NCBI RefSeq assembly: GCF_001735745.1
Contig: NZ_CP017260.1
Span: forward strand, 1,110,001-1,142,000
Direction of reading: 5' to 3'
DNA: 32,000 nt
DNA from: Formosa sp. Hel1_33_131
GTDB taxonomy: Bacteria > Bacteroidota > Bacteroidia > Flavobacteriales > Flavobacteriaceae
Within the stretch, counting starts at the first letter, position 1; every line of letters begins with the position of its first letter. The notes under the pieces were generated by a model. It made no database searches and was not told the origin of the DNA. It saw nothing but the letters and a program-made list of their open reading frames with translations. The position numbers were made by a program, and so were the translations under genes. Positions 1 through 32,000 of the stretch are shown piece after piece.

Positions 1-58
1 ATTACGTCACTAAACAAATAAAACGTACCATATTGTTTGTAATTGTGCCTAATTACAG

Positions 59-66
59 TACATTTG
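59..66 (+). promoter_or_regulatory. Candidate Bacteroidota -7 promoter box (TAnnTTTG: TACATTTG) for ORF 108-587
   Basis: TACATTTG lies 41 nt upstream of the ATG at 108. The same motif class recurs upstream of several genes in this window. Confidence 0.3.
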
Positions 67-107
67 TAGTCATAAAGTGACGCAATAGAAATCAAAATCT
101 AAAAACC

Positions 108-587
108 ATGAAACCCCAAACCGCCAAACAACTTACAGATGCCAATCAGAAAGCCCTAAAAGAGGGGAAACCAGTGCCCTACACCAAACAGCAGCACGCC
201 GCCGCCAAAGGTTGCGACCCCGATGCTAAAAGGTATTGGAACTTTTTTTTAAACGGCAGGGAAGCCTACACCAAAAAAGAATATGCCAATACCAAAGGAT
301 GTGATGCCCTAGCCGTAATCATATGGAATCGGCTTTTACCAGATGCAGAACCATTCAGCAAACAGGAATACAGCAACACCTATGGCTTGAGTGCTAAGGA
401 CTTCATTTTATGGAACGAATGCCTGCCAGATGCCGAACCATTCACCAAACAAGAATACAACATCACCTATGGTTTTAGTGCTAACAACTTAACATTGTGG
501 AACGAATGCCTACCAAATGCCGAACCATTCACCAAGGGTGAAATAAACGAATTGATTAAAGCAAATGACAACGAACACGCTACATAA
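108..587 (+). CDS. Hypothetical protein with four tandem ~29-aa repeats (K-Q/K-E-Y..G......WN..LPDAEPF-T/S)
   Basis: 159-aa ORF with an ATG start. The internal repeats KKEYANTKGCDALAVIIWNRLLPDAEPFS, KQEYSNTYGLSAKDFILWNECLPDAEPFT and KQEYNITYGFSANNLTLWNECLPNAEPFT are preceded by a degenerate fourth copy. GC is visibly higher (about 45%) than in the neighbouring cassettes (about 28%). I recognise no family. Confidence 0.6.
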   Translation: MKPQTAKQLTDANQKALKEGKPVPYTKQQHAAAKGCDPDAKRYWNFFLNGREAYTKKEYANTKGCDALAVIIWNRLLPDAEPFSKQEYSNTYGLSAKDFILWNECLPDAEPFTKQEYNITYGFSANNLTLWNECLPNAEPFTKGEINELIKANDNEHAT

Positions 588-668
588 AATCACATTTGAT
601 ATAGCGTTTGATTTATGTGAATGGAGACATCTAGGCGTAAAAAAATAATTAGAATCCTATTTTAATAG

Positions 669-676
669 TATATTTG
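669..676 (+). promoter_or_regulatory. Candidate -7 promoter box TATATTTG for the Fic gene
   Basis: TATATTTG (TAnnTTTG) lies 52 nt upstream of the ATG at 728. Confidence 0.3.
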
Positions 677-727
677 GATATATCAAAATTTAGTATTACA
701 ATTTCTGAAGAATTAAATAATTCATAA

Positions 728-1528
728 ATGAATTCTCTTTTAAAATTATATGAAACGTATTTAGACCTAAAAAAAGAGGATGATTTTGATTTTGACAAAT
801 TCAATCAATTTGCGATTGTTCATCACTCAAACTCAATTGAAGGATCTACACTTAGTAAGGAAGAAACTTATCTATTATTAAGCGAAAATTTAACCCCTAA
901 AAATAAACCCTTAGAGCATACGTTGATGGCTATTGATCATTATGCAGCTTTAAAATACGTGATTGGTTTAGCAGCGTCTAAAACAGAACTGTCCGATGTT
1001 ATTATTAGAAAAATAGCATCCTTAATAATGGATAAAACAGGCTCGGAAATATCGTCTATGGCAGGTAATTTTGATTCCTCAAAGGGGGATTACAGAAAAG
1101 TGACAGTGAGAGCGGGCAATACGACGTTTATGGATTACCAAAAAGTTCCAGAAAAAGTTAATGAGTTATTAAACTATATTAATGACACTATTAATACAGT
1201 AAAAGGGTTTCAACAAATCAATGAATTAGCTTTTGACGCCCACTTTCAGATGGTTTCAATTCATCCATTTGCGGATGGAAATGGAAGACTCAGTCGGCTT
1301 TTGATGAACTATGTACAGCACTACCATAAAATTCCGTTAACAGCGATCTATTTAGAAAACAAATCAGACTATTTTACGGCCTTAGAAGACACTCGAAATC
1401 AGAAAGACATTACTATTTTCAGGAAATTTATGTTTGATCAAACAACTAAAAATCTATTAGAAAAAATAGAGGAACTCTCTCAGAAACAAGTCTCAAAAAA
1501 GGGGAAAGGAATGAATTTTCTTTTTTAA
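728..1528 (+). CDS. Fic/DOC family protein (class II Fic, putative AMP-transferase)
   Basis: Carries the canonical Fic motif HPFADGNGRLSR (HxFx[D/E]GNGRxxR). An N-terminal auto-inhibitory motif SNSIEG ([S/T]xxxE[G/N]) sits on the same polypeptide. Confidence 0.9.
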   Translation: MNSLLKLYETYLDLKKEDDFDFDKFNQFAIVHHSNSIEGSTLSKEETYLLLSENLTPKNKPLEHTLMAIDHYAALKYVIGLAASKTELSDVIIRKIASLIMDKTGSEISSMAGNFDSSKGDYRKVTVRAGNTTFMDYQKVPEKVNELLNYINDTINTVKGFQQINELAFDAHFQMVSIHPFADGNGRLSRLLMNYVQHYHKIPLTAIYLENKSDYFTALEDTRNQKDITIFRKFMFDQTTKNLLEKIEELSQKQVSKKGKGMNFLF

Positions 1529-1552
1529 ATTATATTCGCTCAAAATACAATA
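1483..1552. repeat. 70-bp direct repeat, copy 1 (last 15 codons of Fic, its stop codon and 24 nt of 3' flank)
   Basis: Matches 4226-4295 with only 2 adjacent mismatches (AA at 1514-1515 versus CG at 4257-4258). The offset is 2743 bp. Confidence 0.9.
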
Positions 1553-1734
1553 GATTAATAGAAGGTTTTTTGCTGAAGACGGGACTTAGCTCCGCTGAGT
1601 CCCAGAACCAACATTTTGAGAAAAGCCGACGTCGTTCCATTATTTTCGAAACAAATGCTAATTTTTTGATCGTGCAGTGAAATAAAGCTTATAACTTAGG
1701 ATCTGCAAGAGGGCTAAGTGAAATTTTGTGAAGC
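1539..1734 (-). repeat. Repeat copy A: decayed copy of the tRNA operon terminator flank, tRNA-Leu and tRNA-Gly (pseudo-tRNA pair)
   Basis: 1539-1587 aligns to 4580-4627, and CTGAAGACGGGACTT is identical to the tRNA-Leu 3' end. Further right only scattered matches to tRNA-Leu and tRNA-Gly remain. 1582-1734 is about 94% identical to 2452-2604. Confidence 0.7.
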
Positions 1735-1786
1735 CTGAACAAGCTAACGTATAAAATTAGCTCCTATAAAACCCTTGATTAATATA

Positions 1787-1825
1787 AAAAATTAGTGTAA
1801 CTGTTTTTTAGTTACACTAATTTTT
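1787..1825. promoter_or_regulatory. Perfect 15-bp inverted repeat (AAAAATTAGTGTAAC / GTTACACTAATTTTT, 9-nt spacer) abutting the hicA promoter
   Basis: The arms at 1787-1801 and 1811-1825 are exact reverse complements. The repeat lies directly upstream of the TATATTTG box and the hicA ATG, so it is either an operator or a terminator-insulator. Confidence 0.5.
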
Positions 1826-1826
1826 A

Positions 1827-1834
1827 TATATTTG
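1827..1834 (+). promoter_or_regulatory. Candidate -7 promoter box TATATTTG for hicAB
   Basis: TATATTTG ends 3 nt before the ATG at 1838. This implies a leaderless or near-leaderless transcript if the box is functional. Confidence 0.3.
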
Positions 1835-1837
1835 TTT

Positions 1838-2077
1838 ATGAGTAAGACAGAAAAACTCTTAGAAAAATTTAAAAGTATTCCTAATGATTTAACGTGGGAT
1901 GAACTCGTTAAAATATTAAATTATTTGGGGTATTTTGAATTATCAAAAAAAGGTAAAACAGGGGGTTCTCGACGAAAATTTGTAAATGAACTAAAAGACG
2001 TTATAAATTTACATAAACCGCACCCTACTAAGATTATTAAAAAGTATATGATTAAGCAATTATTAGAAAAACTATAA
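1838..2077 (+). CDS. hicA: Type II toxin-antitoxin system toxin, HicA family (mRNA interferase)
   Basis: 79 aa. It shows the HicA-like pattern L..LGY....GGSRRKF......I.LHKPHP and sits immediately upstream of a HicB-like gene, which is the canonical hicA-hicB order. The ORF track starts at a TTG at 1832; the ATG at 1838 is preferred. Confidence 0.75.
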   Translation: MSKTEKLLEKFKSIPNDLTWDELVKILNYLGYFELSKKGKTGGSRRKFVNELKDVINLHKPHPTKIIKKYMIKQLLEKL

Positions 2078-2079
2078 TT

Positions 2080-2433
2080 ATGAAAAACACATTAGAATAT
2101 AAAGGCTATTTAGGAACTGTAGAATATAGTAACGAAGATAATTGTCTTTATGGAAAAATTATAGGAATAGATGATTTAGTTAATTATGAAGCTCAATCGG
2201 TTGAAGAATTAAACACCTATTTTAAGGAAGCTGTTGAAGATTATTTAGCGACTTGTAAAGAAGTAAACAAAGAACCAAATAAAACATTTAAAGGCGTCTT
2301 TAATGTTCGTACCTCTAAAGATAATCATAGAGCCTTATCAATGATCGCAGAAAAAAATAAGATGAAATTAAATGAAGTTATAAATAAAGCATTTGATTTC
2401 TTTATAACAAATGAAGATAAAGTATTAGGCTAA
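2080..2433 (+). CDS. hicB: Type II toxin-antitoxin system antitoxin, HicB family
   Basis: 117 aa. The N-terminal YKGYLGTVEYSNEDNCLYGKIIGIDDLVNYEAQSVEELNTYFKEAVEDYLATCKE is typical of HicB. The C-terminal FNVRTSKDNHRALSMIAEKNKMKLNEVINKA looks like a ribbon-helix-helix. It starts 2 nt after the hicA stop. Confidence 0.8.
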   Translation: MKNTLEYKGYLGTVEYSNEDNCLYGKIIGIDDLVNYEAQSVEELNTYFKEAVEDYLATCKEVNKEPNKTFKGVFNVRTSKDNHRALSMIAEKNKMKLNEVINKAFDFFITNEDKVLG

Positions 2434-2451
2434 ACTCCTAAAAAAAAGCTA

Positions 2452-2672
2452 GGACTTAGCTCCGCTGAATCCCAGAATCAACATTTTGAAAAAAGCCGAC
2501 GCCGCTGCATTATTTTCGAAACAAATGCTAATTTTTTGATTGTGCAGTGAAATAAAGCTTATAACTTAGGATCTACAAGAGGGCTAAGTGAAATTTTGTG
2601 AAGCTTACAAAGGACAGATGAAGATTAGCAAGAATTAAACAATTCATATTGTGATAAGCACATTCACTTAGG
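2452..2672 (-). repeat. Repeat copy B: decayed tRNA-Leu/tRNA-Gly copy plus an extension resembling the region upstream of tRNA-Gly
   Basis: 2452-2604 is about 94% identical to 1582-1734. 2563-2672 matches 3380-3490. GCAAGAATTAAACAATTC resembles GCAAATTTAATACAATTC at 4837-4854, upstream of the real tRNA-Gly. Confidence 0.7.
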
Positions 2673-2689
2673 GAAATAACATAAAAAAC

Positions 2690-2727
2690 ACATTATGTAT
2701 ATAATGTATAATTTGTATATTTGTATA
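2690..2727 (+). promoter_or_regulatory. Promoter/operator-like region of TA module 2: palindrome ACATTAT-gtat-ATAATGT, four phased TGTATA repeats and a TATATTTG -7 box
   Basis: TGTATA occurs at 2696, 2705, 2714 and 2722 (spacing 9, 9 and 8 nt). TATATTTG at 2716-2723 lies 17 nt upstream of the ATG at 2740. Confidence 0.35.
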
Positions 2728-2739
2728 AATAATTAACTT

Positions 2740-2988
2740 ATGAGAAAAAATATTGACATTGACGATAACGTTTTAAAAAAGTTAAAGTTCCTTTCTGCAG
2801 TTGAAGAAATTAGCGTTAAAAAGCTTATGGAAAAAGCAATTTCATTTTTTGTTGAATCCAAAGAAAAAGAACGTTTAAATTCCTTATCAGAAGAAGAAAA
2901 AGAAGATTTAGGACTTTTATTATTAATGCAACAATCGGACAGAAATGATATTGTTAGCGAAGAAGAAATTATGAAAGAACTTAGCTAA
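2740..2988 (+). CDS. Putative antitoxin (ribbon-helix-helix-like N-terminus, acidic C-terminus) of a RelE/ParE-type module
   Basis: 82-aa ORF whose stop overlaps the start of the downstream RelE/ParE-like toxin (TAATG, 1-nt overlap). The N-terminal KNIDIDDNVLKKLKFLSAVEEISVKKLMEKAI fits a beta-strand plus helix pattern. The assignment rests mainly on position. Confidence 0.6.
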   Translation: MRKNIDIDDNVLKKLKFLSAVEEISVKKLMEKAISFFVESKEKERLNSLSEEEKEDLGLLLLMQQSDRNDIVSEEEIMKELS

Positions 2989-3269
2989 TGAAAGTTATAT
3001 ATTTAAGGAGTTTCCTTTCTGATTTAAAAAAAATTAAAGATCAAAAAATTAAGAATAAAATTAAGATTTTGATTCTTGAAATTAAAGGAGCAAACCTATT
3101 AGAAGATGTTGAAAACATCAAAAAACTAAAAGGCTATTCTATGGCTTATAGATCACGAATTGGTGATTATAGAGTTGGAATGTATAAGGAATTTGAAAGT
3201 GTAGAGCTTGCACGTTTCGTAAAGCGAAATGATATATATAAGGTGTTTCCAAAAAAGGGGGCAAAATGA
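2988..3269 (+). CDS. Type II toxin-antitoxin system toxin, RelE/ParE family
   Basis: 93 aa. The family-typical pattern is F..DLKKI.....KI...I.......E...IKKLKG....YRSRIGDYRVGM.......L.RFVKRNDIYK. Confidence 0.8.
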   Translation: MKVIYLRSFLSDLKKIKDQKIKNKIKILILEIKGANLLEDVENIKKLKGYSMAYRSRIGDYRVGMYKEFESVELARFVKRNDIYKVFPKKGAK

Positions 3270-3280
3270 AAATAAACGTT

Positions 3281-3293
3281 TAAATAACCGATC
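3281..3293 (+). repeat. 13-nt motif TAAATAACCGATC downstream of the module 2 toxin (copy 1)
   Basis: An identical 13-mer recurs at 4184-4196. Each copy begins 12-14 nt after the stop of a RelE-superfamily toxin gene. Confidence 0.6.
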
Positions 3294-3379
3294 GTTGGCC
3301 TTGATCCACATAATGGTACAGGCTAATAATACAACCAAGGCTAATTTTTAAATAGTACTTTGAAACAAGCAAAGATTAG

Positions 3380-3490
3380 AACTTAGGATCTACAAGAGGG
3401 CTAAGTGAAAATTTTGTGAAGCTTACAAAGGACAGATGAAGATTAGCAAGAATTAAACAATTCTTAGTGTGACAAACACATTCACTTAAT
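3380..3490 (-). repeat. Repeat copy C: partial pseudo-tRNA-Gly plus the upstream-region extension
   Basis: Matches 2563-2672 with one 1-nt indel and a few mismatches. It contains GCAAGAATTAAACAATTCTTAG (3446-3467), which matches 17 of 22 positions of 4837-4858 upstream of the real tRNA-Gly. Confidence 0.7.
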
Positions 3491-3580
3491 GGAAAATAAA
3501 AAATTACTATAAAAGCTGCAAAAGGAAAAATAACACAAAATAATATTGTGATACTATTTGTATAACAGGGTGTTATTTTG

Positions 3581-3588
3581 TATTTTTG
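3581..3588 (+). promoter_or_regulatory. Candidate -7 promoter box TATTTTTG for TA module 3
   Basis: TAnnTTTG match 55 nt upstream of the ATG at 3643. Confidence 0.25.
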
Positions 3589-3642
3589 TTCTGTTCTTAA
3601 TTATGGATGTAATAAATATTAATTAATAGAATTTTTAGAATT

Positions 3643-3882
3643 ATGGGGAAAAAGGAAAGTTTCAAAGTTCAGACTGCTTTTAGGTTCGATCATGAACTTT
3701 TAGAGCTTGTCAGAGAGAAAGCGAAAGCACAGCGAAGAAGCCTCAATAATTATGTTGAGATATTAATGTTAAGGGATGTAGGTAACATTCCTAATGATGA
3801 AACCAAACAAGCCATAGAAGAGGCTAGAAATGGAAATTTGGGAACCATCGAAAACCTTGATAGATGGCTTGAAACACTTTAA
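3643..3882 (+). CDS. Putative ribbon-helix-helix antitoxin of a YafQ/RelE-type module
   Basis: 79 aa. FKVQTAFRFDHELLELVREKAKAQRRSLNNYVEILM fits an RHH (CopG/Arc-like) fold pattern. It ends 6 nt before the toxin gene. Confidence 0.7.
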   Translation: MGKKESFKVQTAFRFDHELLELVREKAKAQRRSLNNYVEILMLRDVGNIPNDETKQAIEEARNGNLGTIENLDRWLETL

Positions 3883-3888
3883 AATAAA

Positions 3889-4170
3889 ATGTACAAATTA
3901 GATTTTACAACTAAGTTTAAAAAGGATTTAAAAAAAATAAAAAGTAACAAAAAAGAATATGTACTTGCCGTTAAACTATTAAAAATCCTTGAAAAAGAAG
4001 GGGTTTTTGGAGTTCCAATAATTATGCGTCCCCACAAATTAACAGGAAATTATAAAGATAATTGGGAGTGTCATATCAAACCAGATTTGTTAATTATATG
4101 GGTTCAAATTGAAAATCCGAATACAGTTAAGCTCGTTAGAATAGGTTCTCATTCTGAATTATTTAAATAA
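3889..4170 (+). CDS. Type II toxin-antitoxin system toxin, YafQ/RelE family mRNA interferase
   Basis: 93 aa. It carries the family hallmarks F.KDLKKI, HKLTGNYKDNWECHIKPDLLIIW and VRIGSHSELF. Confidence 0.85.
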   Translation: MYKLDFTTKFKKDLKKIKSNKKEYVLAVKLLKILEKEGVFGVPIIMRPHKLTGNYKDNWECHIKPDLLIIWVQIENPNTVKLVRIGSHSELFK

Positions 4171-4183
4171 AAAACTTAAAATC

Positions 4184-4196
4184 TAAATAACCGATC
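4184..4196 (+). repeat. 13-nt motif TAAATAACCGATC downstream of the module 3 toxin (copy 2)
   Basis: Identical to 3281-3293. Confidence 0.6.
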
Positions 4197-4225
4197 AGAT
4201 AAACACTTAAATATACCGCTATGCG

Positions 4226-4271
4226 GAAACAAGTCTCAAAAAAGGGGAAAGGAATGCGTTTTCTTTTTTAA
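4226..4271 (+). pseudogene. Orphan 3'-terminal fragment of a Fic gene (encodes ..KQVSKKGKGMRFLF*)
   Basis: Near-identical to the last 15 codons plus stop codon of Fic (1483-1528). There is no upstream reading frame or start. Confidence 0.8.
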
Positions 4272-4295
4272 ATTATATTCGCTCAAAATACAATA
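4226..4295. repeat. 70-bp direct repeat, copy 2
   Basis: Matches 1483-1552 at 68 of 70 positions. Confidence 0.9.
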
Positions 4296-4346
4296 ACAGT
4301 AAAATCAATATTTTTTCTTCTTTAAAAACTCTTTTAACCTTCTTTG

Positions 4347-4354
4347 TATATTTG
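4347..4354 (+). promoter_or_regulatory. Orphan promoter-like box TATATTTG followed by a 10-bp palindrome AGGTTAACCT, with no ORF downstream
   Basis: TGTATATTTGTTTAGG here parallels TATATATTTGTTTATG at the hicA start (1825-1840), but ATG is replaced by AGG. The palindrome is at 4358-4367. Confidence 0.25.
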
Positions 4355-4419
4355 TTTAGGTTAACCTGTTTGTAGGCTCCTGTAAACTATTGTAAGTCAA
4401 GGTTTTAAAGAGAGTTATT

Positions 4420-4467
4420 TGTCAAGTTTATGACATTATTTATATTGAAATGTGTCAAGTTTATGAC
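4420..4467. repeat. Two exact copies of the 15-mer TGTCAAGTTTATGAC (internal GTCA-N6-TGAC dyad), 33 bp apart
   Basis: The copies lie at 4420-4434 and 4453-4467 in non-coding DNA. This is an iteron- or operator-like arrangement. Confidence 0.6.
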
Positions 4468-4564
4468 GTTGTAAAATGGAGAACAAAATTAAGAAGGCTA
4501 AATATTATTTTAATTAATGCTAATTCAGATCCAATAAAATAAATATTGCCCTTTTTATTGCCCT

Positions 4565-4604
4565 AAAAAATAAAAACCTCTCAAAATCAATAGATTAAGA
4601 GAGG
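4565..4604 (-). terminator. Rho-independent terminator of the tRNA-Gly/tRNA-Leu operon
   Basis: On the minus strand the hairpin is CCTCTC-tt-AATC-tatt-GATT-tt-GAGAGG, followed by TTTTTATTTTTT. It lies directly after the tRNA-Leu 3' end. Confidence 0.65.
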
Positions 4605-4610
4605 CTTTTG

Positions 4611-4694
4611 TACTGAAGACGGGACTTGAACCCGTACGTCCCAAGGGACATTGGATTTTAAGTCCAACGTGTCTACCAATTCCACCACTTCAGC
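4611..4694 (-). tRNA. tRNA-Leu (anticodon UAA), class II with a long variable arm
   Basis: The minus strand reads GCTGAAG-TG-GTGGAATTGGTAGACAC-G-TTGGA-CTTAAAA-TCCAA-TGTCCCTTGGGACGT-ACGGG-TTCAAGT-CCCGT-CTTCAGT-A. The cloverleaf folds, and CCA is not encoded. Confidence 0.9.
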
Positions 4695-4723
4695 ATCTTG
4701 GTATGTTTTAAAAAAAGTATCAG

Positions 4724-4795
4724 AGCGAAAGACGAGATTTGAACTCGCGACCCCCACCTTGGCAAGGTGATGCTCTACCCCTGAGCTACTTTCGC
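4724..4795 (-). tRNA. tRNA-Gly (anticodon GCC)
   Basis: The minus strand reads GCGAAAG-TA-GCTC-AGGGGTA-GAGC-A-TCACC-TTGCCAA-GGTGG-GGGTC-GCGAG-TTCAAAT-CTCGT-CTTTCGC-T. Confidence 0.9.
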
Positions 4796-4882
4796 AATTT
4801 TTTAATGAACGTTTCTCTACTATTGTATAGAGAGGTGCAAATTTAATACAATTCTTAGAATAGCAAAGTTTTTTTAAACTTT

Positions 4883-7492
4883 TTATGCTCTTTTCTTTTT
4901 GGTCAACATCCGCTTGATTTCATTCAATTTCATCAAGGCCTCAACGGGTGTCAACGTATCAATATCAATCGCCTCTATATCAGATTTTAAAGCCTCTAGC
5001 ATGGGATCATCCAAATTAAAAAAGCTCAGTTGCATCTCACTGTCCAAGTCTTTGACTTTGGCCGTCAGCTCATCGCTCGAATGTGATTTCTCCAGCTGCT
5101 TCAGGATTTGTTGCGCCCGGTGTAAGACCTGTGGTGGCATCCCTGCCATTTTTGCCACATGAATCCCAAAACTGTGGTGACTACCACCCTTTACCAGAGT
5201 TCTTAAAAACAAGACATTGTCTTTCAGTTCTTTGACAGACACATTGTAATTTTTAATGCGGTCAAAGGTTTCCGTCATTTCATTCAACTCATGGTAGTGG
5301 GTTGCAAATAAGGTTTTGGCATGTGAGGGATGTTCGTGCAAGTATTCGCTAATCGCCCAGGCAATTGAAATCCCGTCGTAGGTACTCGTCCCCCGACCAA
5401 TTTCATCCAACAGCACCAAACTACGTTCCGACACATTGTTTAAGATGGAAGCGGTTTCATTCATCTCCACCATAAAGGTCGATTCGCCCATCGAAATATT
5501 ATCACTCGCCCCTACCCTTGTAAAAAGCTTGTCGATCAATCCGATACGCGCACTTTTGGCGGGCACAAAACTCCCAATTTGAGCCAGGAGTACAATCAAA
5601 GCCGTTTGGCGTAAAATAGCTGACTTACCAGACATATTAGGCCCTGTAATCATAATGATTTGCTGGGTATCTCGGTCTAAAAACACATCATTCGCCACAT
5701 AGGATTCCCCCAACGGCAACTGCTTTTCAATCACCGGATGACGTCCTTGTTTGATATCCAAATCAAAAGAGGCATCTATTTCTGGATACACATAATTATT
5801 TTGTTGTGCCAAATGCGCAAAAGACCCCAAGCAATCCAATTGTGCAATCAGTTGTGCATTTTGCTGTACCTGTAAAATGTAGGAATGCATCCAAAGAACC
5901 AGCTCAGAAAACAGCGTTTGTTCGATGACTAAAATACGGTCTTCAGCGCCTAATATTTTACTTTCATACTCTTTGAGTTCTTCCGTAATATAACGTTCCG
6001 CATTGACCAGTGTTTGTTTTCGAATCCACGTTTCTGGCACCTTGTCTTTGTGTGAATTTCGAACTTCAATATAATAGCCAAATACATTATTGGAGGCGAT
6101 TTTGAGCGATGTAATCCCAGTTGACGCACTCTCACGTTCCAACATTTTATTTAAATAATCTTTCCCTGAAAATGCAATCGCACGCAAACTTTCCAATTCT
6201 TCAGAAGCAGAAGAGGCGATGCTATTTCCTTTCAGAATATTTACAGGCGCATCTTCATTAAGCGTTTCTTTTATTTTTTCTCGCAACAACTCACAACTTT
6301 GAATCTGCTCGCCAATGCGTTTTAAATCTTCATTTTCACAGTTAGATGCCAAGGCTTTGATGGGCACAATGGCTTCCAAAGAGTTTTTTAAGTGCACCAC
6401 TTCACGTGGATTCACTTTGGCGGTGGCTACTTTTGAGATCAGGCGCTCCAAATCGCCCACTTGTTTGATATAGTTTTGTGTTTTCTGAAGCGCTACTTCA
6501 TTGTCCAAAAAATACTGCACCACTTCGTGACGCGCTTTTATTTTTTCTTGTGATTTTAAGGGCAATGCCAACCAACGTTTTAACAAACGTCCACCCATCG
6601 GTGAAATCGTGTGATCGATCACATCTATTAAGGTTACGGCATTGGCATTAGTCGAATGGTAAAGCTCTAAATTTCGGATGGTAAACTTATCCATCCACAC
6701 ATAATCACCTTCTAAAATACGCTCAATGGCGGTAATGTGTTGCAGCTTGTGGTGCTGAGTTTCCCCCAAATAATGCATGATCGCGCCAGAAGCCACCACT
6801 CCTTGCGCCAAGGCTTCAATTCCAAAGCCTTTAAGGGTTTTGGTCTGAAAATGCTTACAAAGCGTTTCGTTCGCATAATCATCCTGAAACACCCAATCTT
6901 CTAAATAGAAGGTGTGGAAATTAGCACCAAAAGTGTCATTAAAAATACTTCGTTTTTGTTTTTCTATGAGGACTTCACTCGGGTTAAAATTTTGAAGGAG
7001 TTTACCTATATATTCAGCCGAACCTTGTGCTGTGAGAAATTCTCCCGTAGAAACATCTAAAAATGCCACGCCGATTGTTTTTCCAAAATACACCGCCGCT
7101 AAAAAATTATTAGTTTTAGAACTTAAAACCTCATCATTCAACGCCACACCTGGCGTGACGAGTTCCGTAACCCCACGTTTCACAATCGATTTGGTGAGTT
7201 TTGGATCTTCTAATTGGTCACAAATCGCGACCCGCTCCCCTGCTTTGACCAATTTTGGCAAATAGGTATTGAGCGAATGGTGCGGAAATCCCGCCAATTC
7301 GGTTTCACTTTCGCTGCCTGCGCCGCGTTTGGTTAAAATAATATCTAATATTTTGGACGCCTTGACGGCATCACTTCCAAAAGTTTCATAAAAGTCGCCC
7401 ACCCGAAATAATAGCAACGCATCAGGGTACTTGACCTTGATGGCATTGTATTGTTTCATTAAAGGAGTGACTTTCTTCGTTTTATTTGCCAA
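4883..7492 (-). CDS. mutS: DNA mismatch repair protein MutS
   Basis: 869 aa. N-terminal TPLMKQY...FYRVGDFYE-like mismatch-binding motif ([12 protein letters not shown]), Walker A GPNMSGKS, and [12 protein letters not shown]. Confidence 0.97.
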
Positions 7493-7597
7493 TGGGGTTC
7501 TTGTTTTTATGCCTTACTTTTGTACGGAAGTAATAATGCTAAAGTAATTAAATTTAGCCTTTTTATAAAACTAAGTTTATTAAGATTTAAAACACGC

Positions 7598-8125
7598 ATG
7601 CGAAAATTAGAAAATAGCGAATTGGAACGCTTATCAGTCGAAGGATTTAAAGCCGTTGAAAAAACGCCTTTAATTGTGGTTTTGGATAACATTCGAAGTT
7701 TAAATAATATTGGAAGTGTGTTTAGAACCAGTGATGCCTTTCGAATTGAAAAAATTTACCTCTGTGGGATTACGGCAACACCGCCACATAAGGATATTCA
7801 AAAAACGGCTTTGGGAAGTACCGAGTCTGTCGAATGGGAATACGCTGAGAATACTCTGGAACTTATTCAAAAATTACATGCAGAAAGCGTTCAAGTAATT
7901 TCCATTGAGCAAGCAGAAAACGCGACGATGCTGAATAAATTCACTCCCAAACCAAACACAACTTATGCCTTGGTTTTTGGAAACGAAGTGAAAGGCGTCT
8001 CTCAAGACGTTGTAAACCTTAGTGATGCAGTGATTGAAATTCCACAATATGGCACCAAGCATTCGCTAAACATATCCGTGAGTTGTGGCGTGGTGTTGTG
8101 GGATCTGTTTAGTAAATTAGACTAG
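7598..8125 (+). CDS. SpoU/TrmH family RNA 2'-O-methyltransferase
   Basis: SpoU motifs NIGSVFRTSDAF, LVFGNEVKGVS and IPQYGTKHSLNISVSCGVVLW. The ORF track begins at a TTG at 7520; the ATG at 7598 (MRKLENSE..) gives the usual length of about 175 aa. Confidence 0.85.
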   Translation: MRKLENSELERLSVEGFKAVEKTPLIVVLDNIRSLNNIGSVFRTSDAFRIEKIYLCGITATPPHKDIQKTALGSTESVEWEYAENTLELIQKLHAESVQVISIEQAENATMLNKFTPKPNTTYALVFGNEVKGVSQDVVNLSDAVIEIPQYGTKHSLNISVSCGVVLWDLFSKLD

Positions 8126-9249
8126 GCACAAATTTGCTCTAAAATCCAAAGGTAATCCACACGGTTTTTGATGAAATCACGGTTAGAAATGTCAATGATT
8201 TTTACATTAAACTCCGGATGCTTTTGTATGAATTCCAAATAACCTGAATTGATTTTATCTAAATAACTCGACTCGATGGTTTGTTCGTAGTCGCGCCCTC
8301 TCAGTCGGATGTTCTCTTGTAAGCGTTCGGTGTTTTGATAGAGATAAATATACAAATCGGGCCTTGCAATATCTTTATAAACCTGATAAAATAATTTTCT
8401 ATACAACACAAACTCATCTTCACTCAAGGTGATTTTTGAAAAAATAAGCGACTTAAATACGTCGTAATCACTCACAATAAAATCTTTAAACAAATCTAAT
8501 TGCGATAAGTCATCTGAGATTTGTTGGTAGCGATCGGCCAAAAAAGACATTTCTAAAGTAAAAGCATAGCGGGTCGCATCTTCATAGAATTTTGGCAAAA
8601 ATGGATTGTCCGCAAAACGCTCCAAGATTTTTTTAGCATTGAAATCATGAGACATCATGTGTGCCAAACTTGTTTTTCCTGCGCCTATATTTCCTTCTAT
8701 GGCAATGAAATTATAGTTTGAAAAATCAAATGTTTGCATCGGATTTTTCAAGCGAGATTCTGAAAGTGTCAATTGGCTTTCATCTGTACACTGATCCAGC
8801 AACGTACGAATGGATTGTTTTAAAATTGGGTGTTCAAAATCGGCAGAAATATCCATGAGCGGCTGTAACACAAAAAGCCGTTCTTGAAGTCTGGGATGTG
8901 GCAACTCCAAACGCTCTGATTTTGAAATCAAGCTGTCATAAAACAACAGGTCTAAATCAATCGTTCGAGAGTGGTATTGACCATCCTCATGACGAATGCG
9001 TCCTAAACTTTGTTCAATTGCCAACAGTTTTTCCAACACTTCAGAGGCATTTAACAGGGTGGATACTTTTAGGCATCCATTGATGAAATCATCGCCCTCA
9101 AACCCCAACGCAGGCGTTTGATACAGCTTCGATATTTGATGGATACTGCCTATTTGGGTATGGATGGCATCAACAGCCGTTTGAAGGTGATTTAGTTTAT
9201 CACCCTTGTTACTTCCAATCCCAATTAAAACCGTTTTTTCGTGCATCAT
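8122..9249 (-). CDS. folK: Fusion protein: HPPK (2-amino-4-hydroxy-6-hydroxymethyldihydropteridine diphosphokinase) N-terminal domain plus deoxynucleoside kinase C-terminal domain
   Basis: N-terminal half: IGIGSNKGDK, TIDLDLL and LPHPRLQERLFVLQPL (HPPK). C-terminal half: IAIEGNIGAGKTS P-loop, FLPKFY, and RGRDYE in the LID region (dNK). One uninterrupted frame covers both halves. The start is ambiguous: TTG at 9261, ATG at 9249 or 9246. Confidence 0.85.
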   Translation of the reverse strand: MMHEKTVLIGIGSNKGDKLNHLQTAVDAIHTQIGSIHQISKLYQTPALGFEGDDFINGCLKVSTLLNASEVLEKLLAIEQSLGRIRHEDGQYHSRTIDLDLLFYDSLISKSERLELPHPRLQERLFVLQPLMDISADFEHPILKQSIRTLLDQCTDESQLTLSESRLKNPMQTFDFSNYNFIAIEGNIGAGKTSLAHMMSHDFNAKKILERFADNPFLPKFYEDATRYAFTLEMSFLADRYQQISDDLSQLDLFKDFIVSDYDVFKSLIFSKITLSEDEFVLYRKLFYQVYKDIARPDLYIYLYQNTERLQENIRLRGRDYEQTIESSYLDKINSGYLEFIQKHPEFNVKIIDISNRDFIKNRVDYLWILEQICA

Positions 9250-9339
9250 ATAAAGTAGCAAAATAACTAAAAGAAAAATTAATATGAGGGGTTTGTCTAA
9301 GTATTTATTGACAATTTAACTTCCATTTAAAAAGTCAAC

Positions 9340-10134
9340 TTAAGACACGTTTAAGCCCACAACCAGTCCTTCGTTACTTCTCACATTGAATACTGTATTG
9401 TCTTCAAAAATAAGATATTGCCCCTTGATCCCTTTGAGAACTCCCGAGTACTCAGGTGTTTTGGTCAAGTTCAAACTTTTTGGTTTTTCAGGGTATTTCT
9501 GAACGGGAAATTCTAATTTAAGTGGTTTTTGATTGGCTAAAAAATAGGATTTAGATTCCTCTGGGATGTACTCTGATAAGCGTTGTCGCCAGTCTTCTAA
9601 ATTTTCATCGGGAGCGGTGCCTTTGAGCATTTCACGCCAATTGGTTTTATCACTGACATATTTTTTAAGGGCAACTTCCGTCACCCCTGCCAAATAACGG
9701 TTGGGCACTTCTACAATCTCCAGTGCTTCTTGTGCCCCTTGATCGATCCAACGTGTAGGTACTTGGGTTTTCCGAGTGACGCCTACTTTCACGTTGCTAG
9801 AGTTTGCTAAATACACAATATGAGGTTGAAGCTGCACCCGCTTTTCATACTCCAAATCACGTTCTTCTTGATCGAGATGTGCTTTGCTGAGTTCGGGGCG
9901 CATGATCCAATCTGCCGCTTGAGGCAGTTCGAAAAAACAAGATTTACAAAATCCTTGTCTAAAAACAGGCGCTTCACTACTACAGTTTAAACACTGGTAT
10001 TTGACAAAAGAAAGCGTCAATTTCTTGTTTAATAATTGGTTCATGTTTAGAATGTCATTTTCAAGCACCAAAAAATATTGAATAGGCTTTGAAAACTCCG
10101 TTTCCATTTTAGTTAAAACTCCTTGATACAGCAT
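9340..10134 (-). CDS. DUF2797-like protein (conserved, function unknown; Cys-rich N-terminal segment CLNC...CKSC)
   Basis: The long ORF contains YQCLNCSSE..FCKSCFF, then HIVYLANSSNVKVGVTR and WIDQGA. The start is set at the ATG at 10134 (MLYQG..) so that it does not overlap the divergent GH3 gene. The family call is from memory. Confidence 0.6.
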   Translation of the reverse strand: MLYQGVLTKMETEFSKPIQYFLVLENDILNMNQLLNKKLTLSFVKYQCLNCSSEAPVFRQGFCKSCFFELPQAADWIMRPELSKAHLDQEERDLEYEKRVQLQPHIVYLANSSNVKVGVTRKTQVPTRWIDQGAQEALEIVEVPNRYLAGVTEVALKKYVSDKTNWREMLKGTAPDENLEDWRQRLSEYIPEESKSYFLANQKPLKLEFPVQKYPEKPKSLNLTKTPEYSGVLKGIKGQYLIFEDNTVFNVRSNEGLVVGLNVS

Positions 10135-10178
10135 TAGCAAATTTTTATTACATTTAGCATGTAAATATATACAATTAT

Positions 10179-11690
10179 ATGGCAATTCCATTAGTGAATT
10201 CTGTGGCATCATGGGTTTTAAAGAAACGATTTCATCAAATTGATTTGTTTCTGAAATACCCGCATGAAGTTCAAAATGAACTGCTTATGAATTTAGTATC
10301 GATTTCTAAAGATACCGAAATTGGAAAAAATTATGATTTTAAATCCATTCGTAATTACCGCGATTTTTCTCAACGCATCCCTGTCTCCACCTATGAAGAT
10401 TACCAAGATTTAATAGAACGCTCCCGAAAAGGTGAGAAAAATATATTTTGGCCAAAACCGATCAAATGGTTTGCAAAATCGAGTGGAACGACCAATGCAA
10501 AAAGCAAGTTTATCCCTGTTAGTATCGATTCTTTAGAAGATTGTCACTATGCGGCGAGTAAGGATTTACTGTGTATGTATTTGAATAATAACGAAGACTC
10601 TACGCTCTTTGATGGAAAAAATTTACGCTTGGGAGGCAGCAAAGAGCTCTATGAGGAAAATGGAACGATCTTCGGAGATTTGTCTGCTATTTTGATTCAT
10701 AACATGCCTTTTTGGGCAGAGTTTAGCAGCACGCCCAGTAACAAAGTTTCTTTGATGAGTGATTGGGAATATAAGATGCAGGCGATCGTTAATGAAACGA
10801 TCCATGAAAATGTAACCAGCCTTGCCGGCGTACCTTCGTGGATGTTGGTACTGCTGAATAATGTTTTAGAAACTTCTGGCAGTAAAACGATTTTGGACGT
10901 TTGGCCAAATCTGGAAGTGTACTTTCATGGTGGGGTGAGTTTTCTTCCGTACGTCGATCAATTCAAATCCATCATCCCTTCAAATTCCGTTAAGTATTAT
11001 GAGATATACAATGCTTCCGAAGGCTTTTTTGCCATTCAAGATCGGAACCATTCGGATGAGCTTTTGTTAATGTTGGATTACGGTATTTTTTATGAGTTCA
11101 TTCCTATGAAAACTTATGGAAGTCCAACCGAGAGAATAATCCCTTTATCGGAGGTTGAAGTCGGCGAAAACTATGCCATTATTGTGACGACGAATGCGGG
11201 CTTGTGGCGTTATAAAATTGGAGATACCGTGACGTTTACGTCTGTAGCACCCTATCGGATTAAAGTGACAGGAAGAACCAAGCATTTTATTAATGTTTTT
11301 GGAGAAGAATTGATCATTGAAAACACAGATAAGGCGATAAAAATAGCCACCCAAAAAACCAAAACGGAAATTGTGGATTATACGGCTGCACCCATATTTA
11401 TGGAAGGAAAATCTAAAGGAGCCCACGAATGGATAATCGAGTTTAAAACTCCACCAAAAGACCTCTCTTATTTTGTGGAGCTTTTAGATAATTCTCTAAA
11501 GTCTTTAAATTCTGATTACGAAGCCAAGCGCTTTAACAATATAACCTTAAATATGCCTAAAGTTCATGTCGCACAAGAAGGATTGTTCTATAAATGGATG
11601 AAACGAAATAACAAATTGGGCGGTCAACACAAAGTGCCCCGCCTGTCCAATTCGCGTCAATTTTTAGAGGAGCTCTTAGAGATGAATTAA
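10179..11690 (+). CDS. GH3 family (auxin-responsive-promoter-type) adenylating enzyme homolog
   Basis: 503 aa. The motifs [26 protein letters not shown] and GQHKVPRL are typical of bacterial GH3 / acyl-acid amido synthetase-like proteins. Confidence 0.8.
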
Positions 11691-12919
11691 GAAACCGCTT
11701 TCAAACGTTTTATTTGAGTACGCGTCAAGTGTTTTTTAACATAGGCTTCAGTAACCACCAAGGCCGTTTCGTCATTGCTTGGCATTACAAACATGGCATC
11801 GGTTAAAATTTCTTCACATAAAGATCTTAATCCACGGGCACCAAGCTTGTATTCAATGGCTTTCTTGACAATAAAATCTAAGGCATCGTCTTCAAAAGAC
11901 AACGCAATTTCATCCATTTCAAAAAGCTTTTTATATTGCTTTACAAGGGCGTTTTTGGGTTCTGTTAAAATCGCTCTTAAGGTTTCCTCATCTAAAGGAT
12001 TCATGTACGTCAACACGGGTAAACGTCCAATAATTTCTGGAATCAATCCAAAATCTTTTAAATCTTTTGGGATGATGTATTGCAATAAATTTTCAGTGTC
12101 AATTTGTTCTTCGTCATGTGAAACCTTGTAGCCAATAGCGGACATATTGAGGCGTTTTGAGATATGACGATCGACGCCATCAAATGCACCTCCAGCGATG
12201 AATAAAATATTTTCTGTATTGACTTCTATGAATTTTTGATCTGGGTGTTTTCGACCGCCTTTTGGTGGGACATTCACAACCGTTCCTTCTAATAATTTCA
12301 AAAGTGCTTGTTGTACGCCTTCTCCAGACACATCACGTGTGATGGATGGGTTGTCGCTTTTACGAGCAATTTTATCAATTTCATCGATAAAAACAATGCC
12401 ACGTTCGGCTTTTTCTTGATCGTAATCTGCCGCTTGTAAGAGACGTGTGAGCATACTTTCTACATCCTCACCCACATAACCAGCTTCAGTTAACACCGTC
12501 GCATCGACGATGGCTAAAGGGACGTTGAGCATTTTCGCAATGGTTTTGGCCATCAGGGTTTTTCCGGTCCCTGTTTGCCCTACCATAATAATATTACTTT
12601 TTTGGATTTCGATATCGTCCTCCGTAGGCGGTTGCAACAAACGTTTGTAGTGGTTGTAAACCGCTACCGACATTACTTTTTTGGTTTGCTCTTGCCCAAT
12701 AATATAAGAATCCAAAAAGGCTTTGATTTCTTGGGGTTTTTTGAGCATGACATCCGAAGTGAGTCCGCTGCCATTATCTTGCTTTGTTTCTTCAAGGACA
12801 ATGCCATTGGCTTGCTCTATACAGCGATCACAGATGTGCGCATCGATTCCTGCAATGAGTAAGTTGGTGTCGGCTTTTTTCTTGCCACAAAATGAACAGT
12901 CTAATTCTTCTTTTGCCAT
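11687..12919 (-). CDS. clpX: ATP-dependent Clp protease ATP-binding subunit ClpX
   Basis: N-terminal zinc finger CSFCGK...CDRC, Walker A GQTGTGKT, Walker [10 protein letters not shown], and GARGLR. Confidence 0.97.
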
Positions 12920-12937
12920 AACTCCTTTGGGGTGTTT

Positions 12938-13612
12938 TTAACTTCGCGTTAATATTTCGTCAATCATACCGTATTCTAAAGCCTTATCAGATTTCATCCA
13001 ATAATCACGATCACTATCTTTGTACACTTTGTCATACTCTTGACCGGAGTGCTTACTAATGATTTTATAAAGTTCTTCTTTTAAGATTAGAATTTCGCGG
13101 GCTGTAATTTCAATATCACTTGCTTGTCCTTGCGCACCTCCTAGTGGTTGGTGAATCATCACTCTTGAGTGTGTCAATCCACTACGTTTTCCTTTAGCTC
13201 CTGCACATAATAATACAGCTCCCATTGAGGCTGCCATTCCTGTACAAATCGTTGCGACGTCGGGCTTGATCAACTGCATTGTGTCATAAATTCCAAGTCC
13301 TGCATACACACTTCCTCCTGGAGAGTTGATGTATATTTGGATGTCTTTGGTGGCGTCTGTACTTTCTAAAAACAACAGTTGTGCTTGAATAATATTAGCA
13401 ACTTGATCGTTGATCGCTGTTCCCATAAATATAATACGATCCATCATCAATCTTGAAAACACATCAAAAACAGCAACATTCATTTGACGTTCTTCAATAA
13501 TGTTTGGCGTCAAACCCATAGGTGTCATACTGCTTACTATTTTATCATAATAAGTGCTGCTGATTCCATGGTCTGAGATGGCGTATTTTTTGAATTCATT
13601 TCCGTAATCCAT
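12938..13612 (-). CDS. clpP: ATP-dependent Clp protease proteolytic subunit ClpP
   Basis: Catalytic-site contexts GMAASMGA and MIHQP. It sits in the conserved tig-clpP-clpX order. Confidence 0.95.
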   Translation of the reverse strand: MDYGNEFKKYAISDHGISSTYYDKIVSSMTPMGLTPNIIEERQMNVAVFDVFSRLMMDRIIFMGTAINDQVANIIQAQLLFLESTDATKDIQIYINSPGGSVYAGLGIYDTMQLIKPDVATICTGMAASMGAVLLCAGAKGKRSGLTHSRVMIHQPLGGAQGQASDIEITAREILILKEELYKIISKHSGQEYDKVYKDSDRDYWMKSDKALEYGMIDEILTRS

Positions 13613-13674
13613 AATGCTTTTTTTAAGTTTTTAAAATGTAAATATAAAACTATTTATAATTTGCTTTAAAGGTA

Positions 13675-13705
13675 TAAAAAAACACTTCCTAAAAAGTGTT
13701 TTTTG
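13675..13705 (-). terminator. Hairpin plus T-run terminator downstream of tig (symmetric, possibly bidirectional)
   Basis: AAAAAAACACTT-cct-AAAAAGTGTTTTTT lies between the tig stop (13723) and the clpP start (13612). Confidence 0.55.
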
Positions 13706-13722
13706 CTTAATTATTTATAAAA

Positions 13723-15048
13723 TTACTTCCCGTAAACTTCTTTAACGAAGGCTTCGTAAGCTAATTTTTTATCTTTAAAATTAGCGTTTTCTTTATAAAA
13801 ATCTAATAATTTTTGACTTGTGAGTTGTTCAGAAATACGTTTCACTTCGTCTTGGTTTGAAAGTACACGTGCAACGATATCGTCAATTTCTTTTTCGGTT
13901 GGGTTCATTTGACCGTACTGTGCCATTTGCCCTTTGATCATCTCCGAAGTGTAGGCTTTTAAATCTTCAAAATTAACTTGAAGATTGTTTTCTACAATAA
14001 GCTTGCTTTCAATTAATTGGTAGCGCATGCTTTTTTCTGACTTCTCAAATTCCTCTTTGGCTTGCGCCTCGTTTAATTCGGTTTCGCCAGCCGTTTGTAT
14101 CCATTTCTGAAGAAACTTCACTGGTAAATCAAATTTTGTGTTTTCTACAAGGTGTTCAGTCACATCGTTCAAGAATTTCTGATCTGCTTGTTGTACGAAT
14201 TGTTTTTCAGCATCTTCTGTGATTTTAGCTCTCAATTCTGTCACTGAATTCACAGCGCCTGGACCAAATAACTTATCAAACAACTCTTGATCTAAATCTG
14301 CTAATTCTCTTGTGTTCACTTCACTGATTGTAAAGGTCACTTGCACATCAAGTCCATGAGCCGTGTCGTGATCTACTTTTAAATAGGTCATCAAATCGTG
14401 GGAGTCATTAAACAACCCTTTGGTGTCTAATGTCAACACATCGCCAACGTTAGCTCCTGAAAAAGCTTTTACATTTGGTTTTCCTTTTAACTTATCTAAA
14501 GTCAAAGTTGCGGTTGCTTCAATCCCTTCTGCGTCATTGAAAAATACTCCAGTGACTTCATCTTCATCGCCAACGACTGTTTTGGCAACAAGTTTTCCGT
14601 ATTGTTTTTGAATGTTGATCAATTGATCGTCAATCATTTTTTTATCGGCAGTAATCGTGTATTTAGTAAGTGCTTTTTTAGCTTTTAGTTTGATTTCAAA
14701 TTCTGGACTTAATCCGATTTCAAATTCAAACGAAAAATCATCCCCTTCCCAATCCAAATCGTCTTTAGCTATTGGCAGTGGATTTCCTAAAACATCTAGT
14801 TTTTCATCTGTCAGGTATTTCCCTAAAGCTTCTTGAAGTGTCTTATTGACTTCGTCAGCCAACACGGATTTTCCATATTGCTTTTTAACAAGACCCATCG
14901 GGACTTGTCCTTTTCTAAAGCCAGGAATGTTCGCTGTTTTGCGGTAATTTGTTAAAATTTTCTCTACGTTTTCAGAATAATCTGATTTCGTAATATCAAT
15001 CTTAACCACGGCATTTAACGTGTCAATAGTTTCTCTTGTAATATTCAT
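13723..15048 (-). CDS. tig: Trigger factor
   Basis: 442 aa from the ATG at 15048 (MNITRE..). It has the ribosome-binding GFRKGQVP motif. The ORF track start at 15075 is a probable upstream extension. Confidence 0.9.
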   Translation of the reverse strand: MNITRETIDTLNAVVKIDITKSDYSENVEKILTNYRKTANIPGFRKGQVPMGLVKKQYGKSVLADEVNKTLQEALGKYLTDEKLDVLGNPLPIAKDDLDWEGDDFSFEFEIGLSPEFEIKLKAKKALTKYTITADKKMIDDQLINIQKQYGKLVAKTVVGDEDEVTGVFFNDAEGIEATATLTLDKLKGKPNVKAFSGANVGDVLTLDTKGLFNDSHDLMTYLKVDHDTAHGLDVQVTFTISEVNTRELADLDQELFDKLFGPGAVNSVTELRAKITEDAEKQFVQQADQKFLNDVTEHLVENTKFDLPVKFLQKWIQTAGETELNEAQAKEEFEKSEKSMRYQLIESKLIVENNLQVNFEDLKAYTSEMIKGQMAQYGQMNPTEKEIDDIVARVLSNQDEVKRISEQLTSQKLLDFYKENANFKDKKLAYEAFVKEVYGK

Positions 15049-15123
15049 TGTGATGAAATAAAAATTGGGTGGCAAAAATACAATATTTTTAATGCCTTAC
15101 AAACATTTTTAAGCTTATGTGTA

Positions 15124-15888
15124 TCAAGTGATAAACGTGCAAACACGATCGAAGAATTCCACTGGGTTTTCGGCATGCAGCCAATGGCCTGCATTTGAAA
15201 TCGTTTTGAGGGTTGCACTCGGGAATTGAATTTTTATAAGCGCTTCATCTGCAGCGGAAATATACTCTGATTTATCACCTCTTAAAAACAGGGTGTCTTT
15301 TTGAAAAACCAATGTTGACGGCAAAGCTTCTCCCACCTCAGAAACTTGTGCTTTGAGCACTTCTAAATTGATCCGAAGCCCTAAAACATCTGGAGAAATT
15401 CTGTACACATTTTTCAATAAAAATTGGCGTGTTCCAACCTCGTGAACGTATTTAGACAATTGGGTTTCCGCTTCTTTTCTAGAGAAGATTTCCTCGAAAT
15501 TCAGGGAAGTCAATCCTTCTAAAATAGCATCGTGATGGACTGGATAAAATCGAGGGGAGATATCGGCTACAATTAATTTTGAAACAATTTTCGGATAAAG
15601 TGCCGCAAAAAGCATGGCTGTTTTTCCGCCCATAGAATGCCCTAAAAGCACAATATTCTCTAAATCATGTTGACTGCAATAGGCTTTTAAATCTGCTGCT
15701 AATACATCATAATTAAATTCTGAATCGTGAAAACTGCGTCCGTGATTCCGTTGATCGACGAGGTGAACTTGAAAGCCTAAACCTGAAAACTGTTTTGCGA
15801 GGGTTTTCCAATTATCGCCCATCCCCAAAAATCCATGGAGAATAATGAACGGCTTCCCCTCTCCTATAATATTGGAATGTAAGTGCAT
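15124..15888 (-). CDS. Alpha/beta hydrolase fold protein (esterase-like)
   Basis: HGFLG oxyanion region, nucleophile elbow GHSMGG, and a C-terminal GHW.H motif. Its start overlaps the pdxJ stop by 1 nt. Confidence 0.8.
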   Translation of the reverse strand: MHLHSNIIGEGKPFIILHGFLGMGDNWKTLAKQFSGLGFQVHLVDQRNHGRSFHDSEFNYDVLAADLKAYCSQHDLENIVLLGHSMGGKTAMLFAALYPKIVSKLIVADISPRFYPVHHDAILEGLTSLNFEEIFSRKEAETQLSKYVHEVGTRQFLLKNVYRISPDVLGLRINLEVLKAQVSEVGEALPSTLVFQKDTLFLRGDKSEYISAADEALIKIQFPSATLKTISNAGHWLHAENPVEFFDRVCTFIT

Positions 15889-16601
15889 TATTTTAATTTA
15901 TTCAAATACATATTAATCACATTGTCAATTCCTAAATACAAGCTCTCTGAAATGAGGGCGTGTCCGATAGAAACTTCTAACAATCCTGGGGAGTTTTCTT
16001 TGAAAAATTGAATGTTTTCGAGTGACAAATCGTGTCCTGCATTCAAACCTAAGTCCAATTGCAAAGCACGTTCTGCACATTCAGTGTAAGGAATCATTGC
16101 GTTTTTATTTCCAAGAGAAAATTGATGCGCAAATGCTTCGGTGTATAGCTCAATACGGTCTGCTCCTATTGCCTTCGAGCCCTCAACTTGTTTGAGGGTT
16201 GGGTCTAAAAACACCGAGGTTCGGATGTCGTTTTGTTTAAATTCTTGAATGATTTCGGTTAAAAACCCTTTATGTTTGAGGGTATCCCAGCCTGCATTGG
16301 ACGTAATTGCATCTTCTGCATCGGGTACTAAAGTGACTTGCGTGGGTTTGATTTTTAGCACCATGTCTATAAATTCTGGGATGGGATTTCCTTCAATATT
16401 ATATTCAGTATAAACGACTGATTTTAAATCGTAAGCATCTTGATAGCGAATGTGACGTTCATCTGGACGTGGGTGAATTGTGACCCCTTGAGCTCCAAAC
16501 TCTTGCACATCTTTAGCAAACTGAACTACATTGGGAGTATTGCCGCCTCTAGAGTTTCGTAGGGTGGCAATTTTATTGATATTAACGCTTAATTTGGTCA
16601 T
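15888..16601 (-). CDS. pdxJ: Pyridoxine 5'-phosphate synthase PdxJ
   Basis: LSVNINKIATLRNSRG, IHPRPDERHI, IELYT and LNAGHDL. The start is set at the ATG at 16601 (MTKLSV..). Confidence 0.92.
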   Translation of the reverse strand: MTKLSVNINKIATLRNSRGGNTPNVVQFAKDVQEFGAQGVTIHPRPDERHIRYQDAYDLKSVVYTEYNIEGNPIPEFIDMVLKIKPTQVTLVPDAEDAITSNAGWDTLKHKGFLTEIIQEFKQNDIRTSVFLDPTLKQVEGSKAIGADRIELYTEAFAHQFSLGNKNAMIPYTECAERALQLDLGLNAGHDLSLENIQFFKENSPGLLEVSIGHALISESLYLGIDNVINMYLNKLK

Positions 16602-16690
16602 TAAAAATTGAATTTGAAACAAAAATACAAAGTACTTAACGCTTAAAGTATATTATTTTTGATTAATTTGCATCTGATTAAAATGAACCC

Positions 16691-17347
16691 ATGCCTTTAA
16701 ATCAATTTATTATAAACGATCTAAACCCCTCAAGTCCTAAAACACTTGTAGAGGAGTTACAGACTGTTTTTAAACAGTTAACTTATTCGCATATTCCTAT
16801 TTTAAAAGATCAGGTTTATTTGGGTTGCTTGTCTGAAACAGATGTGTATTGCTTTGAATCCCATCAAGCCGTCTCAGAAGTACTCTATGCTGTGGAAGGT
16901 TTTTTTGTGCGAGATTCCTCCTTATGGCTCGATGTTTTGGAAGCGTTTGCGCAAAACAACTGTAACATCATGCCTGTTTTGGATGCTGAAAATAAGTATA
17001 TAGGTTATTATCAATTGAGCGATATTATTTCATTGTTTAATAAAACGCCTTTTTTTTCGGAGCCAGGCGGGATTCTTGTCATTGAAAAAGGGCAAAACGA
17101 TTTTTCGTTTAGTGAAATCAGTCAAATTGTAGAGTCTAATGACGCAAAATTACTAGGCGCTTTTATCTCTAAAAACGAAAATGATTTGACTCAAATTACG
17201 CTTAAAATTGGAGATTCTGGATTAAGCACCATTTTACAGGCATTTAGACGCTACGGATATACGATCATTTCGGGCCACGAAGACGACACTTTTTTACGAA
17301 CGCTTAAAGAACGATCGGCGTATTTAGACACCTATTTAAACCTTTAA
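16691..17347 (+). CDS. CBS domain-containing protein
   Basis: 218-aa ORF with two CBS-like segments (HIPILKDQVYLGCLSE and IMPVLDAENKYIGYYQLSDI). It lies directly upstream of nadK. Confidence 0.65.
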   Translation: MPLNQFIINDLNPSSPKTLVEELQTVFKQLTYSHIPILKDQVYLGCLSETDVYCFESHQAVSEVLYAVEGFFVRDSSLWLDVLEAFAQNNCNIMPVLDAENKYIGYYQLSDIISLFNKTPFFSEPGGILVIEKGQNDFSFSEISQIVESNDAKLLGAFISKNENDLTQITLKIGDSGLSTILQAFRRYGYTIISGHEDDTFLRTLKERSAYLDTYLNL

Positions 17348-17365
17348 GTGATAAAATCAACTCAA

Positions 17366-18247
17366 ATGAAAATAGCTGTTTATGGCCCCCTTTATAACGA
17401 GCGCTCAAAAAGCACAATTCAAACACTCATTGCGTATTTAAAAAAACGGGATGCCAAAGTAGTTTTTGAAAAAAACTTTCACGCGTCCATTGTGTCAGAT
17501 TCTGATATTGATTTAAGTTCTTACTTGTTTGATACTTTTAAAACTTTAGATGCATCCTTTGATTTGTTAATCAGCATTGGTGGCGATGGAACCATTTTAA
17601 GAGCCATTACATTTGTAAAAGATTTAACGATTCCGATTGTAGGAATCAACACGGGACGCTTAGGGTTTTTGGCAACCATTCCTATGAATACCATTCAAAA
17701 AGCGATGAATGAAATTTTTGAAGGAAATTATAGAATTTCAAAACGGAGCTTACTAACTATTGCTGTGGATACTAAAGACACTGCTTTTGATTTGGACTTC
17801 GCATTGAATGAAATTGCTGTAAGTCGAAAAAATACCACTTCTATGATTTCTGTTGAAACATGGTTAGACGACGAGTATCTAACCTCTTATTGGGCGGATG
17901 GCCTGATCGTTTCTACGCCTACCGGCTCAACAGGTTACTCTTTAAGTTGTGGCGGACCCGTTATCATACCAGAATCAGACAGCTTGGTACTAACACCCAT
18001 CGCACCTCACAATCTTAATGCACGTCCGTTAGTGATTTCGAGTGATAAGGTTATAAAATTAAAAGTCAGTGGTCGTGAAGAGCAGCACCTTGTTTCGTTA
18101 GACTCAAGAATCAACACCTTAGAAAACAATACGACCATCACCATTCAAAAAGCACCTTTTTGTATTCATATGATTGAACTCAAAGAAGATGGATTTTTAG
18201 AAACCCTTCGAAAAAAGCTGTTGTGGGGCGCAGACCCAAGGAATTAA
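17366..18247 (+). CDS. nadK: NAD(+) kinase
   Basis: GGDGT motif (ISIGGDGTILRA), NEIAV, and the DGLIVSTPTGSTGYSLS motif. The start is set at the ATG at 17366 (MKIAVYG); the ORF track starts at a GTG at 17348. Confidence 0.92.
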   Translation: MKIAVYGPLYNERSKSTIQTLIAYLKKRDAKVVFEKNFHASIVSDSDIDLSSYLFDTFKTLDASFDLLISIGGDGTILRAITFVKDLTIPIVGINTGRLGFLATIPMNTIQKAMNEIFEGNYRISKRSLLTIAVDTKDTAFDLDFALNEIAVSRKNTTSMISVETWLDDEYLTSYWADGLIVSTPTGSTGYSLSCGGPVIIPESDSLVLTPIAPHNLNARPLVISSDKVIKLKVSGREEQHLVSLDSRINTLENNTTITIQKAPFCIHMIELKEDGFLETLRKKLLWGADPRN

Positions 18248-18318
18248 GCAATATATCTTTAGAAATCAAGTTTAGTCATTAGCGAGAAAACAAATGACTT
18301 GTTCCATCTCTAAATTAT

Positions 18319-18326
18319 TATATTTG
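18319..18326 (+). promoter_or_regulatory. Candidate -7 promoter box TATATTTG
   Basis: It lies 17 nt upstream of the ATG at 18343. This supports TATATTTG as the promoter consensus in this genome. Confidence 0.35.
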
Positions 18327-18342
18327 CATTCTTAAAATCACA

Positions 18343-19032
18343 ATGAAAACAACTTTAACCCTTATATGTTTCCTTTTTATGTCGAGTTTGAGTTTTTCTC
18401 AAATCTACGAAATAGGTGGATTTGTGGGTGGAAGTAATTTTATTGGGGATGTAGGGTCAACTCAATTTGTGAATCCCAATAAACTTGCTTTTGGAGGGCT
18501 TTTTAAATGGAACCGAAGCCCCAGACATTCCTTGAGAGCGAGTTTGACGTACAGCACACTCTCTGCCAATGATGCATTATCAAGTGATCCTCGAAGAAAA
18601 CTACGTGCCTATAATTTTAATGCAGATATTTTAGAGGCTTCTGTTGGCATAGAGTTTAATTTTTTAGATTTTGATTTACATGCGGCAACGCCGATGTCCA
18701 CTCCTTATATTTATACGGGGATCAGCATGGCCAACCATCCGAATTTTTATTTCACCAACGTTGATTTAGTCTCTGAAAAAACAAGAAGCAATGCCTACGG
18801 AATTCCGATTACGCTAGGGTTCAAGACAACTTTGACACGGCATATTATTCTTGCTTTAGAAGTTGGGGCACGTTATACGTTTTCTGATGAACTCGATGGA
18901 AGTGAGCCTGACACAGAGGAATTAAAAAAAATTGTGCGTTTTGGCAATTTTAATAATAACGATTGGTATGTATTTAGCGGTTTTACATTAACTTACACCT
19001 TTGGTAGAAAACCTTGTTATTGTTATTTTTAA
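18343..19032 (+). CDS. Outer-membrane beta-barrel protein (DUF6089-like)
   Basis: Signal peptide MKTTLTLICFLFMSSLSFSQ, alternating beta-strand pattern, and a terminal aromatic-rich strand. Its position between nadK and uppS is typical for flavobacteria (from memory). Confidence 0.7.
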   Translation: MKTTLTLICFLFMSSLSFSQIYEIGGFVGGSNFIGDVGSTQFVNPNKLAFGGLFKWNRSPRHSLRASLTYSTLSANDALSSDPRRKLRAYNFNADILEASVGIEFNFLDFDLHAATPMSTPYIYTGISMANHPNFYFTNVDLVSEKTRSNAYGIPITLGFKTTLTRHIILALEVGARYTFSDELDGSEPDTEELKKIVRFGNFNNNDWYVFSGFTLTYTFGRKPCYCYF

Positions 19033-19033
19033 T

Positions 19034-19774
19034 ATGAGTCTAAAATCTAAAATCCATTCTGAAAACCTTCCAAAGCACATTGCCATCATTATGGATGGAA
19101 ATGGACGTTGGGCAAAAGAAAAAGGCTTTCTTAGAGTCTTTGGGCATGAAAATGGGACAAAGTCCGTCAAAACTACCGTAGAAAGCTGTGCCGAACTTGG
19201 TATAGAAAATTTGACGCTTTATGCTTTCTCGACTGAAAACTGGAATCGCCCTAAATTAGAAGTAAAAACTTTAATGCAACTTTTGATTTCTTCTTTAAAG
19301 AAAGAAATGAATACACTGCAAAAAAACAGTATCCGACTAAATGCCATAGGCAATCTTGAGCATCTGCCAGCACGTGTTCGGAAGGAATTATTGCATGTCA
19401 TTGATGAAACTAAGAACAACACACGGATGACTTTAACACTTGCATTGAGCTATGGTTCTAGGGATGAACTGGTGAATGCGACGAAACAAATATGTGATAA
19501 AGTTAAAAATAATATAATTTCAGTAGAAAATATCGATGAAACGCTAATTAATCAGCATCTTTACACCCAGAATTTGCCAGATGTTGATTTATTAATCCGT
19601 ACAAGTGGCGAAAAACGTATCAGTAATTTCCTTTTATGGCAGATTGCTTATGCAGAATTATATTTTACTGATGTATACTGGCCAGATTTTACGAATGAGA
19701 ATTTGTATGAAGCCATTATAAATTATCAAAAAAGAGAAAGACGATTTGGAAAAACAAGTGAACAGCTTCATTAA
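19034..19774 (+). CDS. uppS: Isoprenyl transferase / undecaprenyl diphosphate synthase
   Basis: HIAIIMDGNGRWA, TLYAFSTENWNRP and RTSGEKRISNFLLWQ. The start is set at the ATG at 19034. Confidence 0.95.
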   Translation: MSLKSKIHSENLPKHIAIIMDGNGRWAKEKGFLRVFGHENGTKSVKTTVESCAELGIENLTLYAFSTENWNRPKLEVKTLMQLLISSLKKEMNTLQKNSIRLNAIGNLEHLPARVRKELLHVIDETKNNTRMTLTLALSYGSRDELVNATKQICDKVKNNIISVENIDETLINQHLYTQNLPDVDLLIRTSGEKRISNFLLWQIAYAELYFTDVYWPDFTNENLYEAIINYQKRERRFGKTSEQLH

Positions 19775-22367
19775 TAAAGCTTTTAGATACAGAAATACAA
19801 TCCTTTGCTTTTGCTTACTTTTAAGCAGTTTTGTAATATTCTCCCAGGAAACAAAACCGAAAATAACAACATTTACCATTGCTGACATTACTGTCACTGG
19901 TGAAACCTCCTATGGTTCTGAAACCATCCTCACATATTCCGGGTTAAAAAAAGGGGAATCTGTAATTATCCCTGGTGGCGTCAAAATAAGTGCTGCAATC
20001 AAAAAATTGTGGGACTCTAACTTGTTTAGTAGTATTGAGGTGTATGCAACTAAAACGGAAGGAAGTAGTGTGTACTTAGAAGTTGCATTAAATGATTTAC
20101 CCGAACTGAAAGACGTCAAAATTGTGGGCGTCAAAAAAGGAAAAATAAAAGAGATCATTAAAGAAAACAACCTCACTTCAGGTGTTAAGGTTACCGAGAA
20201 TTTAATCACTACTACCAAGAATTATCTTGAAAACAAGTATCGTAAACTTGGGTTTTTAAATGCAAAAACAACCGTTACAACCTCTAAGGTTGTGGATTCT
20301 GTCAAAAAATCTCGAGTGAACATGTTGGTGCGAATTGATAGAGGTCAAAAAATAAAAGTTAAAAGCATTACTTTTGATGGTGCTGAAAAACTTAGTGCTA
20401 AAAAACTTCGTAAAGCAATGAAAAATACGAAGCAAAAAAACATATTTCGTGTGTTAAAGCGTTCTAAATATATTGAAGCCGATTACAAAGAAGATTTACA
20501 AAGTGTCGTTGATAAATATAAAGAAAAAGGATACAGAGATGCACGTGTTATTTCGGATACGCTCACAACAAACGACAACAACACAATCAGTTTAAATATT
20601 GGCGTAGAAGAAGGCGAAAAATACTATTATGGATCAATTAATTTCTTAGGAAACTCGATCTATTCTGATGAACAACTGAATCAAGTTTTAAAAATAAAAA
20701 GAGGAGACACCTATAACGGGATTGAATTAGAAAAAAGAATCGCAGACAATTCAGATCCTGATGCCTTTGATTTGACAAATTTATATCAGAACAATGGCTA
20801 TTTATTTTCTACAATTACACCTGTTGAAGTCAGTACTGATGGAAACATCATTGACATGGAAATTCGGGTTACGGAAGGAAAACCAGCATATTTCAAAAAC
20901 ATCAGTGTTTCTGGAAATGATAAAACAAATGATGCGGTTATCTATAGAGAACTTAGAACGCGACCCGGGCAATTGTACAGCAAGAGTAACATTGTAAGAA
21001 CCATTCGTGAACTTGGGCAGCTTGGGTATTTTGATGCACAGCAAATCTCACCAGATTTAAAGAACGTAAATCCAACAGATGGAACTTTAGATGTTGAATA
21101 TACAGTTGTTGAAAAAGGGGCTAGCCAGATTGAATTGCAAGGTGGTTATGGCGGTGGTGGATTCATCGGAACCTTAGGGCTTTCGTTCAATAATTTTGCG
21201 ATGAAAGATATTTTTAATAAAAAAGCTTACAAACCGTTTCCAATGGGTGATGGACAGAGCTTAGCATTGCGTTTACAAGCCAGTCGATTTTATCAGACTT
21301 ACAGCTTGTCATTTACAGAACCTTGGTTAGGTGGTAAAAAACCGGTGCAATTTTCTTCATCGCTTTCTCAAACTAAACAGTTTTTATACAATCCTGCGAC
21401 TCGAAATGCAGATAGAGATAGAAGCTTTAACATTACAGGAATTACATTTGGAATTGCTAAAAAACTATCCGTTCCAGATGATTACTTTGTATTGTCGCAA
21501 GCGGTAAGTTTCCAATACTATGATTTGAACAATTACAATACAGGCTTATTTACATTTGGAAATGGAAATTCTAACAACCTAGCCTATACCGTTGGATTAA
21601 GTCGAAACAATACGTTTAATGACCCTATATATCCTGAAGGGGGTTCTAGTTTCAGTTTAACTGCAAAACTGAGCTTCCCGTACTCCGCGGTCAACAATGT
21701 AGATTACGGCGCTTTGAAAAGAGAAAGAAAAGCCCAAGAGGATCTCAGAGATCAATATATAACGACGAATCTTCCCGAAGCACCCGAAATAGTAAATGCA
21801 GCCACGACTCGAATTGGCGAAATTGATCAAGAACGTTATAAATGGTTAGAATTTTATAAAATTAAATTTAAGGGAGAATGGTACACGAAGTTGGCTGGAA
21901 AGTTAATTTTGAAACCCACCTTTGAGTTTGGGTTTTTAGGAGCCTACAACAACGACAGAGGAGTTATTCCTTTTGAACGTTTCTTTCTTGGAGGAGATGG
22001 TTTAGGAACCTACAGTCTTGATGGAAGAGAAGCCATTGCATTACGAGGGTATCCAAATCAATCACTCTCAAGTCAAGATGGTGGATCAATTTATAATAAA
22101 TTCTCTTTAGAGCTAAGACATCCAATAACATTGGCACAACAAACAAAAATATATGCACTTGCCTTTTTAGAAGGTGGTGCTTCTTATAATAATTTTGATG
22201 ATTTCGATCCGTTCGCAATCAAACGATCAGCAGGAATTGGATTGCGATTATTTATGCCTGCTTTTGGTTTATTAGGGATTGATTTTGGGCATGGGTTTGA
22301 TCCATTACCAAATGAAACTGTTAAAAGTGGATGGCAAACCCACTTTATTATAGGACAACAATTTTAA
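19746..22367 (+). CDS. bamA: Outer membrane protein assembly factor BamA
   Basis: 873 aa with a signal sequence, POTRA-like repeats, and a C-terminal Omp85 barrel (FFLGG, GIDFGHGF). It follows uppS. The start is uncertain: TTG at 19746 or GTG at 19758. It overlaps the uppS 3' end. Confidence 0.9.
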   Translation: MEKQVNSFINKAFRYRNTILCFCLLLSSFVIFSQETKPKITTFTIADITVTGETSYGSETILTYSGLKKGESVIIPGGVKISAAIKKLWDSNLFSSIEVYATKTEGSSVYLEVALNDLPELKDVKIVGVKKGKIKEIIKENNLTSGVKVTENLITTTKNYLENKYRKLGFLNAKTTVTTSKVVDSVKKSRVNMLVRIDRGQKIKVKSITFDGAEKLSAKKLRKAMKNTKQKNIFRVLKRSKYIEADYKEDLQSVVDKYKEKGYRDARVISDTLTTNDNNTISLNIGVEEGEKYYYGSINFLGNSIYSDEQLNQVLKIKRGDTYNGIELEKRIADNSDPDAFDLTNLYQNNGYLFSTITPVEVSTDGNIIDMEIRVTEGKPAYFKNISVSGNDKTNDAVIYRELRTRPGQLYSKSNIVRTIRELGQLGYFDAQQISPDLKNVNPTDGTLDVEYTVVEKGASQIELQGGYGGGGFIGTLGLSFNNFAMKDIFNKKAYKPFPMGDGQSLALRLQASRFYQTYSLSFTEPWLGGKKPVQFSSSLSQTKQFLYNPATRNADRDRSFNITGITFGIAKKLSVPDDYFVLSQAVSFQYYDLNNYNTGLFTFGNGNSNNLAYTVGLSRNNTFNDPIYPEGGSSFSLTAKLSFPYSAVNNVDYGALKRERKAQEDLRDQYITTNLPEAPEIVNAATTRIGEIDQERYKWLEFYKIKFKGEWYTKLAGKLILKPTFEFGFLGAYNNDRGVIPFERFFLGGDGLGTYSLDGREAIALRGYPNQSLSSQDGGSIYNKFSLELRHPITLAQQTKIYALAFLEGGASYNNFDDFDPFAIKRSAGIGLRLFMPAFGLLGIDFGHGFDPLPNETVKSGWQTHFIIGQQF

Positions 22368-22496
22368 TATTTGGAACGGTATTTTCTATAAGCAAACAGA
22401 ATGAATGGAGTTAAGTTGAAATATTTTAAAATTTATTTCGTTAATTTGAAGCACATAGAGCAAAACCTAATTCCAATAATTTGAAACCATTGTAAA

Positions 22497-23627
22497 ATGA
22501 ATTTGTTAACTTTAAAACTCTTAAAACTGACCTCTTTTAAAAAAGCATGTATTTTGTTTTTTTTATGCCTAATAGGCACATCTATATATGCACAAAAAAG
22601 AAGTGTCCGTATTGGCTATATAGATACCGAATATATTCTAGAAAATGTCACCGAATATTCTAATGCCAATGCACAATTGGATTCTAAAATCCAGCAGTGG
22701 AAAAGCGAAATTGAAAAACGCTTAACAGAGCTCGAGGATCAAAAAAAGCAACTTAATAATGAGCGTATTCTTCTCACAAACGAACTTATTTCTGAGCGTG
22801 AAGAAGATTTACAAATTATTGAAAATGAAATTATTGAGTACCAGCAAAACCGTTTTGGTCCAAATGGGGATTTGATGATTCAAAAACAACAACTCATACA
22901 ACCGATTCAAGATCAAATTTTTGCAGCCGTTCAAGAAATTGCCGCATCCAAAAAATACGATTTCATATTTGACAAATCTGCCGATGTTGTGATGCTGTAT
23001 TCTGCAGACCGTTATGACATTAGCGAGCAAGTTTTGCGCACCATCAACAGATCGTCTAAGAGAACCCAAGTGGACTCTAGAAAAGAACGCAAAGAAGCAG
23101 AGGAAGAGGAAATGATCGTAGAAGTGGACGGCACTAAAGATGACCGTCAAAGATTATTAGACGAAAGAAAAGCTGAACGCGAAGCATTGTTAGAAGAAAA
23201 GCGACAAAAGAAATTGGACGCTCGTGAAGCAAGAAGAAAAGAAGTGCAAGCTAAAAAGCAAAAAGCACTAGACAAACGTGCAAAGGCAAAATCGGGTAAA
23301 ACATCTACGACTCCTGAAACCGCTACAGAGGCTAAAGAAGATACTGAAAAATCTTTAACGACTGAAAGTACCGAAAAAGTAGATCCAAGAGAAGCACGTA
23401 AAAAAGAACTTGCCGCTAAAAAACAAAAGGCATTAGATAAACGTGCCAATGCAAAAGCAGAAAAAACAACTCCCAAAACAACAGCTGCGAAAGCTTCAGA
23501 AGTCCTAAATGATAGAGAAGTTCGTAAAAAAGCATTGCAGGAAAAGAAAAAACAAGCTTTGGCTGAGCGTAAAGCACGACTTGAAGCTCAGAAGAAGAAA
23601 AGAGATAGCATTAGAAACAATAAATAA
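22497..23627 (+). CDS. OmpH/Skp-family periplasmic chaperone with a ~190-aa Lys/Glu/Ala-rich C-terminal tail
   Basis: Signal peptide, then a Skp-like coiled region (IGYIDTEYIL...KKYDFIFDKSADVVMLY). From about nt 23052 there is a charged low-complexity tail with three related ~30-45-aa repeats. Confidence 0.8.
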   Translation: MNLLTLKLLKLTSFKKACILFFLCLIGTSIYAQKRSVRIGYIDTEYILENVTEYSNANAQLDSKIQQWKSEIEKRLTELEDQKKQLNNERILLTNELISEREEDLQIIENEIIEYQQNRFGPNGDLMIQKQQLIQPIQDQIFAAVQEIAASKKYDFIFDKSADVVMLYSADRYDISEQVLRTINRSSKRTQVDSRKERKEAEEEEMIVEVDGTKDDRQRLLDERKAEREALLEEKRQKKLDAREARRKEVQAKKQKALDKRAKAKSGKTSTTPETATEAKEDTEKSLTTESTEKVDPREARKKELAAKKQKALDKRANAKAEKTTPKTTAAKASEVLNDREVRKKALQEKKKQALAERKARLEAQKKKRDSIRNNK

Positions 23628-23651
23628 ATTTAAATCATAAACACAATTACA

Positions 23652-24161
23652 ATGAAACACTTAAAATCACTTTTATTAGCAACTACACTTTTTGTTGCAA
23701 CAAGTTTTACAGCACAAGCACAAAGTAAAGTTGCGCATATTAATACGCAAGAATTAGTAGAAGCGATGCCAGAAATGCAAAGTGCAAAAGCAGAATTAGA
23801 AAAATTGGCTAAAACCTATGAAACGGATATTCAGGCTATGGCCACTGAATTACAAAACAAAATAAAACAATACGATGGTGAGTCTTCTACCAAAACTGAT
23901 GAAGAGAATGGAAAACGTTTACAAGAAGTTCAAGGAATGGAACAAAGTATTCGTCAATACCAAACACAAGCACAGCAAGACTTACAGAAAAAAGAGTTTG
24001 ATCTTTTAAAGCCAATCACTGAGAAAGCAAAAAATGCGATTCTTAAAGTTGGAAAAGCAAAAGGATTCGATTATGTACTTGATGCTTCTCAAGGGCAAGG
24101 CGTTATCTTTGCTGGTGGTACTGACTTATTAGTAGACGTAAAAACTGAATTAGGGTTTTAA
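23652..24161 (+). CDS. OmpH/Skp-family periplasmic chaperone
   Basis: 169 aa with a signal peptide, KVAHINTQELV and KGFDYVLD motifs. It is the second ompH gene after bamA. Confidence 0.88.
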   Translation: MKHLKSLLLATTLFVATSFTAQAQSKVAHINTQELVEAMPEMQSAKAELEKLAKTYETDIQAMATELQNKIKQYDGESSTKTDEENGKRLQEVQGMEQSIRQYQTQAQQDLQKKEFDLLKPITEKAKNAILKVGKAKGFDYVLDASQGQGVIFAGGTDLLVDVKTELGF

Positions 24162-24185
24162 TAAAACACCTCTCAAATAATTTAT

Positions 24186-24220
24186 AAAAAGCTGCCTCTA
24201 TTAGAGCAGCTTTTTTATTT
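24186..24220 (+). terminator. Rho-independent terminator after the bamA-ompH-ompH unit
   Basis: AAAAAGCTGCCTCTAttAGAGCAGC is followed by TTTTTTATTTTT. Confidence 0.7.
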
Positions 24221-24229
24221 TTGTAATGT

Positions 24230-25012
24230 ATGAGTTCAAAACCCATTGGTATATTTGATTCTGGCGTAGGAGGCCTTTCTATTTGGAGTGAAATCCATCA
24301 ACTGCTTCCTATGGAATCTACTGTGTACCTTTCGGACTCCAAACATGCTCCCTACGGCCCTAAGGGAAAAGAAGCCATCATTAATCTTTCTATTAAAAAT
24401 ACAGAGTGGCTCATGAATCAAGGCTGTAAGCTGATTGTTGTGGCTTGCAATACAGCCACAACCAATGCTATTGATACGTTAAGGAAAAACTACCCCATTC
24501 CCTTTATTGGTATTGAACCGGCTATCAAACCCGCAGCACTTCAATCAAAATCTAAAGCAATTGGGATTTTAGCAACGAAAGGCACGCTTAGCAGTCAATT
24601 GTTTCACGAAACCTCTCAACTGTACTCTAGTGATTTAATAGTGATAGAACAAGTGGGAAACGGCATTGTAGAGCTCATTGAAAATGGCGCCTTGTATTCT
24701 GATGAGATGAAGCACTTACTTCAAAGCTACCTCCAACCCATGCTTGATGCTGAAATAGATTGTTTGGTTTTAGGCTGCACACATTATCATTTTTTGACTC
24801 CTATTTTAAAACAGCTATTGCCTAAGCATGTCAAAATTATTGACTCTGGAAAAGCAGTTGCGAAACAAACAAAGGCAGTCTTAGAAAGTAATATCTTGTT
24901 GAATACTAAAACTTCTGTGGAACCGAATCGTTTTTATACCAATGGTGAAGAAAACGTGATTGCTTCACTCCTGAAATCTGAAACGGCTTCTATTAAAAAA
25001 TTAGCGTTTTAG
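24230..25012 (+). CDS. murI: Glutamate racemase MurI
   Basis: IGIFDSGVGGLS, VVACNTA and LGCTHY catalytic Cys contexts. Confidence 0.95.
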   Translation: MSSKPIGIFDSGVGGLSIWSEIHQLLPMESTVYLSDSKHAPYGPKGKEAIINLSIKNTEWLMNQGCKLIVVACNTATTNAIDTLRKNYPIPFIGIEPAIKPAALQSKSKAIGILATKGTLSSQLFHETSQLYSSDLIVIEQVGNGIVELIENGALYSDEMKHLLQSYLQPMLDAEIDCLVLGCTHYHFLTPILKQLLPKHVKIIDSGKAVAKQTKAVLESNILLNTKTSVEPNRFYTNGEENVIASLLKSETASIKKLAF

Positions 25013-25014
25013 TT

Positions 25015-26019
25015 TTAATTTACACTCGGGCAATTACAGTCGTATTTTTCTTTCTTACATCCAAAGTTAAAGCCTAAGGTCACTTGGTGATAGCCTCCGT
25101 TATTAAAAACTACCGAATTCGCTTGGTATGAATACGTATAAGCAAATACAAAGTTATTGTATTCTACTCCTACGATTGGTGTAAAATATTGAAGCTTTTG
25201 ACTGCTTACACCTGATCCAGTAGAGAATTCAGCACCATCAAAACTTCTTCTGTATGAAATTCCTGCAAATAGTTTTCCAAAATCTAACTCTTTATAGGAT
25301 TTGAAATTAACGTCAATAAACGATTCTTTGGTAGCATCTTTATAGGCGTACATCAAAGAGGGCTCAAAGCTCCAGTCACTACCGAATTTAGAAAATACAT
25401 TCCCTGCAGACAGCAAGTAAGTCCTAAGATTGTCATAGCTTATACCTTGTTCATTGATATTAATTCCTTCATTTGCTAAAACATTTTTAACAGTTGCATG
25501 CGCATAAAAATTAATGAAATGGTAAGAAAATCCAAAATCAATATTAAAATCGGATGCACTTTGTTCAATCCCTGCAATAATTGGATCAAACTCTAAAAAA
25601 GCCGTTTCATCTAGCTTGTATTGAATCAATCCAGCACTCAAACCAAATGATAACATATTTAAATCAATCGTGTTTCTTGAAAATAAAAGGTGATGCGCAT
25701 AGGTCAAATAAGCCCCTGATTGAGAGTGGTATCCATTTTTGTCATTAAAAAAAATAGCCCCAACTCCTGAAGAAGATTCTCCAATACGTCCATTTATACT
25801 CATCGTCTGTAAACTTGGAGCATCTTCATCTCCAAACCATTGTTGACGGCCTGTAAGTCGAACTTTATTACAATTGGAAACACCTGCCATTGAAGGGTGA
25901 AGTAAATAATAATTATCCGTTAAATAATCAGAATATATTGGTAATCCTTCCTGAGCGCTTATAGATTGTGTGAACATTCCTATAATGGCAATAAACACAA
26001 ACTTCTTAAATACTGTCAT
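25015..26019 (-). CDS. Type IX secretion system membrane protein, PorP/SprF family
   Basis: 334 aa. Signal peptide, then PIYSDYLTDNYYLLHPSMAG, and a predicted beta-barrel. It lies 5 nt downstream of a type-B CTD cargo gene, like the sprB-sprF arrangement. Confidence 0.88.
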   Translation of the reverse strand: MTVFKKFVFIAIIGMFTQSISAQEGLPIYSDYLTDNYYLLHPSMAGVSNCNKVRLTGRQQWFGDEDAPSLQTMSINGRIGESSSGVGAIFFNDKNGYHSQSGAYLTYAHHLLFSRNTIDLNMLSFGLSAGLIQYKLDETAFLEFDPIIAGIEQSASDFNIDFGFSYHFINFYAHATVKNVLANEGININEQGISYDNLRTYLLSAGNVFSKFGSDWSFEPSLMYAYKDATKESFIDVNFKSYKELDFGKLFAGISYRRSFDGAEFSTGSGVSSQKLQYFTPIVGVEYNNFVFAYTYSYQANSVVFNNGGYHQVTLGFNFGCKKEKYDCNCPSVN

Positions 26020-26024
26020 AAATA

Positions 26025-27984
26025 TTATCTTTTGAGCGTAAAATTCGCTCTTAATTGGTTGATTTTTCCTGTTACAGGCTCATTGTAATCTAATACAAAC
26101 CAATAATCGCTGGACGGGAGTCGTTCTCCGTTAAAGGTCCCATCCCAACCCTTACCTGTTGGACTGATTTGTTTTAACAATTTGCCGTAACGGTCAAATA
26201 TATAAATTTTTGAGCTAGATTTCACTGTCATTCCTACGATATTCCATGTGTCGTGATATCCATCGCCGTTTGGTGTGAAAAATTTTGGGTATCCTATCAC
26301 TATTTTTCTATGAGTAATCTCATTACAGTTCAAAAGATCCCGTACATAAATAATATGTTCCCCTATCCTAACATTTTCAAATAGGGTCTCCCGCTGCCAG
26401 GGTCCAAAATCAACTCTATACTCATAAACGCCTGTGCCTACAACGCTAACTTCTAGTTGATTATTGTCTGAAAACACGGGGGATAGTAGTGTGACATCTA
26501 TGCTTTCGGGAGGATAGGAGCTTACGACTTCGGTGCTGGCTGGTATGCGACAACCGGAGGCGAGGTTCGTTGCGAGTACTGTGTAGATGCCTTCTGAGTT
26601 TGGAGAGAAGGTGGCGCTGGTGGCGCCGGGTATTATAAAACTATTGGGGTCAAAATCAACTTCTTCGATGCTGCCCTTGTACCATTGAAAACTGTAAATG
26701 GCAGTACTTAGCTGGGTGTCGATTGGGGGGATGGGTAAAAATGTTTGGGTGACTGGACTAATGACTTGGTCGTTTTTGTTTAGACAGATCATATAACGGT
26801 CTAAGATGCCTATTTCGGGGACGGGATTGACAATGATGGTTAAGGGAATGATTATAAAGCAGTGATTTAATTTTGGTTTGACCCGAATATAGATTTCCTG
26901 TGTCAGAACAATGGTGTTTTCAAAGTTGGTGGGGTCTGCAATATTGTTTGTATTGCCTGATTGTGCATCCATTTGGTCTTCGTAGTAGCTGATGTCAAAG
27001 TCTGCGGGGTTGAGTCCGTTTAATATTTGGGTTTCTCTTAATGTTAGATCAAAGTAATCAAAGCCGTTGTTGTCGATCTCACATTCTTCTATCGGGGTGG
27101 GGGTTTTGTTTACATTGGCGTACAATACGGTGATTAAGTCTAGGGTGATGGTTTTTGTACATTGGTTGGTGCCTGTGGCGAGTATGAGGATTGTTCTTGT
27201 GAAGGTGTTGTTTGTATAGGTTGTTGGATTGGGGATTGGATTGTTGGTGTCTAAATCCTGTTGGGTTTCAAAGTAGCTTAGTACGATGCTGGGGTCGTTG
27301 TTTGTGATTTGGTCTTTTCGGATGGTTAAATCATAGACTGTGGTTACTTGGTCGTTACATTCAATGATCGGATCGGGAGTGAATAGAACGGGGTTTAAAT
27401 TTACGTGTAGTTGAAAGTTGATGTCGGTGCGCACGCATTCTCGTACATCTAGATTCATGTTGTTGTCTGGGTCAAATTGGGCTCTTACGTAAATGGTTTG
27501 GGGGTTGGTGGTGTTTGAGTAGGTGTTTGGATTTGGAATGGGGATGTTGTTTATGGCGTCTTGTTCACTTAGGTGGTAGCTGATCAGGATGGGGGTGGTT
27601 TGACTGCCTATGAGTTCGGTGTCTTTGGTGGTTAAGTCAAAGGTGGTTTGAGTCGTGTCGCTACACAAAACATAGTCTGTAATGGTGCTGCTTTCTGGAA
27701 GAGGGTCAACGTTGAGGGTGATGTGGTGTCCGAGTCCCAAACAGGCATTGACATCGTTACTGTCGACACGGGCATAGATGTTTTGGGTGGTGGGATTTGC
27801 GCTGTTTCTGTATTTGGTGATGTCTGCTATGGGATTGGTCTCGGCTAGGGCATCGGCTTCTGAGATATAATAGGAAACGGTGAGGTTCTGATTGGTTGGA
27901 AGTTGGGCAAGGACTTGAGCGGTGGCATCACTAAAATCAAATGCGGCAACGCCATTGGAGTTGTCGTTATCGACTTCTGTGTCG
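26025..27984. repeat. Segmental duplication, copy 1 (offset +4016 to copy 2)
   Basis: About 99% identical to 30041-32000, except for the first ~60 nt and a ~15-nt patch at 27684-27698. Identity continues to the window edge. Confidence 0.95.
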
Positions 27985-29957
27985 TCACAAACATAGTATT
28001 CTAGTTGAAAGGTGGAGGGGATGAGTGTGGCGCCTACGACTAAATTTATTTTTGAGACTCTAAAACATCCATGGATGGTTTCGGCTCGTGCATAGACAAT
28101 ACTCATTACTGGGGTTGGGTTGGTGTAAATGGTGGGAGTGGTGATCTGATCTGCTAGAAGGCCCATTTCTGCCTTGGCTGAACTCAGGTAGTAGGTGAAG
28201 GTTTCATTGGTATAGTCACTGGATATGAGTTGATTGGCTTCGGTTAAGTTAAAATCGGTAATACCATCGGTGTCGGAGTCGCATTGTTTGAGGATGACTT
28301 CTAAATTCACTACAGGTAACGGGTTGACTATGAGTTGAAAGCTGCTGGTGCCAAAACAGTCGACATTTAATTTGTTTTCGAGTCGTGCATAAATAGTCTG
28401 GGGGTTAGTGGTGTTTTGAATGGGTGCTGTAATTTCGGTGCCAACCACAGCTGCATCGGCAGCAGCCTGATCGTAATAGAATTTAACGGTATAGTCCGAG
28501 GCCAGTTGAGTTCCTAAAACCTCCGGAATCTTGGGACTTAAATCAAATTCTACAAATCCATTGGTGTCATCGCCGTCAACTGAATCGTCGCATTGAATAA
28601 TGGTATTGGGAGTGTTTGCCGTGGGTTGCAATCGAACTTCAATATCAAAACTAACTACCTCATAGCAGCTTTGTGTCATATCGGCAATACGAAGCCAAAT
28701 GGTTTCTGTCGCTAAGGAGTTTTGATATGGGATTGATAGTGGACTCAGGTTGCCTTCTGCATCGGTCTGACTTGTATGATAGCTAATAGGAAAGTTTGAA
28801 GCCGATTGAGTTCCTAATACCAAAACTTCATTGGCTGAAAAATTAAACACTTCCATACCATTGCCGTCTGTTTCACATAATAAAATATCTGCTGGTGGGC
28901 TTGTGATCACTGGAGGTGTTGTAAATTCAATGACAATTTCATCAGTTGCTTCGCAGCCACCAACTAAAATAGCTTTAAAATTATACGTTCCATCCGCAGA
29001 AACGAGTAGTGTTGAATTGGTCTCTCCTGCCATTAAAGTCCCATCTTTAAACCATTCAAATGTAGTCCCTGCAGCAGAAAGAGTGGTGTTTAATGTAATA
29101 TCGGTTCCCTGACATCCTGGATTTCCATTTACAATAAGGCGATCATTTCCTAAATCTCCTCCAATATTAAAACTACCACCTTCAATGAAAATAGCAGAAT
29201 CCCAAGCATCATCTCCCTGATCTGCAACAACAAGTTTTATTTCATAGACAACCCCTGGGGTCACAACCGAAGAGGCTGTTAAAGCTTTTGTGCGTCCTCC
29301 ATAGTTGGTGTTTCCAACTCCGTAACCCTGAAAGTATTGTGTGTTTGCTCTGCAACTATTTGCGTCGTTGATGTTCCGCACACTTACAGGTGTTCCCGTT
29401 GGTAAAACAGCTAAATTCGCATAGCTTGTTGTCCCTACTTCTCGCAACAAAAAGGCAAAACTATCCGCAAAAGTACACTCTGTGCTCCCATTATACTCTT
29501 CAGAAGCCATTATAAATCTAAAATCAATCGTATCTACTTGAGGCGTAAAGTTGAATTTGATAAATGTAGCATCTTGAGTATTTGTCTGACCTAAAGCCGC
29601 TTCTAAATCTGAATCTCCTGGGGCACCATTTCCATGGTCTATCAAATTACCACTTGTTGTATTCCCCGCAGGGAAGGCTTTCCCTGTAGTCAGTATCACA
29701 CCTTCTTCAAATGGAAAGGTACTCCCTGTTGGTCTCTTAAAATAGCCGTAGCTTTTAGTTGTTAAATCTCCTGGGGCACCATTTACTTGGAACGTAAAAT
29801 TATCTACCGAGGAGCAAGAACTTGAGATTATGACTTTTTTAATAAGTTCTTCGGGACCATAGCTGGACTCTGGGAAAGCAGAATCATTAATACTGATAAT
29901 TTGAGCAAATCCAATAGAGGATATACAGAATGTCAGAAGTGTAAGTAGGTTTTTCAT
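26025..29957 (-). CDS. T9SS type-B C-terminal sorting domain cargo protein, adhesin-like (1310 aa)
   Basis: Signal peptide, then an N-terminal ~240-aa domain resembling choice-of-anchor L (call from memory). Two Ig-like W-[FY]-K-[DG]-G segments. Seven ~100-aa Cys-bracketed tandem modules. C-terminal YPKFFTPNGDGYHDTW...FDRYGKLL...WDGTFNG..LPSSDYWF, the gliding-motility-associated C-terminal domain. Confidence 0.9.
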   Translation of the reverse strand: MKNLLTLLTFCISSIGFAQIISINDSAFPESSYGPEELIKKVIISSSCSSVDNFTFQVNGAPGDLTTKSYGYFKRPTGSTFPFEEGVILTTGKAFPAGNTTSGNLIDHGNGAPGDSDLEAALGQTNTQDATFIKFNFTPQVDTIDFRFIMASEEYNGSTECTFADSFAFLLREVGTTSYANLAVLPTGTPVSVRNINDANSCRANTQYFQGYGVGNTNYGGRTKALTASSVVTPGVVYEIKLVVADQGDDAWDSAIFIEGGSFNIGGDLGNDRLIVNGNPGCQGTDITLNTTLSAAGTTFEWFKDGTLMAGETNSTLLVSADGTYNFKAILVGGCEATDEIVIEFTTPPVITSPPADILLCETDGNGMEVFNFSANEVLVLGTQSASNFPISYHTSQTDAEGNLSPLSIPYQNSLATETIWLRIADMTQSCYEVVSFDIEVRLQPTANTPNTIIQCDDSVDGDDTNGFVEFDLSPKIPEVLGTQLASDYTVKFYYDQAAADAAVVGTEITAPIQNTTNPQTIYARLENKLNVDCFGTSSFQLIVNPLPVVNLEVILKQCDSDTDGITDFNLTEANQLISSDYTNETFTYYLSSAKAEMGLLADQITTPTIYTNPTPVMSIVYARAETIHGCFRVSKINLVVGATLIPSTFQLEYYVCDDTEVDNDNSNGVAAFDFSDATAQVLAQLPTNQNLTVSYYISEADALAETNPIADITKYRNSANPTTQNIYARVDSNDVNACLGLGHHITLNVDPLPESSTITDYVLCSDTTQTTFDLTTKDTELIGSQTTPILISYHLSEQDAINNIPIPNPNTYSNTTNPQTIYVRAQFDPDNNMNLDVRECVRTDINFQLHVNLNPVLFTPDPIIECNDQVTTVYDLTIRKDQITNNDPSIVLSYFETQQDLDTNNPIPNPTTYTNNTFTRTILILATGTNQCTKTITLDLITVLYANVNKTPTPIEECEIDNNGFDYFDLTLRETQILNGLNPADFDISYYEDQMDAQSGNTNNIADPTNFENTIVLTQEIYIRVKPKLNHCFIIIPLTIIVNPVPEIGILDRYMICLNKNDQVISPVTQTFLPIPPIDTQLSTAIYSFQWYKGSIEEVDFDPNSFIIPGATSATFSPNSEGIYTVLATNLASGCRIPASTEVVSSYPPESIDVTLLSPVFSDNNQLEVSVVGTGVYEYRVDFGPWQRETLFENVRIGEHIIYVRDLLNCNEITHRKIVIGYPKFFTPNGDGYHDTWNIVGMTVKSSSKIYIFDRYGKLLKQISPTGKGWDGTFNGERLPSSDYWFVLDYNEPVTGKINQLRANFTLKR

Positions 29958-30040
29958 AGATTTGGGTTTCTATTTAAACTGATTTCCTATGAGCTGCTTT
30001 GAGTGGATTTTATAGGAACTATTTTATGTTTTCAATGCAT

Positions 30041-32000
30041 TTATCTTTTCAATGTAAAATATGATTTTAGCTGACTGGCCTTCCCTGTTACGGGGTCATT
30101 GTAATCTAATACAAACCAATAATCGCTAGACGGGAGACGTTCTCCGTTAAAAGTCCCATCCCAACCCTTACCTGTTGGACTGATTTGTTTTAACAATTTG
30201 CCGTAACGGTCAAATATATAAGTTTTTGAGCTAGATTTCACTGTCATTCCTACGATATTCCATGTGTCGTGATATCCATCGCCGTTTGGTGTGAAAAATT
30301 TTGGGTATCCTATCACTATTTTTCTATGAGTAATCTCATTACAGTTCAAAAGATCCCGTACATAAATAATATGTTCCCCTATCCTAACATTTTCAAATAG
30401 GGTCTCCCGCTGCCAGGGTCCAAAATCAACTCTATACTCATAAACGCCTGTGCCTACAACGCTAACTTCTAGTTGATTATTGTCTGAAAACACGGGGGAT
30501 AGTAGTGTGACATCTATGCTTTCGGGAGGATAGGAGCTTACGACTTCGGTGCTGGCTGGTATGCGACAACCGGAGGCGAGGTTCGTTGCGAGTACAGTGT
30601 AGATGCCTTCTGAGTTTGGAGAGAAGGTGGCGCTGGTGGCGCCGGGTATTATAAAACTATTGGGGTCAAAATCAACTTCTTCGATGCTGCCCTTGTACCA
30701 TTGAAAACTGTAAATGGCAGTACTTAGCTGGGTGTCGATTGGGGGGATGGGTAAAAATGTTTGGGTGACTGGACTAATGACTTGGTCGTTTTTGTTTAGA
30801 CAGATCATATAACGGTCTAAGATGCCTATTTCGGGGACGGGATTGACAATGATGGTTAAGGGAATGATTATAAAGCAGTGATTTAATTTTGGTTTGACCC
30901 GAATATAGATTTCCTGTGTCAGAACAATGGTGTTTTCAAAGTTGGTGGGGTCTGCAATATTGTTTGTATTGCCTGATTGTGCATCCATTTGGTCTTCGTA
31001 GTAGCTGATGTCAAAGTCTGCGGGGTTGAGTCCGTTTAATATTTGGGTTTCTCTTAATGTTAGATCAAAGTAATCAAAGCCGTTGTTGTCGATCTCACAT
31101 TCTTCTATCGGGGTGGGGGTTTTGTTTACATTGGCGTACAATACGGTGATTAAGTCTAGGGTGATGGTTTTTGTACATTGGTTGGTGCCTGTGGCGAGTA
31201 TGAGGATTGTTCTTGTGAAGGTGTTGTTTGTATAGGTTGTTGGATTGGGGATTGGATTGTTGGTGTCTAAATCCTGTTGGGTTTCAAAGTAGCTTAGTAC
31301 GATGCTGGGGTCGTTGTTTGTGATTTGGTCTTTTCGGATGGTTAAATCATAGACTGTGGTTACTTGGTCGTTACATTCAATGATCGGATCGGGAGTGAAT
31401 AGAACGGGGTTTAAATTTACGTGTAGTTGAAAGTTGATGTCGGTGCGCACGCATTCTCGTACATCTAGATTCATGTTGTTGTCTGGGTCAAATTGGGCTC
31501 TTACGTAAATGGTTTGGGGGTTGGTGGTGTTTGAGTAAGTGTTTGGATTTGGAATGGGGATGTTGTTTATGGCGTCTTGTTCACTTAGGTGGTAGCTGAT
31601 CAGGATGGGGGTGGTTTGACTGCCTATGAGTTCGGTGTCTTTGGTGGTTAAGTCAAAGGTGGTTTGAGTCGTGTCGCTACACAAAACATAGTCTGTAATG
31701 GTGTTTCTGTTGGGAAGGGGGTCAACGTTGAGGGTGATGTGGTGTCCGAGTCCCAAACAGGCATTGACATCGTTACTGTCGACACGGGCATAGATGTTTT
31801 GGGTGGTGGGATTTGCGCTGTTTCTGTATTTGGTGATGTCTGCTATGGGATTGGTCTCGGCTAGGGCATCGGCTTCTGAGATATAATAGGAAACGGTGAG
31901 GTTCTGATTGGTTGGAAGTTGGGCAAGGACTTGAGCGGTGGCATCACTAAAATCAAATACGGCAACGCCATTGGAGTTGTCGTTATCGACTTCTGTGTCG
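30041..32000 (-). CDS. Paralogous T9SS type-B CTD cargo protein, N-terminus beyond the window (partial)
   Basis: The frame stays open to nt 32000. The ORF track start at 31756 is only the first in-frame TTG, which is Leu in the paralog. The visible 653 codons align codon-for-codon with residues 658-1310 of the 26025-29957 protein. Confidence 0.88.
   Translation of the reverse strand, partial: DTEVDNDNSNGVAVFDFSDATAQVLAQLPTNQNLTVSYYISEADALAETNPIADITKYRNSANPTTQNIYARVDSNDVNACLGLGHHITLNVDPLPNRNTITDYVLCSDTTQTTFDLTTKDTELIGSQTTPILISYHLSEQDAINNIPIPNPNTYSNTTNPQTIYVRAQFDPDNNMNLDVRECVRTDINFQLHVNLNPVLFTPDPIIECNDQVTTVYDLTIRKDQITNNDPSIVLSYFETQQDLDTNNPIPNPTTYTNNTFTRTILILATGTNQCTKTITLDLITVLYANVNKTPTPIEECEIDNNGFDYFDLTLRETQILNGLNPADFDISYYEDQMDAQSGNTNNIADPTNFENTIVLTQEIYIRVKPKLNHCFIIIPLTIIVNPVPEIGILDRYMICLNKNDQVISPVTQTFLPIPPIDTQLSTAIYSFQWYKGSIEEVDFDPNSFIIPGATSATFSPNSEGIYTVLATNLASGCRIPASTEVVSSYPPESIDVTLLSPVFSDNNQLEVSVVGTGVYEYRVDFGPWQRETLFENVRIGEHIIYVRDLLNCNEITHRKIVIGYPKFFTPNGDGYHDTWNIVGMTVKSSSKTYIFDRYGKLLKQISPTGKGWDGTFNGERLPSSDYWFVLDYNDPVTGKASQLKSYFTLKR
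30041..32000. repeat. Segmental duplication, copy 2
   Basis: See copy 1. The full extent is unknown because the window ends. Confidence 0.95.

Follow-up and report, generated by a model that had tools for sequence, protein, structure and literature searches.

How did three self-contained toxin-antitoxin (TA) pairs come to stand in one row beside a tRNA-Leu gene, with copies of a non-coding separator of ~200 bp between them? This is the arrangement met in the 32,000-nt stretch of the Formosa sp. Hel1_33_131 genome analysed here, referred to below as the window. According to the original prediction, repeated Campbell-type insertion had duplicated the ~290-bp tRNA-Leu/tRNA-Gly operon as a whole, and every spacer was one such copy in decay. 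With a probability of about 0.5, the locus 1483–4858 belongs to a decayed genomic islet without an integrase, carried by a marine Flavobacteriaceae species, and represents the part of it nearest to tRNA-Leu. The locus has the following features:

728..1528, + strand: Fic-domain gene, 266 aa, left flank of the array (Pfam Fic, E 5e-17)
1483..1572, + strand: outer repeat, left copy; 3' end of Fic and a degenerate tRNA-Leu terminator copy of T_Y type
1573..1587, + strand: displaced 3' end of tRNA-Leu, from the middle of the T-loop to the acceptor end, identical to 4613–4627
1582..1790, + strand: separator A; L1 hairpin part 1582–1640, core M 1641–1734, "alpha" right arm 1735–1790
1787..2447, + strand: HicAB module; hairpin 1787–1825, promoter box 1827, hicA 1838–2077, hicB 2080–2433
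2452..2700, + strand: separator B; L1, M and "beta" right arm
2716..3269, + strand: RHH-antitoxin/RelE-ParE-like toxin module; promoter box 2716, genes 2740–2988 and 2988–3269
3270..3503, + strand: separator C; L2 as a differing left part, followed by M and beta right arm
3581..4170, + strand: RHH-antitoxin/YafQ toxin module; promoter box 3581, genes 3643–3882 and 3889–4170
4226..4295, + strand: outer repeat, right copy; remnant of a Fic 3' end; a different allele from the Fic gene, 209 bp in variant strains
4296..4582, + strand: non-coding insert "Z", 289 bp, within the terminator region, flanked by CTCAAAATACAATA and CTCAAAATCAATA
4583..4609, – strand: hairpin terminator of the tRNA operon, T_Y type, called functional from sequence
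4610..4694, – strand: intact tRNA-Leu(UAA), anchor of the islet (ARAGORN; Rfam 62.5 bits)
4723..4795, – strand: intact tRNA-Gly(GCC) (ARAGORN; Rfam tRNA model)

The cargo consists of three type II TA modules—hicAB, RHH/RelE-ParE-like and RHH/yafQ—which, according to Pfam, belong to unrelated families. The first is matched by HicA (E 6e-11) and HicB (E 3e-12) and opens with a perfect hairpin of 16 bp; the third is matched by Pfam YafQ_toxin (E 3e-25) and NCBIfam RelE_StbE (E 4e-18). The Pfam matches of the middle module are weak (Antitox_RHH, E 0.005; ParE_toxin, E 0.007), its nucleotide sequence being 71.8% identical to that of a Chryseobacterium plasmid module annotated as RelE/ParE toxin. 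As predicted, each cassette carries its own TAnnTTTG promoter box (1827, 2716 and 3581), located 11, 24 and 62 nt, respectively, ahead of its first start codon; a fourth box, at 4347, is an orphan in insert Z, which has no ORF. No recombinase was found in the window, in the 10 kb upstream of it—as the postulated lack of an integrase demands—or within ~37 kb overall, the analysis covering about 40 kb of the source species. This part of the prediction, a modular array without an integrase in which self-sufficient TA cassettes are tied to the tRNA-Leu locus, is supported.

Concerning the separators, they do form one overlapping repeat family, A and B having the left part and the core in common, B and C the core and the right arm. 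The segments 1582–1734 and 2452–2604 are 95% identical over 153 nt, 2591–2685 and 3409–3503 are 88% identical, and the core stretches 1684–1727, 2554–2597 and 3371–3414 correspond with a register shift of one base. A 29-nt core occurs three times in the 32-kb window against zero expected, and the separator profile (nhmmer) matches separator A with an E of 6e-64; the folding of separator B is no better than that of shuffles. Fuller separators, present in related genomes, combine three elements. One copies the native tRNA-Leu terminator together with the 3' flank and stops at GTAC (the tRNA's last three bases); another is the core M of ~110 bp, which is conserved and not detectably tRNA-derived; the third is a right arm of two types, each accompanying its downstream module. 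Most of the terminator part has been lost from A and B of the window, and in A a comparison with contig L121 reveals a ~40-nt deletion that took away GTAC together with the terminator hairpin and the first part of M. The separator breakpoints lie at at least three different places, with concerted changes within genomes.

That the array edges are repeats of tRNA-locus sequence is likewise supported. The block 1483–1587 repeats 4226–4295 plus 4583–4627, which comprise the Fic 3' end, a terminator and 15 nt at the very end of tRNA-Leu. The Fic part (1483–1552 vs 4226–4295; 70 nt, 97%), to which the final 46 nt of the Fic gene belong, had not been spelled out before; the remnant at 4226–4295 has residues in common with the 95% allele P0122. 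The likeness to the terminator and tRNA-Leu 3' end, claimed for 1539–1587 and 4580–4627, holds: 1543–1587 and 4583–4627 are 84% identical, and CTGAAGACGGGACTT, the tRNA-Leu 3' end from the middle of the T-loop on, was found twice (0.02 expected). In Xanthomarina, Maribacter and others the native tRNA-Leu terminator has the T_Y loop AAAATCAAnnGATTAA, terminators homologous to 4583–4609 adjoin tRNA-Leu in other genera, and the native terminator of Winogradskyella has the same hairpin and GTAC as the fuller separators, with a compensatory change in the stem; the synteny mutS–tRNA-Gly–tRNA-Leu is kept across Flavobacteriaceae. The displaced 3' end at 1573–1587 is an att-type scar bounding the TA array on the left. 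All main-type contigs possess a further one ~6 kb more leftward, beyond the window; ACGGGACTT is present in three copies per such contig, one in the real tRNA and two displaced with differing right-hand partners. The displaced copies all end in ...ACTT|AG and mark the limits of nested islands.

Whether the spacers are tRNA operons in decay is a different matter. Beyond the 15-nt block, the local alignment scores of A and B against the tRNA genes were 17 and 20 (shuffled, 18.2±2.3 and 19.0±2.7), under sensitive scoring 104 and 91 (shuffled, 103.5±14.8 and 103.7), and anchored semi-global alignment also remained at the chance level. The Rfam tRNA covariance model, at E≤10, returned only the two real tRNAs, even in searches of just 311–551 nt. 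The colinear tRNA-Leu and tRNA-Gly traces postulated for A and B were not confirmed. Among ~75 real tRNA-Gly/tRNA-Leu loci the separator profile had no match, and 15 perfect bases beside ~40% identity are impossible by uniform decay. The AT-rich match of 17 out of 22 positions upstream of tRNA-Gly is at chance for B (177/500 shuffles), the ~22–23-nt match being borderline for C (2/500). The latter speaks for operon copies, as do a variant, L011, whose pseudo-tRNA-Gly is partial but genuine (25 nt and a decayed remainder), and the position of M, which in the fuller separators stands, relative to terminator-GTAC, exactly where tRNA-Leu does. Apart from the terminator and the 15–18-nt 3' end, nothing is detectably tRNA-derived. 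The decayed-operon reading is largely refuted by the alignments and the covariance model and has a very slim chance. The original prediction was nevertheless partly right: accretion at tRNA-Leu is plausible, and so is insertion, Campbell-type or homologous, via a segment resembling the tRNA locus, as the relatives' separators carry the terminator and flank copy up to GTAC, although not the whole operon.

The same junction raises another possibility. In at least nine contigs CTTTTCATCTGTAC precedes either the real tRNA-Leu or the start of M, the transition after flank-GTAC being exact in two independent flank alleles. Each unit of M, right arm, TA module and terminator flank could accordingly be a miniature integrative cassette of an active, integron-like platform, with att at the flank-GTAC-M junction, a tyrosine recombinase acting in trans, insertion at the tRNA-Leu 3' end and tandem accretion. 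Such a platform would agree with the discrete edges of the HicAB module (unchanged across three different neighbourhoods) and the YafQ module, with within-population variation hitting the tRNA-proximal cassette, with the displaced tRNA 3' ends as evidence of past integrase-type events here, and with the tRNA-targeting IntN1-like integrases of Flavobacteriales, such as that of the 10K island at tRNA-Arg in Riemerella anatipestifer (PMC6764341). It is nonetheless rather unlikely: besides the missing recombinase, the yafQ/mazEF swap starts within M, ~60 nt rightward of separator C's GTAC-like site, and the block recently exchanged in the DUF1800 context begins at ~1778, not at GTAC. The separators have a mosaic make-up with several breakpoints and show gene conversion, A and B of the window are without the putative core altogether, a dyad-symmetric core around GTAC is not evident, and the flank homology of 45–75 nt is precisely RecA's kind of substrate.

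Since the cassette content differs among related genomes, as had been anticipated, the arrangement is not invariant. In contigs from the same samples the third, tRNA-proximal cassette is either yafQ or ORF114-MazE-MazF (mazEF type), the variants parting ways in separator C from about 3377 on; the left flank of the mazEF-bearing L001 is closer to the window (99.4%) than that of the yafQ-bearing L002 (98.9%). Two contigs of another lineage (L128 and L129) have hicAB-yafQ without the RelE cassette in between, a 38-nt RelE tail lying beyond yafQ on the other side, fused at CAAAAAAGGGG. The mazEF-type arrays in contigs with DUF1800 and Kelch429 flanks are 98.4% identical, with three assemblies in agreement, their outer separator being just 82% identical. 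The same TA modules were found with other neighbours and in other species. Modules and separators are thus shown to reassort between co-occurring strains and between species. A history confined to the locus—one TA cassette and the region upstream of it duplicated in tandem in situ, the genes then replaced and decaying, the cassettes being immobile—would fit the differing sub-segments shared by adjacent separators and their concerted evolution. It has a slim chance, already contradicted by the variant arrays in both content and order, by the modules' other neighbours and hosts and by the three unrelated TA families; the permuted RelE remnant also speaks against deletion alone yielding all variants.

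With regard to known systems, the claim that nothing similar has been described does not stand, the locus resembling decayed tRNA-anchored islands formed by accretion, among them the 10K island of Riemerella anatipestifer (PMC6764341). Like these, it has an intact tRNA at one end, strain-variable content, TA-rich cargo and displaced tRNA 3' ends (T-loop to 3' end) as direct repeats around nested segments; unlike them, it retains no integrase, its segments are tiny (0.7–1.2 kb) and its internal boundaries are ~150–300-bp separators made of a tRNA terminator-flank copy and an unrelated core rather than tRNA 3' fragments. NBU1 of Bacteroides, a further example, is inserted at a tRNA-Leu 3' end, and the T-loop sublocation class was reportedly described by Williams in 2002. 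Cis-mobilizable elements (CIMEs), known from accretion-mobilisation of streptococcal ICEs, are also integrase-less tandem segments with att-like bounds at a tRNA or gene 3' end, movable by a related element's integrase, but a helper element or integrase was not found here and the putative core of the separators is deleted in the window copies. The pdif modules of Acinetobacter plasmids, with short recombination sites and a housekeeping recombinase encoded elsewhere, are similarly discrete and often TA pairs; the separators here are, in contrast, long direct repeats, the locus is chromosomal and tRNA-linked, and inspection by eye revealed no 28-bp Xer-type site (11-6-11).

Finally, a one-directional, integrase-less row of small cassettes with a repeated non-coding separator and prominent TA modules recalls sedentary chromosomal integrons and CALINs (attC clusters without an integrase), whose arrays are stabilised by TA cassettes that bring along promoters of their own (PMC4889954; PMC13108822). 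A degenerate integron has, however, next to no chance of being correct: R''/R' pairs (RYYYAAC...GTTRRRY) on both strands numbered zero against 0.74 expected, without any attC site, the separators are 2–3 times as long as attC and lack a long imperfect palindrome, and their folding is no better than that of shuffles on most strands (z about –2.2 and –2.4 for B and C on the + strand). Moreover, every cassette has its own promoter, and the anchor is a tRNA, not attI.

Returning to the decayed tRNA-linked islet, it was probably seeded by an integrase-type insertion at the tRNA-Leu 3' end. Later growth and turnover may have proceeded mainly through host homologous recombination of incoming DNA with the separator repeats and the conserved flank of the tRNA as homology, by Campbell-type single crossovers of circles or by double crossovers, with illegitimate recombination via separators and microhomology deletions contributing to the turnover.

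It should be noted that several points count against this preferred explanation. Neither circular intermediates nor an empty site were seen. Both ACTT|AG and GTAC|M recur as sharply defined junctions, as after site-specific recombination; they are equally expected from homologous recombination inside shared flanks. The polymorphic cassette is the tRNA-proximal one, as expected under site-specific accretion at the tRNA.

Because the TA pairs and their order differ among related strains, the locus is read as a tRNA-linked islet that is prone to recombination and belongs to a familiar class, rather than as a chain of dead tRNA genes; its TA modules would probably serve islet stabilisation, defence, or both.

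The array lies between a Fic-domain gene and an intact tRNA-Leu gene and consists of three toxin-antitoxin (TA) cassettes parted by three non-coding separators, designated A (1582-1790), B (2452-2700) and C (3270-3503). The genes of the region are as follows.

Features of the region (window coordinates)
728-1528: Fic-domain gene, the left flank of the array
1838-2433: hicA/hicB, with a Pfam or NCBIfam match
2740-3269: RHH-like antitoxin and RelE/ParE-like toxin, weak matches (E 0.005 and 0.007, below the cut-off)
3643-4170: Arc/RHH-like antitoxin and yafQ, with a Pfam or NCBIfam match
4610-4694, minus strand: tRNA-Leu(UAA), intact
4723-4795, minus strand: tRNA-Gly(GCC)
4883-7492, minus strand: mutS

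Taking a type II TA module as a pair of small genes that adjoin or overlap and whose toxin and antitoxin domains can be recognised, HicA/HicB, YafQ with its Arc-like RHH partner and the MazE/PemK pair of variant strains all match Pfam or NCBIfam families, and the homologue of the middle, RHH/RelE-like pair on a Chryseobacterium plasmid carries a RelE/ParE toxin annotation. A TAnnTTTG box precedes every cassette, as the original prediction had it, 11-62 nt 5' of the first gene. As autonomous units, the TA modules keep stable edges—HicAB at ~1787-2447 and YafQ at ~3432-4248—in several neighbourhoods each; judging from the general biology of these families, stabilisation of the islet, or defence, is a plausible role for them.

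Several further observations concern the genes themselves. The middle module with its promoter region (2681-3267) shows 71.8% nucleotide identity to NZ_CP033935.1 84471-85053, from a plasmid of Chryseobacterium balustinum, where it adjoins a 201-aa recombinase-family gene. A perfect 16-bp inverted repeat (1787-1825) directly 5' of the hicA promoter box may be an operator or a terminator; in all three array types described below, the HicAB module invariably has it as its left edge. The motif TAAATAACCG(A/G)T lies 3' of the stop codons of three unrelated toxins, i.e. the RelE-like one (3283-3295), YafQ (4186-4198) and MazF/PemK (~12358 of the variant contig L011). An ORF of 159 aa at 108-587, containing tandem repeats of 87 bp (178-535) and matching no Pfam or NCBIfam family, has a second copy ~3.2 kb upstream in the main-type contigs, i.e. 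those arranged as the window, the two flanking a Fic491/HTH block (L002 6188-6667 and 9381-9860).

The separators form a real repeat family, A 1582-1734 being 95% identical to B 2452-2604, and B 2591-2685 88% identical to C 3409-3503. Their three-copy core, the register of which is shifted by one base, is represented by 29 nt found three times in 32 kb, with none expected. The conserved core, M, is bracketed by a 9-bp inverted repeat (GCTAATTTT...AAAATTAGC), the homology extending past it. A REP/MITE-like element would be dispersed over the genome in many copies, with target duplications and terminal inverted repeats; the separator has just three copies at each locus and no other in the 32 kb of the window. 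A scan of JGI metagenomes for the core yielded six contigs, all from this islet, and no match was found in GTDB representatives, plasmids or phages. In IMG/VR, two junction patterns gave no match and the tRNA 3' end gave one, to an unrelated phage-encoded tRNA-Leu. From an alignment of six copies, each separator could be resolved into a left part (L1 or L2), the core and a right arm (alpha or beta).

Composition of the separators
A: L1, M and alpha arm
B: L1, M and beta arm
C (window): L2, M and beta arm
C (mazEF variant): L2, M' and alpha' arm

These compositions differ, and the breakpoints therefore lie at three different places. Column 144 of the alignment reads T in the window's A and B but G in every one of the variant's three copies; the CAAGC insert of C is also present in the variant's A. 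The derived states thus shared by copies within one genome are evidence for gene conversion.

The contig L121, carrying a 95% Fic allele, reveals that A and B of the window have suffered a deletion of ~40 nt. Its full form consists of L1, a hairpin (GCCGAAAC-loop-GTTTCGGC), TTTTCATCTGTAC and then ACCCCATTG..., the start of M; across the contigs, CTTTTCATCTGTAC leads into either the real tRNA-Leu or the beginning of M. Since the CTTTTCATCTGTAC hairpin with GTAC is the native tRNA-Leu terminator in Winogradskyella, the fuller separators do hold a copy of tRNA-locus DNA, made up of the terminator flank plus the final three tRNA bases, the tRNA genes being excluded. A terminator of the window's own type (loop AAAATCAAnnGATTAA) occurs natively in Xanthomarina, Maribacter and others. 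Between two Winogradskyella species (L023 12908-12955 and L022 12906-12952), the stem shows a compensatory change, GCCGAAAC...GTTTCGGC versus GTCGAAAC...GTTTCGAC, which supports the terminator functioning as a hairpin.

The original prediction had gone further, regarding every spacer as a pseudo-copy of the tRNA-Leu/tRNA-Gly operon. The 49-nt block shared with the tRNA terminator and the tRNA-Leu 3' end is real (84% identity); beyond it, the likeness of the spacers to the tRNA genes equalled that of shuffled controls in Smith-Waterman alignments under two scorings and in anchored alignments. The Rfam tRNA model, applied at E<=10 to 6 kb and to pieces of 311-551 nt, recovered just the two genuine tRNAs, and an nhmmer profile of the spacers did not match any of ~75 real tRNA-Gly/Leu loci. 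The match of 17 of 22 positions 5' of tRNA-Gly is of borderline significance for C and no better than chance for B. With alignments, tRNA model and profile all negative, the tRNA origin of the spacers was rejected; what does derive from the tRNA locus is confined to the 3' end of 15-18 nt and the terminator flank.

Other identities were rejected as well. The attC sites of integrons or CALIN arrays, i.e. R''/R' boxes within an imperfect palindrome of 57-141 nt, were ruled out by motif test and folding: no R''(RYYYAAC)...R'(GTTRRRY) pair was found against 0.74 expected, the separators have no long inverted repeat or palindrome, and their folding z-scores are mostly near zero (-0.45 and +1.0 among them). 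Moreover, integron/CALIN cassettes are mostly promoterless and expressed from Pc, whereas here each cassette has its own promoter box. A structured RNA was dismissed on RNAalifold results for six copies on both strands (-10.3 and -5.4 kcal/mol, with a covariation term of the wrong sign), and no Rfam family came close to threshold on the separators. Nor are they coding remnants, there being no ORF of at least 40 aa; a 24-aa minus-strand ORF in B is not kept in C. Finally, TTAGCTCC, present in three copies in the array, was dropped as a recombination core, the junctions not falling consistently on it.

The tRNA-derived DNA delimits the islet. The 15-mer CTGAAGACGGGACTT, which represents the tRNA-Leu 3' end from the middle of the T-loop to the acceptor end, occurs at 1573-1587 and 4613-4627 (two occurrences against 0.02 expected), and again ~6 kb further to the left in every main-type contig; the sequence 5' of it in the 49-nt block is a decayed copy of the tRNA operon terminator. 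Because 1483-1552 also repeats 4226-4295 (97% identity), the outer repeat is composed of the Fic 3' end, the terminator and the tRNA 3' end. Its right copy is interrupted by a 289-bp insert (4296-4582). In every main-type contig ACGGGACTT is present three times, once in the real tRNA and twice displaced: at window position 1579, followed by AGCTCC..., and ~6 kb to the left beside a Kelch-like gene, where AGTTTAAA... follows and 130 bp copied from the Fic promoter and the first 41 nt of Fic lie in front. All displaced tRNA 3' copies end in ...ACTT|AG, reportedly the pattern left by T-loop-class integrases (Williams 2002). The IntN1-like integrases of Flavobacteriales target tRNA genes (PMC6764341).

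As regards the insert itself, it is non-coding, without any ORF, is bounded by CTCAAAATACAATA and CTCAAAATCAATA, and contains an orphan TAnnTTTG box at 4347 and TGTCAAGTTTATGAC twice (4420, 4452); the L001 copy has diverged by ~15%, as estimated by eye from the alignment. It may be a small RNA or what is left of a lost cassette.

The islet thus shows two features of tRNA islands, namely direct repeats of the tRNA 3' end flanking an insert with the tRNA kept intact, and a content varying among related genomes (three array types with sub-variants). The third, an integrase gene in or beside the island, was not seen in the 32-kb window and 10 kb upstream, the latter read from near-identical metagenome contigs: none of their ORFs belongs to the Phage_integrase, Resolvase or transposase families. 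In the remaining 27 kb of the window, all ORFs of at least 100 aa are housekeeping genes—including ClpP, trigger factor, PdxJ, NAD kinase, UppS, BamA, OmpH and type IX secretion cargo—with no recombinase. No completely empty tRNA-Leu site was found among the related contigs; a search via Fic homologues gave a 95% allele on a 1-kb contig already with scar and separator, and 71% homologues in unrelated contexts.

With regard to the related strains and species, MutS of the source species is at most 81-84% identical to that of Algibacter, Winogradskyella, Xanthomarina and some MAGs, there being no close GTDB representative. The order mutS-tRNA-Gly-tRNA-Leu is conserved across Flavobacteriaceae with nothing in common past tRNA-Leu, the downstream sequence sharing nothing with other genera. 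Near-identical contigs from the same samples carry as third cassette either RHH/yafQ or ORF114 with mazE/mazF and a 34-aa ORF; this co-occurrence is a strain-level polymorphism. The two forms part from ~3377, within separator C. In the mazEF variants the Fic remnant is longer, at 209 bp (92.8% identity with window 1326-1534, the Fic 3' end), and the terminator beside tRNA-Leu is a different one. The left flank of the mazEF contig L001 is closer to the window (99.4%) than that of a yafQ contig (98.9%), and the polymorphism is therefore not tied to the genomic background. Both variants are found on long contigs (140-560 kb; L001-L020; ENA ERZ10646642, -43, -49, -54, -78).

The mazEF-type array (98.4% identical) also occurs between DUF1501/DUF1800 and a Kelch-like gene in L114 and L116, from the six-contig metagenome set, and in L117. 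In that setting identity in the outer separator is just 82%, and the block that has been exchanged extends from ~1778 as far as the tRNA boundary. Since Maribacter has DUF1501/DUF1800 at 2-4 kb from tRNA-Leu, this context is more likely another species' orthologous tRNA-Leu hotspot than a transposed copy; the block was probably imported there by homologous replacement. A third array type (L128, L129, L130-L132), traced via a 96% yafQ allele, has the order terminator with tRNA 3' scar, Kelch-like gene, PTL_trimer, isolated M copy, Fib_succ, hicAB, separator, yafQ, tRNA-Leu. Here hicAB and yafQ have no RelE cassette between them, and a 38-nt RelE tail on the far side of yafQ is joined to the Fic remnant at the microhomology CAAAAAAGGGG; both cassette content and order therefore vary.

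Kelch-repeat membrane proteins of 429-437 aa, with 39-70% mutual identity and a common conserved C-terminal segment, are present in all three islet types at differing positions relative to the TA row (L002 4782-6095; L116 11483-12772; L128 515-1825). In a variant strain, the stretch between tRNA-Leu and tRNA-Gly (L011 13052-13163) contains a genuine partial pseudo-tRNA-Gly: 25 nt copied from the tRNA-Gly 3' end, then a GC-rich palindrome (CTGCCTGCCGGCAGGCAGG) and decayed sequence resembling tRNA-Gly; a related palindrome lies in the variant's right end (~L011 12806-12832). YafQ homologues of 74-78% identity are solitary or belong to another TA-rich cluster with a resolvase, without separators. 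One of 78% (L145, Logan SRR25760724, 6.5 kb) lies in a one-directional cluster of small gene pairs with DUF6036, resolvase, AbiEii/DUF6922 and several pairs of 50-105 aa, and with none of the present separators.

Separators and modules have thus been reassorted between strains and species, the separators undergo gene conversion, and microhomology junctions occur. We infer that integrase-type insertions seeded the islet and that, later, incoming DNA with a separator or the conserved tRNA flank would have recombined with resident copies through host homologous recombination, either in a double crossover or, where a circle had looped out between two separators, in a Campbell-type single crossover, the product being trimmed by illegitimate deletions. 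Accretion and modularity, as originally predicted, are retained; pseudo-tRNA operon copies are not. Sharp junctions, and the tRNA-proximal position of the variable cassette, would also suit miniature integrase-less TA cassettes with the separators (terminator flank-GTAC-M) as attachment sites, inserted and excised by a tRNA-Leu-specific recombinase encoded elsewhere, and the recurrent flank-GTAC|M junctions are compatible with such CIME-like mobilisation in trans. The breakpoints are scattered, however, recent exchanges have off-site edges and the putative core has been lost in A and B, so that site-specific movement is disfavoured and the attachment-site role is held to be unlikely.

Among known systems, the nearest are tRNA-anchored islands that arose by accretion and then decayed, together with integrase-less CIME-like segments, whose defining trait is a functional att site at each end on which an integrase encoded elsewhere can act; the likeness to integron/CALIN arrays is by analogy only, given the negative attC test. 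Cassettes interleaved with a separator embedding a copy of the tRNA terminator flank were not found described in the literature searched, although the underlying process is familiar. The locus as it stands is a well-resolved case of that known process—island accretion, decay and homologous reshuffling—with no new principle. It shows, in natural co-occurring strains, small TA modules turning over at a tRNA-linked hotspot without a local recombinase, and that the cargo can bring with it copies of the terminator flank of the tRNA itself, giving homology for re-insertion. If the separators were true recombination sites, they would represent a second kind of gene-cassette platform besides integrons, and the attachment-site reading, if true, would make this an integron-like, tRNA-anchored cassette platform with non-attC sites in marine Flavobacteriaceae.
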